From Myxococcales bacterium (lineage in GTDB: Bacteria; Myxococcota_A; UBA9042; JABWCM01; BTVJ01): 64,000 bases of DNA. Below, piece after piece: positions 1-64,000 of the stretch. The position numbers and the translations under genes were made by a program. The DNA lies in the NCBI GenBank assembly GCA_045863395.1, contig BTVJ01000006.1, positions 32,001 to 96,000 on the forward strand, in the 5' to 3' direction. How positions within the stretch are numbered: position 1 is the stretch's first letter; each line of letters starts with the position of its first letter. The notes under the pieces are model-generated. The model made no database searches, was not told the origin of the DNA, and saw nothing but the letters and a program-made list of their open reading frames with translations.

Positions 1-651
1 GTGGACGTGGCCGTGGACGACGCGGGCGCCCCGCTGGGAGTGCGCGCGGTTCATGGCGGCCTGCACCCCGGGGACCTGGTCGTGGAGGAGACCACGGGCA
101 TCGATCTCGTGGCCGAGCAGCTCCGCCTCGCCTCCGGCCACCCCGTCGCACTCCCCACGGACGCCCGCGGCCACGGCGCCGCCGTCCAGTGCCGTATCCT
201 CGCCATCGACCCGCTCGACGGGGAGACGGCGGACCGTGGCGTCATCCGGGGCCTCACGCTGCCTTGTGGGGCTGGCGTCCGCGTGGAGCCGAAGGTCGCG
301 GTGGGCAGCGCGGTCGACCCGGCGGACCCGGTCATCGCGCGCATCGCCTGCAGGGGGCGCGACCGGGACGCCGCGCTCCGCCGCCTGGACACGGCGCTGG
401 CGACCACGTCCGTCGTGGGAGTCAGGACCAACGTGCCGCTGCTGCGCGCCGTGATCGGCGACGGCGAGCTGGATGCCGGTGGCCTGGACGACGCACTTCG
501 CCGCGCCGGCCAGCGCCTCGCGCAGCCCGATCATGAGACGGAAGTAGCCATCGCTGCCCTGATCGCGGCGCACTGGGTCAAGGCGCCATCGAAGCCCGTC
601 ACCAGCCGCTGGCACGCCCATGGGCGGGTCCTCGACATGGGCGGGGTCTGA
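1..651 (+). CDS. Biotin carboxylase-like subunit, C-terminal part (5' truncated by window edge; catalytic motif degenerate)
   Basis: TGIDLVAEQLRLASG, GAAVQCRILAIDP, GVRVE and GVRTNVPLL match the BC C-terminal domain; its stop overlaps the BCCP start (TGATG). Confidence 0.75.
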   Translation: MDVAVDDAGAPLGVRAVHGGLHPGDLVVEETTGIDLVAEQLRLASGHPVALPTDARGHGAAVQCRILAIDPLDGETADRGVIRGLTLPCGAGVRVEPKVAVGSAVDPADPVIARIACRGRDRDAALRRLDTALATTSVVGVRTNVPLLRAVIGDGELDAGGLDDALRRAGQRLAQPDHETEVAIAALIAAHWVKAPSKPVTSRWHAHGRVLDMGGV

Positions 652-1132
652 TGCCCCGCCCGACCACCTTGCGGGTCACGCTGGACGGCGAGCGCACCTA
701 CGACGTGGAGCTCCGGCAGGTGGACGGGCGCACCGTCGCGCGGGTCGATGGCCGCGACCTGGTCGTCGAGCTGCGGGAGGGGACGCTGGGTGGCCTCGTG
801 GACGGCCGCCCCGTGGAGCTTGCGGCTGGCGACGGCGCGGTGTTTCTCCCGGGCTGTCGCCCCCTGCGGCTGGAGGTCGCAGGTACGGCGCCCGTCCCTC
901 GCGTCGAGTCCCATCCGCCTGGCGCCTGTGAGGTCAAGAGCCCTATCACCGGCATCGTCGTGGCGGTCCTTGCGACGCCGGGCTCCCTGGTGGCGCAGGG
1001 CGAGCCGCTGCTGCTGGTCGAGGCGATGAAGATGGAGAACCGCATCCGCGCCCCCCGCGCCGGCCGGGTGGCGCACGTCGCAGTCGCCCAGGGAGACCTC
1101 GTGCGTGCAGGCCAGCCGGTGGCGGGCCTCGC

Positions 1133-1136
<4 letters not shown>
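651..1136 (+). CDS. Biotin carboxyl carrier protein
   Basis: Biotinylation motif EAMKMEN within a C-terminal biotinyl domain (VKSPITGIVV...GQPV). Confidence 0.92.
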
Positions 1137-2593
<1,457 letters not shown>

Positions 2594-2661
2594 CCCCCTG
2601 GACCGCACGGAGCCGAGCGGCTACAGTCCCCCGCTGGACTCACCTCTGCGAGGATGAAGGA

Positions 2662-3450
2662 ATGCGACTCGCCCTGGCTCTGCTGTTCGCCCTCACCGCC
2701 TGCGGGGACGACACCTCCGGCAACGCGATCATCGGCTGTCTGGACCCCTCCAGCGGGCGCTACGTGTCCTGCACGGGGGACACGCGGTGCGTGGACCCGG
2801 CCTCCGGTGTTCAGGTCCAGTGCCTGGCCCCCGGTGGCGACACGCCGTTCCAGAGCGGGGGCGACGGGGCCGGTGGCGCCGTGGACGCCGTCAGCGCCGA
2901 CGCAGGGGGCTCTCCAGACGCGGGTCCAGCAGGAGACACCGGGGGCGCGGTCGCGCCGGACCTCGGCGGGTCCCCCGGTGGCACCCTGACCTGCGAGCAG
3001 GTGTTCGCGTGCTTCGACGCGTGCGCCGGCGACGCGGCCTGCCAGAAGACCTGCACCGACGGCGGCACGCCCGCCGCCCTGGCGGGCTTCTCCCTGTTCA
3101 CGAGCTGCTCCAACACGAACGGCTGCGCGGCCGCCCTGTCCAGCGGCTTCACGGGCGGCTACATCTCCTGCGTCTATCGCTTCTGCCTCGGCGAGTACCA
3201 GGGCTGCTTCGGCGCGCTCATCGCGGGCACCCAGACCTGCTCCCAGATGGTCACCTGCATGAACGGCTGCCCGGAGGGCTCCGCGGTCTGCCTCAAGACC
3301 TGCGGCGAGGCGGGCACCCTGGACGCCCAGCTCCTGTACTTCGACATCCTGTCATGCGGCGAGAAGGCCTGCCCGGGCAAGGTGGGCCAGGCGTGGGCGG
3401 ACTGCGTGAACGCGAGCTGCACCGCCGAGCTGACCGCCTGCGGCAAGTAG
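2662..3450 (+). CDS. Cys-rich lipoprotein of unknown function
   Basis: Lipobox LTAC after MRLALALLFA; Gly/Asp/Ala linker; repeated TCxQxxxCxxxC...CxxxC units. Confidence 0.75.
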   Translation: MRLALALLFALTACGDDTSGNAIIGCLDPSSGRYVSCTGDTRCVDPASGVQVQCLAPGGDTPFQSGGDGAGGAVDAVSADAGGSPDAGPAGDTGGAVAPDLGGSPGGTLTCEQVFACFDACAGDAACQKTCTDGGTPAALAGFSLFTSCSNTNGCAAALSSGFTGGYISCVYRFCLGEYQGCFGALIAGTQTCSQMVTCMNGCPEGSAVCLKTCGEAGTLDAQLLYFDILSCGEKACPGKVGQAWADCVNASCTAELTACGK

Positions 3451-3451
3451 C

Positions 3452-5137
3452 TCACCCCGCGAGGATCACCACGACCGTCAGCGTGGACCCGGCCGGCGCG
3501 TCCATGTCCAGGTGGACGCCGACGCCCACCCGGTGGTAGCCCTCGGCGCCGGCCTGCGGCGGGACCGCCACGTCGTCCACCTCGGAGACCTGGTGGACCC
3601 AGGCGTAGGCGCCGCGGCTGGTGAGCTTCGCCCTGTCGGCTCGCTCCAGCGCCGAGTGAACGTCGGGGCGGGCGCTCCTGGCCTCGGCGTCGGCCACGAG
3701 CTGCACCCGCGGGTCCTCCTGGAGCGGGGCCAGCCCCGCCGCCTCTCGTACCTGGTCGATGCGGTCGAGGATCCGCTCCCGAGCGGCGTTCACGTCCACC
3801 GCGACGACGGGCCGCGCGAAGACCTGGGTCACGTACCACGTGCGGCGGCCGTCCTCTGCGCTCGGCACCGCGGCGACGCCCACGTGGGTGTTGTGCGTCG
3901 ACAGGATGTTCTTCCTGTGGCCCAGCGAGCGCATCAGCCCGACCTCCGCGGCCCAGAGGCTGGTGTTGCGGGCGACGTTCTCCGCGAAGCCGAGCGCCTT
4001 GTAGCCCGCGTCCTCCAGGCGGTCGCCGACGCTCCCGGTGGTCGGCGAGACGTGGCCGAAGAAGCCGCTGCGCTCCATGTCGGCGCTGTGACCACGCGCC
4101 ACCTGGTCGAGCACCCGGTCCCGCTGGAGGGTCGGGAGCCCGAAGCGGGCGCGGTCCGCGTCGATGAGGGCGTAGACCAGCTCGGCGGCAGCCTCCGCCG
4201 TCTCCAGGTGCGACTCGTCGGGCGGGTAGCGGCCCGTCCACTGGGTCGGGGGCGCGCTCCCCACCGTCACGAGCACCTGCGCCAGGGGTGTCGGTCCCGT
4301 GGAGAGGGTCGCGAGCAGCTCGATCCACAGCTCGCCGGGCTCGTCACCCACCTCGACGGGCACCTCCACGCGCCGCGCGACCGCCTGCACCTCCAGGTCG
4401 CGGACCTCCAGGTCGGGGCCCATGATGAGGACGTGGGGCCTCGTCGCGTCCGGCGGCAGCTCGGCGCTGAAGGTCAGGGTCTGGCCAGGGCGGGCGCTGC
4501 GTGGCAGCGGGCGCATGCGGAGCTCGCTGCGGCTGACCAGCACGGCGATGGTCCGTGGCGGCACCGCGCCCAGCTCCCAGGCCTCGCCCACGCCCACGCG
4601 GATCGGGCGCCGGTCGTGGGGCTCGGACAGCACGAGCGCCTTCACCCGCTCGACGATGGCGGCGTCCCCCTCCGCAGACGTCGCCGTGAAGCTCTGGCGC
4701 ACCCCCCAGTCGGCCGCGCCGGCGGAGAGGAGCAGCCACTCCAGGGCCTCTCCGGGGATGAGGCCGTCCTCCACCGAGTAGAGGTGCGCCAGCTCCCGCG
4801 CCGCGTGCCCGAGCGCCGGGTCGTACTCCACCTCCAGGCCCTTGACCAGGGTGGCGTACTTGCGGTCGGCCTCCGTCCACTCGGGGCGTCCGTACCAGGC
4901 CGCGGGGGGCTCGATGAGCTCGAAGGAGAGGGTGGCGCCAGCCTCGGGGCTCCGCGCGCGCGCCGCAGTGTCGCCTCGGTCCGCGCGGCGGGCCTCCTCC
5001 GCCTCCCGGGCGAAGCGCCGGACCCGGCGCGGGCTCTCCGGTGCGTCCCCCTCGAGGGCGGGCCGCACCACGTCCCACAGCCGGACGGCGCCGACGGCGA
5101 GGGCGGCGAACACCAGCAGCGGGAGCAGGCGCTTCAC
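3452..5137 (-). CDS. CAP (SCP-like) domain secreted protein
   Basis: Signal peptide; INADR-like IDADRARFGLPTL, ARGHSADM, FFGHVSP, AENVA, MRSLGHRKNIL, HVGVAAV. Confidence 0.82.
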   Translation of the reverse strand: MKRLLPLLVFAALAVGAVRLWDVVRPALEGDAPESPRRVRRFAREAEEARRADRGDTAARARSPEAGATLSFELIEPPAAWYGRPEWTEADRKYATLVKGLEVEYDPALGHAARELAHLYSVEDGLIPGEALEWLLLSAGAADWGVRQSFTATSAEGDAAIVERVKALVLSEPHDRRPIRVGVGEAWELGAVPPRTIAVLVSRSELRMRPLPRSARPGQTLTFSAELPPDATRPHVLIMGPDLEVRDLEVQAVARRVEVPVEVGDEPGELWIELLATLSTGPTPLAQVLVTVGSAPPTQWTGRYPPDESHLETAEAAAELVYALIDADRARFGLPTLQRDRVLDQVARGHSADMERSGFFGHVSPTTGSVGDRLEDAGYKALGFAENVARNTSLWAAEVGLMRSLGHRKNILSTHNTHVGVAAVPSAEDGRRTWYVTQVFARPVVAVDVNAARERILDRIDQVREAAGLAPLQEDPRVQLVADAEARSARPDVHSALERADRAKLTSRGAYAWVHQVSEVDDVAVPPQAGAEGYHRVGVGVHLDMDAPAGSTLTVVVILAG

Positions 5138-5144
5138 ACCGACG

Positions 5145-6926
5145 TCAGGACTTCACGCGGATGTGCAGCTCGTCGAGCTGTCCCGTGTCCACGGTCGTCG
5201 GGCAGTCCAGCATCAGGTCCGTCGCCTTCTGTGTCTTGGGGAAGGCGATGACGTCGCGGATGCTCGGCGCGCCCGTCAGCAGCATGATCAGCCGGTCCAT
5301 GCCGATGGCGAGGCCCCCGTGGGGCGGGGTCCCGTAGCGCAGCGCCTGCATGAAGAAGCCGAACTTGTGCTCGGCGTCCTCCGGCGTCAGGCCCAGGATG
5401 CGGAACATGTCCGCCTGGGTGTCGGCGTCGTGGATACGGATGGACCCGCCTCCGAGCTCCGTGCCGTTGAGCACGACGTCATAGGCCTGCGCGCGCACCT
5501 TGGACGGGTCGGTCTTCATGGTGTCACGGTCCTCGGGGTGCGGGCTCGTGAAGGGGTGGTGCATGGCGTAGTACCGCCCCTCCTTGGCGTCGTACTCGTA
5601 GAGGGGGAAGTCCGTGACCCACAGGAAGGCATACTTGTCCGCGGGGCGGAGCCCGAGGCGGTCGCCCAGGTGGTTGCGGAGCGCCGCCATGGACGCGTTG
5701 CAGATGGCGTGGTCGTCGGCGACGAACATGGCGATGTCGCCCGGCTCGAGCTCCAGTGCCGCGGTGAGGGCGGCGCGCACGTCGTCGGAGAGGAACTTGA
5801 CGATGGAGCCCTGGTGGGTGCCGTCCGGGTTGACCTTGAAGTAGGCGACGCCCTTGGCCCCGTAGGGCTTGACCACTTCGGGCAGGCCGTCCAGCTCGGA
5901 GCGGGACATGAGCGCCCCGCAGCCCTTGGCGTTGATGCCCTTGACCAGGCCGCCCCGCTCGACGGTCTGGACGAAGACCTTCATGTCGGAGCCCGCCATG
6001 ATGGCGCTCACGTCCCGGAGCTCCATGCCGAAGCGCAGGTCGGGCTTGTCGATGCCGTAGCGGTCCATGACCTCGCCATAGGTCATGCGCTGGAACGGCG
6101 TCGGCACCTCAACGCCCAGGACCTCGCGCCAGATGCGCGCGAGCAGCCCCTCGATGGTCGCGTACACGTCGTCCGGCGCGACGAAGCTCATCTCCACGTC
6201 GATCTGGGTGAACTCGGGCTGCCGGTCGGCGCGCAGGTCCTCGTCGCGGAAGCAGCGGCAGATCTGGTAGTAGCGGTCGTAGCCCGCGATCATGAAGAGC
6301 TGCTTGAAGGTCTGCGGCGACTGGGGGAGCGCGTAGAAGTGGCCCGCGTGGACGCGCGACGGCACCAGGTAGTCGCGCGCCCCCTCCGGGGTGCTCTTCA
6401 TCAGGATCGGGGTCTCGAGCTCCAGGAAGGCGTTGTCTGCGAAGTAGTTGCGGGTGATGTTGTTCACCTGCGACCGCAGGATGAAGTTGCGCTGGAGCGG
6501 CCGGCGCCGCAGGTCCAGGTAGCGGTAGGTCAGGCGCGTGTTCTCGTTGGTGTCCAGGTCGTCGCGGATCTCGAAGGGCGGCGTGTCCGCCTTGCTGAAG
6601 ATGGTCATCTCCAGGGCGCCCACCTCGATCTCGCCAGTGACCATGCGCGGGTTCACGTTGGTGCCCCGGTGGATCACCGTCCCACGCACCCCGAGCACGA
6701 ACTCGTTGCGGACCCGGTCTGCCAGCGCGTGCGCCTCGGCGCTGATCTCGGGGTCGAACTTGACCTGGGTGATGCCCCAGCGGTCCCGCAGGTCCACGAA
6801 GACGCACCCGCCATGGTCCCGATAGCTCTGGACCCAGCCCATGAGCACCACGTCGGCCCCAGCGTCCGTGCCGCGGAGCGCCCCGCAGTTGTGAGTTCGC
6901 TTCCAGTCGTAGAGGAACCGTGCCAC
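5145..6926 (-). CDS. aspS: Aspartate--tRNA ligase (possibly non-discriminating)
   Basis: [52 protein letters not shown]-like GTPPHGG, VIAFPKT; GTG start chosen at 6926. Confidence 0.97.
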
Positions 6927-7024
6927 GTTCGTTCTCCCGCGTTCGTGGGGCCAGATTCCGGCCCCGAAGGAGGCGCATCCTAGCCTGCAATTTTCACTGC
7001 GTCGAGGGTCCGCGGAGAGTGTCT

Positions 7025-7888
7025 CTAGAAGTCGGCGCCGATGTGGAGCGTGTAGGTCTGGAGGCCGTCGGTGATCGCGATCTCGGTGCCCACGCTCACG
7101 TAGGTGACGATGAGCTGGAAGCCAATGACGGCGCGGTGGACCACCTCGGAGACGTCCTCGAAGATGTCCACCTTGGAGCACAGGGACCGGTCGTCGCCCG
7201 CCGCGCAGTTGTCCACGAAGAAGGCGATGGGGTGGCTGTTGGCGTAGACGTAGACCAGGTTGTAGCCGGCGTAGGGGGCGAGGTGCACGACCCCGCCGAT
7301 GCCGAAGTCCTTGCTGATGATGAAGTCGCCGCCCGCGGTCAGGAGGTTCAGGTCCTTCTGGCCGAGCACCGTGTGGATGTTGCCGCGGAAGGACAGGTCC
7401 GGCAGGTCCCGGTAGCCCTCCAGCGCTGCAAACTTCAGGTCGAGGCCCACGCCCCAGAGCTGGCTCTCGAAGAGGTGGGTCACGGTGCCGCCCACCTCCA
7501 GCGAGAAGGGGAGGCCCTTGCGGAAGTGGAGCTGCATGGTGTTCAGGGTGTTGCCCGGGTCGTCGACCGCCGCCTGCCAGTAGCCCGAGTCATCCTTGAT
7601 GTTCGTGAAGCTGGTCTCCAGCGCGATGTTGAAGCCCAGCGACCCGAGGGTGCTGGCGGGCCCGAAGTACTTGGGGGCCATGGCGACGCCAAGCTCCCGC
7701 ACCACGTTGTCGTAGGCGACCTGGTCCTTGACGACCGTGACCTTGGTGCCGGCTCGGGTCGCCTGCCCGAGGCGCGACAGGCGGAGGTCGTACTTTCCTT
7801 CGGCGCGCGCAGGGCCTGGCAGTGCGACCCCCGTCGCTACGACGGCCAGCAGGGCGACTCGGAGGGCGTAGGCTCGCATGAATCGCAT
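7025..7888 (-). CDS. Putative outer-membrane beta-barrel protein
   Basis: Signal peptide, alternating amphipathic strands, C-terminal Phe (HIGADF). Confidence 0.6.
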
Positions 7889-7931
7889 GGTCCGTTCCGG
7901 CTCCGGTGGTGAGGGACGCGATGCGGGCGCG

Positions 7932-7961
7932 ATGGTAGCACCCCCCTCATCGCAGTGTCAA
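7932..7961 (-). promoter_or_regulatory. Sigma70-like promoter for the 7888 gene
   Basis: Minus strand TTGACA (7961-7956), 18-nt spacer, TACCAT (7937-7932). Confidence 0.5.
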
Positions 7962-7991
7962 GAAAAGGGACAGGTCAAGAGCCCTGTGAAT

Positions 7992-8576
7992 TCAGTGGGT
8001 TGTGTCTGTGTCGGGTGTGCTGGGGCGCTTCGGCGGGAGCCCCAGGTGCGCCTCGATGGCGTCCAGGCGGGCCCGCAGCTCGGCCAGCTCTTCCTCGGTA
8101 CGCCGCAGGTGCGGCAGCGCCGTGACCAGGAGCCGCACCCGGTCATCGAGGCGCCGCTGCACGTCCTCGATGGCCACCTGTGTCGTGTCCACCCACTCGC
8201 GGATGGCCGCCATCACCTCCTCGACGCCGTCCTTCTCTCGCCGGATGAGGCGGGTGACCGTGCGCTCCGCCTCCTCCTTGAGCGAGTGGATCGGCTCGGT
8301 GACCGTGCGCTGCAGGAACTCGCCGCCCGTCTGGATCACCTGCCGCAGCGCCGTCAGCGGGACGGCCCGCTTCATCTTCTTCTCTTCCTCGTAGATGATC
8401 TGGGCGAGGGTCAGCGCGGTCAGGTCGGCGTTGGTGTTGTTGTCCGTGACCTTGATGTTGACGCCGTCCTTGATCAGCGTCGCGATCTCTTCGAGGGTGA
8501 TGTACCGGCTCTCTTCGAGGTCGTAGAGCTTGCGGTTGGCGTAGCGCTTGATGTGTCGGAGGGGTTCGTCGCTCAT
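7992..8576 (-). CDS. PHA/PHB accumulation regulator family DNA-binding protein (PhaR-like N-terminus)
   Basis: IKRYANRKLYDLEESRYITL...LTALTLAQII; coiled-coil C-terminus. Confidence 0.85.
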   Translation of the reverse strand: MSDEPLRHIKRYANRKLYDLEESRYITLEEIATLIKDGVNIKVTDNNTNADLTALTLAQIIYEEEKKMKRAVPLTALRQVIQTGGEFLQRTVTEPIHSLKEEAERTVTRLIRREKDGVEEVMAAIREWVDTTQVAIEDVQRRLDDRVRLLVTALPHLRRTEEELAELRARLDAIEAHLGLPPKRPSTPDTDTTH

Positions 8577-8709
8577 CGGGCGTGGATTGTGCCACACTCC
8601 CCCCCATAGCCAAAGCCTTTTCGCGCCACGATCTGCCGCGACGGGCGCCTGTTGTGTCCGGGCGCGCGCCGTGGCATGGTGGCGCCGGACAACGAACCGA
8701 GGGCTGAGC

Positions 8710-9165
8710 ATGAGTATCGAGCAGGAGCTGACGCAGCGTCTCAAGGACGCCATGAGGTCCAAAGACCAGCGGGTGCTTGGGGTCGTCCGCATGATCAAGT
8801 CGAAGATCATCGAGGCACGCACCGCCAAGGGGTTCACCGGAGAGGTGGACGACGCGCTCTACCAGCAGGTGATCGCCGCCTACTCCAAGTCCATGCTCAA
8901 GGCCATCGAGGAGTACGAGGCCCAGGGCGAGCGGTCGAAAGAGATGGTCGAGCAGCTCCGCTTCGAGGTGGACTACCTGGCCGAGTTCCTGCCGCGAAAG
9001 CTGGACGAAGAGAAGACCCGCGAGCTGGTGCGCGCCAAGATCGAGCAGCTCGGAGTGCGGGACCCGAAGCGGGCCGGGCAGATCATGGGCGCGCTCATGA
9101 AGGAGCACAAGGACGCCTTGGACTCGGCGCTGACCAAGCGGGTCGTGGAGGAGGAGCTGCGGTAG
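8710..9165 (+). CDS. GatB/YqeY domain protein
   Basis: LKDAMRSKD...LAEFLPRKLDEE...GQIMGALMK. Confidence 0.85.
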   Translation: MSIEQELTQRLKDAMRSKDQRVLGVVRMIKSKIIEARTAKGFTGEVDDALYQQVIAAYSKSMLKAIEEYEAQGERSKEMVEQLRFEVDYLAEFLPRKLDEEKTRELVRAKIEQLGVRDPKRAGQIMGALMKEHKDALDSALTKRVVEEELR

Positions 9166-9175
9166 CGCAGCGGGG

Positions 9176-9233
9176 CAAGCCTGCTCAATTCTCATTGATT
9201 GGCGCGCCAAAATATGAGAACTGAGTAGGCTTG
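9176..9233. repeat. 58-bp near-perfect palindrome between convergent genes
   Basis: Symmetric about 9204/9205; 24 of 29 positions pair (CAAGCCTGCTCAATTCTCAT...TTGGCGCGCCAA...ATGAGAACTGAGTAGGCTTG). Confidence 0.85.
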
Positions 9234-9252
9234 ACCCCCGTCTCGGATCCGC

Positions 9253-10557
9253 TCAGTCCCGAACGCGAAGCTCTGCGTATGGGCCCGCCTGCTCCGCCCA
9301 GGTCGCGGCGCTGCGCCCTGCGGCGACGTGCGCGGCGGCTGCTCCGGCCATCGCCAGGCAGTGATCGATGTTGCAGTGCAGGAAGAGGCCCTGGCGCCCC
9401 ACGGGGACCGTGCGCCCGTCCGCGGTCGCCGCGGTCAGCGCCGCTCGCCACTGCGCCTGCCAGCCGCGCTCGTAGATGGGGTAGACACCCGGGAGCCAGA
9501 GCTGGTGGGCCGCGACCGGGCCAGGCACGCTCCGCCCGAGGATCCCCGCCGCCCGGAGCTGCTCGACCAGCACCGGCGCCTGCGAGACGAAGTCCCGGCC
9601 GCGGCCCCACGCGCCCTCCGGGATCTCCAGGCAGAGCACAGACTCCCGCCGGTTGTGCATGGAGTCCGAGTAGTTGGAGGCCTCGCTCACCCGCCCGAAC
9701 CAGTAGGCGCGCTCGGGGACGTAGAAGGTCTCCACGTCCGACAGGCGCGGCACGGGGAAGGCGAGGAACACCAGGTAGAGGCCGCGGTGGCGCAGCCCAT
9801 GGCCGGGAGCGAGCTGGGCGAGGGGCGCCGTCCAGACCACGCGGTCGGCGTCCGTGTCCCGTGAGGCGCGGCGACCGGTGTGCACGCGGACGCCGGCATC
9901 GCGCGCCATGCGGTCCAGCCCCGCGAGCAGCGCAGCCATGCCGCCGCGCGGGTAGGCGTACCGCTCGCCGCGGAGCCCGCGGGCGAGCATCGCCGCCGGC
10001 TGCGCCGTGGACACGCGCTTCTTGGCCACGGAGCGGGACAGGGCCGCCGGGTGGATGCCCCAGACCTTCTCTGCGTAGGGGCGGTAGAAGGCGTCGTAGG
10101 CCGCGTCGCCCACCCGGGAGCGCACGAAGGCGTCGTAGCCCTCGTCGTGGTCGCTCCTGCGGCGGTCCCGCTCCCAGGTCGCCAGCGGCGTGCGCCCGAG
10201 CCAGCCGGCGGCGAAGGAGGCGGCTCGCGCGAGCCCGAGGCCCCGCAGGAGGCCGATGGGCGACAGTGGATAGGGCAGGTGTCGCCCACCGAGCACGATG
10301 CGACCGCGCCGCGGGCGGCTCTCGAACGGCACCACGCGAGCCAGCTCACGGAGCAGGGGCTCCCCGAGCGCCTCCGGGTGGAGGCGGTGGGACCCGAGGT
10401 CGCACCCTACGCCGCGGAACGGCGCAGGGCGCACCATCCCGCCGGTCGCTTCCGCGACCTCGTGCACCTCCACCTGGAAGCCCGCGCGGCGCAGGTGCAG
10501 CGCGGCGGCGAGTCCGGTCACGCCGCCGCCGGCCACCACCGCGCGGCGGGCCCTCAC
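9253..10557 (-). CDS. FAD-dependent oxidoreductase (UDP-galactopyranose mutase/HemY-like superfamily)
   Basis: VVAGGGVTGL dinucleotide motif, GGMVR, DLGSHRLH, YAEKVWG, YPRGG, YPIY, VGRQGLF...DH; GTGA overlap with upstream gene. Confidence 0.8.
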   Translation of the reverse strand: MRARRAVVAGGGVTGLAAALHLRRAGFQVEVHEVAEATGGMVRPAPFRGVGCDLGSHRLHPEALGEPLLRELARVVPFESRPRRGRIVLGGRHLPYPLSPIGLLRGLGLARAASFAAGWLGRTPLATWERDRRRSDHDEGYDAFVRSRVGDAAYDAFYRPYAEKVWGIHPAALSRSVAKKRVSTAQPAAMLARGLRGERYAYPRGGMAALLAGLDRMARDAGVRVHTGRRASRDTDADRVVWTAPLAQLAPGHGLRHRGLYLVFLAFPVPRLSDVETFYVPERAYWFGRVSEASNYSDSMHNRRESVLCLEIPEGAWGRGRDFVSQAPVLVEQLRAAGILGRSVPGPVAAHQLWLPGVYPIYERGWQAQWRAALTAATADGRTVPVGRQGLFLHCNIDHCLAMAGAAAAHVAAGRSAATWAEQAGPYAELRVRD

Positions 10558-11165
10558 GGCGCCCGTCGCACGAGCCACAGGGCGCCCAGGGTCCAGAGGA
10601 TCATGGCGCTCCAGGACAGCCCCATGGCTGCGCCGGTCACGGGCATGAGCCACAGCCACCCGCCGGTCTTCCAGATGATCACAGGGGCAAGCACGTGCAC
10701 CAGCGAGGACAGGCCTGCGACGACGATGACCGATCCGGCGACCGCCGCGTGAAGCCCGCAGAGCATGAAGAGGTGGGCGAGGATCAAGAACACCACGCTC
10801 ACCGAGAACAGGTGCTGGTGGAACACATCCAGCACCCACGGGCGCTTCAGGTCCTCCGGTGGCGCCAGCGCTGGCGCCGCCTCCGTGGGCTCGGGCTCCA
10901 GGTCGAGGGCGGGGCCGCCCAGCCCGCCCTCAAGCTCGGCGCCCACACTGGGACCGACCGGTCCTCCCACGGGCCGGTTGACGTACCGCTCCTCGACGCT
11001 GGGCTCCCCCGTCGGGCCGGACAGCTCGGGTCCGATGCGGTCCGCGTAGATCACCCACGAGGACCAGACCCCGACGGCGATGAACACCAGGAACAGGGTG
11101 TAGACGAGCTTCGCGGGGACCGGGAGGTTGGCGGCCTGGTAGCCCTTGCGGACGAACAGCTTCAC
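10554..11165 (-). CDS. Uncharacterised membrane protein with His residues in TM helices
   Basis: About 4 TM segments; FHQHLFSVSVVFLILAHLF and SLVHVLAP; overlaps both neighbours by 4 nt. Confidence 0.7.
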   Translation of the reverse strand: MKLFVRKGYQAANLPVPAKLVYTLFLVFIAVGVWSSWVIYADRIGPELSGPTGEPSVEERYVNRPVGGPVGPSVGAELEGGLGGPALDLEPEPTEAAPALAPPEDLKRPWVLDVFHQHLFSVSVVFLILAHLFMLCGLHAAVAGSVIVVAGLSSLVHVLAPVIIWKTGGWLWLMPVTGAAMGLSWSAMILWTLGALWLVRRAP

Positions 11166-11740
11166 GGCGCAGACGTGCTCGCGAGGGTCTTGAGGCCCGG
11201 CTTGATCAGGAGCTCGTCGACGAGCACCAGGGCGCGGCGGGCTCCGTTGGCCATGGACTTCGACGAGATGGTCGCCCCCGTCACCGCGACGATGTCCGCC
11301 CCGTGCCGCACGGGGTCGGAGGCCTTCCGGCCCACGAACTGGCGCCGGAAGCGCCCCTCGCGCACCTCGTCGCCGTGGGACTCGCGGTAGACCATGATCT
11401 CCAGGCGCTTCATGGCGCCGTCGGTCCCGATGAGGACCCCGAAGGTAATGGGCTCGTGCTGCCCGAGCTCGTTGTCGATGATCGCGAAGCCGTCGACCGT
11501 GGTGCCCGTCATACCGTAGTAGACCGTCACCTCGGCGGGCGGGCGCTTGCCGAGGCGGTTCTCTACCGCCGCTCGCTGCGTCGCGTCGAGCGCGAGCTTC
11601 TTGAAGGTCACGCGCTGGGACGTCGAGAAGAAGTCCTTGAGCAGGGACGCCCGGTCCCAGTAGACGGCCTGCGCGGTGGCATCACTGCTCCAGGCTCCCA
11701 GCAAGAGGACCGCCATCGTCGTCGTCAGGATCTTGATCAT
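11162..11740 (-). CDS. Exported FMN-binding domain protein (flavinylation motif)
   Basis: Signal peptide; G.HEPITF, EIMVYRESHGDEV, FRRQFVG, DIVAVTGATISS ([S/T]GA[S/T] motif). Confidence 0.85.
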   Translation of the reverse strand: MIKILTTTMAVLLLGAWSSDATAQAVYWDRASLLKDFFSTSQRVTFKKLALDATQRAAVENRLGKRPPAEVTVYYGMTGTTVDGFAIIDNELGQHEPITFGVLIGTDGAMKRLEIMVYRESHGDEVREGRFRRQFVGRKASDPVRHGADIVAVTGATISSKSMANGARRALVLVDELLIKPGLKTLASTSAP

Positions 11741-11759
11741 CGCTCTGATTCCGTTGCTA

Positions 11760-11776
11760 TTGAAAATCAATTTCAA
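11760..11776. promoter_or_regulatory. Fur-box-like palindrome 1
   Basis: TTGAAAATCAATTTCAA, 20 nt upstream of the FMN-binding gene start. Confidence 0.8.
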
Positions 11777-11788
11777 CAAGTCGTGCGG

Positions 11789-11817
11789 ATGATAACGAGC
11801 CTCGCCGCGTCACGCAA
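11789..11817 (-). promoter_or_regulatory. Sigma70-like promoter just upstream of Fur box 1
   Basis: Minus strand TTGCGT, 17-nt spacer, TATCAT. Confidence 0.6.
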
Positions 11818-11897
11818 GCACTTTTTCTGGAGCTTCGTATCCAATTTCAGTCGTCCGTTTCTATTGGCCTTTCACGGACCATGGCGCGCTCACCCCG

Positions 11898-12452
11898 TCA
11901 GGGGAGCGTCGACAGCGCCGAGTCCGCGGCGGCGTCCATGTAGGCCCGGTAGTCCATGTCTGCGCGGTAGGTGCGCACCGTCACCGCCTTCGGGCCGTTC
12001 TCGCCTGACCACAGGACGGCGCCGTCGCGCCCCACGAGGCGCAGCGCCAGGTCGACGACCACGCGGCTCTGCGTGCGCATGTGGCCCGCGTCGAAGGCGC
12101 GGAGCTCCGACAGCAGCACGGCGTCCACCCCGAGCCGCTCGGCGAGCACGCCAGGGGCAGGGCGCGGTCCCTCCCTGTCGATGGTCATGAGCGCGTGGCG
12201 CATGACCTCGGGGGCCATCACCGGGTAGCCCTCCGTCGCTACGCCGGACAGCAGCGCGTCGTGGAGTGCGTCCCGCGGCCCGCCGCTGCCGAGGATCACA
12301 CGCAGCGTGCTCGTCTCAGGCGCCCGCGCCACGACACCCGGCGCCACCTCCACGGGTAGCACCGCCACGTACAGCGGGCCCGCGCCGGAAGGTGAAGGCA
12401 GTGGCGCCGTGCTCGCGCACCCGACCAGCAGCACCGCGAGGAGCCACCGCAT
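11898..12452 (-). CDS. Lipoprotein (GNA1162/LpoB-like alpha/beta fold)
   Basis: MRWLLAVLLVGC lipobox; VAVLP...LGVDAVL...LRLVG.DGAVLWSG; TGATG overlap with the porin gene. Confidence 0.65.
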   Translation of the reverse strand: MRWLLAVLLVGCASTAPLPSPSGAGPLYVAVLPVEVAPGVVARAPETSTLRVILGSGGPRDALHDALLSGVATEGYPVMAPEVMRHALMTIDREGPRPAPGVLAERLGVDAVLLSELRAFDAGHMRTQSRVVVDLALRLVGRDGAVLWSGENGPKAVTVRTYRADMDYRAYMDAAADSALSTLP

Positions 12453-13738
12453 CAGAAGAGCCACGCCATGGACGCCACGAACTTGGGCTCCGGGTCCCAG
12501 TTGCCGCTGAACAGGTTGCGCGACACGCCCCCTGCGCCGTTGGTGACGAGCTGGACCTCGGTCTTGATGACGTAGGCCTCGATGGGACGGAAGTTCAACC
12601 CGAAGGTCAGCTTCTGCACGTCGTTCTCGTCGACGCGGTCCAGATCCGTGTCCGTGTCCTCGTAGCGGATGACGCCCGTCATGGTGGCGTCCGCCATGTC
12701 CGGCGGGAACAGGTCGAACAGCCCGGGGATGGGGAAGTGCATGTTGGCCTGCACGTAGAAGCCCTGCATGGCCCGGGGGACCGCCTCGCGGGTATTGGTG
12801 GGGCTGCCCGGCGAGAACCCCTCGACGAAGCCCTCGTCGATGAACGCCCGCACGTACTCGCCCAGGAACTCGAACCAGCCGAACTGCAAGGTGATGTCCG
12901 CCCCGACCATGTTCACCCGGTTGTCGGCGTCGTCGTACACGCCCGTGTACCCGCTCACGCCGACGTCGATGCCGAGCATGGGGCTGAGCCCGATGCGACC
13001 GACCACCGCCTTGTCGTCGTTGTTGTCCTCCAGCTTGGAGCCCACCGCGCCCTTCATGCCGTGCTTCCGGTCGATCTTCGCGTCCAGGCCGTTTATCACG
13101 TAGACCTCGTAGTCGAGGAAGACGTCCGCGCCGAGGTCGATGTCGCCGAGCAGGCCGAAGCCAGCCTCGAACCACGTCGTCGGCGTGATGGTCGTCAGGG
13201 GCTTGGGGCGCTCCGTCAGGTCGCGGGTCGGAGCGTCGTGCCGGATGTTGAAGGCCCCGAAGGGCACGAGGATGATCCCCCCGCGCAGGATCATCCAGTC
13301 GTCGATCTTGAAGTCGACGACGCTGAACTCCAACAGCACCTCACCCGCCCCCTGCACGCCGTCCTTCTTGAGGGGCGAGCCCGCGAACTCGAACTCGATC
13401 TCCGTGGACGTGGAGATGCGCTCCGAGAGCTGGCTGTAGACGAACAGCACGTAGCGGTGGGCGACGAACTCGGAGTCCTGCCCCGCCGCGTTGTGGTACT
13501 CGATCTCGCCGTAGCCGCCGATGACGGTGCGGTCCACGATGCGGCCGACCCGCGTCGTCAGGTCGTCCCCTATCCGGGCGTGCTCGGGTGAGGGGACGTC
13601 ACCCTCCGGCGTGGTGGTGTCCACCGTGTCAGAGCCGTCCAGCTCCAGGACCGGCCCCTCGTCAGCCTCCTCGCTGCGCACCGCGGTCGGCAGGGTCAGG
13701 CCCAGGGCCACCAGCCCCGCTGCAATCATGATCCGCAT
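12452..13738 (-). CDS. Outer-membrane porin (OprO/P-like)
   Basis: Signal peptide, IGGYGE, HRYVLF, EIEFE, GIILVPFG, PTTWFEAG, INGLD, C-terminal AWLF. Confidence 0.78.
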   Translation of the reverse strand: MRIMIAAGLVALGLTLPTAVRSEEADEGPVLELDGSDTVDTTTPEGDVPSPEHARIGDDLTTRVGRIVDRTVIGGYGEIEYHNAAGQDSEFVAHRYVLFVYSQLSERISTSTEIEFEFAGSPLKKDGVQGAGEVLLEFSVVDFKIDDWMILRGGIILVPFGAFNIRHDAPTRDLTERPKPLTTITPTTWFEAGFGLLGDIDLGADVFLDYEVYVINGLDAKIDRKHGMKGAVGSKLEDNNDDKAVVGRIGLSPMLGIDVGVSGYTGVYDDADNRVNMVGADITLQFGWFEFLGEYVRAFIDEGFVEGFSPGSPTNTREAVPRAMQGFYVQANMHFPIPGLFDLFPPDMADATMTGVIRYEDTDTDLDRVDENDVQKLTFGLNFRPIEAYVIKTEVQLVTNGAGGVSRNLFSGNWDPEPKFVASMAWLF

Positions 13739-13766
13739 CGTCGCTCCTCGTGGGCTTCTGTTAGGG

Positions 13767-14897
13767 CTACTGGGTGCAGAGGGCAGGCACGTCGAGGCCG
13801 AAGACCGTCTTGACGGCGCCGATCATGAAGGCCGTGTCGACGGTCTCGGGGTCGTCCTTGGCCACCTCGGCGGCCATCTTGGCGGCCAGGGCTGCGTCCA
13901 CCGATGCGATGTACGGCTCGAGGATGTGGAAGAACATGCGCCCCTCGATGACCTTGATGAAGGGCTTGTCCCCTGCATCGATGCCGATGTACTCGCGGGC
14001 AAAGGAGATGGCGAAGACCTCGAGGAGCATGCGGTCGATCTCGTCGATGGTCTCCTGCAGATCCGCCGGGATGGTGTCCAGGGCGTCGGCGTCCCCCGAC
14101 TTGCCGGCGGCCTTCAGCGCCGCGTCGAGCTGGTCGCGTCCTTGGATGAGCGCCGCGTGCAGGTCGCGGGCGTAGGTCGTCCCGCAGTTGGTGTCGCGGG
14201 TCGCCGCGGTCTTGCCGATGCCGGATGCCTTGGCCGGGTCGCCACCGAAGTCGAGGCCGGAGTACCCGAAGCCCTCGTCCCACTTGGCCCGCGCCCCCTG
14301 GACCAGCTCGTGATGGACCGACTGGTAGAAGAAGTGCTGGAGGCCCTTGTCCAGCACCTGGGAGTGCCAGCCGAGCCCGTTCAGGTCATCTCTGCCCGTG
14401 GTGTCGGGGACGGCGCTCCCCGCGGCGATGGCGTCGCAGATGCGTCCATGGATCTGCTTGCCCACCTCGGCGCCCAGGTTGAAGGCGTGGTCGTCCTTGC
14501 GGCCCGCCACCTTGGCGGCGAGCTCGGCCGTCTCCACGTAGAGGCTGGCGAGCTTCGTGGGGTCCGACGGCGTGGTGACGTCTCCGCTCCACTGGTCGCA
14601 CGCCCCCCCGAAGTCCGCCGCCTTGAACGACTCCCCTTTGCGGATGGTCTGGATCTGCTCGTAGGCGCCCACCCGCAGGAGCTGGTTCTGGAGGTTGGCC
14701 TGCGAGAACGGAGCGTACGTGGTCGACGGGCCGCCCGTCGCGTCGCCGCCTCCCTTGCCGCCGTTGCCGCCGCCACCGGTGTTCGTTGCGGAGTCGTCCG
14801 ACGAGTCGCAGGCTCCGAGCCCGACCGCCAGGCAGATCCCGATGATGCCGCCGATGGTGCCGATGCTGCCGATTCTGCCAAAGGATCTCAGGGTCAT
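13767..14897 (-). CDS. Helical lipoprotein, DUF4856-like (putative iron-binding)
   Basis: Lipobox LGAC; QVLDKGL and HHE...WDEGFGY motifs recalled from the DUF4856 family. Confidence 0.6.
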   Translation of the reverse strand: MTLRSFGRIGSIGTIGGIIGICLAVGLGACDSSDDSATNTGGGGNGGKGGGDATGGPSTTYAPFSQANLQNQLLRVGAYEQIQTIRKGESFKAADFGGACDQWSGDVTTPSDPTKLASLYVETAELAAKVAGRKDDHAFNLGAEVGKQIHGRICDAIAAGSAVPDTTGRDDLNGLGWHSQVLDKGLQHFFYQSVHHELVQGARAKWDEGFGYSGLDFGGDPAKASGIGKTAATRDTNCGTTYARDLHAALIQGRDQLDAALKAAGKSGDADALDTIPADLQETIDEIDRMLLEVFAISFAREYIGIDAGDKPFIKVIEGRMFFHILEPYIASVDAALAAKMAAEVAKDDPETVDTAFMIGAVKTVFGLDVPALCTQ

Positions 14898-14910
14898 GGC
14901 GACGCTCCTG

Positions 14911-15579
14911 TCACTTGCACACGTGGGCCGGGGTGGTGCACTGCGCGCCTCCCTGGCAGTCCTTGTCGTCGAAGCACGCGAACTCGCGGTGGGCTGGCTT
15001 CCCCTCGCACTTGGGCGCCGCCGGTGAGCCGGCGAGGCACCGCTTGATGGAGAGGTCGCAGCAGTGGCTGGTGTGGCAGTCGGAGGCCTTGATGCAGCAG
15101 ATGCCGGCGCACGCGCCGGAGCCCGGCTCCTCCACGCAGATCACGCCCGTGCGCACGTCGTCGGAGACGCCCACGAAGGTGACCGTGCCGTAGTAGGGGT
15201 CCACGACCTTGCGGCCGGGGTCGCCCTGGTTGGTGTCGTAGTACTCGTAGATGCCCGGCGCGGTGAAGGTGTGCCGCCACCAGACGTAAGGCTTCCCGTC
15301 CGCCTCGGAGAGGTTGTAGGGCTCCACCAGGCTCGGGGAGTAGAGCTCCGGCGGCTCTCCGAGGCTGGTCACGTTGGTGGGGATGTTGGGCGCCTGGTTG
15401 CGCCACTCCACCGTCTGCCCGACCTGGATGGTCAGGCAGGGCACCCCGTGGGTTCCCTCCGACGTGATGGGGACGATGTTGCCGCCCGGGTCCGCCATGC
15501 TCGAGTGCTGCACGTAGGGCGGCGTCTGCTGGGTGCTGCACGCGGCCAGGGCCAGCAGCGTCAGGATCTGAGGCTTCAC
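14911..15579 (-). CDS. Cupredoxin-fold lipoprotein with Cys-rich tail
   Basis: LAAC lipobox; LTIQVGQTVEWRN...HTFTAPGIYEYY plastocyanin-like pattern; C-terminal Cys cluster. Confidence 0.7.
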   Translation of the reverse strand: MKPQILTLLALAACSTQQTPPYVQHSSMADPGGNIVPITSEGTHGVPCLTIQVGQTVEWRNQAPNIPTNVTSLGEPPELYSPSLVEPYNLSEADGKPYVWWRHTFTAPGIYEYYDTNQGDPGRKVVDPYYGTVTFVGVSDDVRTGVICVEEPGSGACAGICCIKASDCHTSHCCDLSIKRCLAGSPAAPKCEGKPAHREFACFDDKDCQGGAQCTTPAHVCK

Positions 15580-17054
15580 TGCGAGATCTCCTTGGCGTTC
15601 GTTGCCAGGATGCCGGCGTCGGCGAGCGACGTGTTTGGACGCCACTCCCACACCACCAGGAACGGCGCGTGGGGATCGACGAGCGGGCTTCGCTCGAAGC
15701 GCGCTCGCTCGACGAGGCGCCCCGGCAGGGACGCTGCGCCTCGCACCCCCGACGTCACGAGGATGGTCCGCGGGACGTTGCCGCGGTCGGTCACGTCGCG
15801 CAGGACGTCTGCCGCGTCCCGGACCAGGACGGACCTGTGCGCGGGGGCGTTGAAGCGGAGCACGCCGGTCTCTTCACCTGCGTAGACCTGGAGCTGCTCT
15901 GGCGGGCGCGCCGCGAGCCACGCCCCGGCCTGGGCGGCGGGCGAGGGGCGCGACGCCTCCACGAGGTGCGGGAGGGTCACCGCGGCGATGGCGATGGGCG
16001 CGAGGGCCAGCGCAGGGCGGAGGCGTGACCCGACACGCGCCGTGGCCGGGGCGGCGCCGAGGACCAGCAGCGGGAGGAGCGGCAGCAGGTGGCGAGGCTT
16101 CTCCGGGTTCTGCCCGATGGCCACCCAGGCGGCGTAGGGCAGCGCCAGGGCGAGCAGCGTGAAGGTCCAGCGACGCCCTGGGCGGGAGGCGGCCAGCAAC
16201 ACACCCAGGGTCGCCGCTGCTGCAGGACCGAGCAACACGGTGAACAGGTTGTGGGCAAGCAGCGTGAGGCGCTCCGTCGCACCCGGGGCTCCGGCGGCGA
16301 GCGCCGTGCCCCCCCACGCCTCGAAGTGCCCGCGGGTGAAGCGGGCGCCAATATCGATGAGCGCAGCGGGACCGCCCGCGAGCGCGACCAGTGGCGCGAG
16401 CCACGCCGCCGCCACTGCCGCCGCCAGCCCGACCCGAACCAGGCGCTCCCGGCGGTTGGCGCCGGCGAGGGTGAGCGCCAGCCCCACCGCGGCGATGAGG
16501 ACGCTCGATGCGCGAATGCCCGGCAGGAGCGCAAAGGCGACCACCGCAAGGCGCGCCCACGGCAGGCGGCCCCAGATGGGAGCGCCGGTCGTCCCCGCGC
16601 CCGATGCGCCGGCGAAGAGGGCCGCTGCCCCCAGCGCAACGAGCTGCGCCCCGAGGCCGTCAGAGAGCGGGGTGGCGTCGGCGACGCAGAGACCCGGCAG
16701 CGTCGCGACCAGGGCGGCTCCGAGCAGCGCGGAGGCCCGACCGTAGCGCAACAGGGCGGCGCCGGTCGCGGCGACCGTCACGGCCGAGAGCGCGACTGCC
16801 GGCAGGGCGAGCGCGACGGCAGGGCTGAGCCCGATGGCTCGCAGCGGCCACGCCAGGGCGAGGAACACGGGGTAGCCCGGAAAGTGGGGGCGGTGCGCCT
16901 CCAGGTCGAAGCGATCCAGCCCCAGGGCGAAGTTCACCGCGTCGTGGTCGGGGAGCGTGGAGCCCATGGCGATGACGCGCAGGACGACGGCAGCAGCGCC
17001 CAGGGCGGCGAGCCACGCCCAAGTCCTCCAATCGTCTCGCCAGCTTCGCTCCAC
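15576..17054 (-). CDS. Polytopic membrane protein, GT-C/PMT_2-like glycosyltransferase fold
   Basis: About 10 TM segments; D.DAVNFALG..RFD...HRPHFPGYP loop after TM1; LSD; KPRHLLPL; GTGA overlap with next gene. Confidence 0.65.
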   Translation of the reverse strand: MERSWRDDWRTWAWLAALGAAAVVLRVIAMGSTLPDHDAVNFALGLDRFDLEAHRPHFPGYPVFLALAWPLRAIGLSPAVALALPAVALSAVTVAATGAALLRYGRASALLGAALVATLPGLCVADATPLSDGLGAQLVALGAAALFAGASGAGTTGAPIWGRLPWARLAVVAFALLPGIRASSVLIAAVGLALTLAGANRRERLVRVGLAAAVAAAWLAPLVALAGGPAALIDIGARFTRGHFEAWGGTALAAGAPGATERLTLLAHNLFTVLLGPAAAATLGVLLAASRPGRRWTFTLLALALPYAAWVAIGQNPEKPRHLLPLLPLLVLGAAPATARVGSRLRPALALAPIAIAAVTLPHLVEASRPSPAAQAGAWLAARPPEQLQVYAGEETGVLRFNAPAHRSVLVRDAADVLRDVTDRGNVPRTILVTSGVRGAASLPGRLVERARFERSPLVDPHAPFLVVWEWRPNTSLADAGILATNAKEISQ

Positions 17055-17073
17055 CGTCGCCTCGTTATCGAAG

Positions 17074-17090
17074 TTGAAAGTCACTTTCAA
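17074..17090. promoter_or_regulatory. Fur-box-like palindrome 2
   Basis: TTGAAAGTCACTTTCAA; differs from box 1 at 2 of 17 positions, both followed by CAA. Confidence 0.8.
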
Positions 17091-17100
17091 CAACGACGCA

Positions 17101-17130
17101 TTTATAGCGGCGCTCTCTGGCGGCTGTCAA
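17101..17130 (-). promoter_or_regulatory. Sigma70-like promoter just upstream of Fur box 2
   Basis: Minus strand TTGACA, 18-nt spacer, TATAAA. Confidence 0.65.
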
Positions 17131-17248
17131 CGAAAAAAATCGGGACAAGTCGACGTGGAGATCTTTTTTTCGCGGGGCGCTGTGAAGGGGCAGGAGCGGC
17201 CCACCGGCTTCACACCTTCTACGTGGCAGGGGCCCAGGGATCAGCCCG

Positions 17249-17704
17249 CTACGCGGCCTCTCGGCACGCGGCGCAGAGGCCGTAGAGCTCCATCTTGTGG
17301 TGGGTGAGCTGGAAGCCGTGCTCTGCCGCCATGCGGTCCTGGAGTGCCTCGATCTCGGGGTTCTCGAACTCCACGATGCGCCCGCAGCCCGTGCAGATCA
17401 GGTGGTCGTGGTGATCGTCGTGGGCGGGGTCCGAGGGCTCGAACAGCGTGGTCTTGTTGCCGAACTGGGCGGCCGCGGCGAGCCCGCACTCCTCGAGGAG
17501 CTTCAGCGTCCGGTACACGGTCGCGTAGCCGATCGACGGATTGCTGGCGCGCACCCGCTGGTACAGATCGTCGATGTTGACGTGCCGCCCGGCGCCGGTC
17601 GCGAAGAAGGCCTCCGCGATGGACATCCGCTGCGGCGTCAGGCGCAGCCCGGTGTCCTTGATGTGGCGCCGCAGGGTCTCGCGCCAGTCCTCGTGCTCGG
17701 TCAT
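17249..17704 (-). CDS. fur: Fur family transcriptional regulator
   Basis: LRLTPQR, H before helix 3, GYATVYRTLKLL, HHDHLICTGCG.IVEF, HKMELYGLCAAC. Confidence 0.93.
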   Translation of the reverse strand: MTEHEDWRETLRRHIKDTGLRLTPQRMSIAEAFFATGAGRHVNIDDLYQRVRASNPSIGYATVYRTLKLLEECGLAAAAQFGNKTTLFEPSDPAHDDHHDHLICTGCGRIVEFENPEIEALQDRMAAEHGFQLTHHKMELYGLCAACREAA

Positions 17705-18624
17705 GGTTCTCCTTCTGGAGGCGAGAGCACGACGACCCCCTCCCACGCCTGGCGGATGACCGTGTCCTCGGCCCCTGTGGTCGCACGCTCGACGCGGGTG
17801 TCCATGGAGTAGCGCAGCTCGGCGCCATCTGGCAACCCCTTGGCCACCGAGAGCCACAGGAGCAGGCGCCCGTGGCCCTCACCCGAGACGCGGACCACCG
17901 TGTCGCTGTCCTCCCCGATGTGCGCGGACTGCGCCAGGCGTACTTCTCCCACGACCACCGCGCAGTCCCCGGAGAGGACGCGGCAGGGCACCGTGCCCCG
18001 CAGGGTCATGGCGCGCTCGACGGTGAGGGGCGCCGCACCTCCCAGGGCCCCCACCTCCACCCGGTCGCCCCAGGTGTCGCCAGTGGACACGGGCTCGGCG
18101 GGCAGCTTGGGGAGGGCGAGGCTCAGGGACGCGGCCCAGGTGGCGGCGATGGGGGCGACGGCGTCGGCCACGGCCAGCACGTCTGCGATGATGGCGCCGT
18201 CCCGCGTCCTGGTCAGGCGAAAGGAGGCCTTGGAGGCGAGGCCCACGAGGCGAGAGGCCGACGTGCCCAGGGGCGGCGTGAGGGTCATCACCGGGTGCGT
18301 CAAGCGGAGCAGCAGGGCGCCGTCCTGCGCGCCGTCCGGCTCCAGGATCACCGCGGTGTCCGACCGGGTCACGAACTCGGCCGAGGGCCCAGAGTCACCT
18401 ACCAAGGACTGACGGAGCGCGCGCCGGGAGGCCATGCCCAGGGTCGTGAGGTCGGCGTGGCGGAGCTGGAGCCGCAGGTCCTTCGCCGGCGTGCCCTCCA
18501 CGTCCAGCTCGAGGCCCTTGTCCAGGGAGGCGAGCAGGCGCCTCTCCACCTCGGGCTCGGGCTCCGCCCGGCGGCAGCTCCAGGTCGCGACGAGGGCGAC
18601 CAACAAGACCAGGCGGATCATCAT
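17701..18624 (-). CDS. Lipoprotein of unknown function (beta-rich)
   Basis: MMIRLVLLVALVATWSC lipobox; LP.EPVSTGDTW motif; ATGA overlap with fur. Confidence 0.65.
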   Translation of the reverse strand: MMIRLVLLVALVATWSCRRAEPEPEVERRLLASLDKGLELDVEGTPAKDLRLQLRHADLTTLGMASRRALRQSLVGDSGPSAEFVTRSDTAVILEPDGAQDGALLLRLTHPVMTLTPPLGTSASRLVGLASKASFRLTRTRDGAIIADVLAVADAVAPIAATWAASLSLALPKLPAEPVSTGDTWGDRVEVGALGGAAPLTVERAMTLRGTVPCRVLSGDCAVVVGEVRLAQSAHIGEDSDTVVRVSGEGHGRLLLWLSVAKGLPDGAELRYSMDTRVERATTGAEDTVIRQAWEGVVVLSPPEGEP

Positions 18625-19406
18625 GGGACCTCCGCCACGAAGCGCGCGGTCGTCGTCTGGAGCTGCTGCACCGTCACGCCCTCCGCGGCCTGGCGAGCCT
18701 CGAAGAGCGCCGACACCGTCGCGTCTGCCGTCTGCACGACCCCCTCTCCGTCGGTCACCACCTGCGCCGAGCCGAGGGTGCGACCGGTCACGTCCGCCGA
18801 TCGACCCCCACCCGTCGCCCCCTCGAACCGCAGGCGTGTCGCCAGCCGTGGCCCCTCGGAGCGGCGCTCGGTCGCGACGCTCACCCCCAGCTCCACCCGG
18901 CCTGCCAGCGCCGGCACCTGGAGGCGCTCGCCACAGAGGGCGCCGGCGAAGAGCCACGGCACGGCCGCAAGCAGGTCCCCTGCCGGCGCCGGCGGCTGCG
19001 GCTCGAACCGCAGGGCGCCCTCGACCATCGTGACCGCCCCGGAGGTGCCCGCCAGCGCGCGCTCGATCTCACGGGCCCGCCCAGGCACGTCCGGCGACAG
19101 GCGCACCCGCGCGGACGCCACGCGGACACCGACGCCGCAGGGGCGGTCCTCCAGGGTGACGGTCGCCTCCATATCCACCCGTGCGTGGAGCTCGATGCCT
19201 CCGGTCGCGAGCTGCTCCACATCCGTCGACACGGTCAGGGTCCCCTTCACGCCGAGGCGGAGCGGGACCTCGCGCTCGTGTGGCGCCCAGGCAGACGTGT
19301 CGGCGGCGTCGAGGGAGGGGGCCCGCAGCGTGAGCGTGGCGGTGCGCTCCTGGCGGCAGCCGGCGGCCAGGGACGCAAGCAGCAGGGCGGTGACGAACGA
19401 GCGCAT
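18621..19406 (-). CDS. Lipoprotein of unknown function
   Basis: MRSFVTALLLASLAAGC lipobox; ATGA overlap with next gene. Confidence 0.62.
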   Translation of the reverse strand: MRSFVTALLLASLAAGCRQERTATLTLRAPSLDAADTSAWAPHEREVPLRLGVKGTLTVSTDVEQLATGGIELHARVDMEATVTLEDRPCGVGVRVASARVRLSPDVPGRAREIERALAGTSGAVTMVEGALRFEPQPPAPAGDLLAAVPWLFAGALCGERLQVPALAGRVELGVSVATERRSEGPRLATRLRFEGATGGGRSADVTGRTLGSAQVVTDGEGVVQTADATVSALFEARQAAEGVTVQQLQTTTARFVAEVP

Positions 19407-19506
19407 CGGGACCCTTTGCAGAGGAAGCAGCGCCCACGCTCGTATCATCGGCCCCGCCGGCATGTCAAACCTCGGGGGCACGCCTCGATCATCGGACACC
19501 CCCCCG

Positions 19507-21177
19507 CTACCGCCCGACGGCGGCCCCCTCCCCGCGAGGATCGCTGGCGCCCGTCAGGCGGCCGGTCTTCGGGTCGACGGCGATGGCCTGCACGTTCGTG
19601 CCGAACGTCGAGACGACCACCTTGTGGCCCAGCGCCGTCAGCGCCGCGCGCTGCGCTGCGTCCAGGGCGTCGGGCTCGAGCAGCACGTCCTCCGGGGTCC
19701 ACTGGTGGTGGATGCGCGGGGCCTTGACGGCGGCAGCCACGTCCATGCCGTGGTCGAGCACGTTGATGACCACCTGGAGCACGGTCGTGATGATGCGCGA
19801 GCCGCCAGGGCTGCCGGCGACCAGGCGGACCTTGCCGTCCCTGGTCACGATGGTCGGCGTCATGCTGGACAGGGGCCGCTTGCGCGCAGCCACCGCGTTG
19901 GCCTCGTTGCCGACGAGCCCGAAGGCGTTGGGGACGCCCGGGGCGGCAGCGAAGTCGTCCATCTCGTCGTTGAGCACCACGCCCGTGCCCTCGGCGACCA
20001 GCCCGCTCCCGAAGCCCAGGTTGACGGTCTGGGTGCACGCGATGGCGTTGCCGTCCCCGTCCACGATGCTGAAGTGGGAGGTGTGCTCCGGCTCGCGCGC
20101 CCCCTCGACCTCGGAGACCGGCAGCGCCCGGTCGGGCCGGAACCGGGCGCGCTGCTCCTCGGCGTACTTCGCCGACGTCAGGCGCTCGACGGGCACCTCG
20201 ACGAAGTCCGGGTCCCCCAGCAGCCGGCTCCGGTCCGCGTAGGCGAGCTTCATGGCCTCGATCATCGGGTGCACGGTGGCCGCCCGGCCGCGTCCGGTCT
20301 TTGCCAGGTCGAAGCCCGAGAGGAAGGTGAGCATCTGCACGAGGTGTACGCCGCCGGAGCTGGGCGGCGGCATGGACCACACGGTGTACCCCCGATAGGC
20401 CCCCTGGATGGGGGTGCGCCAGACGGGGCGGTAGCCCCTCAGGTCCTCCGCCGTGACCAGCCCGCCCGCCGCCTGGACGGCCGCGACGAGCTTCTCCGCC
20501 ACCGGCCCCTCATGGAAGCCGGCATCGCCCTGTTCGCCGATCGCCTGGAGCGTGCTCGCCAGGTCCGCCTGTACGAGGGTGGCGCCCACCTCGGGCGCCT
20601 TCCCCCCAGGCATGAACACCGCCCGCGCCGCCGGGGACAGCCGCAGGCGCGACGCGCCGATGCGCGCCCGCAGGAGCGGCGTCACCGTGAAGCCATCGCG
20701 GGCGAGGGCCAGGGAGGGCGCGACCACCCGGGCCCAGGGAAGCCGCCCATGCTTGCGATGGAGCTCGCTCAGGCCGCGCACGAGCCCCGGCACCGCCACG
20801 GCGAGCCCGCCATCCTGGCTCAGCGACGTGTCCGCCTTGCCGCTCCGCAGGAACATGTCGCGGGTGGCCGCCGCGGGCGCCGTCTCGCGGAAGTCCAGCG
20901 CCTCGGCCTTGCCCGCGATCCAGACCACGGCAAACCCGCCGCCGCCGAGGCCGGACGAGTACGGCTCCACCACGGACAAGGCGAGAGAGGTGGCGACTGC
21001 GGCATCCACGGCGTTGCCACCCGCGGCGAGGACCTCGTCGCCTGCCTTGGACGCGAGGGGGTGCGCCGACGCCACCATCCACGTCTTGGCTTCGGTGGGT
21101 GCGGCGTGGGTGAGGGGCGCCAGCCACAGCAGGGCCAGGGTGACGGACAGGCGCAGGAAGGGCAGGGCGCGGCTCAT
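19507..21177 (-). CDS. ggt: Gamma-glutamyltransferase
   Basis: GGNAVDAAVA, SSGLGGGGF, LDFRETAP, PPPSSGG, catalytic Thr in HTSHFSIVD, NDEMDDF, PLSSMTP, GSPGG. Confidence 0.96.
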   Translation of the reverse strand: MSRALPFLRLSVTLALLWLAPLTHAAPTEAKTWMVASAHPLASKAGDEVLAAGGNAVDAAVATSLALSVVEPYSSGLGGGGFAVVWIAGKAEALDFRETAPAAATRDMFLRSGKADTSLSQDGGLAVAVPGLVRGLSELHRKHGRLPWARVVAPSLALARDGFTVTPLLRARIGASRLRLSPAARAVFMPGGKAPEVGATLVQADLASTLQAIGEQGDAGFHEGPVAEKLVAAVQAAGGLVTAEDLRGYRPVWRTPIQGAYRGYTVWSMPPPSSGGVHLVQMLTFLSGFDLAKTGRGRAATVHPMIEAMKLAYADRSRLLGDPDFVEVPVERLTSAKYAEEQRARFRPDRALPVSEVEGAREPEHTSHFSIVDGDGNAIACTQTVNLGFGSGLVAEGTGVVLNDEMDDFAAAPGVPNAFGLVGNEANAVAARKRPLSSMTPTIVTRDGKVRLVAGSPGGSRIITTVLQVVINVLDHGMDVAAAVKAPRIHHQWTPEDVLLEPDALDAAQRAALTALGHKVVVSTFGTNVQAIAVDPKTGRLTGASDPRGEGAAVGR

Positions 21178-21310
21178 GGTCGACCTCCGGGGGAGACCTC
21201 GGCAGTAGAGCACAGCCCCCGCAGGATGCACAAACCACCGCGTTGCGCCCCCTGCGCCCATCTGCTACAACAGCGCGCGACTCTCCGACCCCCAACGCAG
21301 GAGGCGACAC

Positions 21311-21607
21311 ATGCCCAAGGTCAACGTCAAGAAGCGCCACGCGGTTCCGCTGGACGACGCGAAGGTGCGTGTCAAGGCGCTGGTCGACGACTTCGTGAAA
21401 GAGTACTCCTCGGTGGTCAAGTCGGTGACCTGGTCGCCAGACGGGACCAGCGCCAGCGCCAAGGGCACCGGCTTCGAGGGAGCCTTCCGGGTCGACGGGA
21501 GCCAGGTGACCGTGGACGTGGACCTGAGCTTCCTGCTGTCCCCCATCAAGGGGAAGGTCGAGGCCACCCTGCACAAGCGCCTGGACGACTCCTTCGGGAA
21601 TGCCTGA
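21311..21607 (+). CDS. Polyhydroxyalkanoate granule-region (PHA_gran_rgn) family protein
   Basis: 98 aa; K.H...DDAK.RV...W...SAKGTGFEG...LSFLLSPIKGKVE pattern; AGGAGG RBS. Confidence 0.75.
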   Translation: MPKVNVKKRHAVPLDDAKVRVKALVDDFVKEYSSVVKSVTWSPDGTSASAKGTGFEGAFRVDGSQVTVDVDLSFLLSPIKGKVEATLHKRLDDSFGNA

Positions 21608-23336
21608 CGCGCATCCCTTTCGGACGCTGCTGCGCTGCTCCGTCCTCGCGGTCCTGGTCCTGCCCTTCGCCGGCTGCGCGGGCGAGAGCGGGATGGACCG
21701 CATCTCCTGCCCCACGCTGGGCGCCGGCACCCCGGCGCTGGTCAGCCCGATCACCGCGCTGTCCTTCGACGCGGCCCAGAAGGGCTCGTTCGCCGGAGGC
21801 TGGTTCGTCGGGTACGCCTTCGTCCCTCCGCCGGACGTCACCATCACGGCCTCCCTCGCGGGCGCGGCACCCGGCGCGCGGGCCCTGCTCATGCTCTACG
21901 GCCCGCGGACGGCCTACGGCGACTGGGGCATCTGCCAGCGGGTGTCGGACCCGGCGTCGGACGGGAGCACCTCGCTGAGCGTGAGCATCACCGGGGGCGT
22001 GTCCGGCGAGCTGCTGCTGGTGGTCGCCACCCAAGACCCCAAGGCCGCCGCGGGCACCAGCTTCCAGCTGACGCTCGCCTGCGAGGGGGCCTGTGCCGTC
22101 GAGCCCGCCTGCCCCGAGCCCCTGGCCGCGACCTGCGGCATCTCCTTCTGCCCGACCGGCTTCGCGCGGGATGGCGACTGCCCGACCTGCGCCTGTGAGA
22201 CCGGCGTGTCTGCATGCCCGCCTGGCTTCCTCCTCGTAGCGGGGGCGTGCGTCGACCCCTGCGCCCTCAACGTGACCGGCGACCCGGTGTGCGGGTCCGA
22301 TGGCCAGACCTGGCCCAGCGCCCAGGCCGCCCTCTGCGCTGGCGTGCCGGACACGAAGGCGGGGTCCTGCGAGGCGGCCTGCGGCTCGTTCTCCTGCAAC
22401 AAGGAGTGTGGGGCCTTCGCGGTGGACCCCGACACCTGGTGCCCGCTGTGCGAGTGCCGCGCCCACGACTGCGCGGCGTGCCCGGGCACCTGGAGCCCCG
22501 TGTGTGGCTCCGACGGGGTGACCTGGCCCAACGCCTGCCGCGCTGCGTGCGCCGGGGTGGCGGCCGTCACCCCTGGGGAGTGCCTCGCTGGCTGCCCCAT
22601 GCCCACCAAGGAGTGCGGCGACGACTTCGGCTACGACGCCCTGTGCCCGACGTGCTCCTACCCTCCGTCCGCCCTGGGCGGTCCCGGCGCCTGTGCGCTC
22701 CTCTGCGACGGGGAGGAGTGCGAGACCAAGGCCTGGCGCGCCTTCCCGAGCGCCAGCGCCGCGAAGAAGGCGGCGGCGCTCGTGGCGGAGCGCCCGTGCG
22801 CCCTGCTGGACTGCACGAAGGACGCCGACTGCGCCCCACCAGGAAAGGCGCCCGAGGGGCACCAGTACACGTGCCGTGAGGTGAAGGGGGTCCCGGTGGG
22901 CACCTGCACACACACCGTCCCCTGCGACAGCGGCAAGTGCCCCGCCGGGCGGGAGTGTGCCACGGTCCAGGGCGCGAAGCTCTGTGTCTCCTCGTGCTCC
23001 TGCCCCGTCGTCTACGACCCGGTGTGCGCCCTGGCGGGCGGCGAGGCCACGGCCTTCGACAGCGCCTGCGACGCCCACTGTGCGGGGGCGACGATCATCC
23101 AGGCGGGGTCGTGCTGCAAGGCTCGTGAGGTCTCCTGCAAGGACGGGGAGGTGCCGGAGCTGGACGCGATGGGGTGTCGCACCGGCGGCTGCGTGGAGGC
23201 CCGCGCCTGCGAGGATCTGTGCAGTGAGGGTGGGCAGTGCGTTCATGTGCTCGATGCGCCCGACACCGCGCCCAGCGCGTGCCTCGCCCACTGCGCGGGG
23301 CACCAGGTGGACCCCACCGCGGAGTGCACGCCATGA
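21600..23336 (+). CDS. Cys-rich lipoprotein with Kazal-like and antistasin-like repeats
   Basis: FAGC lipobox; PVCGSDGxTWxxxCxAxCAG and CPVVYDPVC Kazal units; CPTGFARDGDCPTCAC-type units. Confidence 0.78.
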   Translation: MPDAHPFRTLLRCSVLAVLVLPFAGCAGESGMDRISCPTLGAGTPALVSPITALSFDAAQKGSFAGGWFVGYAFVPPPDVTITASLAGAAPGARALLMLYGPRTAYGDWGICQRVSDPASDGSTSLSVSITGGVSGELLLVVATQDPKAAAGTSFQLTLACEGACAVEPACPEPLAATCGISFCPTGFARDGDCPTCACETGVSACPPGFLLVAGACVDPCALNVTGDPVCGSDGQTWPSAQAALCAGVPDTKAGSCEAACGSFSCNKECGAFAVDPDTWCPLCECRAHDCAACPGTWSPVCGSDGVTWPNACRAACAGVAAVTPGECLAGCPMPTKECGDDFGYDALCPTCSYPPSALGGPGACALLCDGEECETKAWRAFPSASAAKKAAALVAERPCALLDCTKDADCAPPGKAPEGHQYTCREVKGVPVGTCTHTVPCDSGKCPAGRECATVQGAKLCVSSCSCPVVYDPVCALAGGEATAFDSACDAHCAGATIIQAGSCCKAREVSCKDGEVPELDAMGCRTGGCVEARACEDLCSEGGQCVHVLDAPDTAPSACLAHCAGHQVDPTAECTP

Positions 23337-23746
23337 AGCGATGGTGGGTAGCGCTCCTGCTGGCGGGCTGCGGAGACCTCTACTCGTCGCAGCACATCCC
23401 CCTTCGTGAGTACGCGACCATCGAGCTCGAGCCCGCTTGCGTGGAGGCCGACGGCCAACCGTGGCTCCTGACGGGGACCGCGGAGCTTGGGCGCCCGGGG
23501 TTCGTCCAGCGCGTGCTCTGGGACGATCTCGACCTGGAGGTCCAGGCGTGGCAGGCGTCCTGCGAGGACCTGCTGCGCGGCACCGTTCCCGTCGCGTCCG
23601 ACACCCTGGAGGTGTGCTTCGTCGTTGTGGCAGCCCTGGACGCTGCCGCGGGAGACCGCGACCTGACCGTCTACCTGGAGGCGGGCGACGGGCTGATCGT
23701 CGCCACCGCCACCCTCGGCGTCCGCGCCGACTGCGGGGCTCCATGA
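23333..23746 (+). CDS. Small lipoprotein
   Basis: MKRWWVALLLAGC lipobox; ATGA overlaps at both ends. Confidence 0.7.
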   Translation: MKRWWVALLLAGCGDLYSSQHIPLREYATIELEPACVEADGQPWLLTGTAELGRPGFVQRVLWDDLDLEVQAWQASCEDLLRGTVPVASDTLEVCFVVVAALDAAAGDRDLTVYLEAGDGLIVATATLGVRADCGAP

Positions 23747-24771
23747 AGGCGTCGGCTCGTCACCGGGGCTCTCGGCGGGGGCGGTTCGGGTCGCGCGCTG
23801 CGGCCGTCGTCCTGTCGCTGGCGCTGCCGTCCCTGGCGAGCGCCCAGGTCCCTGGCGCCGCGGGCGCCCTCGTGGACGAGGGGGTGCGCTGCTACCAGGC
23901 GCTGGACTACGGCTGCGCCATCGACAGGCTCCAGAAGGCGCTCCTCGACCTGCAGACGGGCGGGCACCTGGAGCCAGCGGCGGAGCTCCGGGCGCGGCTC
24001 CACCTGGCCTTCGCGCTCCTCGCGGCGGAGCGGGTCGAGGACGCCCGCGGGCAGCTTCGCCGCGTGCTGGTCTTGGAGCCGCGGTTCTCGCTGGATCCGG
24101 GCATCGTCTCGCCGCGGATCGTCGCGACGCTGGAGCAGGTGCGGCGGGAGCTCCTCGCGCCGGCCATGCCCGCCGACCTGGACCCGGGCGACCCCTTGCC
24201 GCTGCCCGTGCGCCCAGACCCGCCCGACGCGCTGCTGCGCCCCGTGCGCATCGCCGCAGCGGGCGCCTCCCTCGACGCCGACGAGGACCCGCGCTTCCAG
24301 GTGGACCTGGGGGGAGGCGTCCAGCTCCTGACAGGGACGGACGCCGGGCGCTACGACGCCGGCCCGGGCCTCGTGACACGGTTCCTGTGGCGTGTCGACG
24401 ACCTGTGGGCCATTGGGCTCGGCTCGTCCGTGTTCCTGCACTCCGTCGGCGACCTGGACCTGGGCCAGAGCGCCCCCAACTCCCTGTGGGTGCTCGGGGT
24501 GCAGCCCCAGGCTGGCATCGCGACGTCCGTGACGCCGTGGCTCTCCCTGGAGGCCCTTGCCGTGCTCGGGGCGGTGGTGTTCGGCCACGACGGCCTGGAC
24601 GGGGGCGCAGGGCTGGAGGTCGGCCTCGTCGCGGGCGCACGCTTCCGCATCTCCCGCACGCTCTCGGTGGCCCTGCACGTCACGCCGCTCGTGGCCTTCG
24701 GCGCCGTGGGTGACACGAGCGCCGCGTCTATCTCGGTGCCGCTCACCGTGGAGGCCGGGTTTGCTTTTTGA
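23743..24771 (+). CDS. TPR plus C-terminal beta-barrel outer-membrane protein
   Basis: TPR-like helices (EGVRCYQALDY...LRRVLVLEPRFSLDP...SPRI), amphipathic strands, terminal GFAF. Confidence 0.65.
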   Translation: MKASARHRGSRRGRFGSRAAAVVLSLALPSLASAQVPGAAGALVDEGVRCYQALDYGCAIDRLQKALLDLQTGGHLEPAAELRARLHLAFALLAAERVEDARGQLRRVLVLEPRFSLDPGIVSPRIVATLEQVRRELLAPAMPADLDPGDPLPLPVRPDPPDALLRPVRIAAAGASLDADEDPRFQVDLGGGVQLLTGTDAGRYDAGPGLVTRFLWRVDDLWAIGLGSSVFLHSVGDLDLGQSAPNSLWVLGVQPQAGIATSVTPWLSLEALAVLGAVVFGHDGLDGGAGLEVGLVAGARFRISRTLSVALHVTPLVAFGAVGDTSAASISVPLTVEAGFAF

Positions 24772-24791
24772 CCGGCGACTGAAAAAAAACG

Positions 24792-24821
24792 TTGACCCCC
24801 TCTCGTGAGGTCTTGTATAAG
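24792..24821 (+). promoter_or_regulatory. Sigma70-like promoter of the tRNA pair
   Basis: A-tract, then TTGACC, 18-nt spacer, TATAAG, about 24 nt before tRNA-Val. Confidence 0.65.
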
Positions 24822-24844
24822 CCTCTCCACCGCAGCGGCGGTGA

Positions 24845-24920
24845 GGGCGAATAGCTCAGTTGGCAGAGCATCGGCCTTACAAGCCGGAGGTCACAGGTTC
24901 GAGCCCTGTTTCGCCCACCA
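24845..24920 (+). tRNA. tRNA-Val(TAC)
   Basis: Acceptor GGGCGAA/TTCGCCC, D-arm AGCTCAGTTGG, anticodon loop CT-TAC-AA, GGTTCGA T-loop, encoded CCA. Confidence 0.97.
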
Positions 24921-24953
24921 GCGTACAGTGCGTGCCTGAGACGCGGGTTTCAT

Positions 24954-25030
<77 letters not shown>

Positions 25031-25041
25031 AGCACGACCGA

Positions 25042-25075
25042 AGAGCCCCCTGGCAGCCGCCTGGGGGCTTTTTTC
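25042..25075 (+). terminator. Rho-independent terminator after the tRNAs
   Basis: AGCCCCC...GGGGGCT hairpin followed by a T-tract. Confidence 0.8.
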
Positions 25076-25177
25076 GTTTCGGGGCGGTGCCGCCGCCGCC
25101 GTTGACGCATGGGCCTCGGGGGCTACACTGCGCAAGGCTCGACGGCGGGCCCGACGGGGGCCCGGGGAGCGGGACGG

Positions 25178-26083
25178 ATGAAGAACAAGGACTACTACGA
25201 GATCCTGGGCGTCCCACGCGACGCCTCGGCGGCCGACATCAAGAAGGCCTTCCGGAAGCTCGCCAAGGAGCACCACCCCGACAAGAACCCGGGGGACGCC
25301 GGCGCAGAGGAGCGGTTCAAGCAGATCAACGAGGCCTACGCCGTGCTGAGCGACGCGGACAAGCGCCGCCAGTACGACCGGGTGGGCACCGACGCCTTCC
25401 ACCGCCAGTACTCGACCGAGGACATCTTCCGCGGCTTCGACTTCTCGTCGATCTTCCAGGACATGGGCATGGGCGCTCAGGGAGGAGCGGACCTCTTCGC
25501 CAACCTGTTCGGGCGTGGCGCGCGGCGTCCGGGGAGGGGGGCCGACCCCCGCGGTCCCCACCTGCGCAAGGGCCAGGACCTGAGCCACGACATGGAGATC
25601 GGCTTCGAGGAGGCGGTGACCGGCAGCGAGCGTCGCATGACCTTCCGCACGGGCGACGAGGAGCACTCCTTCAACGTGCGCATCCCCGCGGGCGTCGAGG
25701 ACGGTCAGAAGCTGAGGATCCGCGGCAAGGGGGGCCCCGGCGGCGCGGGAGGGCCGGCTGGCGACCTGATCCTCACAATCACCGTGAGCCCACACCCCCT
25801 CTACCGGCGGGAGGGGAGCGATCTGCTCGTCGACGTGGAGATCGGCGTGGCAGAGGCCATTCTTGGCGCGACCATCGAAGTGCCCACCCTGTCCGGCCCG
25901 AAGCGCCTGCGCGTCCCGCCGGGCACCCAGCCGGGCTCTCGGCTGCGGCTCCGCGGGCTGGGCGTCGCGCGACAGGGGCACGCCGCGGGGGACCTCTACG
26001 TGGTGCTGAAGGTGCGCGTCCCATCGCCGGACGAGCTGACCGCGGAGCAGCGGGAGGTCCTGGAGGGGCTGCTCGTGGGGTGA
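25178..26083 (+). CDS. DnaJ-class co-chaperone without zinc finger (CbpA-like)
   Basis: [12 protein letters not shown] motif, G/F region, C-terminal DnaJ domains; no CxxCxGxG repeats. Confidence 0.9.
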
Positions 26084-26119
26084 GCGGGGCACCTGGCGCT
26101 GAACGCAGGCCAGCGTCGG

Positions 26120-27469
26120 TCAGAGGCACGCCCCATCGACGCACTGGCCCGGCTTCCCGGCGGACGTGATGCACTTCACGATGCCGCAGGCGTCGGTGGG
26201 CGGTGTCCCCAGCGGCTCGCACACGGCCGTCCCCTGATTGGGGGGGGGCTGAGGGCAGTCCGCGGCAGAGTCGCACTCGAGGGCGCAGACCCCGGACTTG
26301 CAGACGCTGCCTTTGTACCCGCAGTCCTTCGGCGATTCGCAGAGCCGCCCGATGGGTACGACCTGGCCCACGCACTGGATGGCCGCCAACGTGCAGATCG
26401 TCGCCGGCGGACACTCGCAGATGTCGGGGACCGTGCACGCGTTGCCGTCGTTGCACGCCTGGCCCACGGCCGGGACCGGGGTGCAGCTCCCATCTTCGGG
26501 CGAGCACACGGCCTTGTGGCACGGGTTGGTGGGCTTCGCGCACTTCGAGTTCCCAGCACACACTCCGCTCGACGTGCACTTGTCGAAGGTGGTGCACTTG
26601 TCGCCGTCGTCGCACAACGCGCCCACGTCCGGGGTCTGAACGCAGGTCCCCGTTTCCGGGTCGCAGGCCGCCTTGTGGCACGGGTCGGCGGTGCATTCCA
26701 TCGCGACGCCGGCGCAGGTGCCGTCCCCCAGACAGGAGTCCTTCTCGGTGCAGTTGTCGCCGTCGTCGCACCCGGCTCCGACCTGCGGCGCGCTCTTGCA
26801 GCCCGTGACCGGGTCGCAGGAGTCGGCCGTACACGGGTTCTCGTCGTCGCAGCTCACGAGGGAGACGGCCACGCAGAGCCCGGCGGCGTTGCACCGGTCC
26901 TCGAAGCACGCGTCGGTCACGCCGCAGGGGACTCCCACACCCAGCTCCACGAGCCGGCACTTGGCGGCCTTGCACTGCTCAACCACGCATGCGGTGGGCT
27001 CCTGGCCCGGCTCGTCGCAGGGCTCGCCGTCCGGCATCGCCCCGGGCGAGCACGCTCCATCGATGCACCGCCCCACCACGCACTCAGGGAGCGGCCCCGA
27101 GGGGACGCAGTCCTCGTCCACCGTACAGTCGGGCGGGAACGACACGTCGCCCACCACGATGTCCACCGGCTCGGTGTCCGGGGCGTCTGCGCCGTCCGCG
27201 CCGTGTGGGACGTCGGTGGACCCGTCAGCGATTGCGCCATCCACCGGCGGGACGTCGGGCAGCGCGGAGTCCGGCGGCGAGCCCGAGTCCTTCGCCGCGT
27301 CCACCACTGGTACGTCGGAGGTGGTCGTGTCCGGGACACCGTCGCTCTTGCCCGTGTCAGCGGGCGCGGACGCGGAGTCCTGGTAGTAGGACTGGGGGAT
27401 GTCGATGGTGCAGCCCGCTGCCACGAAGAGCGCCAGCAGGGCAAATCCAGGTGTTGCTCGCCGAATCAC
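26120..27469 (-). CDS. Cys-rich repeat lipoprotein (CDDGxxCT repeats)
   Basis: AAGC lipobox, Asp/Pro-rich linker, repeated CDDGDNCT/CNDGNACT...C.P.TG.C units. Confidence 0.78.
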   Translation of the reverse strand: MIRRATPGFALLALFVAAGCTIDIPQSYYQDSASAPADTGKSDGVPDTTTSDVPVVDAAKDSGSPPDSALPDVPPVDGAIADGSTDVPHGADGADAPDTEPVDIVVGDVSFPPDCTVDEDCVPSGPLPECVVGRCIDGACSPGAMPDGEPCDEPGQEPTACVVEQCKAAKCRLVELGVGVPCGVTDACFEDRCNAAGLCVAVSLVSCDDENPCTADSCDPVTGCKSAPQVGAGCDDGDNCTEKDSCLGDGTCAGVAMECTADPCHKAACDPETGTCVQTPDVGALCDDGDKCTTFDKCTSSGVCAGNSKCAKPTNPCHKAVCSPEDGSCTPVPAVGQACNDGNACTVPDICECPPATICTLAAIQCVGQVVPIGRLCESPKDCGYKGSVCKSGVCALECDSAADCPQPPPNQGTAVCEPLGTPPTDACGIVKCITSAGKPGQCVDGACL

Positions 27470-27551
27470 GCGATCCTCACGTCTGCGGGGGTCTCCAGCG
27501 TTGCCTGCGCCGGTGCTTCCTCTGTAACAGCCACTGCGCCGTTCGGCAAGC

Positions 27552-28001
27552 TCACCGCTTGTACGGTTCGAGCTCGGCGCACGCCTCGGGCAGATCGCCG
27601 AAGGCGTCCTCCAGCAGCAGGGCGAGGCGCCTGGCACACCGCCTCAGCTCCGTGAGCAGGGCCGCGTGGGGCGCCTCGAAGGCGCGCTCCTGCAGGTCGA
27701 CCCGCACCAGGTCGCCAGCCACGCTCAGCGCCACCTCCAGCCGCGTGTCGGGCAGCTCGACGGTGACCTCCACGGTCTCCCGCACGGCCTCCAGGCCGTC
27801 GATGAGCCGGGGCAGCGCCTGGTCGAGCCGGTCCCAGTACCGCTCGTCGAGGACCTCGCGCCCGCCGACGCTGACGATGAGGGCGCCGTCGATGCCGCCC
27901 TCCCGCAGGTCCTGGCGCAGCACGGCCGGCTCCGGGAGGTCCTCCTCGCGCACGAAGTCGGCCCCGAGGCCCAGCGCGAAGGTCACGCGCACGTTGCTCA
28001 T
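27552..28001 (-). CDS. Hypothetical protein coupled to tdk
   Basis: ATGA overlap with tdk stop; typical codon usage; GGAG RBS. Confidence 0.65.
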
Positions 28002-28606
28002 GGTGTCTCCGGGGTGGCGTCGAGGGGGATCGCGTACTGCTCCTGCAGGTCGGGTTCGAAGCAGCGCCGGCACCGGGCCTCGTAGGTGCCCGTGGCTCCG
28101 ACCAGGACCCGGTCCGCGTTGGCGATGAGGCGCTGCGTGCGGTTCGCCGGGGCGCCGCAGCGCGCGCAGATCGCGAGCGTCTTGGTGACGTACTCGGCGA
28201 CCGCCATGAGCTGGGGCACCGGCTCGAAGGGGAGGCCCCGGTAGTCCTGGTCGAGGCCCGCCACGATCACGCGCCGGCCCATGTTGGCGAGGCGGGTGCA
28301 CAGGTCCACGACGCCGGCGTCGAAGAACTGCACCTCGTCGATGCCGACGACCTCCGTGCGGTCGTCCAGGGACCGCAGGATGTCCGCGGTGGTCCGCACC
28401 ACCGTCGCCGGGATCCGCTGCTCGCTGTGGCTGACGATCTCGTCCGCCGCGTAGCGGTCGTCCAGGGCCGGCTTGAAGATCTGGACGCGCTGGCGCGCGA
28501 TCAGGGCGCGGCGGAGGCGCCGGATCAGCTCCTCGCTCTTGCCGCTGAACATGCTGCCGCAGATGACCTCGATGCTCCCGGCCGGGACCCGGTAGTGCGC
28601 TTGCAT
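27998..28606 (-). CDS. tdk: Thymidine kinase
   Basis: [12 protein letters not shown]-loop, KP..D.RY, IDEVQFF, AGLD.DY...[13 protein letters not shown]. Confidence 0.96.
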
Positions 28607-28716
28607 GGACGGCGTTATAGCACGCACGCTGGCACCGTCCAACGGGCTTGTGCGCCGGGGGGATTGTTGGTAGGGATCGCTCCGTCCCAACGCAGAGCAC
28701 CCCCGACGGAGGCGTG

Positions 28717-31161
28717 ATGAGCGACGAGCAGAAGGCGGAAGAGGCGACTGGCTACCCCTTTGCCGCCATCGAGGCGAAGTGGCAGGAGCACTGGGTCACG
28801 AACCAGACCTTCAAGGTCGAGGACGGCGACGAGAAGCCCAAGCTCTACGTGCTCGACATGTTCCCGTACCCATCGGCCGCGGGCCTCCACGTGGGCCACC
28901 CCGAGGGGTACACCGCGACGGACATCCTGACCCGCTACAAGTGGATGCGTGGGTACAACGTGCTGCACCCCATGGGCTGGGACGCCTTCGGGCTCCCCGC
29001 CGAGCAGCACGCCATCGAGAAGGGCATCCACCCGGCGATCATCACGGCGAGCAACGTCGCCAACTTCCGGCGCCAGATCCAGGCGCTCGGCTTCGCCTAC
29101 GACTGGTCGCGGGAGGTGGACACCACCGACCCCAAGTACTACCGCTGGACGCAGTGGATCTTCCTCCAGCTCTACAAGAAGGGCCTGGCCTACCAGTCCG
29201 ATGCGCCGGTCAACTGGTGCCCGGCCCTGGGGACCGTCCTCTCCAACGAGGAGGTGGTCGACGGCAAGAGCGAGCGCGGCGGGCACCCGGTGGTGCGGCG
29301 GCCCATGCGCCAGTGGATGCTGAAGATCACGGCCTACGCCGACCGCCTGCTGGAGGACCTGGAGGACCTCGACTGGACCGAGAGCATCAAGCAGATGCAG
29401 CGCAACTGGATCGGCCGGTCCGAGGGCGCCGAGGTGTCCTTTCCCCTCGCCGAAGGGGAGGGCAGCATCCGCGTGTTCACGACCCGCCCGGACACGCTCT
29501 TCGGCGCCACCTACATGGTGCTGGCGCCGGAGCACCCGCTGGTCGCCGCCATCACGACGGAGGAGCGCAAGGCCGAGGTGAATGCCTACGCGGAGGCCGC
29601 CTCGCGCAAGAGCGACTTCGAGCGCACGGAGGTCGCCAAGGTCAAGACCGGCGCCTTCACGGGGGCCTGTGCCATCAACCCGGTCAACGGGGAGCGGATC
29701 CCCGTGTGGATCGCCGACTACATCCTGGCGACCTACGGGACCGGCGCCATCATGGCCGTGCCCGCCCACGACGAGCGGGACTTCGAGTTCGCGCAGGTCT
29801 TCGGCTTGCCGGTTCGGCGCGTGGTCGCGCGGACGCTGGAGGACGGGGCGCTGCCGGTGGAGCGGGCCGAGATCGAGGACGGCGTCGCGGTCGACAGCGG
29901 GGAGTTCACGGGGATGCCGACGCCTGAGTTCAAGCGGGCGATCATCGCCTGGCTCGAGGAGCGCGGCATCGGCACGAAGATGGTCAACTACCGGCTGCGC
30001 GACTGGCTCTTCTCGCGCCAGCGGTACTGGGGCGAGCCCTTCCCGGTCATCACGCTCGAGGACGGCACGGTGAAGCCGCTGCCCGAGAGCGCGCTGCCGG
30101 TGCTGCTCCCGGACGTGGAGCGCTACGAGCCCACGGGCACCGGGGAGTCGCCGCTGGCGGCCATCGACGCCTGGGTGAACACCACGGACCCGGAGACGGG
30201 GCTCCCCGCCCGGCGCGAGACCAACACCATGCCCCAGTGGGCCGGCTCCTGCTGGTACTACCTGCGCTACCTGGACCCGCACAACGACGAGAAGCCCTGG
30301 GACCCCGAGATCGAGAAGAAGTGGATGCCCGTCGACGTGTACGTGGGCGGCGCCGAGCACGCGGTGCTCCACCTGCTCTACGCCCGCTTCTGGCACAAGG
30401 TCCTCTATGACCTCGGGTGGGTGTCCACCAAGGAGCCCTTCCAGCGCCTGGTCAACCAGGGGATGATCCTCGGGGAGGACGGCGAGAAGATGTCCAAGTC
30501 GCGGGGGAACGTGGTGAACCCCGACGAGGTCATCCGCGAGTTCGGCGCCGACTCCATGCGCCTCTACGAGATGTTCATGGGGCCGCTCGAGACCGTCAAG
30601 CTCTGGAACACCCACAGCATCAACGGGGTGAAGCGCTTCCTCGACCGGGTGTGGCGGCTGTTCGAGCGGCCCTTCGTCGACGAGGCGCCGCCGGACCGCC
30701 AGGTGCGGTCGCTCCACAAGGCGGTCCGCAAGGTCACCGAGGACCTGGACGTCATGCGCTACAACACCGCGATCAGCGCCATGATGATCCTGCTGAACGA
30801 CCTCTCGAAGGAGGAGACCCAGCACCGCTCCGTGCTGGAGGCCTTCTGCAAGCTGCTCGCGCCGTTCGCGCCGCACATCGGGGAGGAGCTGTGGACCGTG
30901 CGGTTGGGGCATGCGCCGAGCGTGTGCAAGGCGGCGTGGCCGACCTTCGACCCGGCGCTGACCGTCGACGAGCAGGTGACCATCGTCGTGCAGGTCAACG
31001 GCAAGGTCCGCGGGCGCTTCGAGGCGGCGCTGGACGCCGGCGAGGACGAGGTGCGCGAGCGGGCGCTCTCCGACGAGCGGGTGTCGTCATGGCTCGACGG
31101 CAAGGCCGTCAAGAAGGTGGTCGTGGTGCGCAACAAGCTCGTCAGCATCGTCGCCGCATGA
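28717..31161 (+). CDS. leuS: Leucine--tRNA ligase
   Basis: MFPYPS.AGLHVGH, FTTRPDT editing domain, [25 protein letters not shown]. Confidence 0.98.
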
Positions 31162-31174
31162 TGGGGGACCCGCC

Positions 31175-33031
31175 ATGACAGGTGCCACCGACGTCCGCGC
31201 GAACACCGACTCCTTCGAGGCGGCCGCCCGGGAGGCGCACCCCGAGCAGGGGCCGACCCTCGGCCAGCGCCCCCCCTTCGTCGGGCGGCGCGAGGAGCTG
31301 GAGCTGCTCTACAACGCCGTCCGCGACACGGTGAAGAAGAGGCGCCTGCACCGGGTGAACATCGTGGGCGACGCGGGCACGGGCAAGACCCGGCTCGTCG
31401 ACGAGTTCTTCGACCTGATCGAGAGCGGCAGCAAGCGCCTCCACGTGGTCCGCTGCGCGGTGGGGGAGGCGGACGGTGACGGCCCCCTCGGGGTCCTGGC
31501 GGCGGTGCTGCGCGGGTTGTTCGGGGTCGAAGCGCGTGACGAGGAGGATGTCGCCCGCCGCAAGATCACCGACCGGGTGCTCTCGATCCTCGGGCGGGCC
31601 CGCCCCGAAGACGTGCGGATGCTCAGCGCGCTCCTCGGGCACGGCTCGGCGCGGGAGGCGCTGGCCGGTGAGCCTGGGGGCGAGCCGGGCTGGGAGGCTG
31701 CGGTCCTGTCGCTGGGTGGGGCGCTGCTGACGGCCGACGCCCAGCGGCGCCCCCTGTTCCTGGTCATCGACGGGTTCCGCTGGACGGACGCGGGCGCGCT
31801 GGCGCCCGTGGAGCGCTTCTTCGAGGCCGTGGACCGGCTGCCCGTGCTCGTGCTCCTCGTGTCGCGGAGGCCGCTGCCGCCGGCCCTGGACAAGGTCCCG
31901 GGCGAGCGTCGCTCCATCGCGCTCGGCCCGCTCAGCGCGGCAGACACGGAGCGCCTGGCGCGCAACGTCCTCGACGGCGTGCGCGGCGACGTCGAGCCCA
32001 TCGTGCAGGCGCTGGTCACCAAGTCCGGCGGGGTGCCTGGCCTCCTCGTGGACATCCTGCGGGTGATGGCGCTCCGCGGCATCGTCGGTGTGGATGGGGT
32101 CGGGGCCTGGAGCGCCGAGCCGGAGCGCCTGGCGCGCACGGCGCTGCCCGGCACCATCGGGGACGCGTCGCAGCTCCGCGTGCGGGAGCTCTCCGAGCGG
32201 GAGCGCGGCGTCCTCGAGAAGGCGTCCGTGTTTGGCGACACCTTCTGGTTCTCGGGAGTCCTGTCGCTGATGCGCGTGGAGCCCGAGCCCGAGCCCCAGC
32301 TCTGGTGGGTGGAGGACGTGAAGCAGGCGCGGCTCAACAAGGTGCTCCTGGACCAGCAGTCGCGGGGAATGCTGGAGTACCGCGGCGCCAGCGCCCAGGC
32401 CGGCGAGCCGGAGTTCGTGTTCTCCAGCAGCCTCGACCGTGAGGCCCTGCTTGCTGGCATTCCCGAGAAGCGGCTCCGGCGCTTCCAGCGCCTCGCGGGG
32501 CGGTGGATGCTCGGCCGGCGCCCGTCGACGGGTGGCATCCGGTGGTTTCGGACTGCCGGTGAGCTGCTTCGCGCCGGGGGTGACCCGCTGGGGGCGTCCG
32601 ACGCGCTGCTCGCGGGCGCGCTGGCCGCCAGCGAGGCTCTCAACGGAGACGCCGCGCTGGACCTGTGCACGAGCGCGAGGGAGCTCCTGGAGGACGACGA
32701 GGCCGCGCGTCTCCTGGCGATCAACCGCTGCCTCGCCGAGACGTTCTGGTCGCGGGGCCAGTGGGGGGAGGCCGCCGCGGCCCTGCGGGAGGCTCTGCGC
32801 CTGACGGTCGTGGTGGGCGACAAGCCCGACGGGGCGCACACCTGGATGCGCCTCGGCCAGGCGCTGGGGAAGGCGGGGGACCGGGAGGCCGCGAGGCAGG
32901 CCCTGGACGCGAGCGTGAAGCTCCTCGTGGACGTGGGGGACCTGGACGCCTCCGCGGAGGCCCAGCGGATGCTGCGGGAGCTGACCGGGCGGGCCCCCGC
33001 GGGCCGCATCCGCACCGACCGCCGGACTTGA
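31175..33031 (+). CDS. AAA_16/STAND-like P-loop ATPase with C-terminal TPRs
   Basis: PFVGRREEL, Walker A GDAGTGKT, LVIDGFRW Walker B-like, GGVP motif, ASVFGDTFW, TPR helices. Confidence 0.8.
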   Translation: MTGATDVRANTDSFEAAAREAHPEQGPTLGQRPPFVGRREELELLYNAVRDTVKKRRLHRVNIVGDAGTGKTRLVDEFFDLIESGSKRLHVVRCAVGEADGDGPLGVLAAVLRGLFGVEARDEEDVARRKITDRVLSILGRARPEDVRMLSALLGHGSAREALAGEPGGEPGWEAAVLSLGGALLTADAQRRPLFLVIDGFRWTDAGALAPVERFFEAVDRLPVLVLLVSRRPLPPALDKVPGERRSIALGPLSAADTERLARNVLDGVRGDVEPIVQALVTKSGGVPGLLVDILRVMALRGIVGVDGVGAWSAEPERLARTALPGTIGDASQLRVRELSERERGVLEKASVFGDTFWFSGVLSLMRVEPEPEPQLWWVEDVKQARLNKVLLDQQSRGMLEYRGASAQAGEPEFVFSSSLDREALLAGIPEKRLRRFQRLAGRWMLGRRPSTGGIRWFRTAGELLRAGGDPLGASDALLAGALAASEALNGDAALDLCTSARELLEDDEAARLLAINRCLAETFWSRGQWGEAAAALREALRLTVVVGDKPDGAHTWMRLGQALGKAGDREAARQALDASVKLLVDVGDLDASAEAQRMLRELTGRAPAGRIRTDRRT

Positions 33032-33050
33032 CCGGACCGAGGAACGCCCC

Positions 33051-33827
33051 ATGACGCACTGGAAGGACCTGCACCTGGTCGTGGTCGACACGGAGACCAC
33101 CGGCCTCGACGCCAAGACCGAGCGGGTCATCGAGGTGGGCATCATCCACTTCGAGGGCGGCCAGGTGGTCGACCGCTATGGCACGCTCATCGACCCGGGC
33201 GTGCCCATCCCAAGCGAGGTCGTCACCCTCACCGGCATCAAGGACGAGGACGTGGCGGGCCAGCCGCGCTTCGCCGACGTGGCCGCCGAGGTGCACCGGC
33301 GCCTGTCGCTGGGTGTCATCGTCGGCTACAACCTGGCGTTCGACCGCGGGTTCCTGGTCGCAGAGCTGGAGCGGGTCGGGCTGTCGTGGCCTGACCGCCC
33401 GTGCCTCGACCCGCTGATCCTCGTGCGGGAGCTGCACCGGAATCAGGGGAGCAAGAAGCTGGGCGTGGCGGCGGCGCGCATGGGGATCACCCTGGAGGAG
33501 GCCCACCGTGCGACCGCCGACGCGGAGGTCGCGGGCCTCGTCCTGCTGGAGCTGGCGGCGCGGTACGGAGAGCGGCTCCCTCCTGGGTTGGACGACCTCC
33601 TCGTGCTCCAGGCCCACTGGGAACAGCAGCAGGCGGCGGAGCAGGCGGGCTGGCGCAGGAACCGGGGGCGCGGGGAGGCGGAGCTCCTCGGCGCGACGGC
33701 TGGCCCGGCGCTGACCGTGGACGACGACGGGCTGCCGGCCCTGGGCCCGGCCTACATCTACGGGGACGACCCGGACCCGATGCGCGCCCTGTTCGCGGGA
33801 CTGCCCGACATCGGGGCCCGCCGGTGA
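33051..33827 (+). CDS. DEDDh 3'-5' exonuclease (DnaQ-like)
   Basis: VVDTETTG, YNLAFD, HRATADA. Confidence 0.92.
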   Translation: MTHWKDLHLVVVDTETTGLDAKTERVIEVGIIHFEGGQVVDRYGTLIDPGVPIPSEVVTLTGIKDEDVAGQPRFADVAAEVHRRLSLGVIVGYNLAFDRGFLVAELERVGLSWPDRPCLDPLILVRELHRNQGSKKLGVAAARMGITLEEAHRATADAEVAGLVLLELAARYGERLPPGLDDLLVLQAHWEQQQAAEQAGWRRNRGRGEAELLGATAGPALTVDDDGLPALGPAYIYGDDPDPMRALFAGLPDIGARR

Positions 33828-35302
33828 CACCGGCGCGTGCGGTCGCCATCCTGGAGCCCGTGTGCGTCGGTCTGGTCGCGCTTGCGGCGTTCGGGTGGGC
33901 CCTGCTGGACGCCCCCGGGGTCACGGACAACGATGCCTTCTTCCATATGCTGATGGCGCGGCGCATCGCCTCGGGCGAGCTGTGGCCGAGCATCGACTCC
34001 CTGCCGCTGACCGTCCTCGGGAGCGCCGGCCCGGACCACCACTGGCTCTGGCACGTGGTCATCGCCCCGATCGCGCTGCTCGCGCCGACGGTTCAAGGGC
34101 TGGAGTGGGCCCAGGCGATCACGGCGGCGCTGGTCCCGGTGGTGCTCGTGATCCTTCTGCGGCGCTGGGGCGCCCCCTGGCCCGCGCTGTGGGCGGCGCT
34201 GGCGGTGACCGGGGCGCTGATCATGCCGTTCCGGGTCTCGGAGCTGCGCGCGCAGAACGTCGCCATCGTGATGATCGTGGCCGCCCTGTGGGCGCTGGAT
34301 CGGGAGCGGCCCAGGGCCCTGGCGGTGATCGCGTTCCTGTTCGCGCAGGCGTACCACGGTGTCGTCATCCTGGCGCCCCTCGTCCTGCTGCACCTCGGCG
34401 CGGTGCGCCTCGCGGAGGGACGCTGGACCTTCAGGCCCGCGGTCCACGCGCTGGTCGGTGTCGTCGCGGGCTTCGCGCTCAGCCCCTGGTTCCCGGAGAA
34501 CCTCGACTACCTGCTCTTCCACACGCTCTACAAGGTGAGCAACCCCCAGGGCCTGGATGTGGGCCGCGAGTGGCTGAGCCCGCCGCTCACCCATGTGCTC
34601 GGCGAGTCCTGGTCGGCGTTCGTTGGCCTGGGGCTGGGCGTGGGGCTCTGGGGGTGGGCGCGCGGGTGGAGGGCGCGTTCGGCCACGACGCTGCTGCTCG
34701 TCGCGGCGACCGTGACCATGCTGTTGCTCTATCTGAAGGCGTGGCGCTTCGTCGAGTACTTCGTGCCCGTCGCGGCGGTCACGGCGGCGCTGCTCGCCCG
34801 CGACGCGCTCCCGGCCCTGCCGCGGGTCGCTCGGGTGGTGTCGCCCCTCGCGCTGGCCCTCCTCGTCGTTGCCCAAGGCCAGGCGGGCATCCGCTACGTC
34901 CACGACAAGTCGGCGTACAAGATCGAGCCCTTCCTGCCCATCGGCGAGGCCCTGGAGCGCCTTGGCGAGCCCGGCGACATCGTCTTCAACACGGCGTGGG
35001 CGGACTTCCCCCTGCTGCTCTGGGTGGCGCCGCGCATGCGCTTCGTCACCGGCCTCGACCCCACCTACCTCCACTTCCAGGACGCCGGCCGCTCGGCCCT
35101 CGTCCGCGGCCTCCGCGCCGCGACCCCCGAGGACCCGCACGACCCCGCCCCCGTCATCGCGGAGCACCTGCGCGCCCGCTGGGTCGTGGTCGACCCGACC
35201 GCCCAGGGCCTCGCCGTCCAGCTCGGGCGCAGCCCCGCGGCGAAGCTCGTCGCCTTCACGCCTGTGGGGGCGCTTTTCCGACTCGACGTGCCGCGAGAGT
35301 GA
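33824..35302 (+). CDS. Polytopic membrane protein, GT-C-like
   Basis: DNDAFFH loop after TM1, DHHWLWH, many TM segments, WRFVEYFVP, C-terminal periplasmic domain; GTGA overlap. Confidence 0.65.
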   Translation: MTPARAVAILEPVCVGLVALAAFGWALLDAPGVTDNDAFFHMLMARRIASGELWPSIDSLPLTVLGSAGPDHHWLWHVVIAPIALLAPTVQGLEWAQAITAALVPVVLVILLRRWGAPWPALWAALAVTGALIMPFRVSELRAQNVAIVMIVAALWALDRERPRALAVIAFLFAQAYHGVVILAPLVLLHLGAVRLAEGRWTFRPAVHALVGVVAGFALSPWFPENLDYLLFHTLYKVSNPQGLDVGREWLSPPLTHVLGESWSAFVGLGLGVGLWGWARGWRARSATTLLLVAATVTMLLLYLKAWRFVEYFVPVAAVTAALLARDALPALPRVARVVSPLALALLVVAQGQAGIRYVHDKSAYKIEPFLPIGEALERLGEPGDIVFNTAWADFPLLLWVAPRMRFVTGLDPTYLHFQDAGRSALVRGLRAATPEDPHDPAPVIAEHLRARWVVVDPTAQGLAVQLGRSPAAKLVAFTPVGALFRLDVPRE

Positions 35303-35448
35303 CGGTACCCGTCCGCTCCATGGACAACCTCCTCCAGATGTCGATCCTGACCTGAGGTTGCCGACAGTGGGGTCCGGCCTACGTGGTGGGGCGCCCGGTG
35401 GACGGACCCGCGGGGGGCTCTGGGCGGCTCGTGCCCGGAGGTGACGTC

Positions 35449-37845
35449 ATGGGCCCGATGGCCAGGTGGGGGGCGGTGCGCGGCTTGGGGGTCGCCGTAC
35501 TCCTCATGACGGCGGTCGGGGGGTGCAAGGGAGACGGAGCGGGGGGCGGCGATGCCGGGGGGAACGGCGGCGCGGTGGACCGGCTCGTGACGGCCGTGGG
35601 CGCCGGCCAGGAGGGAGGCGCCTTCCTGAGCTCCGACGGTGTGGGCGCCTGGTCCGCCAGCGGGACCCTCAGCGTCCCCGCCGGGGCCACCATGGTGGTG
35701 GGCGCGTCCGGGGTCAACGCGGATCTGGACGGTGCGCAGGTCACGCTCCGCTCGCCGGACGGCCACACGATCACGCTGGGCGGTGGCGCGGTGGCCCTGT
35801 CCGGCTTCCAGGCGCAGGACCTGGCCGAAGCGTCCGACCCGGCGCTGGAGGCGTACTTCGAGGACGTGCTGCTCCTCGATCTGCCCGACCCGGCCACCGA
35901 GCAGGACTGGAGCGACCTCTTCGACCGATGGAGCGGCGCAGACCCCGAGCACCCCATGCCCGAGACGCCGGACGCCATCATGCAGGGCCTCGACCAGGTG
36001 GCGGCGCCTCCGGCTGGGACGGTCGCGCTGGCCGATGCCGCCAGGCCCCGCGACGGGCTGATCGTCTTCGGAGCGGCCCAAGGCACCTGGAGCATCGAGG
36101 CGAACGCTGCCGAGGGCTCGGGCCCCTTCCAGCTCATCGCGTGGGCAGCGCCGGACGGCGGCGGGCGGGAGTCCATCGAGCACGTGGCGGCCGCCCTGGC
36201 CGCTGCCGGCGGCACCGTGAGCGGGGCGCTCGGCATGGGCGAGGGGGAGGACCCGGGCGGAGCGTGGCACCTGGAGCAGTTCCGCTACCCGCCGCCGGAC
36301 ACGCTGGAGTTCTACCGCGCCCAGGCCATCGATGTGACCTACAAGGTGGTCCAGTGGCTCACCCTGCGCGGCCTGTTCACGAAGGCCATCGACGTCGTGC
36401 TGAAGTTCGCCGGCGTCGAGTCCATCGTCGCCGTAGGGCTCACGAAGGACCGGCTGAAGGTCCTGGCCATCTTCGTGGTCGCGACCGTCTATCGGGAGAT
36501 CCTGCGCTACAGCGCCATCGCCGACCTGTGGTTCTGGCGCGCCGCCTACTGCCTCAACGGGCCCGACTACTACTTCCAGATCTTCAACCTCGGGCGCATC
36601 GTCGAGAAGCTCGGCTTCGAGAGCTACACGTGGGACCACGAGGAGATGCTCTTGGACCTCAACGACTTCGAGGAGATCCGGCTCCTCGGCGGCAACATGG
36701 TGCGCGAGAAGATCAAGCGCGAGTGGTGGGGCATCGGCGGCCCGTTCAGCTCGCCGCGGGTCGGCAAGTGGAGCATCACGCCGGCGACGCTGGCGCAGCT
36801 CGACGTGCACGGCGAGAAGGACGGCGACTGCACCGTGGAGACGCTCCTCGGGACGACGAAGCCCGGCAGCGGCCAGCTCACCGTCGTGGTCGCTACCCAG
36901 CCGGCCAAGGTAGTCATCCCCGTGCGTGTGGCCGCGCCGCTCACCCTCGAGCCCGACCCGGCGCGCCTCGGTCCCGGCGAGTCCGTGACGCTGACCTGCG
37001 AGGGGCACGAGAGCGTCGCGGGGACGCTCGCCTTCGCGTGGTCCGCCGGGGAGCTGTACGGGACGGTGAGCGACGGGCGGGGCCACGGGGGGACGTCGTT
37101 CGAGTCGGCGAGCGACCACGTGACCTACACCGCCAACGCGGACGCCCACGACGGCGCCAACGACTGGGTGATGGTCACCGTGTTCCTCGAAGAGGAGGGC
37201 GGGCGCGTCAAGGTCGGTGAGGCCCACGCCGACGTGCAGATCCGCGAGAGCGCCGCGCCGTGCAAGGTCACGCTCGCGACCTACGTCGCCCCGACAGGCT
37301 GGAAGTGGGGTGACCCGAACCCGAACGACGTCACGTGCGAGCTCGCCTCGGGCACGTGGGTCATCGACCCCGACTCCATCGGCGGGTGCGTCACCGCGGC
37401 GGAGTGCCAGGGCCAGTGCCTGGGCTACGGAGAGCACCGGACCTACGGCTACGGCATCCAGTGGAGCACGTACGACGCGGAGGGCACCTCCACGGGCGGC
37501 AACCACTGTGTCACGTCATCGAACGCCAGCACCTGCGAGGCGGACGTCGAGCGCTTCGCCAAGGCCTGCGGCGAGAACCTCTGCTGGGACCCCTCCGGCG
37601 ACTTCTACTGCGGGGGCTGCGGCTGCGCGTGCGGTGGCGGCAACTGCTACCCGTGGAAGGGACCGGGGAGCATCGTGTTCGACGCGCCGGTCAGCGTTCC
37701 GTGCACCGACGCCCACGACTGCTACTACTTCCACGAGCCGTCGGAGGTGAAGGGCACCTACACCTTCACGCTCGTCCACTGCGGGTCGGTGGACGACGCG
37801 CTGCCGAACTGCCCGGGCAACGTGCCGAAGCCCAACCCCCGGTAG
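35449..37845 (+). CDS. Large lipoprotein of unknown function with Cys-rich C-terminus
   Basis: GGAGG RBS, VGGC lipobox, Ig-like segment, Cys-rich tail. Confidence 0.68.
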   Translation: MGPMARWGAVRGLGVAVLLMTAVGGCKGDGAGGGDAGGNGGAVDRLVTAVGAGQEGGAFLSSDGVGAWSASGTLSVPAGATMVVGASGVNADLDGAQVTLRSPDGHTITLGGGAVALSGFQAQDLAEASDPALEAYFEDVLLLDLPDPATEQDWSDLFDRWSGADPEHPMPETPDAIMQGLDQVAAPPAGTVALADAARPRDGLIVFGAAQGTWSIEANAAEGSGPFQLIAWAAPDGGGRESIEHVAAALAAAGGTVSGALGMGEGEDPGGAWHLEQFRYPPPDTLEFYRAQAIDVTYKVVQWLTLRGLFTKAIDVVLKFAGVESIVAVGLTKDRLKVLAIFVVATVYREILRYSAIADLWFWRAAYCLNGPDYYFQIFNLGRIVEKLGFESYTWDHEEMLLDLNDFEEIRLLGGNMVREKIKREWWGIGGPFSSPRVGKWSITPATLAQLDVHGEKDGDCTVETLLGTTKPGSGQLTVVVATQPAKVVIPVRVAAPLTLEPDPARLGPGESVTLTCEGHESVAGTLAFAWSAGELYGTVSDGRGHGGTSFESASDHVTYTANADAHDGANDWVMVTVFLEEEGGRVKVGEAHADVQIRESAAPCKVTLATYVAPTGWKWGDPNPNDVTCELASGTWVIDPDSIGGCVTAAECQGQCLGYGEHRTYGYGIQWSTYDAEGTSTGGNHCVTSSNASTCEADVERFAKACGENLCWDPSGDFYCGGCGCACGGGNCYPWKGPGSIVFDAPVSVPCTDAHDCYYFHEPSEVKGTYTFTLVHCGSVDDALPNCPGNVPKPNPR

Positions 37846-37881
37846 TGACCCCCAACCCTCGCCCGGGGCCTGCCAGGTCGC

Positions 37882-38517
37882 TCAGCGGGTCTTCTCACCC
37901 ACGAACTTGTCCCTGTCGTCGCGGAAGAGCACGTTGAACGTGGTCATGGAGCCGTAGCAGCGGGTGATGTACTGCTGGAGGTCCACCTTCTCGGCGGCGT
38001 CCAGGTGCTCACTGCCGTTGATCTTGGCCTCGAGGACGCGCAGGCGGTCGCGGAGCATCACGATCTTGTGGAAGAAGGCGTCGATGTCCACCTCCTTCGC
38101 CAGGAGCTCCGGGTTCTTGGGCTGGATGAGGATCTTCCCCCCACGGAAGCGGTCGGCCATGGGGACGGGGACGAGGCCCATGACCTCGACGGCGACCTCC
38201 CGGAGCATGCGGCGCATGTCGTCGCGCAGCATGGAGAGCGACGCCACGCCGGCCTCCGCGGCCTGGGCGACGGGAGCCGCAGGAGCGGTCACGGGCGCCG
38301 ACGTCATCGTCGGGGTGTCGGCCCTCGGTGCGGGGGCGGCCGCCACGGCCTGGATCGGCCGGTAGGTCGGGCACTTCCAGGCGTCGTCCGTGATGGCGCC
38401 CGTGCGCGGCTTCACGCCACAGTGCCCGTAGGTGACGCCCTTGTCCTCGTCCGTGAAGTCCTCGCGGAACTCGCGGCACGAGCCGCAGCGGTCGGCGACT
38501 CTGCGCACGCCGGGCAT
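37882..38517 (-). CDS. Conserved hypothetical protein with N-terminal Cys cluster
   Basis: CGSC...HC...KC N-terminus; globular FFHKIVMLRDRLRVLE...YITRCYGSMTTFNVLF domain. Confidence 0.72.
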   Translation of the reverse strand: MPGVRRVADRCGSCREFREDFTDEDKGVTYGHCGVKPRTGAITDDAWKCPTYRPIQAVAAAPAPRADTPTMTSAPVTAPAAPVAQAAEAGVASLSMLRDDMRRMLREVAVEVMGLVPVPMADRFRGGKILIQPKNPELLAKEVDIDAFFHKIVMLRDRLRVLEAKINGSEHLDAAEKVDLQQYITRCYGSMTTFNVLFRDDRDKFVGEKTR

Positions 38518-38520
38518 GGG

Positions 38521-40728
38521 CTAGACCTCCACCGGAGCCGCCGGGCTCCCTTCCGTGATGAGCGGGTCCGGCGGCGTGACCGCCGGGGCTTCGTGCTCCT
38601 TGTGGGCCTCGCCGTTGGTGCCGGACGTGCGCGCCTGGCGACGCGGCTTGGGGACATCAGGCCCCGCCGCCGCCGGCTTCGCCTGCGCGTCGGCAGACTT
38701 CGCGCGCTTCGTGGCGCCCGCGTCCGGCTTGGGCGCCGCGCGGCGCATGGTGCGCTTGCGGGGGCGGGAGAGCTGGAGCAGGATGCGCGGCTCGTCCGTC
38801 GACCCGAGCCTGGCTCCAGCCTTGGCGCGCTTCCCGTGCTTCTGGTCCGGCTTCGGGTCCGCCGCCTCCGTGATCGGCTCCGGGGCCGGCTCGGCAGCAG
38901 CGGGCGCGCCCCGCCTGGAGCGGGCGCTGCGCTTCGGGCTCGCGGCGGTCGCCTCCGCCGCCGGCGCCGCAGCCTCTGTGGTTGCCGGCGGCTCGCCCTC
39001 CATCGCGCCGAAGATGAGCGAGGCGGCCACGGTCTGCTCCGTCGCCTCGCTGCCCGGGTCCGCCTGCGCCTCGGAGGGGGGCACGGCGACCGGTGGGCCG
39101 CTCTCCTGCGCGGTGGCGCCGTCCGCGGGAACCGCCAGCCCGGCGTCCTCCAGGGAGGCCCCATCGGGCGCGCTCACGACAATCTCTTGCGCCCCCGCCG
39201 CTGCGGACTCCGGGAGCTCGACGGTGCCACCGGACGCCGCCTCGGTAGCGTCTGCCGCAGCCACGGCAGCCGGAGGTCCGTCGCCGTCGCCCGAGGCCGC
39301 GGACGGCGCGTCCCCGGCGGCGGCACCCGCGACCGCAGCACCGTCGCTCACCCCCTTCTTGGCCTTGGAGCGGCTGGCCCTGGCCTTTGGAGCGTGGGAC
39401 GGCTTCGGCGATGCCTCGGCGCCCGCGGGTGCCTCCCCTGCCGCCGCAGCGGCCTGCTCCCCCGCGCCCTCCCCGACCGGAGCGCCCTCGGGGGAGCTCG
39501 CAGGCTCCGCCGCCTTGCCGCGGCTCTTCGGCGCGCGTGGGGCCCGCCGCTTGCCCGCGTCGTCTCCCGCCACATCCGCGTCCGCCGGCGCCTCCACCGC
39601 CGTCGGGAGCTCCGGCTCCGGGACCACGCCGAGCACCGACTCCTCCAAGGATGGCGCCGCCGTCCCCTCGATGAGCGCGGTCACGGCCTCAGAGGTCTCC
39701 ACCCCTTCCTTGAACGGAGACGACAGGAAGGTGAACGCGTACACCGTGAAGCCACTGGAGCGCGCGGTGACCTTGAGCACACCGGACCGCACCCGGTCGT
39801 GCTTGATCAGGCGGTACACCTTGGGATCGTGGATCAGGACCTGGCTGCGGCGCTCCTCGCCATCCTCGACGAGCCTGACGTGCGGTCCGGCGTTCGCCTC
39901 CGTGAGCGGCTCGCGGTTGTCGTACACGTCGACGAGGAAGCCCTGGTCCCCCGAAGGGTTGACGACCATGCACACCTCGGCCGCCGTGTAGGGCACGTGG
40001 ATGGACGCCTCCGTCCCCTCCGCCGCCTTGGCGACCGCCGCGCAGAAGCGGTGGTTGAGCCACTTGCCCTCCAGGTAGTAGCTCCCCTCCTTGAGCGGGC
40101 CGTCCACCTCTTCGTAGAAGACCACCCGGTGCGGGTCCGAGCCCTCCGAGTTGCCGATGGAGCCGCGGTCGTAGCCGGTGTAGACGTTGGCCGTCACGGG
40201 CCAGGAGGGGACGCCCGGCTCGTCCCGCGGCCGCAGGGGCTCGCACAGATCGGGCAAGGGCCCCGTGGCGCCCGCCTCGCGCAGCAGGTCCTGCAGCACC
40301 GACTCCACGCCGAGCCACGCCCCCTCCCCGACGTCCGAGTAGCGCAGCACGCCGCGCGCGTCGATCAGGTGATACGACGGCCAGAACGTGTTGCCGTAGG
40401 CCTTCCAGAGGTCGAACTTGTTGTCGAGCAGGATCGGGTAGTGCAGCTCCAGCGCCGTGACGGCCGATCGGACCGCGCCCCGGGTCCTCGCGAAGGGAAA
40501 CTCCGGGGTGTGGACGCCCACCAGGGCCAGCCCCAGCGACGTGTACCGGGAGTACCACGCCCGGATGTAGGGCATCGCCTCCAGGCAGCACACGCTCGTG
40601 TAGTCCCAGAAGTGGAGCAGCACCACCTTGCCCGCCAGGCTCTGCATGGAGAGCCCGTCCGTGTTCAGCCAGGTGGCGTTCCGCGGGAAGTCGGGCGCGG
40701 CCGGGAGCGTCGCAGTGTTGTTCTTCAT
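38521..40728 (-). CDS. DipZ-like redoxin with a long low-complexity tail
   Basis: WLNT...GKVVLLHFWDYT, VGVHTPEF, YPILLDN...W.AYGN.FWP, YAFTF; then about 400 aa rich in Ala/Pro/Glu/Lys. Confidence 0.82.
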   Translation of the reverse strand: MKNNTATLPAAPDFPRNATWLNTDGLSMQSLAGKVVLLHFWDYTSVCCLEAMPYIRAWYSRYTSLGLALVGVHTPEFPFARTRGAVRSAVTALELHYPILLDNKFDLWKAYGNTFWPSYHLIDARGVLRYSDVGEGAWLGVESVLQDLLREAGATGPLPDLCEPLRPRDEPGVPSWPVTANVYTGYDRGSIGNSEGSDPHRVVFYEEVDGPLKEGSYYLEGKWLNHRFCAAVAKAAEGTEASIHVPYTAAEVCMVVNPSGDQGFLVDVYDNREPLTEANAGPHVRLVEDGEERRSQVLIHDPKVYRLIKHDRVRSGVLKVTARSSGFTVYAFTFLSSPFKEGVETSEAVTALIEGTAAPSLEESVLGVVPEPELPTAVEAPADADVAGDDAGKRRAPRAPKSRGKAAEPASSPEGAPVGEGAGEQAAAAAGEAPAGAEASPKPSHAPKARASRSKAKKGVSDGAAVAGAAAGDAPSAASGDGDGPPAAVAAADATEAASGGTVELPESAAAGAQEIVVSAPDGASLEDAGLAVPADGATAQESGPPVAVPPSEAQADPGSEATEQTVAASLIFGAMEGEPPATTEAAAPAAEATAASPKRSARSRRGAPAAAEPAPEPITEAADPKPDQKHGKRAKAGARLGSTDEPRILLQLSRPRKRTMRRAAPKPDAGATKRAKSADAQAKPAAAGPDVPKPRRQARTSGTNGEAHKEHEAPAVTPPDPLITEGSPAAPVEV

Positions 40729-40867
40729 GAGGCTGCCAGCCCTTGCTCAGCGGTGAGCGAGCTTCTGAACTTCAGGGGGCGCAAGCATAGCAGAGGACGT
40801 GGTGCCTGAGAAGAGGGATCGGCGTCGTCCCTCAGTCTGCGCCACCACGCCGCTCGCGACCCGCGCA

Positions 40868-41902
40868 TCAATGCAGCACGTTGAACAGGCGCTTCCAGTC
40901 GTCGGCCCACCAGATGACGAAGGCCTTGCCCTTGATGGCGTCCTGCGGCACGAGACCCCAGTAGCGCCCGTCGCTGGAGTTGTCCCGGTTGTCGCCCATC
41001 ACGAAGACGTGGGCGGGCGGGACCAGCATGTCCGGCCAGGCGTCGTTGCCGCTCTTCGCCCCGAAGTAGTCGGCCACGCCGAACTCGGGGGTCTCCAGGG
41101 GCCAGTCAGGGGCGGTCAGGCACCGGAAGTTGGGGAAGGGCTCTGCGGCGATGCGGTGCTGAGTGATGTACGACGTTCCGGGCACGGTCTCCCGCTGGCG
41201 GACACACCGGCAGTCCTTGTGCGTCCCGTCCTCGCAGTCCACCCCGGTCCCGACGACCTCCGTCTCGATGGGCTCGCCGTTGACGTGGAGCACGTTCTGG
41301 ATGAGCCGCACCCGATCACCGGGCACGCCAATGACGCGCTTGATGAAGTCCTTGCCCTTGTCGTCGCCTTCCTTCGGGAACTCGAAGACCACGATGTCGC
41401 CCCGCTGCGGCTCGCTCCACTGCCAGGGCCGGATCTGCGTGAACGGGACGCGCACCCCGTAGATGAACTTGTTCACGAAGATGTGGTCGTCCACCTCGAG
41501 GGTGGGGATCATGGACCCGGTGGGGATCTTGAACGCCTCGAACAGGAACGTGCGGATGAACAGGGCGATGAGCACCGCATAGACGATGCTCTCGATGTAC
41601 TCGCGGGTGACCGACTTCCGCGCAAAGCCCAGGTGCTCGTCGAGGGTCCGGTCGAGGCGGGTCGTCGCCTCGGCGAGCGCCGCCGGCTCCCCCTTCTTCT
41701 GGCCCAGCAGCTCCTTGAGATCTGCCGCCTCCCTCGCGATGCGCTCCGCCACCTCTGCCGCCACCCGCTTGCGCTGGGCCTTCAGGAGCCGCGGCGCCTC
41801 CTTGACGAGGTGCCTCGCCCGCTGCACCGTCTCCCGGTGCTGCTTGCGTGCGCTTCGGTCCATGACCTCGGCTCGGGGCTTTGTCAAAGGGGCTCCTCCC
41901 AT
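40868..41902 (-). CDS. lepB: Signal peptidase I with N-terminal helical extension
   Basis: IPTGSMIPTL (Ser), RGDIVVF, FIKRVIG.PGD (Lys), MGDNRDNS.DGR. Confidence 0.95.
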   Translation of the reverse strand: MGGAPLTKPRAEVMDRSARKQHRETVQRARHLVKEAPRLLKAQRKRVAAEVAERIAREAADLKELLGQKKGEPAALAEATTRLDRTLDEHLGFARKSVTREYIESIVYAVLIALFIRTFLFEAFKIPTGSMIPTLEVDDHIFVNKFIYGVRVPFTQIRPWQWSEPQRGDIVVFEFPKEGDDKGKDFIKRVIGVPGDRVRLIQNVLHVNGEPIETEVVGTGVDCEDGTHKDCRCVRQRETVPGTSYITQHRIAAEPFPNFRCLTAPDWPLETPEFGVADYFGAKSGNDAWPDMLVPPAHVFVMGDNRDNSSDGRYWGLVPQDAIKGKAFVIWWADDWKRLFNVLH

Positions 41903-41910
41903 GGAGTCTG

Positions 41911-43707
41911 TCAGTCGACCTTCAGGATCGCGAGGAAGGCGTCCTGCGGCAGCTCGATCTGCCCCACCTGCTTCATGCGGCGCTTCCCCTTCTTCTGCTT
42001 CTCCAGGAGCTTGCGCTTGCGGGTGATGTCGCCCCCGTAGCACTTGGCGGTCACGTCCTTGCGGAAGGCCTTCTGGGTCGTCCGCGCGATGACCTTGCTG
42101 CCGATGGCCGCCTGGATGGCCACCTCGTACTGCTGCCGGGGGATGACCTCCTTCATCTTGACCGTCAGGTCCCGCCCCTTCTGGTAGGCGCGGTCGCTGT
42201 GGCAGATCAGGGACAGGGCGTCCACCGGCTCGCCGTTGATCAGGATGTCCAGGCGGACCAGGTTGTCCTGGCGGAAGGTGAGGAACTCGTAGTCCACCGA
42301 GCCGTAGCCGCGGGTCACCGTCTTCAGCTTGTCGAAGAAGTCGAAGATCACCTCGGACAGCGGGAGCTCGTAGGTGACCATGAGCCGCGTCGGCGACAGG
42401 TACTTCATCTCCCGCTGGATGCCCCGCCGGTCGTTGCACAGCTTGAGGATGGCCCCCGCGTACTCGGACGGCGCGTGGATGGTCGCCCGGACGATGGGCT
42501 CCTCGATGTGCGACAGCTTCTGCACGGGGGGCAGGTTCTTCGGGTTGTCGATGCGGAGCTCTTCGCCGTCCTTGGTGAACGCCTTGTAGATCACGTTCGG
42601 GGCCGTCGTGATCAGGTCGAGGTCGTACTCCCGCTCCAGCCGCTCCTGGATGACCTCCATGTGCAGCATCCCGAGGAAGCCGCACCGGAAGCCGAAGCCC
42701 AGGGCGCCCGAGCTCTCCGGCTCGAAGGTGAACGAGCTGTCGTTGAGCGACAGCTTCTCGATGCTGTCGCGCAGGTCCTCGAAGTCCGCCGAGTCCACGG
42801 GGAAGATGCCGCTGTAGACCATGGGCTGCTGGCGCTTGAAGCCGGGGAACGGCTCCGCCGTGCGGTGCCTGAAGTCGGTGAGGGTGTCGCCGACCCGCAG
42901 GTCCTTCAGGTCTTTGATGCCCGTGATCACGTAGCCGACCTGGCCGGGCATGAGCTGGTCCATGGGCACCGGCCGCGGTGTGAAGACCCCGAGCTCCTGG
43001 ATCTCTGCCTCCACCTTCGTGCCCATGATGAACAGGCGCTGGCCCTTGGACAGGGTGCCGTCCAGCAGCCGCACCAGGATGACCACGCCCCGGTAGGAGT
43101 CGTACCAGCTATCGAAGATCAGGGCCTTGGTGGGTGAGCCCGGCTCCGTCTTCGGCGGCGGGATGCGCGCGACGACGGCCTCCAGCAGCTCGCCGATGCC
43201 CTCCCCCGTCTTGGCGCTTACGAGGATGGCGTCGTGGGCCGGGATGCCGATGCCGTCCTCCAGCTCCTCGATGATCTCGTCGGGCCGGGCGCTGGGTAGA
43301 TCGATCTTGTTGAGGACCGGGATCAGCTCCAGGTCCCGGTCCAGCGCCAGGTAGATGTTCGAGACGGTCTGCGCCTCCACGCCCTGGGCCGCGTCCACGA
43401 CCAGGATGGCCCCCTCGCAGGCTGCCAGCGACCGTGACACCTCGTAGCTGAAGTCGACGTGCCCGGGCGTGTCGATGAGGTTCAGGTGGTAGTCGTGGCC
43501 GTCCGCCGCTCTATAGATGATGCGGCAGGTCTGGCTCTTGATGGTGATGCCGCGCTCACGCTCCAGGTCCATGCTGTCGAGGAGCTGCGCCTGCATGTCG
43601 CGCTGCGCGACGGAGCCCGTCACCTCGATCAGCCGGTCCGCCAGCGTGGACTTGCCGTGGTCGATGTGCGCGATGATCGAAAAGTTGCGGATGCGGTCGA
43701 TTCTCAT
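41911..43707 (-). CDS. lepA: Elongation factor 4
   Basis: [57 protein letters not shown]. Confidence 0.98.
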
Positions 43708-44675
43708 GCGGGGGTGCCGGGCTCCTCTTTCGCGAGCGCATCCACGAAGTACTGGTAGGTGATCTCCAGCCCCTGCTCCAGGCTGACGACGGGCTCCCAT
43801 CCCAACAGCGAGTGGGTGCGCGTTATGTCCGGCCGGCGGGTCTTGGGGTCGTCCTCCGGCAGCGGCTCCTTCACGATCTTCAGGTTCGGTGCGTACCGGT
43901 CGCGGATCAGCTCCGCGAACTGCATGATCGTGAACTCGTGGGGGTTTCCGACGTTGTACGGCGAGTGGTCGCCCCGGGTCAGCACCCGCCAGATGCCCTC
44001 CACCAGGTCGGTCACGTAGCAGAAGCTGCGGGTCTGGGCCCCCTCGCCGAAGACCGTGAGGGGCTCGCCGCGAATGGCCTGCGACATGAAGGCCGGGACC
44101 ACGCGGCCATCGTTCAGGCGCATGCGGGGTCCGTAGGTGTTGAAGATGCGCACGATGCGGGTGTCGACACCGTGGAAGCGGTGGTAGGCCATGGTCATGG
44201 CCTCGGCGAAGCGCTTGGCCTCGTCGTACACGCCTCGCGGCCCCACCGGATTGACGTTCCCCCAGTAGGTCTCGGGCTGCGGATGAAGCAGGGGGTCGCC
44301 GTAGACCTCGCTGGTCGAGGCCAGCAGGAAGGTCGCCCCCTTGGCCTTGGCCAGGCCCAGCGCCTTGTGCGTGCCCAGCGAGCCCACTTTCAGGGTCTGG
44401 ATGGGCAGGCGCAGGTAGTCGATGGGGCTGGCGGGCGACGCGAAGTGGAGGACCGTGTCCAGCTCACCGGGGACATGGATGTAGTCCGTCACGTCCAGCA
44501 TCAGGAACCGGAAGCGCGGCTTGCCCATGAGGTGGGCGATGTTGTCCAGGCTGCCGGTGATCAGGTTGTCGACGCAGATGACGTCGCAGCCCTCGGCGTG
44601 GAAGCGCTCGCAGAGGTGGGACCCGAGGAAGCCGGCGCCCCCCGTGATCAGGACGCGGCGTGGCTGGTGGTTCAC
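43704..44675 (-). CDS. UDP-glucuronate decarboxylase family SDR
   Basis: [50 protein letters not shown]. Confidence 0.92.
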
Positions 44676-44866
44676 TCCGAGCCTCCTGGCTTCTCGAGCA
44701 GGTCGAGCTGGGTCGGCAGCAGGTGCTTGTGCTGCTCCAGGATCAGGTCGATGCCGGCCCGGATGTACTCGGCGACCGGGCGCTCCGTCCGCTGGGAGAG
44801 CAGCTTGAGGCGCTCGTCCTGGCGGGTGGTGATGTAGACGGTCGTCGAGATCTTGCGCCGCGCCAT
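44672..44866 (-). CDS. cdbA: CdbA-like ribbon-helix-helix protein (64 aa)
   Basis: [43 protein letters not shown] resembles M. xanthus CdbA as recalled; AAGGAGG RBS; hidden inside ORF 44672..45616. Confidence 0.8.
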
Positions 44867-44954
44867 GTGACCTCCTTGGAGGGCGTCTGCGGGTGCCCCT
44901 CTGTGGGCGGGAGACACGGGGACCACCCCCGGGGACCGGGCCGTGAGCCGGCGT

Positions 44955-44983
44955 ACACTACTCGCCGCGCCATATAGTGTCAA
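44955..44983 (-). promoter_or_regulatory. Sigma70-like promoter for the cdbA-SDR-lepA-lepB run
   Basis: Minus strand TTGACA, 17-nt spacer, TAGTGT. Confidence 0.6.
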
Positions 44984-45071
44984 ACCCGTTCGAGATCGGC
45001 CGGGAGCTTGCGGTGCGGGTGGTTCCTCCGCTACGTTTGGCCTCCGCACGCAGGACACAGGAGCAGCCCCG

Positions 45072-46253
45072 ATGAAGTCGATGCCCGTTGTGCTCTTCAC
45101 AGTCGTTGCCCTCTCAGCCGCCGGCTGCGGAAAGCAGCAGGACACGCCGGCGGCGCCCGCGCTTGCCCCGCAGGGCGCACCGCCCGTGACCGGCGTGGCG
45201 CCCGCCCCGAACGCCGCCCCGGAGCCCTCGGCGGGCCTGGAGGCCCTGCTGCGGGACCGGGCGACGCGGTACGCGCCCAGCGCGCTCTGGAAGAACCGTC
45301 TCGGGCGCTTCCTGTTGGCGCGCGGGCAGGGGGACGAGGCCGCGCTGCTGCTGGAGGCGGCGGCCGCGGCCGACCCGGGGAACGCGGACTTCCGGCTGGA
45401 CGCGCTCCTGATCCGCGCGTCCCGCGCCGGCTCCATGCAGGGGCCCGACGTCGCCCAGGTCAGCGCGCTGCTTGGGGAGCCCGCGCCCCACGCGCAGGGG
45501 GCCGTGGCCGGCTCCGCGGCCGTGGGGCCGGCCAACTCCATGGCGCCGCCCCTCGCGCCGGCGCCGCCGGGCGCCGCCGTGGCACCGCAGGCGGTGGCCG
45601 GCGCCGCGCCGCACACCCCGCCCGGCCTCGCGGCCCAGCCCCCCGTGATGCCCGGTGCCGCACCCGAGGACCCACAGGCTGCCGCGGTGCGCCTCGCGCC
45701 GGTACCGCCGGTTCCCGCAGCGGCCGCGGACGCGCAGCCCGGGTTGCCGGGAGTGGGGGCGGTGCCGCCCGAGGCTCCGCCAGCGTCCTTCGAGGCGGCA
45801 GCGACCCGCGCCCGCGCGGCCGTTCAGAAGGGTGACCTGGCCCAGGCCGGCGCCATGTGGCAGGAGGCCCTGCGCTTCGACGGGCAGAGCGCCGAGGGCT
45901 GGCTCGGCCTGGCGGACGTGACGCTGATGCGCGGCGAGTCCAGCGCCGCCATCGGGCACTACAAGGAGGCGCTGCGGCTCGCCCCGCAGAACGCGGTCGT
46001 GGCCAAGCGGCTCGGGGATGCCTGCTTCCAGGCGCGCCAGAGTGACTGCGCCTTCTCCGCCTATGAGGTGGCCACTGCCGGCGAGCCCGTCTCCACCGAC
46101 GGCTACGTCTGGGTTCGCTGGGCCCACGTGGCGAACCAGCTCGGGAAGCGCGCTGTGGCAGAGAAGGCGCTCGCCGCCGCCGAGAAGCTCCTGCCCTCCG
46201 ACGACCGGGACCTGGCCACCGTCCGCAGCCTCCTGTCGGTCCCCGGCGAGTAG
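45072..46253 (+). CDS. TPR lipoprotein with Pro/Ala-rich linker
   Basis: AAGC lipobox; TPR motifs (WLGLADV..RG....AIGHYKEALRLAP). Confidence 0.75.
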   Translation: MKSMPVVLFTVVALSAAGCGKQQDTPAAPALAPQGAPPVTGVAPAPNAAPEPSAGLEALLRDRATRYAPSALWKNRLGRFLLARGQGDEAALLLEAAAAADPGNADFRLDALLIRASRAGSMQGPDVAQVSALLGEPAPHAQGAVAGSAAVGPANSMAPPLAPAPPGAAVAPQAVAGAAPHTPPGLAAQPPVMPGAAPEDPQAAAVRLAPVPPVPAAAADAQPGLPGVGAVPPEAPPASFEAAATRARAAVQKGDLAQAGAMWQEALRFDGQSAEGWLGLADVTLMRGESSAAIGHYKEALRLAPQNAVVAKRLGDACFQARQSDCAFSAYEVATAGEPVSTDGYVWVRWAHVANQLGKRAVAEKALAAAEKLLPSDDRDLATVRSLLSVPGE

Positions 46254-46320
46254 CGGGGCGCCCGGCTTGACTCGGCGGTGCGTCGGGGACACACTCGCCC
46301 CACCAGACGGAAGGGGTCAC

Positions 46321-46914
46321 ATGATCGAACAGAGACGATGGACGGGGGTGGCGTTGGCCTTGGTGGCCGCCGGGTGCGCGAGCACGGGCACAAAGGGGGG
46401 CTCACAGGGGGAGCAGGGCATGGGGGTCCTCTCGTCGGAGGTCTCGGCGGACCTGGTGACCGAACGCTTCGACCTGAATGGCGACGGCAACGCGGACGTG
46501 TGGAAGCTCTACGAGGTGAAGGAGGGCGACGACCCGAACGCGCCGCGCCGTGTCGTGCGCAAGGACCTGGACATCAACTTCGACGGGCGGGTGGACATCC
46601 GCAAGCACTACGCCCCGAACGGCGAGATGACCAAGGAAGAGATGGACCTGGACTTCGACGGCCGCATCGATGCCATCAGCAACTACCGCGAGGGCAAGCT
46701 GTTCATGAGGGAGATGGACATGGCCTTCGACGGCAAGCCCGACGTCTGGAAGTACTACGAGAACGGGGAGCTGATCAGGAAGGAGCGGGACTCCAACGGG
46801 GACGGCGCGCCGGACCTGTGGGAGTACTACCAGGGGGGCAATCTGGTCCGTATCGGCAAGGACATGGATGCCAACGGGGAGCCCGAGTACTTCGAGGACA
46901 TCACGCCGGAGTGA
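46321..46914 (+). CDS. Lipoprotein with DxxxDGxxD repeats
   Basis: AAGC lipobox; about 6 repeats of 23-24 aa (DLNGDGNADVW, DINFDGRVDI, DLDFDGRIDA, DSNGDGAPDLW). Confidence 0.75.
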   Translation: MIEQRRWTGVALALVAAGCASTGTKGGSQGEQGMGVLSSEVSADLVTERFDLNGDGNADVWKLYEVKEGDDPNAPRRVVRKDLDINFDGRVDIRKHYAPNGEMTKEEMDLDFDGRIDAISNYREGKLFMREMDMAFDGKPDVWKYYENGELIRKERDSNGDGAPDLWEYYQGGNLVRIGKDMDANGEPEYFEDITPE

Positions 46915-46942
46915 GCGGCGTTCGCGTCGCGGGGAGCACACC

Positions 46943-47278
46943 ATGAGCTGCATCTTCTGCAAGATCGCCGAGGGCACTATCCCGGCGAAGGTGCTCCACG
47001 AGGACGACCGCTGCGTCGCGTTTGCCGACCTGAGCCCGCAGGCGCCATTTCACGCACTGGTGATCCCGAGGGAGCACATCGCCGGCCTGGGCGACGCGGG
47101 TCCCGCCCACGAGGCCCTTCTAGGCCATCTGGCCCTCGTCGGGTCCCGCCTGGCGCGAGAGGCCGGCCACGCCGCGTGGCGGATCAACGTCAACACCGGC
47201 GCCCAGGCTGGCCAGTCGGTCTTCCACCTGCACCTGCACGTGCTGGCGGGCCGGTCCTTCGCGTGGCCCCCGGGCTGA
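46943..47278 (+). CDS. hinT: Histidine triad (HIT) nucleotide-binding protein
   Basis: CIFCKI, D..PQAP.H.LVIP, AGQSVFHLHLHVL, WPPG. Confidence 0.92.
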   Translation: MSCIFCKIAEGTIPAKVLHEDDRCVAFADLSPQAPFHALVIPREHIAGLGDAGPAHEALLGHLALVGSRLAREAGHAAWRINVNTGAQAGQSVFHLHLHVLAGRSFAWPPG

Positions 47279-47309
47279 CGGCACTCGGTCTGCGCCCCTG
47301 GAGCCGCTG

Positions 47310-47930
47310 TCAGAGCTTGTAGACCTTCAAGTTGTCGAACCAGAGCGGCGTGTCCCAGTTGTTGAAGCCGAACGTCCGGCCGCGCACCGGGGCCTTGTCG
47401 GGGTAGCTCATGAAGAGCTTGCCGTCGATGAACCAGTGGAGCGTGTCGCCATCCCGGGCGATGGCCCAGCGGTAGGTCCGCCCCCGCTCGACGAGCCCGT
47501 CCGTGGACGTCAGCCGGTCGTTGCCGTGCTCGTCCTTGCGGGCGATGATCGACAGGGTGTTCTTCCAGCCGCCCTGGATCAGCACGTAGCCCGCCTGGTG
47601 GGTGGGCCCCTCCGCGAAGATCTCGCACTTGATGTCCCCGTCGGGCCCCTCGCTGCGGGCGTCGAACTCCACGCGGGTCTTGTCGGGGAGCTGCTCCAGG
47701 AGCCACAGGCCGCCGTTCTTGTCGGTGGGTGCGTGGACCTGCCCGTCCACGATGCGCCAGTTGCGCCCCGCCTGGCGCCACTTGTCGCCCAGCTCGGCGC
47801 GGTTGAAGTCGTCTTCGAAGACCAGCGTGCCGCCCGTCAGCAGCTTCTGCGGGTCCGTCCCCGGCGAGGCGGTGCCCTGGGGCTTCGTGCAGCCGGCGAG
47901 CAGCGCGAGGAGGATCAGGCAGCGGACCAT
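47310..47930 (-). CDS. Lipoprotein with concanavalin A-like (DUF1080-type) domain
   Basis: LAGC lipobox; VFEDDFNR, W.IVDG, VEFDAR, FDNLKVY. Confidence 0.65.
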   Translation of the reverse strand: MVRCLILLALLAGCTKPQGTASPGTDPQKLLTGGTLVFEDDFNRAELGDKWRQAGRNWRIVDGQVHAPTDKNGGLWLLEQLPDKTRVEFDARSEGPDGDIKCEIFAEGPTHQAGYVLIQGGWKNTLSIIARKDEHGNDRLTSTDGLVERGRTYRWAIARDGDTLHWFIDGKLFMSYPDKAPVRGRTFGFNNWDTPLWFDNLKVYKL

Positions 47931-47990
47931 GTGATGACCTCCAAGTGGGTGCAGGTGAGCCCGGACGCGGGCGACGCCGGTGCGACGAGC

Positions 47991-49502
47991 CTACGGCTCG
48001 GGCTTCGGGATGGCGGGCGGCGCTGGCGGGCGAAAGTGCTCCGTGACGGGCTGCGGGCGGGGTGGCGCGGGGACTGCGGACAAGGGCAGGAGGTCCGGCG
48101 GCACCTGGTCAGGGTCCGATGCCCCGCTCTGGGTGATCTCCTCCAGATCGTCCACCACCGGCAGGTCGTCACTGTCCCGGTCCATGACCGGCAGAGGGGT
48201 GAGCAGGCTGATGTCCGAGGGGGGCAGCACGTCCATCCAGGCGGCCATCAGATCTTCGCCGGTCATGCGGTCGGACGCCTGCATGGACTTGACCTTGGAC
48301 AGCTCGTCGGAGGTGCGCCGGAGCCGGATGGTCAGCGCCTTGATGAAGCTCCAGAGCATCTTCACGGCGATGGTGGAGTTCTTGCGGAGCACCCCGTAGA
48401 AGTCCTTGCGCGTGATGGTCAGGACCCGGACGTCGTCGCGGGCGACGGCGGTGGCGGAGCGCGGCGACGAGTCGACCAGCGACATCTCGCCGAAGTGTAC
48501 CCCTCGCTTGAGCACCGCGATCTCCACGTCACCCTTGCGGATGTCCACCGTGCCTGCGAGCAGGATGTAGAGCACGTCCTCGGCCACGCCCTCCTCGAAG
48601 ATCAGCTCGCCGGGGCGGAAGGTGCGCTCCCCCGCGATGTTCATGACCTTCACGAGCTCCTGGTAGCTCAAGTACTTGAACAGGGACAGGCCCTTGAGGG
48701 TCTCGAACTTCAGCTTGACGTGCTCGTAGTCCCCCTGCTTGTCGTCCTCCGCCACGGTCAAGTAGATGGCCGTGATGTTGTCCTTGCCGCCCTTGGCGTT
48801 GGCGAAGGTGATGAAGTCTTCGACGATCTTCTCCAGGTCGTCGCCCTTCGTCTTCTGGAGGATGATCTCCGAGTCCGTGTACCCGGTCAGGCCGTCCGAG
48901 CACAGCAGGTAGCGATCACCTGGCAGGATGTCGAAGTCGAGGGTGTCCACCTCCACCGACTCGTAGACGCCCACCGCGCGGGTGACGGCGTTCTTGAAGC
49001 GGTGGTCGATGTCCTTGAGGCTCTTGACCTTGCCGTGCTTGAGCAGCTCGTTGAGCAGCGAGTGGTCCTCGGTGAGCTGGTGTACCTGCCCCTGGCGCAC
49101 CAGGTAGACCCGGCTGTCCCCCACGTGGGCGACGAAGCCGCGGCCGCCGGCGACCAGCATCATGCTGACCGTCGTGCCCATGCCCCGCTGGCGGGGGTTG
49201 GCGAGGCCCTTCTCGAAGATGCGGTAGCAGGCGTGCTGAACCGAGTGCTCCAGGAGCGCCAGGATGTCCCGGCGGGTCACCGACGGGTCACCCTGCTCGA
49301 ACTCCTCCAGGATCTCCCGGTTCTTGAGGATGTTCTCGCGGATGACGTTGACGGCCGTGGCGCTCGCCACCTCACCGCAGGCGTGCCCGCCCATGCCGTC
49401 GGCGACGATGTAGAGCTGGTACTTGCGGTCGACGAGGAAGTTGTCCTCGTTGTGCTGTCGCACGCGGCCAACATCGGTGCGGGCTGCGAACTGGACTTGC
49501 AT
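47991..49502 (-). CDS. PP2C Ser/Thr phosphatase fused to a cyclic-nucleotide-binding domain
   Basis: TDVGRVRQHNED, ADGMGGH, MGTT, HVGDSR, LCSDGL, GGKDNIT; FGEMSL...PRSAT phosphate-binding cassette. Confidence 0.92.
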   Translation of the reverse strand: MQVQFAARTDVGRVRQHNEDNFLVDRKYQLYIVADGMGGHACGEVASATAVNVIRENILKNREILEEFEQGDPSVTRRDILALLEHSVQHACYRIFEKGLANPRQRGMGTTVSMMLVAGGRGFVAHVGDSRVYLVRQGQVHQLTEDHSLLNELLKHGKVKSLKDIDHRFKNAVTRAVGVYESVEVDTLDFDILPGDRYLLCSDGLTGYTDSEIILQKTKGDDLEKIVEDFITFANAKGGKDNITAIYLTVAEDDKQGDYEHVKLKFETLKGLSLFKYLSYQELVKVMNIAGERTFRPGELIFEEGVAEDVLYILLAGTVDIRKGDVEIAVLKRGVHFGEMSLVDSSPRSATAVARDDVRVLTITRKDFYGVLRKNSTIAVKMLWSFIKALTIRLRRTSDELSKVKSMQASDRMTGEDLMAAWMDVLPPSDISLLTPLPVMDRDSDDLPVVDDLEEITQSGASDPDQVPPDLLPLSAVPAPPRPQPVTEHFRPPAPPAIPKPEP

Positions 49503-49689
49503 TGCTCCCGTCCTCACGTCTCCGCCCCGGAGCGTGCGGTCGCACGGGCCCGGGCAGCGGTCATGCTGGCTCGGAACGTGGGTGCTGCGGGGGGCTGCCC
49601 TGTGCTCCGACGACGGCTCAAGGTACCAACGGCGCCGGTTCGCGTCAATCCTGCGTGAATCCCGGGGGATCGGCAGCGGGAGAAAGCCG

Positions 49690-49717
49690 TAAAGGCGGCC
49701 GCGCCCGCTGCCGATGA
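49690..49717 (+). promoter_or_regulatory. Sigma28 (FliA)-like promoter upstream of motA
   Basis: TAAA-N16-GCCGATGA, about 50 nt before the motA start. Confidence 0.5.
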
Positions 49718-49766
49718 GGGTCGCGTTCACCTCGGAGCGCCCGGGGTCCTCTGGCTGGGAGGGTGC

Positions 49767-50582
49767 ATGAATCCATCGACCGTAATCGGAATGCTCGGCG
49801 GCGCCGCCCTTGTCGTTGGCACCATCTCCCTGTCGTCGGTCAGCGCCGGCTCCTTCTGGAGCGTGTCGAGCGTCTTGATCGTGCTCGGCGGCACTCTGGC
49901 CGCCACCTTCGTCAGCTACCCGCTGCGCGAGGTCATGCGCGTGATGCGGGTGTTCGGCATCGTGCTGCGCAACGAGCGGCTGTACGCCCAGGACGACATC
50001 GACGAGCTGGTCCAGGTCTCGAAGGAGTGGTTCAAGTTCGACCTCTCCGGCGTGGAGCACAAGGTGCGGAGCATCCGCAACCCCTTCCTCCGTACTGGGG
50101 TCCAGCTCGTCATCGACGGGACCCCCATCGACAAAGTGATGGACCTGCTGCGCTGGCGCATCTCGCGGCTCCAAGCGAGGGAGCGCGCCGAGGCGGCGCT
50201 GTTTCGCACCATGGCCCAGTTCGCGCCCGCCTTCGGCATGCTCGGCACCCTGGTGGGGCTCATCAACATGCTGTCGGGCCTGGCGACGGCGTCCGTGGGC
50301 GACATCGGACGCAACATGGCGCTGGCGCTGATCACGACGTTCTACGGCCTGATCCTGGCCAACATGATCTTCAAGCCCATCGCCGTGAAGCTGGAGCGGC
50401 GCACCGAGCGGCGCGTGATGCTCATGAACATGGTGCTCGAGGGCATCGCCATGCTGTCCGAGCGGCGCAGCCCCGGCTTCGTGAGGGAGACGCTCAACTC
50501 CTTCCTGACCCACTACGAGGACGAGCTGCGGCAGGATCCCCACGGCGCGCCGGTCCTCGCCGACGACCCGGCGGGGCTGTGA
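49767..50582 (+). CDS. motA: MotA/PomA-family stator subunit
   Basis: IVLGGT, NPFL..GVQLVIDG, APAFGMLGTLVGLI.ML, ALITTFYG..LAN....PIA.KL. Confidence 0.9.
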   Translation: MNPSTVIGMLGGAALVVGTISLSSVSAGSFWSVSSVLIVLGGTLAATFVSYPLREVMRVMRVFGIVLRNERLYAQDDIDELVQVSKEWFKFDLSGVEHKVRSIRNPFLRTGVQLVIDGTPIDKVMDLLRWRISRLQARERAEAALFRTMAQFAPAFGMLGTLVGLINMLSGLATASVGDIGRNMALALITTFYGLILANMIFKPIAVKLERRTERRVMLMNMVLEGIAMLSERRSPGFVRETLNSFLTHYEDELRQDPHGAPVLADDPAGL

Positions 50583-50590
50583 GGACCACG

Positions 50591-51388
50591 ATGGCTGAGG
50601 AGGCGCGAGACGAGCGGGAGCGGGAGGAGCCTTCGGGACGGGAGGAGGCGCCGAAGAGCCCCGAGGCGTTGCGACAGGAGGCCCACGCGCGGGCGGCCCT
50701 TGCGGCCAAGGCGGCCCGCTGGGAGTCCCAGCCCGCCGGCGAGGAGGACGAGAACGGGTGGGCGGTGACGTACCTCGACGTGCTCACGCTCCTCCTCACG
50801 CTGTTCGTCGCGCTGATGGCGCGGGCAACGCTGGACGTCGCGGAGACCAAGACGCACGACCCGCAGCCTGTCGTGGTCGCCGAGGACGAGGCCGCCGTGC
50901 AGGTCTCCGTCGTCGCCGCGCAGCTCCAGAAGGAGGAGGAGTCTCCCCCCGAGGAGCTGGAGGAGCTCGCCCGCGCGGGCCTGGGGGACAGCGTGGAGGT
51001 GCTCGCCGTGAAGGGGGGCATCCAGATCCGCATCGACGACAGCCTGCTCTTCGCGCCGGGCAAGGCGGACGTCAAGAAGGAGGGCCTCGCGCTCCTCGAC
51101 AAGCTCGCGACCTCGCTGCTGGCGCGTGGAAACGCGATCACCGTGGAGGGTCACACGGACGCGACGCCCATCCGGAGCGCGCGGTTCCCCTCCAACTGGG
51201 AGCTCTCCGCCGGGCGCGCGTCTGCCGTGGTCCGCGCCTTCGTAGACCGGGGCATCGCCCCGACCCGCCTCCGGGCCATCGGCTACGGAGACACCGTCCC
51301 CATCGCGAGCAATGACACCCCGGACGGACGGGCCCGGAACCGCCGCGTCGTGCTTACGCTCTCTGCCGGCTCCCGGGTCCGGCGATGA
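50591..51388 (+). CDS. motB: MotB-family stator subunit with OmpA-like peptidoglycan-binding domain
   Basis: WAVTYLDVLTLLL (conserved Asp), VEGHTD, SNWELSAGRA, GYG...P, NRRV. Confidence 0.9.
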   Translation: MAEEARDEREREEPSGREEAPKSPEALRQEAHARAALAAKAARWESQPAGEEDENGWAVTYLDVLTLLLTLFVALMARATLDVAETKTHDPQPVVVAEDEAAVQVSVVAAQLQKEEESPPEELEELARAGLGDSVEVLAVKGGIQIRIDDSLLFAPGKADVKKEGLALLDKLATSLLARGNAITVEGHTDATPIRSARFPSNWELSAGRASAVVRAFVDRGIAPTRLRAIGYGDTVPIASNDTPDGRARNRRVVLTLSAGSRVRR

Positions 51389-51413
51389 CTCACACCACTT
51401 TGGAGGACCGACG

Positions 51414-52067
51414 ATGAAGTCTCGTAGAATCGCCCTGCTCACCCTGGCCTTCGGACTCGTGGGCTCCGCCCCCGCGGCTGCTCTCGACAACCTGTGCGAT
51501 CTGGACCTGGACGGCCAGGTGACCGCGTCCGACCTTCAGATCGTGCAGGGGGCCTGGAGCGGTCACGGCGCCTGCCCCGGTGACTGCGACGTCACCATGG
51601 ACGGGGCGTTCTCCGTGGCGGACGTCGAGGCCGTCGCGAAGCACCTGCTCGGCATCGAGGCCTGCCCCCTGACGCAGCAGTCCGCGGTGACCGCGGTGAC
51701 CGCGCTGATCGGCACCAAGGCCCTGGTGTACGTGCGGGACGCCAGCGGGCTGAACTACTACTTCGTGACGAAGGTCGTGGCCGCCGCGCCGGCGTCGCTG
51801 CCCCACGGTCGTGCGGTGGGCCTGGACGTCACGGGCGACGACCGGCCGGACACGATGGCGTCGCTGCCCCTGGCGATGAAAGAGCCCGTCCCCGTGACCA
51901 TCCCAGGGCAGCCGCCGGCCGTGATCATCGCGTTCACCCACGGCGAGGTGCTCGCGTGGAAGCGCTCCATGCAGTCGGCGAAGGCGCCGCCGCGGATCCT
52001 CGTGGACCTGGACGAGGATGGCATCACCGACGCGAGCCTGGTCACGGTCGGCGCCTGGGGCTGGTAG
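51414..52067 (+). CDS. Secreted protein with N-terminal dockerin-like duplicated Ca-binding loop
   Basis: Signal peptide; CDLDLDGQVTASDL...CDVTMDGAFSVADV; GGAGG RBS, 25 nt after motB. Confidence 0.65.
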   Translation: MKSRRIALLTLAFGLVGSAPAAALDNLCDLDLDGQVTASDLQIVQGAWSGHGACPGDCDVTMDGAFSVADVEAVAKHLLGIEACPLTQQSAVTAVTALIGTKALVYVRDASGLNYYFVTKVVAAAPASLPHGRAVGLDVTGDDRPDTMASLPLAMKEPVPVTIPGQPPAVIIAFTHGEVLAWKRSMQSAKAPPRILVDLDEDGITDASLVTVGAWGW

Positions 52068-52089
52068 AGCACCTCCCCCCAAGCGTGAA

Positions 52090-53616
52090 TCAGTACGTAG
52101 CCTCAAGGGTGATCCACACCCAGTCGATGCGGTCGTCGCCGCGGAGCTTCGCCGCAGACTGGTCGGGGATGAGGAAGCTGTAGCCGACCTGGAGGCTGGC
52201 CCAGTCCCACGGGGTCCAGGTGGCCGTCAGGTCGAGCTCCTCTCCGAAGTGTGTGGTCTCGTCCGTCTCGGGCCGCCCGTCGCCCAGGCCGAAGCGGGTG
52301 CCGAAGGGAGTGACCAGCCACAAGGAGTACAGCTCCGCCTCCAGAGAGAAGTCATCCAGGAAGGTGACCCCGACGCGTGGGCCGAAGGCCATGAGGTTGC
52401 GCAGGGACACCTGCTCCAGCTTCCCGTAGTGGGTGTACTGGTTCGGGAACAGGGAGTCGAAGTCCACGTCCCGGTCGTCGGCCGGGTTGCCGTCACCCGA
52501 CGCCGTGGTGAACATCATGGACAGGTCGAAGGGGACCGGCCCCGTGCGGAGGCGGTAGCCCAGCTCGGCGGCGTACATCACGGCCAGCACGTCCACGGCG
52601 CGCCGTTGCCCGAACTGCACCGCCGCCTCCAGCTCGCCGAAGAGCCCGACCTCGAGGTCCATGGCCATGCGGGCCCCGACGGTGCCGACGGTCTCCTCGC
52701 TGTCCGCCGCGTTGTCGTTGGAGAGCAGCGTGTAGAGGTCGAAGGTGAACCCGTCGAGGGCGTCGGTGGTCATCCACAGCCCGTACAGGTCCCGGTCCCG
52801 GTCCAGCGGAGTCGCCCGCTCCGCCACCTTCGCCACGAAGGCGTCGAGGGCGATGACGCCCTCGCGGTGGTACGCGAGCCGCACCGCGTCGAAGGAGCGC
52901 GAGGCGATGGCGAAGTCGCTGGTGCCGATGAGCCGCCCACTCCCATAGGCCATCTCGAAGCGGCCAGCCTGGAAGCTCAGGCCGTCGGTGAGCAGGTCGT
53001 CGAAGCGCACGTACCCTTGGTGGAGTCCGAGGCCCTCGTCGTCGGCCATTGTGTCCTCCTCGCGACCCCAGCGCCGGACGTCCTGCACCTGCACGTAGAG
53101 CGACGCCGTCGGGATGGGGTGGAAGCGGAGCCCGGCACGGATCCGGTGGGCGAGGAAGGTCTCCTGATCGTCGAAGTCGCCGTCCAGGTCCCGCTGGTTG
53201 GCGATGGACTCGAAGTCGACCCGCACGGAGGCGTCCACCGCGAACATCCCCCCGAGCAGTCGCCGGGCGGCGAGGTCCTCCGCCGCTTTGGCTGCCTCCG
53301 CCTCCACTCTGGCCGCGTCCGCCGCGCGCGCCTCCTCGACGGCGACCAGACGGGCCCGCAGGGCTTCGTTCTCCTTCTCCATGGCGCTGAGCCGCTGGAG
53401 GTCGGCCTGCTGCTTCTTGCCCGCCGCCTCCAGCGCCTCGATGCGCGCCTTGAGGTCGTTCATCACCTTGAAGTTGCTCTCGATGGTCTCCTTGAGGAGG
53501 GTCATCTCCTCCTCGAAGACGGCGGCGAGGCCCGCGTTCATGCCGGAGCGCTGCTGTGCTGCAGCGGGGGAGAGGGTCGCAAGGGTCACGGCCAGGGCGA
53601 GAGTGAGACGGACCAT
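52090..53616 (-). CDS. Alginate-export (AlgE)-family porin with N-terminal coiled coil
   Basis: R.RAGL, VQVQDVR.WG, LHQGY, GRFEMAYG..RLIG, SFDAV, ASGD, FD.LFP..Y, GEELD; heptad N-terminal region; terminal Tyr. Confidence 0.75.
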   Translation of the reverse strand: MVRLTLALAVTLATLSPAAAQQRSGMNAGLAAVFEEEMTLLKETIESNFKVMNDLKARIEALEAAGKKQQADLQRLSAMEKENEALRARLVAVEEARAADAARVEAEAAKAAEDLAARRLLGGMFAVDASVRVDFESIANQRDLDGDFDDQETFLAHRIRAGLRFHPIPTASLYVQVQDVRRWGREEDTMADDEGLGLHQGYVRFDDLLTDGLSFQAGRFEMAYGSGRLIGTSDFAIASRSFDAVRLAYHREGVIALDAFVAKVAERATPLDRDRDLYGLWMTTDALDGFTFDLYTLLSNDNAADSEETVGTVGARMAMDLEVGLFGELEAAVQFGQRRAVDVLAVMYAAELGYRLRTGPVPFDLSMMFTTASGDGNPADDRDVDFDSLFPNQYTHYGKLEQVSLRNLMAFGPRVGVTFLDDFSLEAELYSLWLVTPFGTRFGLGDGRPETDETTHFGEELDLTATWTPWDWASLQVGYSFLIPDQSAAKLRGDDRIDWVWITLEATY

Positions 53617-53787
53617 GGAAGCGCCTCCTGCGGTTTCGCGGCGACCGTAGCACAGGTTTCGGCGGTTGCCAAAGCGGCGCGGGGGAGAGGGGGAGCGGAG
53701 CGGCGGGCGGCGTCTGCGGAGGACGGCGACCCCCGTTGGCGCCCGGGCGCGACCGTGGTAGCCTTGCTCACCCCAGGAGGTCTCGAC

Positions 53788-54945
53788 ATGACGCAGCCGA
53801 CGGTCGCCATCCTCTCAGAGCCGGGTTCCGAGAGCCACGAGCTGGCGCGCGCGGTGGAGTCCGCGCTCAGCGCCGCCGGCGCGGAGCTGGCGGTCCGCCA
53901 CCAGGCGGGCGGTCTCCGCGACATGTTCGGGGCGGCGACCGCGCCGCCCGACTGCATCGTCGCCATCGATCCAGGTGGCCTGGTGGGCATGCAGCCAGGG
54001 GTCGCCCGCGGCCAGACCCTGGTGGTGGCGGTGGTGCCGGACCTGGTGGTCCCCTCGGCCTGGGAGCGAGTGCCCGCCCCGCACGCGGCGCTGGTCGCCC
54101 ACAAGGACCTCGTGCGCCCCTTCGCAGCCCTGGGCGTGCCGGAGGCGGCGGTGGTGGCGACCGGGGTACCCGTGCCCCCCACCCACGCGCCTGTCTCGGA
54201 CGTCGCCTCCGAGCGCGCCGCGCTCCAGGTGGGGTCGAGCCGCGTCGTCTTCGTCGCCGGGCGGGGCCTCGGGGTCGGGCGCATCGACCGGCTGCTGGTG
54301 CAGCTCGGGATCCTCGCGCCGGACCTGGAGCTCTTCGTCGACGTCGAGGACGGGGACGTCGGCATCCTCGCGCAGCGCATGAAGCTGCTCGGCGTTCGCG
54401 CGCGGCGGCTGCGCGACGTCGGCATGACCGGCAGGATCACGTCCATCGCGGACGTCGTGGTCGGCGCGCCGTCGCCCCTTCAGGTGCTGGCGGCGCTGGC
54501 CGCGGGGCGCCCGGTCCTGGTCGCGGAGCCGCGAGGCGCCGAAGAGATCGGGCGCGCTGCGTTCCTGGAGGCCCACGGCGCCGGTGGGGCGCTCGTCGGG
54601 TCCGCTGTGGCGACCGCCCGCCTGCGTGCCCTGTTCGAGGACCCGGGGGCCCGCGAGCGGGCGAGCACCGCCGCCAGGCGCCTGGTCGTCCCGGACGCGG
54701 GGCGCAACGTGGCCCTCGCGCTGGACGGGCTGATCCGCAACCGCCAGCGCCTGATCGGCTACGCCAAGGAGGCGGGGAAGGTCCGGGCCCGCGTGGAGGA
54801 GGCGGTGCCCGGGGGCCTCGAGGACATCGGCGCCGCGGCGGAGGAGGTGACGGCGGCACGGGACCGCGCCGTCGACCGGGCGATCCGCGAGCTGAACGTC
54901 GACCGGGAGCTCCAGGAGCTCAAGCGGCGGCTGACCCAGGAGTGA
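53788..54945 (+). CDS. MGDG-synthase-like GT-B glycosyltransferase (divergent)
   Basis: VVPD...W, V.ATGVPV, GRGLG, ADVVV, ALAAGRPVL...PRGAEE; C-terminal coiled coil. Confidence 0.6.
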   Translation: MTQPTVAILSEPGSESHELARAVESALSAAGAELAVRHQAGGLRDMFGAATAPPDCIVAIDPGGLVGMQPGVARGQTLVVAVVPDLVVPSAWERVPAPHAALVAHKDLVRPFAALGVPEAAVVATGVPVPPTHAPVSDVASERAALQVGSSRVVFVAGRGLGVGRIDRLLVQLGILAPDLELFVDVEDGDVGILAQRMKLLGVRARRLRDVGMTGRITSIADVVVGAPSPLQVLAALAAGRPVLVAEPRGAEEIGRAAFLEAHGAGGALVGSAVATARLRALFEDPGARERASTAARRLVVPDAGRNVALALDGLIRNRQRLIGYAKEAGKVRARVEEAVPGGLEDIGAAAEEVTAARDRAVDRAIRELNVDRELQELKRRLTQE

Positions 54946-56032
54946 CGCGCGAGCGCCACCAGATCGCCGCGAGCCCGCCGACCGCCGCCCCGCCCAGGTG
55001 GGCGACGGCGGACACGTTGGAGCAGCCCCGGACCTGCGCCCAGGCCCCCAGGAGCTGGAGCACCACCCAGACCAGGAACATCACCCACGCGCGGGTGCGC
55101 AGCCAGACTCCCCGCAGTCGGTAGCGGATGTACCACCCGAGCCGCGCCCGCGGGAAGGCCACCGCGTAGAAGGCCAGGAGGCCGCTGATGGCGCCGCTCG
55201 CGCCCACGACGGGGACGTCGGAGCGCGGGTCCAGGGCGACGTGGGCGAGCCCGCCGGCCAGCCCTGCCACGACGAAGAGCGCGAGCCACCGGGCCTGGCC
55301 GAGGGCGTCCTCCACGTTGTCGCCGAACACCAGCAGGAAGTAGAGGTTGCCGAGCAGGTGGATCACCCCCGCGTGGAGCGCCACGGAGGTCAGGAAGGTC
55401 AGGCCGCCGTGGCGGAGCGGGGTCGCGGGCACCAGCCCCCAGGAGGCGATGGCGTCCGGGTCCGCGAAGGCCGCCACCGCGAGCAGCGCAATGAGGATGG
55501 AGACTCCCCACGTGACGGTGGGGTGGGCAGCGAAGACCTGCTCGTCCAGCTCGCCCGGGAGGCCGAACCAGGCGGCGGCGGTCTGGACGGCTCCTGGGGT
55601 GGACGCGGCCGCATCCACGAGGCGCTCGGTCTGCTCCCGCGCGCGGGTCGCGTGCAGGCGGGCGAGCAGGGCGCGCGCCTCCATGGGGAGCTCTGGCTCC
55701 CGGGGAGCCGCGGGAGGCGGGGCGATTGCGGACAGCCGCTCGACCTCCCCGCCGTCGAACCACACGTGCTGGCACGGGCGGCACACGTCGAGCCACAGCG
55801 GCGTGTCGGCGAGCGCGACCAGGGACATGGGCCGTGCGCAGGTGGGGCAGGGCGCGCCGGTCTGGGGCGAGCCCTGCGCGTCGCGCCAGAGGGCAGCGAC
55901 GCGGTGGGGATCGGCGGATCGCCGGAGCGCGGCCAGGGGCATCACACGCCCGCCGCATCGAGGGCAGGCGACGCTTCGCCCGCGGGCGACCGTGACCCGG
56001 AGCGTGGTGTTGCAGGAGGGGCAGGCGCTCAT
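54920..56032 (-). CDS. Rhomboid intramembrane protease with N-terminal zinc-ribbon repeats
   Basis: Four CxxC pairs; HAG..HLLGN, GASGAISG (Ser), AHLGG (His). Confidence 0.9.
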   Translation of the reverse strand: MSACPSCNTTLRVTVARGRSVACPRCGGRVMPLAALRRSADPHRVAALWRDAQGSPQTGAPCPTCARPMSLVALADTPLWLDVCRPCQHVWFDGGEVERLSAIAPPPAAPREPELPMEARALLARLHATRAREQTERLVDAAASTPGAVQTAAAWFGLPGELDEQVFAAHPTVTWGVSILIALLAVAAFADPDAIASWGLVPATPLRHGGLTFLTSVALHAGVIHLLGNLYFLLVFGDNVEDALGQARWLALFVVAGLAGGLAHVALDPRSDVPVVGASGAISGLLAFYAVAFPRARLGWYIRYRLRGVWLRTRAWVMFLVWVVLQLLGAWAQVRGCSNVSAVAHLGGAAVGGLAAIWWRSRVTPGSAAA

Positions 56033-56138
56033 GCCGCAGATTCTGAGCCGTCACAATTTGCGATGCAATCGCTGCGGCGAGCCGCTACCATGGCGCGCAC
56101 TCGCGAGTCACAACCAGACACGACCATAGGGAGAGACC

Positions 56139-57854
56139 ATGGGAGCGAAGATTCACGGGGGGCGCCTGGTCGCCCGGGCGCTGGCCGCGGAGGGGGTCGA
56201 GTGCCTGTTCACGCTGTGTGGCGGGCACATCCAGTCCATCTACGACGGGTGCCTCGACGAGGGGATCCGGGTCGTCGACGTGCGCCACGAGCAGACCGCG
56301 GCCCACGCGGCGGACGGCTGGGCGAGGGCGACGGGGCGGCCGGGCGTCTGCGCCGTCACTGCGGGCCCCGGCGTCACGGATGCCGTCACCGGGCTCGCCA
56401 ACGCGTACCGCGCCAACGTGCCGCTCGTGATCTTCGGCGGCGCGGGCCCCCGCGTGTTCCGTGACATGGGCTCCCTCCAGGACATGAACCACCTGGAGCT
56501 GGTGCGGCCGGTGGTGAAGTGGGCCGCGTCCGTCGACGAGACGCGGCGGCTGGCGGAGTACGTGTCCATCGCTTTCCGCAAGGCGACGACGGGCGTGCCG
56601 GGCCCGGTGTACCTGGAGGTCCCCCTCGACGTGCTCATGGAGTTCGTGGACCCCGAGAAGGTGCCCATGCCCCGCAACTACCGCACCGAGGCCCGCCCGG
56701 CCCCGGACCCGGTCTACCTGGAGCGGGCGGTGAAGCTGCTCTCTGAGGCGGAGCGCCCCATGGCCATCGTCGGGTCCCAGCTCCGGTGGTCGCGCGAGCC
56801 CATCGCGACGCTGACCCGGTTCCTGGACACGACGGGCATCCCGACCTTCGTCAACGGCATGGCCCGCGGCATGGTGGATCCGGACGGCCCGCACTTCCTG
56901 AACCGCTCCCGCAAGGCCGCCCTGAAGAGCGCCGACGTGGTCGCCATCTTCGGCACGCCCTTCGACTTCCGGCTGAGCTACGGCCAGTCGACGGGGATCC
57001 ACCCGGGGACTCAGTCGGGGGGCTCCGGCAGCGTCATGCTCCAGCTCGCGAGCCCCGTCATCAACAAGAGCGCGAAGATCATCCAGGTCGACCTGGATCC
57101 GGACGAGATCGGCCGAAACCGCGTCGAGGGCGTCGAGGTGGGCTTCGTGGGGGACACGGGGCTCACGCTGGCGGCCCTGGCCGACGGGCTCCCGGGGAAG
57201 GCTGGGGCGTTGGTGGACTGGAACGCGAAGCTCCGCGCCGACGAGCAGAAGGCGTGGGACAAGATGCTCGTCCAGATGGCCGCCGAGGGCGATCCGCCGA
57301 ACCCCCTGCGGGTGTGCGCGGAGGTGGGGCGGTTCCTGTCGCCGGGGGACGTGGTCGTGGGGGATGGCGGCGACTTCGTGGCGACGGCGGCGTACACCAT
57401 GAAGGTCTTCGGGGTGGGCACCTGGATGGACCCGGGGCCGCTCGGCACCCTGGGGGTCGGCCCCGGCTACGCCATGGCTGCCAAGCTGGCGCGCCCGCAG
57501 GCGAAGGTCGTGCTGATGTACGGGGACGGCTCCTTCGGGTTGCACGCCATGGAGTTCGAGGCCATGGCGCGCCAGGGGATCCCGGTGGTCGCCGTCATCG
57601 GCAACGACGCGGGCTGGACCCAGATCCTGCGCGGCCAGCGCGACATCTACGGCGAGGCGCGGGTCGTCGCCACCCGCCTCGACTACACACGCTACGAGAA
57701 GATCGTCGAGGCGTGCGGCGGCCACGGCGAGTGGGTCGAGACCTGCGCGGACCTGCGCCCGGCCCTGGAGAGGGCCTTCGCGTCGGGCAAGCCCGCGTGC
57801 GTCAACGTGAAGATCGGTTCGAGCGACTTCCGCAAGGGCTCGATCAGCGTGTGA
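56139..57854 (+). CDS. Thiamine-pyrophosphate enzyme (acetolactate synthase-like / 2-hydroxyacyl-CoA lyase family)
   Basis: FTLCGGHI, VRHEQTA, TAGPG, PGPVYLE.P.D, DPGPLGTLGVG, GDGSFG...N TPP motif. Confidence 0.9.
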   Translation: MGAKIHGGRLVARALAAEGVECLFTLCGGHIQSIYDGCLDEGIRVVDVRHEQTAAHAADGWARATGRPGVCAVTAGPGVTDAVTGLANAYRANVPLVIFGGAGPRVFRDMGSLQDMNHLELVRPVVKWAASVDETRRLAEYVSIAFRKATTGVPGPVYLEVPLDVLMEFVDPEKVPMPRNYRTEARPAPDPVYLERAVKLLSEAERPMAIVGSQLRWSREPIATLTRFLDTTGIPTFVNGMARGMVDPDGPHFLNRSRKAALKSADVVAIFGTPFDFRLSYGQSTGIHPGTQSGGSGSVMLQLASPVINKSAKIIQVDLDPDEIGRNRVEGVEVGFVGDTGLTLAALADGLPGKAGALVDWNAKLRADEQKAWDKMLVQMAAEGDPPNPLRVCAEVGRFLSPGDVVVGDGGDFVATAAYTMKVFGVGTWMDPGPLGTLGVGPGYAMAAKLARPQAKVVLMYGDGSFGLHAMEFEAMARQGIPVVAVIGNDAGWTQILRGQRDIYGEARVVATRLDYTRYEKIVEACGGHGEWVETCADLRPALERAFASGKPACVNVKIGSSDFRKGSISV

Positions 57855-57884
57855 CGTGCATCGGAGGGACGACCGTCTCGCCCG

Positions 57885-59168
57885 TCAGGCTGCGAGCCGC
57901 CGGTCGTGCGCCCGCTGCTTGAAGTGCTGGCCGATGAGCATGAACAGGGTGGCGAAGGCCGCGGGCGCCACGACCCAGAGTGACCAGGGCAGCACTCCGG
58001 CGATGGCGGCCAGAAGGAACATCATCACGAAGGCGTCCTTGCGGAAGAGGGTCTTGAAGAAGCCGAGCGTGCGGTGGAGCCACGTCGCGGCCTCCCTCTC
58101 TTCTTGCGTGAGGGTCTCCGTCTGGAAGGTCCACTGGAAGGCGAGGATGTCGCCGCGCCCGTTCTGGATGCACCACCTGTAGTAGTAGGCGGTCACGAGG
58201 CCCATGGGCACCGCCGTCGCGGCCCCCAAAGCGAGCCACGAGGCGTCGCCCGTCATGCGCCAGGCGCCGATGGCGACGCCGATGAAGAAGGCCTGGTTGG
58301 AGAGATCGTCGCTGATCGTGTCCAGCCACTCGCCGAGCACGCTCGCCTGGATGCGCATGCGCGCCAGCTCCCCGTCCACGCCGTCGAGGATCGAGTTCGC
58401 CTTGAGGAGCGCCGCCGCGATCAGGAACGGCCAGTACCCCCCCATGGCCGCGATCACGCCGCCCGCCAGCCCCAGCGCCAGGTTCAGGAAGCTGATGTGG
58501 TTCGGGTCGATGCCGGTGTGCGCGATGCGGCGGCTGATGAAGAGGCTGACGTGGCGGTTCAGGTTGCGGCTGACGAAGCCGTCCAGGGGCTTGCGGCAGC
58601 CCTCCCAGAGCCGGTGGGCCGCGGCCTCCAGGGACGCCCGGTCCCGGATGCGCCCCGCCAGCTCCTTCGCGGGGAGCTCGCGCGCCGTGGGCGCCTCCGC
58701 CGCGTCGGGCCAGGTGGCCAGGAGCGCGCCCAGCGGTGCCCCGGGTCCGGCAGCAATCAGCGTGGCGGGGCGGCCCTCCACCGTGGTCACGACAAGCTCC
58801 CCGGGGCGCGGCGTGAGCGACAGGGTCCGCGCCGTGGCGCCGCGCTCGAAGACGTCCCAGACCGACGTGGCGAGAAACGGAGCGTCCTGGGCAGCGCACC
58901 AGCGCTGAATCGCCCCAGGTGCCTCTGATGGGTCGGAGACCGTGAGCCATCGCACCGGCGCGGGGGCGAGGCGCCCCGCCAGCGACGCGGCCAGCGCACC
59001 TTGCGCCGCGGCGGCGCACACGATGGTGACCTCGCGGGCGCCGACCGCCTGGGCGAGGCGTGTCTGCCGCTTGAGGAGCGGCACGCCCCCGACCGGGGTC
59101 TCGAGCAGGCTGGTGTCGCCGGGGGCTGAACCAGGGAGGGGCAGGGCGAGCAGCAGGGCGCGGTCCAT
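57885..59168 (-). CDS. CDP-alcohol phosphotransferase with degenerate N-terminal nucleotidyltransferase-like domain
   Basis: DG.VSR.LNR, PNHIS, DGVDGELAR...GEWLDTISD signature; N-terminal VGGVPLL.R without GxGxR. Confidence 0.85.
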   Translation of the reverse strand: MDRALLLALPLPGSAPGDTSLLETPVGGVPLLKRQTRLAQAVGAREVTIVCAAAAQGALAASLAGRLAPAPVRWLTVSDPSEAPGAIQRWCAAQDAPFLATSVWDVFERGATARTLSLTPRPGELVVTTVEGRPATLIAAGPGAPLGALLATWPDAAEAPTARELPAKELAGRIRDRASLEAAAHRLWEGCRKPLDGFVSRNLNRHVSLFISRRIAHTGIDPNHISFLNLALGLAGGVIAAMGGYWPFLIAAALLKANSILDGVDGELARMRIQASVLGEWLDTISDDLSNQAFFIGVAIGAWRMTGDASWLALGAATAVPMGLVTAYYYRWCIQNGRGDILAFQWTFQTETLTQEEREAATWLHRTLGFFKTLFRKDAFVMMFLLAAIAGVLPWSLWVVAPAAFATLFMLIGQHFKQRAHDRRLAA

Positions 59169-59295
59169 GGGGCGAGCATACTGGGCGTCGCTCCCGCAAG
59201 AGTCAATGAATCACCCTTGTTTGGGACCTTGAGCGTGGTGTAGCGTGCGCCGCGGCTCGGAGGCGGGCCACTCTCTGCGCGGAGGTCCCACGGAC

Positions 59296-60033
59296 ATGCG
59301 GCCGGACGTGAAGGCGGTCATCCTGGTGGCGGGCATCGGCAGCCGGCTTCGGCCGCACACCGACGACCGGCCGAAGTGCCTGGTGGAGCTCGGGGGAGAG
59401 CCGTTGCTCGGGCGGCTGCTGCGGCAGGTGGGGGCCGCCGGATGCTCCGAGGCGGTGCTGATCACGGGACACATGGACGAGGCCATCGACGCGTGGCTCA
59501 GCCGCACGCCGCTGCCGCTCCCCGTCGCCACGGTCTACAACGCCGAGTACGCGACGCTCGGTAACGCCCACTCCCTGCTCATGGCGCAGGGGGCCGTGCG
59601 CGGCCCGTTCGTGAAGCTCGACGGCGACCTGGTGATGAGCGATGGCCTGCTGGAGCGGCTCGTGGGTGCCTCCGGCTCCGCGATCCTCCTCGACCGGACC
59701 GTCGAGCTGGCGGACGAGGAGATGAAGGCCGAGGTGCGCGACGGCCGCGTCGTCGCCATGGGCAAGTGGCTCGACCCCTCCACGGCGACGGGGGAGTCCA
59801 TCGGGGCCGAGCTGATCGCTGGCGAGGACGCGGAGCGCCTGTTCCGGGCGCTGCGGCGGGTCGTCCACGAGGAGGGGCGTGGCGGCGTCTACTACGAGGA
59901 CGTCTACCACGAGCTGGTGCAGCAGGGGTGGGAGCTGGGCGCAGTGGACACGGCCGGGCTGCCGTGGACGGAGATCGACACGCCGGAGGATCTGGCGCGG
60001 GCCACGGCGATGCTGAGCGGGCGGGGGGCGTGA
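59296..60033 (+). CDS. Sugar/alcohol-phosphate cytidylyltransferase (LicC/IPCT family)
   Basis: AVILVAGIGSRL...PKCL, N.EY...N.HSL, DGD, EEMK, YYED, WTEIDT.EDL. Confidence 0.88.
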   Translation: MRPDVKAVILVAGIGSRLRPHTDDRPKCLVELGGEPLLGRLLRQVGAAGCSEAVLITGHMDEAIDAWLSRTPLPLPVATVYNAEYATLGNAHSLLMAQGAVRGPFVKLDGDLVMSDGLLERLVGASGSAILLDRTVELADEEMKAEVRDGRVVAMGKWLDPSTATGESIGAELIAGEDAERLFRALRRVVHEEGRGGVYYEDVYHELVQQGWELGAVDTAGLPWTEIDTPEDLARATAMLSGRGA

Positions 60034-60034
60034 C

Positions 60035-60979
60035 GTGGCCGAGACCAAGGAGATGTTCAAGCCCAAGGACGTCGAAGAGCTGATCGACTGGTACTTCCAC
60101 CGCCCCTTGGCGGCGCACCTGGTCCGGGTGGTGGAGCCGACGCCGCTGACCCCGAACCAGCTCACGGTGCTGGCGCTGATCTTCGGGTCAGCCTCGGGCT
60201 TCGCCTTCTACGCGGGGGGCACGAACAACGCCTGGGTGGTCGTTGGCGCCATCCTGTTGTTCTCCTCCATCATCTTCGACTGCGCCGACGGCCAGCTCGC
60301 GCGGGTGCGCGGCACGGCCAGCATGCTCGGGCGGGCGCTCGACGGCATCGCCGACTACTTCCCGACCATCAGCGCCTTCTATGGCCTCGCGTTCTTCATC
60401 CAGCAGCGCATGCCCGAGCTGGGGTGGTGGACCTGGATCCTCGGCTACTCGGCGGGCGCCAGCATGATCTGGCACTGCTTTCTCTACGACGGCATCAAGA
60501 ACGTCTACCTGCGCAACACCAAGCCCCCTGTGGACGGCATGTCCATGGGGTGGCTCGACATGGAGCGGGTCGAGGCGGAGTGGGCCGAGATCAAGCGCAG
60601 CGGTCGGATCCTGCTGTGGGCCATCTACTGGCTCTTCGTGGTGAACACCCGCGCCCAGCACAAGCACATCGCCAAGGAGCACGCCAAGGACGGACCGCTG
60701 ACGAGCAGCCCCGAGGAGCGGGAGATCTACCGCGACGCCTACTTGAGCTCCATGCGCCTGTGGTCCCACCTTGGCCTCGGGACCCACCTGTTCCTGCTGG
60801 TCACCGCGTCGCTGCTCGCAGCGATTCACCCTGGCGCGCCCCTGGTCATCTGGCTCATCATGATCGTGCCCATGAACGCGCTCACCCTGTGGCTGCTCGT
60901 CACGGCTCCCCGGCGTTACCGCCGGGTGCGGGCGACCATCCTGCAGAGAAGGGCTCTCGAGGCCGCGCGCGCAGCGTAG
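60035..60979 (+). CDS. CDP-alcohol phosphotransferase
   Basis: TPNQLT, DCADGQLAR...GRALDGIAD signature; multiple TM segments. Confidence 0.9.
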   Translation: MAETKEMFKPKDVEELIDWYFHRPLAAHLVRVVEPTPLTPNQLTVLALIFGSASGFAFYAGGTNNAWVVVGAILLFSSIIFDCADGQLARVRGTASMLGRALDGIADYFPTISAFYGLAFFIQQRMPELGWWTWILGYSAGASMIWHCFLYDGIKNVYLRNTKPPVDGMSMGWLDMERVEAEWAEIKRSGRILLWAIYWLFVVNTRAQHKHIAKEHAKDGPLTSSPEEREIYRDAYLSSMRLWSHLGLGTHLFLLVTASLLAAIHPGAPLVIWLIMIVPMNALTLWLLVTAPRRYRRVRATILQRRALEAARAA

Positions 60980-61021
60980 GTCGGGGGTGAGCGCGGGGGC
61001 GTCGGTTCCGCCTGGTGCGCC

Positions 61022-62389
61022 ATGTGGAGGCTCGCGATGCGGCTCGCACTCCCGTTGCTTGCGCTGCTCACCGTGGGGCCTGCGGCGGCGAGCCCCCTTG
61101 GACCGAACCGCGGCGACATCACAGGGGACGGGGCCGTCACCGTCGTTGACGTCAACTGCTTCATCGCTGCGGCGCTGGCCGCCCTCAGCGCGGATGACGC
61201 CCCGGCCTGCCAGGCAGTTCCAGACGCACAGGCGGACATGCAGTGCGACGGCGTCATCAACGTGGCGGACGTGCAGCGCGTCATCGTGGTGCGGTTGAAC
61301 CTGCTGGCGCCGGGGCCGGAGCTGGAGGCGCTGCTCGGCCCCGGTGACGCCGACCTGGACGGCCTCCACGACGCGTGCCCCAAGGACAAGGACAGCGACG
61401 GCGTCCTCGACGGAGTGGACGTGTGCCCGGAGGTCCCAAACCCCGGCCAGGAGGACATGGACGGCGACGGCGTCGGCGACGCCTGCGACGCGGACAACTG
61501 CACGGGCGTCGTGTGCGCCGATGGAGGACCCTGCACGCTGCCGGTCTGCGTCCCGGAGACCGGCGCGTGCGGGGTGGTCGCCCCCGACGGTCACCCCTGT
61601 GACGCGGACGGGAGCGGCTGCACCGCGGGCGATGCCTGCGTGTCGGGGCAGTGCGAGGCCGGTCCGGCGGTGGACTGCGGCGCCGCGGGCGACGCGTGCT
61701 CGGTGGGCCTCTGCGTCTCGACGGGGGCAGCGAGCTTCCTGTGCGCCTCCGACCCGACCCCTCTGGAGGGCGGGCCGTGCGACGACGGCGAGCCCTGCAC
61801 CATGGCGGACTCGTGCGAGGGGGGCTCCTGCGGCGGCCCGAGCTGGCCCGCGTGCGAGGACGCCACCGCCGGGCTCGTCTGCCTGCTCTCGGGCGCTGCG
61901 GGTGCTCAGGTTGCCTGCGCTGTCCACCTCGTCAGGGCCACGCAGCAGGAGCTCCCCGCGGTGAACCTCCAGGCCCACTGGAGCTGGGACACGGGCGCCG
62001 CGACCCTCGACGTGTTGCAGGACGGCACGAAGTGCTTCACGCCCACGTTCTGCGTCCCATGGTTGATCCCCACCTACTTCACGGCGCTCCAGTCGAACCA
62101 CCAGGTGAGCCTGACCCCGTCGAGCCCCGCGGCGTGGACCGGGAGCGGCTTCATGCTCATCGCAAACGCCCAGAGCACGAACGCGCCGCTCACGGACGCG
62201 TGGCTCGAGGGCCCGGTCGTGCAGGGAGACCCCGTCCTGCTCACCGCGCTCTTCACTTTGAAGGTCGACGTCGATGCGGCCGCGCCGGTCCCCGTCACCC
62301 TGTCCGGCATCGTGATGACCGACAAGGAGCTGCAGCCGCTCCAGGTGGACACCCTGAACCTGGTGATTCGGACCTCCCTGGCGCCATGA
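61022..62389 (+). CDS. Secreted protein: dockerin-like, TSP3 repeats, Cys-rich repeats, putative cohesin-like C-terminal domain
   Basis: Signal peptide; [13 protein letters not shown]...[23 protein letters not shown]...[21 protein letters not shown]; beta-sandwich tail. Confidence 0.75.
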
Positions 62390-62557
62390 GGCCAGGCGCC
62401 GGTCACAGTCGATACCGCTCCGTCGCCTCTCGGGACAAAGTTCGGGTTGTGAAATCCGGCCGAGTGGGCATCCTAGTCACCGTCGGCGCGTTTCTGCCGA
62501 CCGCGGTGCGCTTGCCCTTCGAGGGGGAGGCCCCCGCGAGACCCGTGTGGAGGCAGG

Positions 62558-64000
62558 ATGACAACGCTCCGAGTCGCGGTCCTCGTGACGCTCGTGCTGG
62601 CGACGACCGCGGCGACCGCGGCCATGGGCCCCAACCGGGGCGACATCAACGGCGACGGCGCCATCACGGTCGTGGACATCAACTGCTTCATCGGGGCGAC
62701 CCTGGCTGCGGCGAGCGGCGGCGCCACCCCGAGCTGCCAGGCGTCCGCCGACGCGCTGGTCGATCTGCAGTGCGACGGCGTCATCTCGGTGCTGGACGTG
62801 CAGCGGGTGATCCTGATTCGCCTCCATCAGCTCGCTCCGACGCTGGACATCGAGGCGCTGCTCCGAGTGGGAGACAGCGACTTCGACGGGCTCCACGACG
62901 GGTGTGAGGCGGACACGGACGGTGACGGCGTCATCGACGACGACGACCTCTGCCCGACGGTCCCCGACCCGCAGCAGCTCGACGTGGACGGCGACGGCGC
63001 CGGCGACGCGTGTGACCCTGACAACTGCACCGGGACTGTCTGCGCGGACGACGGCAACCCCTGCACCGCGAGCGCGTGCAACCCCGCAACGGGGCTCTGT
63101 GCGGAGCCCCTGCCCGACGGGACGGGCTGCGACGCGGACGGCGATGGCTGCACCGTCGGAGACGCTTGCGCCGACGGGGTCTGCGTTCCTGGTGCGGCGC
63201 CGGACTGCTCCTCGCTGAGCGACGCCTGCAACCTGGGGGCCTGTGTGTCCGGCGGGCCGGATGCCTTCGCGTGCGCCGCGGCGCCGTCCGCCGGTCCGTG
63301 CGACGACGGTGACGCCTGCACCAGCGGGGATGCGTGTTCTGATGGAGCGTGCGTTGCGGTCCCCATTCTCTGCCCAGACGACGGCAACCCCTGCACGTCC
63401 ACGACCTGCGACGCGGTGTTCGGCTGCCTGGACCTGCCCAACAGCGACCCGTGCGACGACGGCGAGGTGTGCACCGCCAACGACACCTGCGCTGAGGGAC
63501 AGTGCGTCGGTGTGCCGGACCCCGCCTGCCAGTGCGCGGGGACGGCCGACTGTGCCCAGTTCGAGAACGGCAACCTCTGCGACGGGACGCTCGTCTGCCA
63601 GGCGAACCAGTGCGTCGTGGATCCGTCGACCGTCAAGTCCTGCGCCCCCACCGGCGTCCCCTGCCAGGTGGCGGTCTGCCAGCCTGCCACGGGCCTCTGT
63701 CTGCCGCAGACGGCCGCGAATGGCGCTTCCTGCAACGACGAGGACCCGTGCACCCTCGGCGACATCTGCTTCGGGGGCTCCTGCGGTGGGACGTCCAAGT
63801 TCTGCCCCGACGATGGCAACCCGTGCGTCCTCGACGTGTGCGACGCTTCGACGGGCGCCTGCGGAGTGACCGCCGCCGCGGGGGCGCCCTGCGACGACGG
63901 GGACCTGTGTACGACCGGCGACCAGTGCGCTGGCGTTACGTGTCTTGGCGCTCCCACCCAGTGCGCCGACGACGGCAACCCGTGCACCACCGACGCCTGC
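62558..64000 (+). CDS. Paralogous secreted dockerin-TSP3-Cys-rich repeat protein (3' truncated by window; absent from the ORF track)
   Basis: GGAGG RBS, MTTLRVAVLV... signal, GPNRGDINGDGAITVVDINCF...DLQCDGVISVLD, TSP3 repeats, many DDGNPCT repeats; frame open to the window end. Confidence 0.8.
   Translation, partial: MTTLRVAVLVTLVLATTAATAAMGPNRGDINGDGAITVVDINCFIGATLAAASGGATPSCQASADALVDLQCDGVISVLDVQRVILIRLHQLAPTLDIEALLRVGDSDFDGLHDGCEADTDGDGVIDDDDLCPTVPDPQQLDVDGDGAGDACDPDNCTGTVCADDGNPCTASACNPATGLCAEPLPDGTGCDADGDGCTVGDACADGVCVPGAAPDCSSLSDACNLGACVSGGPDAFACAAAPSAGPCDDGDACTSGDACSDGACVAVPILCPDDGNPCTSTTCDAVFGCLDLPNSDPCDDGEVCTANDTCAEGQCVGVPDPACQCAGTADCAQFENGNLCDGTLVCQANQCVVDPSTVKSCAPTGVPCQVAVCQPATGLCLPQTAANGASCNDEDPCTLGDICFGGSCGGTSKFCPDDGNPCVLDVCDASTGACGVTAAAGAPCDDGDLCTTGDQCAGVTCLGAPTQCADDGNPCTTDAC

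Follow-up and report, generated by a model that had tools for sequence, protein, structure and literature searches.

The window, i.e. the whole 64,000-nucleotide stretch of DNA that was analysed, carries eight genes on the minus strand 3' of fur, and it raises the question of how such a run might serve iron acquisition when Pfam and NCBIfam profiles find no TonB receptor, FeoB, FTR1 or ABC gene among the eight. That absence had been pointed out in the initial annotation and was confirmed, as was the arrangement of the genes, which by their coordinates are co-oriented, overlapping or abutting, and fall into two blocks (ORF positions in the window):

17249..17704, minus strand: fur, the terminal gene of an upstream run (PF01475, E 1.6e-36)
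17101..17130, minus strand: block 1 promoter-like site, TTGACA-N18-TATAAA (read by eye)
17073..17091, no strand: Fur box 1, a perfect 9-1-9 palindrome (24.6 bits)
15576..17054, minus strand: g1, predicted GT-C-fold membrane glycosyltransferase, PMT_2/TMEM260-like (Atlas 0.99, Pfam matches of orthologs)
14911..15579, minus strand: g2, cupredoxin-like lipoprotein with a Cys-rich tail (profile match to amicyanin)
13767..14897, minus strand: g3, all-helical lipoprotein, remote FEA1/DUF4856 relative and predicted iron binder (profile links via relatives)
12452..13738, minus strand: g4, outer-membrane beta-barrel, Porin_O_P-like (ortholog passes the PF07396 cut-off)
11898..12452, minus strand: g5, small lipoprotein, weakly GNA1162-like (E 0.03)
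11789..11817, minus strand: block 2 promoter-like site, TTGCGT-N17-TATCAT (read by eye)
11759..11777, no strand: Fur box 2 (30.1 bits)
11162..11740, minus strand: g6, exported FMN_bind protein with the ApbE motif T-G-A-T157 (PF04205, above cut-off)
10554..11165, minus strand: g7, four-helix membrane protein, Aq_1264_TM (PF27139), with H116-x-H118 and H131
9253..10557, minus strand: g8, cytoplasmic FAD enzyme, PRK07208/UDP-galactopyranose-mutase-like (NF005547 and PDB matches)

The junctions g1/g2, g4/g5, g6/g7 and g7/g8 overlap, and GC3 lies between 0.88 and 0.96 in all eight genes. The palindrome said to head each block is real, the sigma70-like hexamers are promoter-like sites readable by eye (a strict promoter scanner listed no promoter at either block), and both boxes sit immediately 3' of the respective -10 elements. 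In two sludge RNA runs, made without iron treatment, the locus was found at >99% identity on long contigs that covered its flanks too; depth was lower over block 1 and breaks occurred near both promoters, and such contigs cannot rank the genes.

The pattern TTGAAAnTCAnTTTCAA occurs at exactly two positions of the window, 17074 and 11760 (chance mean 0.05), and its 4 strand-matches were reached by none of 100 shuffles. The motif ATTGAAAATCATTTTCAAT, learned de novo from loci outside the window, agrees with WTGAAAATNATTTTCAW, the published consensus of delta-proteobacterial Fur (dFUR; PMC545781). The box PWM was trained without the window and both window boxes were then scored with it; none of 407 control upstream regions reached 12 bits. 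Only three sites of at least 15 bits were detected in the 8.8-Mb genome, namely the two locus boxes and one before feoA-feoB, and five local shuffles yielded 0, 0, 0, 0 and 2 sites at the 15-bit level, with no site at 20 bits. Since the box fits dFUR and not Zur, and the remaining strong site of the genome heads feoAB, the predicted Fur-type control of the locus, with iron as the metal, is supported, in keeping with the original proposal. Zinc was ruled out as the metal, because the box is unlike the Zur consensus sequences given in PMC545781.

A profile search of the genome for Fur-family genes gave a single match, fur itself, whose own upstream region has no box (PWM score -5.3). A fur gene adjoins the g7 locus in only 6 of 66 cases, which argues against counting its adjacency as part of the unit, as had been done before. 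FeoB was present in all five relatives tested, and 5 of the 6 loci had a box immediately before it; the notion of a system without a known permease was thus not upheld, the importer carrying the same box here and in the relatives. The 15-bit box was missing from 10 of the 61 loci with both FMN_bind and g7, some of which end at contig edges.

We consider it slightly better than an even chance (a probability of roughly 0.55) that the locus encodes an envelope unit which reduces Fe(III) under iron starvation and feeds FeoB, the boxes being common to the locus and feoAB. Fe(III) would enter through the g4 porin and would be bound by g3, the FEA1/DUF4856-like lipoprotein, with g2, the cupredoxin without copper ligands, possibly assisting. 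In the inner membrane, g7, which probably carries heme b via its conserved His, would pass electrons to g6, which the ApbE encoded on C40 would have flavinylated at T157. Reduced g6 would then convert Fe(III) to Fe(II), to be imported by FeoAB (encoded on C79).

Part of the evidence for this chain is a core layer composed of the porin, the FMN_bind protein and the Aq_1264_TM membrane protein (PF27139). The latter was present in 119 of 401 genomes of the phylum, and among 66 g7 loci FMN_bind was located within 7.5 kb in 61, a porin in 44 and ApbE in 37. In such a gene-neighbourhood check, proposed in the initial annotation, the g1-g4 block recurred in 12 genomes. Loci L038-L040 were excluded from every count; the single-protein search of genome contigs gave 3 loci, a metagenome scan 1 locus, and a g7 relative used as query against plasmids matched nothing.

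The g4 gene has a 63%-identical ortholog above the PF07396 cut-off and a weak match to LbtU (E 0.007). The g6 protein exceeds the PF04205 cut-off, with T157 conserved in 53 and E120 in all of 56 sequences; T157 belongs to the [S/T]GA[S/T] flavinylation motif defined in PMC8238504, and g6 is predicted to carry flavin at this residue via ApbE. The genome contains two ApbE genes, both outside the locus, of which that on C40 is 60-61% identical to locus-linked ApbEs and has no box upstream. ApbE, encoded elsewhere here and beside the core in the 37 loci mentioned above, had been overlooked at first, as had the link to FEA1.

The g7 protein was originally described as His-rich, which did not stand: there are 5 histidines in 203 aa, three of them conserved (H116 and H118 in 58/58, H131 in 54/58), while at a fourth position 29 of the 58 sequences have H and 19 have D. 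Pfam and NCBIfam gave no cytochrome match for g7 (nothing at E<0.1), and profiles PF03929, PF01794 and PF14358 did not match this PF27139 member. A fold search returned only generic four-helix bundles (best Z 9.4, rmsd 3.5, 125 aligned residues), and Foldseek nothing at E<=0.001. A g7 homodimer with two hemes scored 0.28 against a mark of 0.42, which counts neither way. The three conserved His and the H/D position could be matched up between the two halves of a dimer, as in FezC. Next to porin-FMN-ApbE, Ideonella has in this slot a membrane protein with four His that weakly resembles DUF4405 (E 0.007), a family demonstrated to bind heme (PMC11334425). By its conserved His, g7 is probably a heme-b protein and a candidate electron donor to g6.

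The same residues would allow a different role, closest to the original idea, in which g7 is a metal permease or binding site with its HxH on the outer side, the mouth of g7 is where g6 brings iron or reduces it, and import is independent of FeoB. The invariant H116-x-H118 indeed lies near the predicted outer face, g6 has its invariant E120 beyond the flavin site, and FTR1 was not found in the genome (97% complete) or in any of the five relatives. We nevertheless regard such a permease as unlikely, as FeoB occurs with the same box here and in 5/5 relatives, the DUF4405-like protein takes the slot of g7 in Ideonella, and g7 is hardly ever found without FMN_bind (61 of 66 loci have both). The lack of FTR1 also weighs against an EfeUOB/FtrABCD-like oxidative route, in which g2 and g6 would supply a permease for Fe(III) by oxidising Fe(II). 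Apart from the cupredoxin-like character of g2, little recommends this very improbable route: g2 has no copper ligands and is missing from 58 of 66 core loci, and the co-boxed importer, FeoB, transports Fe(II).

The box shows iron control and not specifically iron transport, which leaves room for an iron-sparing role, where g6 and its membrane partner would take the place of iron-rich carriers in the periplasm during iron shortage, while some other substrate would be admitted or handled by the porin and lipoproteins. Fur-controlled substitution by flavodoxin has been proposed in delta-proteobacteria (PMC545781). However, the unit includes a porin and an FEA1-like binder whose relatives occur with genes for a TonB receptor, imelysin and HTTM, and in locus L093 genes for imelysin and a di-haem oxidoreductase adjoin the core; we judge iron sparing to be quite unlikely.

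Reductive feeding of FeoB, our preferred reading, has its own difficulties, i.e. (i) g7 has three conserved His, not four as in PepSY, MsrQ and DUF4405 proteins, (ii) g2 is copper-less, and (iii) ApbE is unlinked. The known flavinylation-linked electron-transfer systems for iron assimilation, i.e. PepSY-like (FoxB/VciB), MsrQ-like and DUF4405 (PMC8238504, PMC11334425), share with the locus an extracytosolic FMN_bind protein with [S/T]GA[S/T], ApbE, a His-bearing membrane partner, Fur control (box-based here) and a link to ferrous transporters. In contrast to them, the partner here belongs to PF27139 and to none of those families, and the locus has a dedicated porin and extra FEA1-like, cupredoxin-like and glycosylation genes. 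The words 'porin' and 'glycosyl' are absent from the main texts of both papers. No description of the whole unit was found in the literature; the cluster list of PMC8238504 (supplementary file 1) may hold such clusters unlabelled, and its three other supplementary files gave no match to the unit. The survey in PMC11334425 states that about half of the ApbE-bearing genomes were then without a characterised flavinylation system. The core supplies a candidate membrane partner from a family without known function that about 30% of the phylum sample carries. With a regulon of three sites, the link to iron is unusually clean.

The second, add-on layer, found in 12 genomes, comprises the g3-type lipoprotein, the g2-type cupredoxin-like lipoprotein, the GT-C transferase and the UGM-like enzyme. 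A single family supplies 7 of the 12, so these genomes are not independent. Profile and cluster matches supported the earlier porin, GT-C, cupredoxin-like and DUF4856-like calls. The g2 profile matched amicyanin at E 2e-4 to 2e-3, and alignment of 12 sequences to amicyanin revealed that the type-1 copper set of His, Cys, His and Met is absent: the Cys site is Asp in 12/12 and a His site is T, A, P, G, D or V. The g3 protein matched neither PF07692 nor PF16148 directly. Of 81 scanned proteins reached through the g3 profile, 3 exceeded the Fea1 and 9 the DUF4856 cut-off; one g3 relative at E 8e-45 (P0112) passes the PF16148 (DUF4856) cut-off, and hhalign gave 96% between the g3 side and one Fea1 and one DUF4856 protein. 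These profile links suggest that g3 is related to FEA1 and DUF4856, transitively and remotely. A box precedes g3 relatives that are followed by the TonB receptor, imelysin and HTTM genes. A fold search with g3 returned nothing at Z>=8, Foldseek had no match for it either, g3 did not match imelysin, and a Fea1-domain relative had no sequence match in PDB. Residues conserved in g3 are R133, D135, H137, D207, E208, R234, D235, E302 and E318. A g5 relative was detected in only one other locus (L022, a 42% match), and g5 is therefore dispensable.

EfeUOB and FtrABCD likewise combine a cupredoxin-like domain and a helical periplasmic binder under Fur. Unlike them, the locus is devoid of an FTR1 permease, Dyp peroxidase and polyferredoxin, and g3 of an imelysin match. 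Another parallel is algal FEA1 with the ferrireductase FRE1, FEA1 being a periplasmic protein that is induced at low iron and has been proposed to concentrate the metal close to transporters (PMC8098128, PMC4855317). FEA1 is expressed with a membrane reductase, as g3 would be, and a WDEA-type motif is common to the two by eye. However, g3 is a lipoprotein of remote similarity, its partner would be FeoB instead of FOX1/FTR1, and the reductase would be a flavin relay. As the mechanism of FEA1 was called unknown (PMC8098128) and the add-on layer places a relative in a compact bacterial operon, the locus offers a simple genetic and biochemical handle on FEA1 and DUF4856.

The remaining genes, g1 and g8, likely form a separate glycosylation arm. 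The g1 protein shows the marks of a GT-C enzyme: it is polytopic, carries an acidic residue in the first outer loop (D38, invariant in 23/23) and resembles PMT_2/TMEM260-type clusters (Atlas 0.99), with a direct TMEM260 match at E 0.02 and orthologs that match PF13231 and PF11028. The g8 protein matched NF005547 at E 2e-33, below the cut-off, and PF03275 at 18 bits (cut-off 26.3), and its nearest solved structures are UDP-galactopyranose mutases (UGMs; E 4e-17, PDB), to which it aligns over the FAD and substrate regions; no signal peptide or TM segment was predicted. It had earlier been taken for a flavin/haem reductase for iron. A ferric or haem reductase was rejected, since g8 is cytoplasmic, UGM-like and tracks the GT-C gene. 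Sequence similarity points to g8 as a likely sugar mutase partnering g1. An NDP-sugar would be the substrate that g8 converts, and on the periplasmic side g1 would attach a lipid-linked sugar to an acceptor, the most plausible being the co-encoded lipoproteins or another envelope component. With glycosylation by UGM plus a GT-C enzyme of PMT/TMEM260/ArnT type the locus shares the GT-C loop Asp of g1, and it is without GT2 or a flippase; in L084 a GT2 gene lies between g7 and g8.

Among the g7 loci, g8 occurs in 12 of 66, exactly the 12 genomes with the g1-g4 block. The GT-C/mutase pair is also seen where both box and flavin core are missing (L172, L176, L178), and of 14 strong GT-C loci that do not have the g1-g4 block only 3 carry a box; the pair is thus only partly tied to iron. 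Two unrelated modules may share one regulator, with the core serving iron uptake and g1/g8 remodelling the surface (LPS, glycolipid) under iron stress while leaving g2-g4 untouched. The recurrence of the pair near other barrels, TonB receptors and c-type cytochromes, often box-free, fits this division, as does the location of blocks 1 and 2 on separate contigs in 4 of 12 genomes. It is harder to reconcile with g1 overlapping g2 and leading the order g1-g2-g3-g4 in 12/12 genomes, or with g8 accompanying the flavin block or adjoining g1 in 12/12, split blocks included, and we hold it to be possible but on balance improbable. More doubtful is the fullest version of reductive uptake, a chain of porin, FEA1-type lipoprotein, flavin relay, new cytochrome class PF27139 and FeoB, plus a Fur-controlled glycosylation pair that modifies the iron-binding lipoproteins. 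If true, it would be to bacteria what the FEA1-FRE1 route is to algae, and a first case of iron-regulated protein glycosylation within an uptake operon. No report of a GT-C/mutase pair under Fur was found in the literature, and the locus suggests that iron limitation and envelope glycosylation may be connected, which can be tested.

The g4-type porin was likely noted before: the psp porin of the delta-proteobacterial FUR regulon was described alone and proposed for Fe(II) entry (Rodionov 2004, PMC545781), with no flavoprotein or membrane partner, unlike the locus here. Likened by family and box, psp and g4 are both PF07396-like porins behind dFUR boxes in small regulons with feoAB. There is an Aquifex homolog of psp, and the g7 family is likewise named for an Aquifex gene.

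Analysis of the locus bore out the initial annotation in that the eight genes reported downstream of fur are real, co-oriented (minus strand) and closely spaced, with GC3 values of 0.88-0.96. The two palindromes it had described proved to be the sole matches of their pattern within the window. The features are:

17073..17091: Fur-type palindrome (box) heading block 1
Block 1, minus strand: g1, GT-C membrane protein; g2, cupredoxin-like lipoprotein; g3, FEA1/DUF4856-related lipoprotein; g4, porin; g5, small lipoprotein
11759..11777: box heading block 2
Block 2, minus strand: g6, exported FMN_bind protein; g7, Aq_1264_TM membrane protein; g8, FAD enzyme
9170-9240: long hairpin (z -4.5 and -6.0) between converging yqeY and g8
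7992-9165: flanking PhaR-like regulator and YqeY gene

By eye, a -10-like promoter element lies immediately upstream of each palindrome; a strict promoter scanner listed none. The hairpin recurs in partial form on 15 or more further contigs and is a REP-like repeated palindrome outside the system. At another locus (L194), genes similar to the PhaR-like regulator and YqeY flank feoAB instead.

The system is real, conserved and iron-linked. A palindromic motif, trained on regions upstream of porin, FMN_bind and GT-C genes of other genomes with the window excluded, converged on ATTGAAAATCATTTTCAAT, which matches the delta-proteobacterial Fur box WTGAAAATNATTTTCAW and is unlike the Zur boxes given in that source (PMC545781). 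Under this motif the window boxes score 24.6 and 30.1 bits, and none of 407 control upstream regions reached 12 bits. Only three sites of at least 15 bits occur across the 8.77-Mb genome, namely both window boxes and one on contig C79, directly upstream of a feoA-like gene (feoA by eye) followed by feoB; five local shuffles yielded 0, 0, 0, 0 and 2 hits at the 15-bit threshold, and no hit at 20 bits. The genome carries a single Fur gene and nine TonB-receptor matches, none of the latter at boxed sites. FeoB is present in all five relatives that share this gene set, a box being found at 5/6 of their feoB loci, and a box heads block 1 in all four of L154-L157; all these loci lay outside the training set. 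Boxes of at least 15 bits were also found at 51 of 61 loci with FMN_bind and g7, a partly circular count. One locus (L196, 1664-4571) carries a second feoB, lacking a Fur box, behind a gene resembling by eye a DtxR/MntR-type regulator.

We propose, with a probability of about 0.55 for the whole scheme, that under iron shortage Fur would leave both window boxes and the feoAB box. Fe(III) would then enter via the porin and be retained by g3, electrons would pass from g7 to flavinylated g6, and the resulting Fe(II) would be taken in by FeoB, while g1 and g8 would glycosylate an envelope acceptor, possibly the lipoproteins of the locus. FTR1 gave no match in the source genome (97% complete) or in those five relatives, and an oxidative Efe/Ftr-like route is very improbable.

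The core of the reductive scheme comprises the porin, g6 and g7, together with ApbE. The membrane protein g7, a predicted four-helix bundle of family PF27139 (Aq_1264_TM), has profile matches in 119 of 401 genomes of the phylum. We compared 66 loci (the window, 60 regions picked from the matches so as to cover all E-value levels, and five from a porin search, two further porin loci without a g7 match being left out), and within 7.5 kb of g7 found FMN_bind at 61, porin at 44, ApbE at 37 and fur at 6. Among 58 called g7 genes, H116 and H118 are invariant, and 54 keep H131; at position 157, 29 have H and 19 have D. The ApbE flavinylation motif, as defined in PMC8238504, lies at T157 of g6 (T in 53/56). 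The source-genome ApbE, on contig C40, has no box and is 60-61% identical to locus-linked copies.

In Ideonella dechloratans, the porin-FMN-ApbE run closes with a different, four-His membrane protein that matches DUF4405 weakly, below cut-off; according to PMC11334425, DUF4405 demonstrably binds heme b. Because of this DUF4405-like substitution and the conserved histidines, g7 is a probable electron donor and putative heme protein. That this membrane protein is instead a permease seems unlikely, and a role of the flavin genes in iron-sparing redox somewhat less likely still. The Ideonella run (L186, 5725-8853, plasmid NZ_CP088082.1) reads cytochrome c peroxidase-porin-FMN_bind-ApbE-four-His membrane gene, and this cultured betaproteobacterium might serve as a test organism for a sister form of the core. 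Distant g7 relatives at L119, L120, L122 and L124 (E about 1e-10), with no FMN_bind, porin or ApbE nearby, form a flavin-free subfamily. A second source-genome ApbE (C2, 140370-143079) stands in a run resembling by eye the DUF4266/DUF3570/thioredoxin cluster of PMC8238504, and at L021 (15154-17391) an ApbE fused to a thioredoxin-like domain diverges from block 1, with a box common to both.

In its proposed mode of action the system resembles the iron-tied flavinylation systems of PepSY, MsrQ and DUF4405 type (PMC8238504), but by profile it falls in none of them. No description of the core or of the add-on (g1-g3 and g8) was found in the open-access literature, where the searches reached neither paywalled journals nor the long cluster list that accompanies PMC8238504; the system appears to be a variant of flavinylation-based iron assimilation whose membrane partner and add-on are both undescribed. 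The boxed porin is probably a member of the psp family of Rodionov 2004.

The order g1-g2-g3-g4 was found in 12 genomes (source included) of six families, 7 of the 12 from one family. Near relatives carry the label Myxococcales or Myxococcota in their sources. The block is linked to g6-g7 in eight, and in the other four the two blocks lie on separate contigs, each boxed. A box heads block 1 in 10/12 and g6 in 10/12; g5 was seen at just one further locus. The cupredoxin-like g2 has other residues at the copper-ligand positions.

The all-helical lipoprotein g3 has no direct Pfam match. A profile search gave 127 relatives, and among the 81 scanned with Pfam, 11 matched DUF4856 (nine above cut-off) and five Fea1 (three above cut-off). 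Profile comparison gave 96% to one DUF4856 and one Fea1 member, which, being chosen from the hits, are not independent evidence. FEA1 is a low-iron periplasmic protein, a proposed iron concentrator co-expressed with the reductase FRE1, its mechanism being stated as unknown (PMC8098128), and Ot-Fea1 was found iron-loaded (PMC4855317). In three genomes of one genus (Pfam run on one), a boxed g3 relative precedes a TonB receptor, imelysin and HTTM, as at L159 (8152-14136; the last gene HTTM/VKGC-like). One Fea1-matching relative, P0185, fuses a P19-type Fe2+-binding/transport domain to the g3/Fea1-like domain.

The FAD enzyme g8 lacks an export signal. Among solved structures it is closest to UDP-galactopyranose mutases, with alignment across the FAD and substrate regions, although it falls below the PF03275 cut-off. 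It occurs at 12 of the 66 g7 loci, exactly the genomes with the g1-g4 block, and at none of the other 54; at one locus a GT2 gene lies between g7 and g8. Given the GT-C identity of g1, the mutase-like g8, this co-occurrence and the GT2 locus, the two proteins most likely work together as a pair in sugar transfer. Fourteen strong GT-C loci without the g1-g4 block include five with an intact mutase-like neighbour and a sixth with a fragment; only 3/14 carry a box, which counts against a strict iron role. The lipoproteins, as possible acceptors, have 3-12 Ser/Thr per 32 residues in their N-terminal linkers, a crude count and weak evidence. That the glycosylation arm does not target the uptake proteins is, by a separate estimate, less likely than not. 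A unit in which a mutase-like enzyme and a GT-C accompany an exported protein and a porin-like barrel recurs without Fur box or flavin genes at L172 (7305-11921), L176 (7473-12110) and L178 (3986-8579). At L173 (2517-8822), a Fur box separates a mutase-like gene from a c-type cytochrome cluster whose last gene belongs to the same GT-C subfamily.
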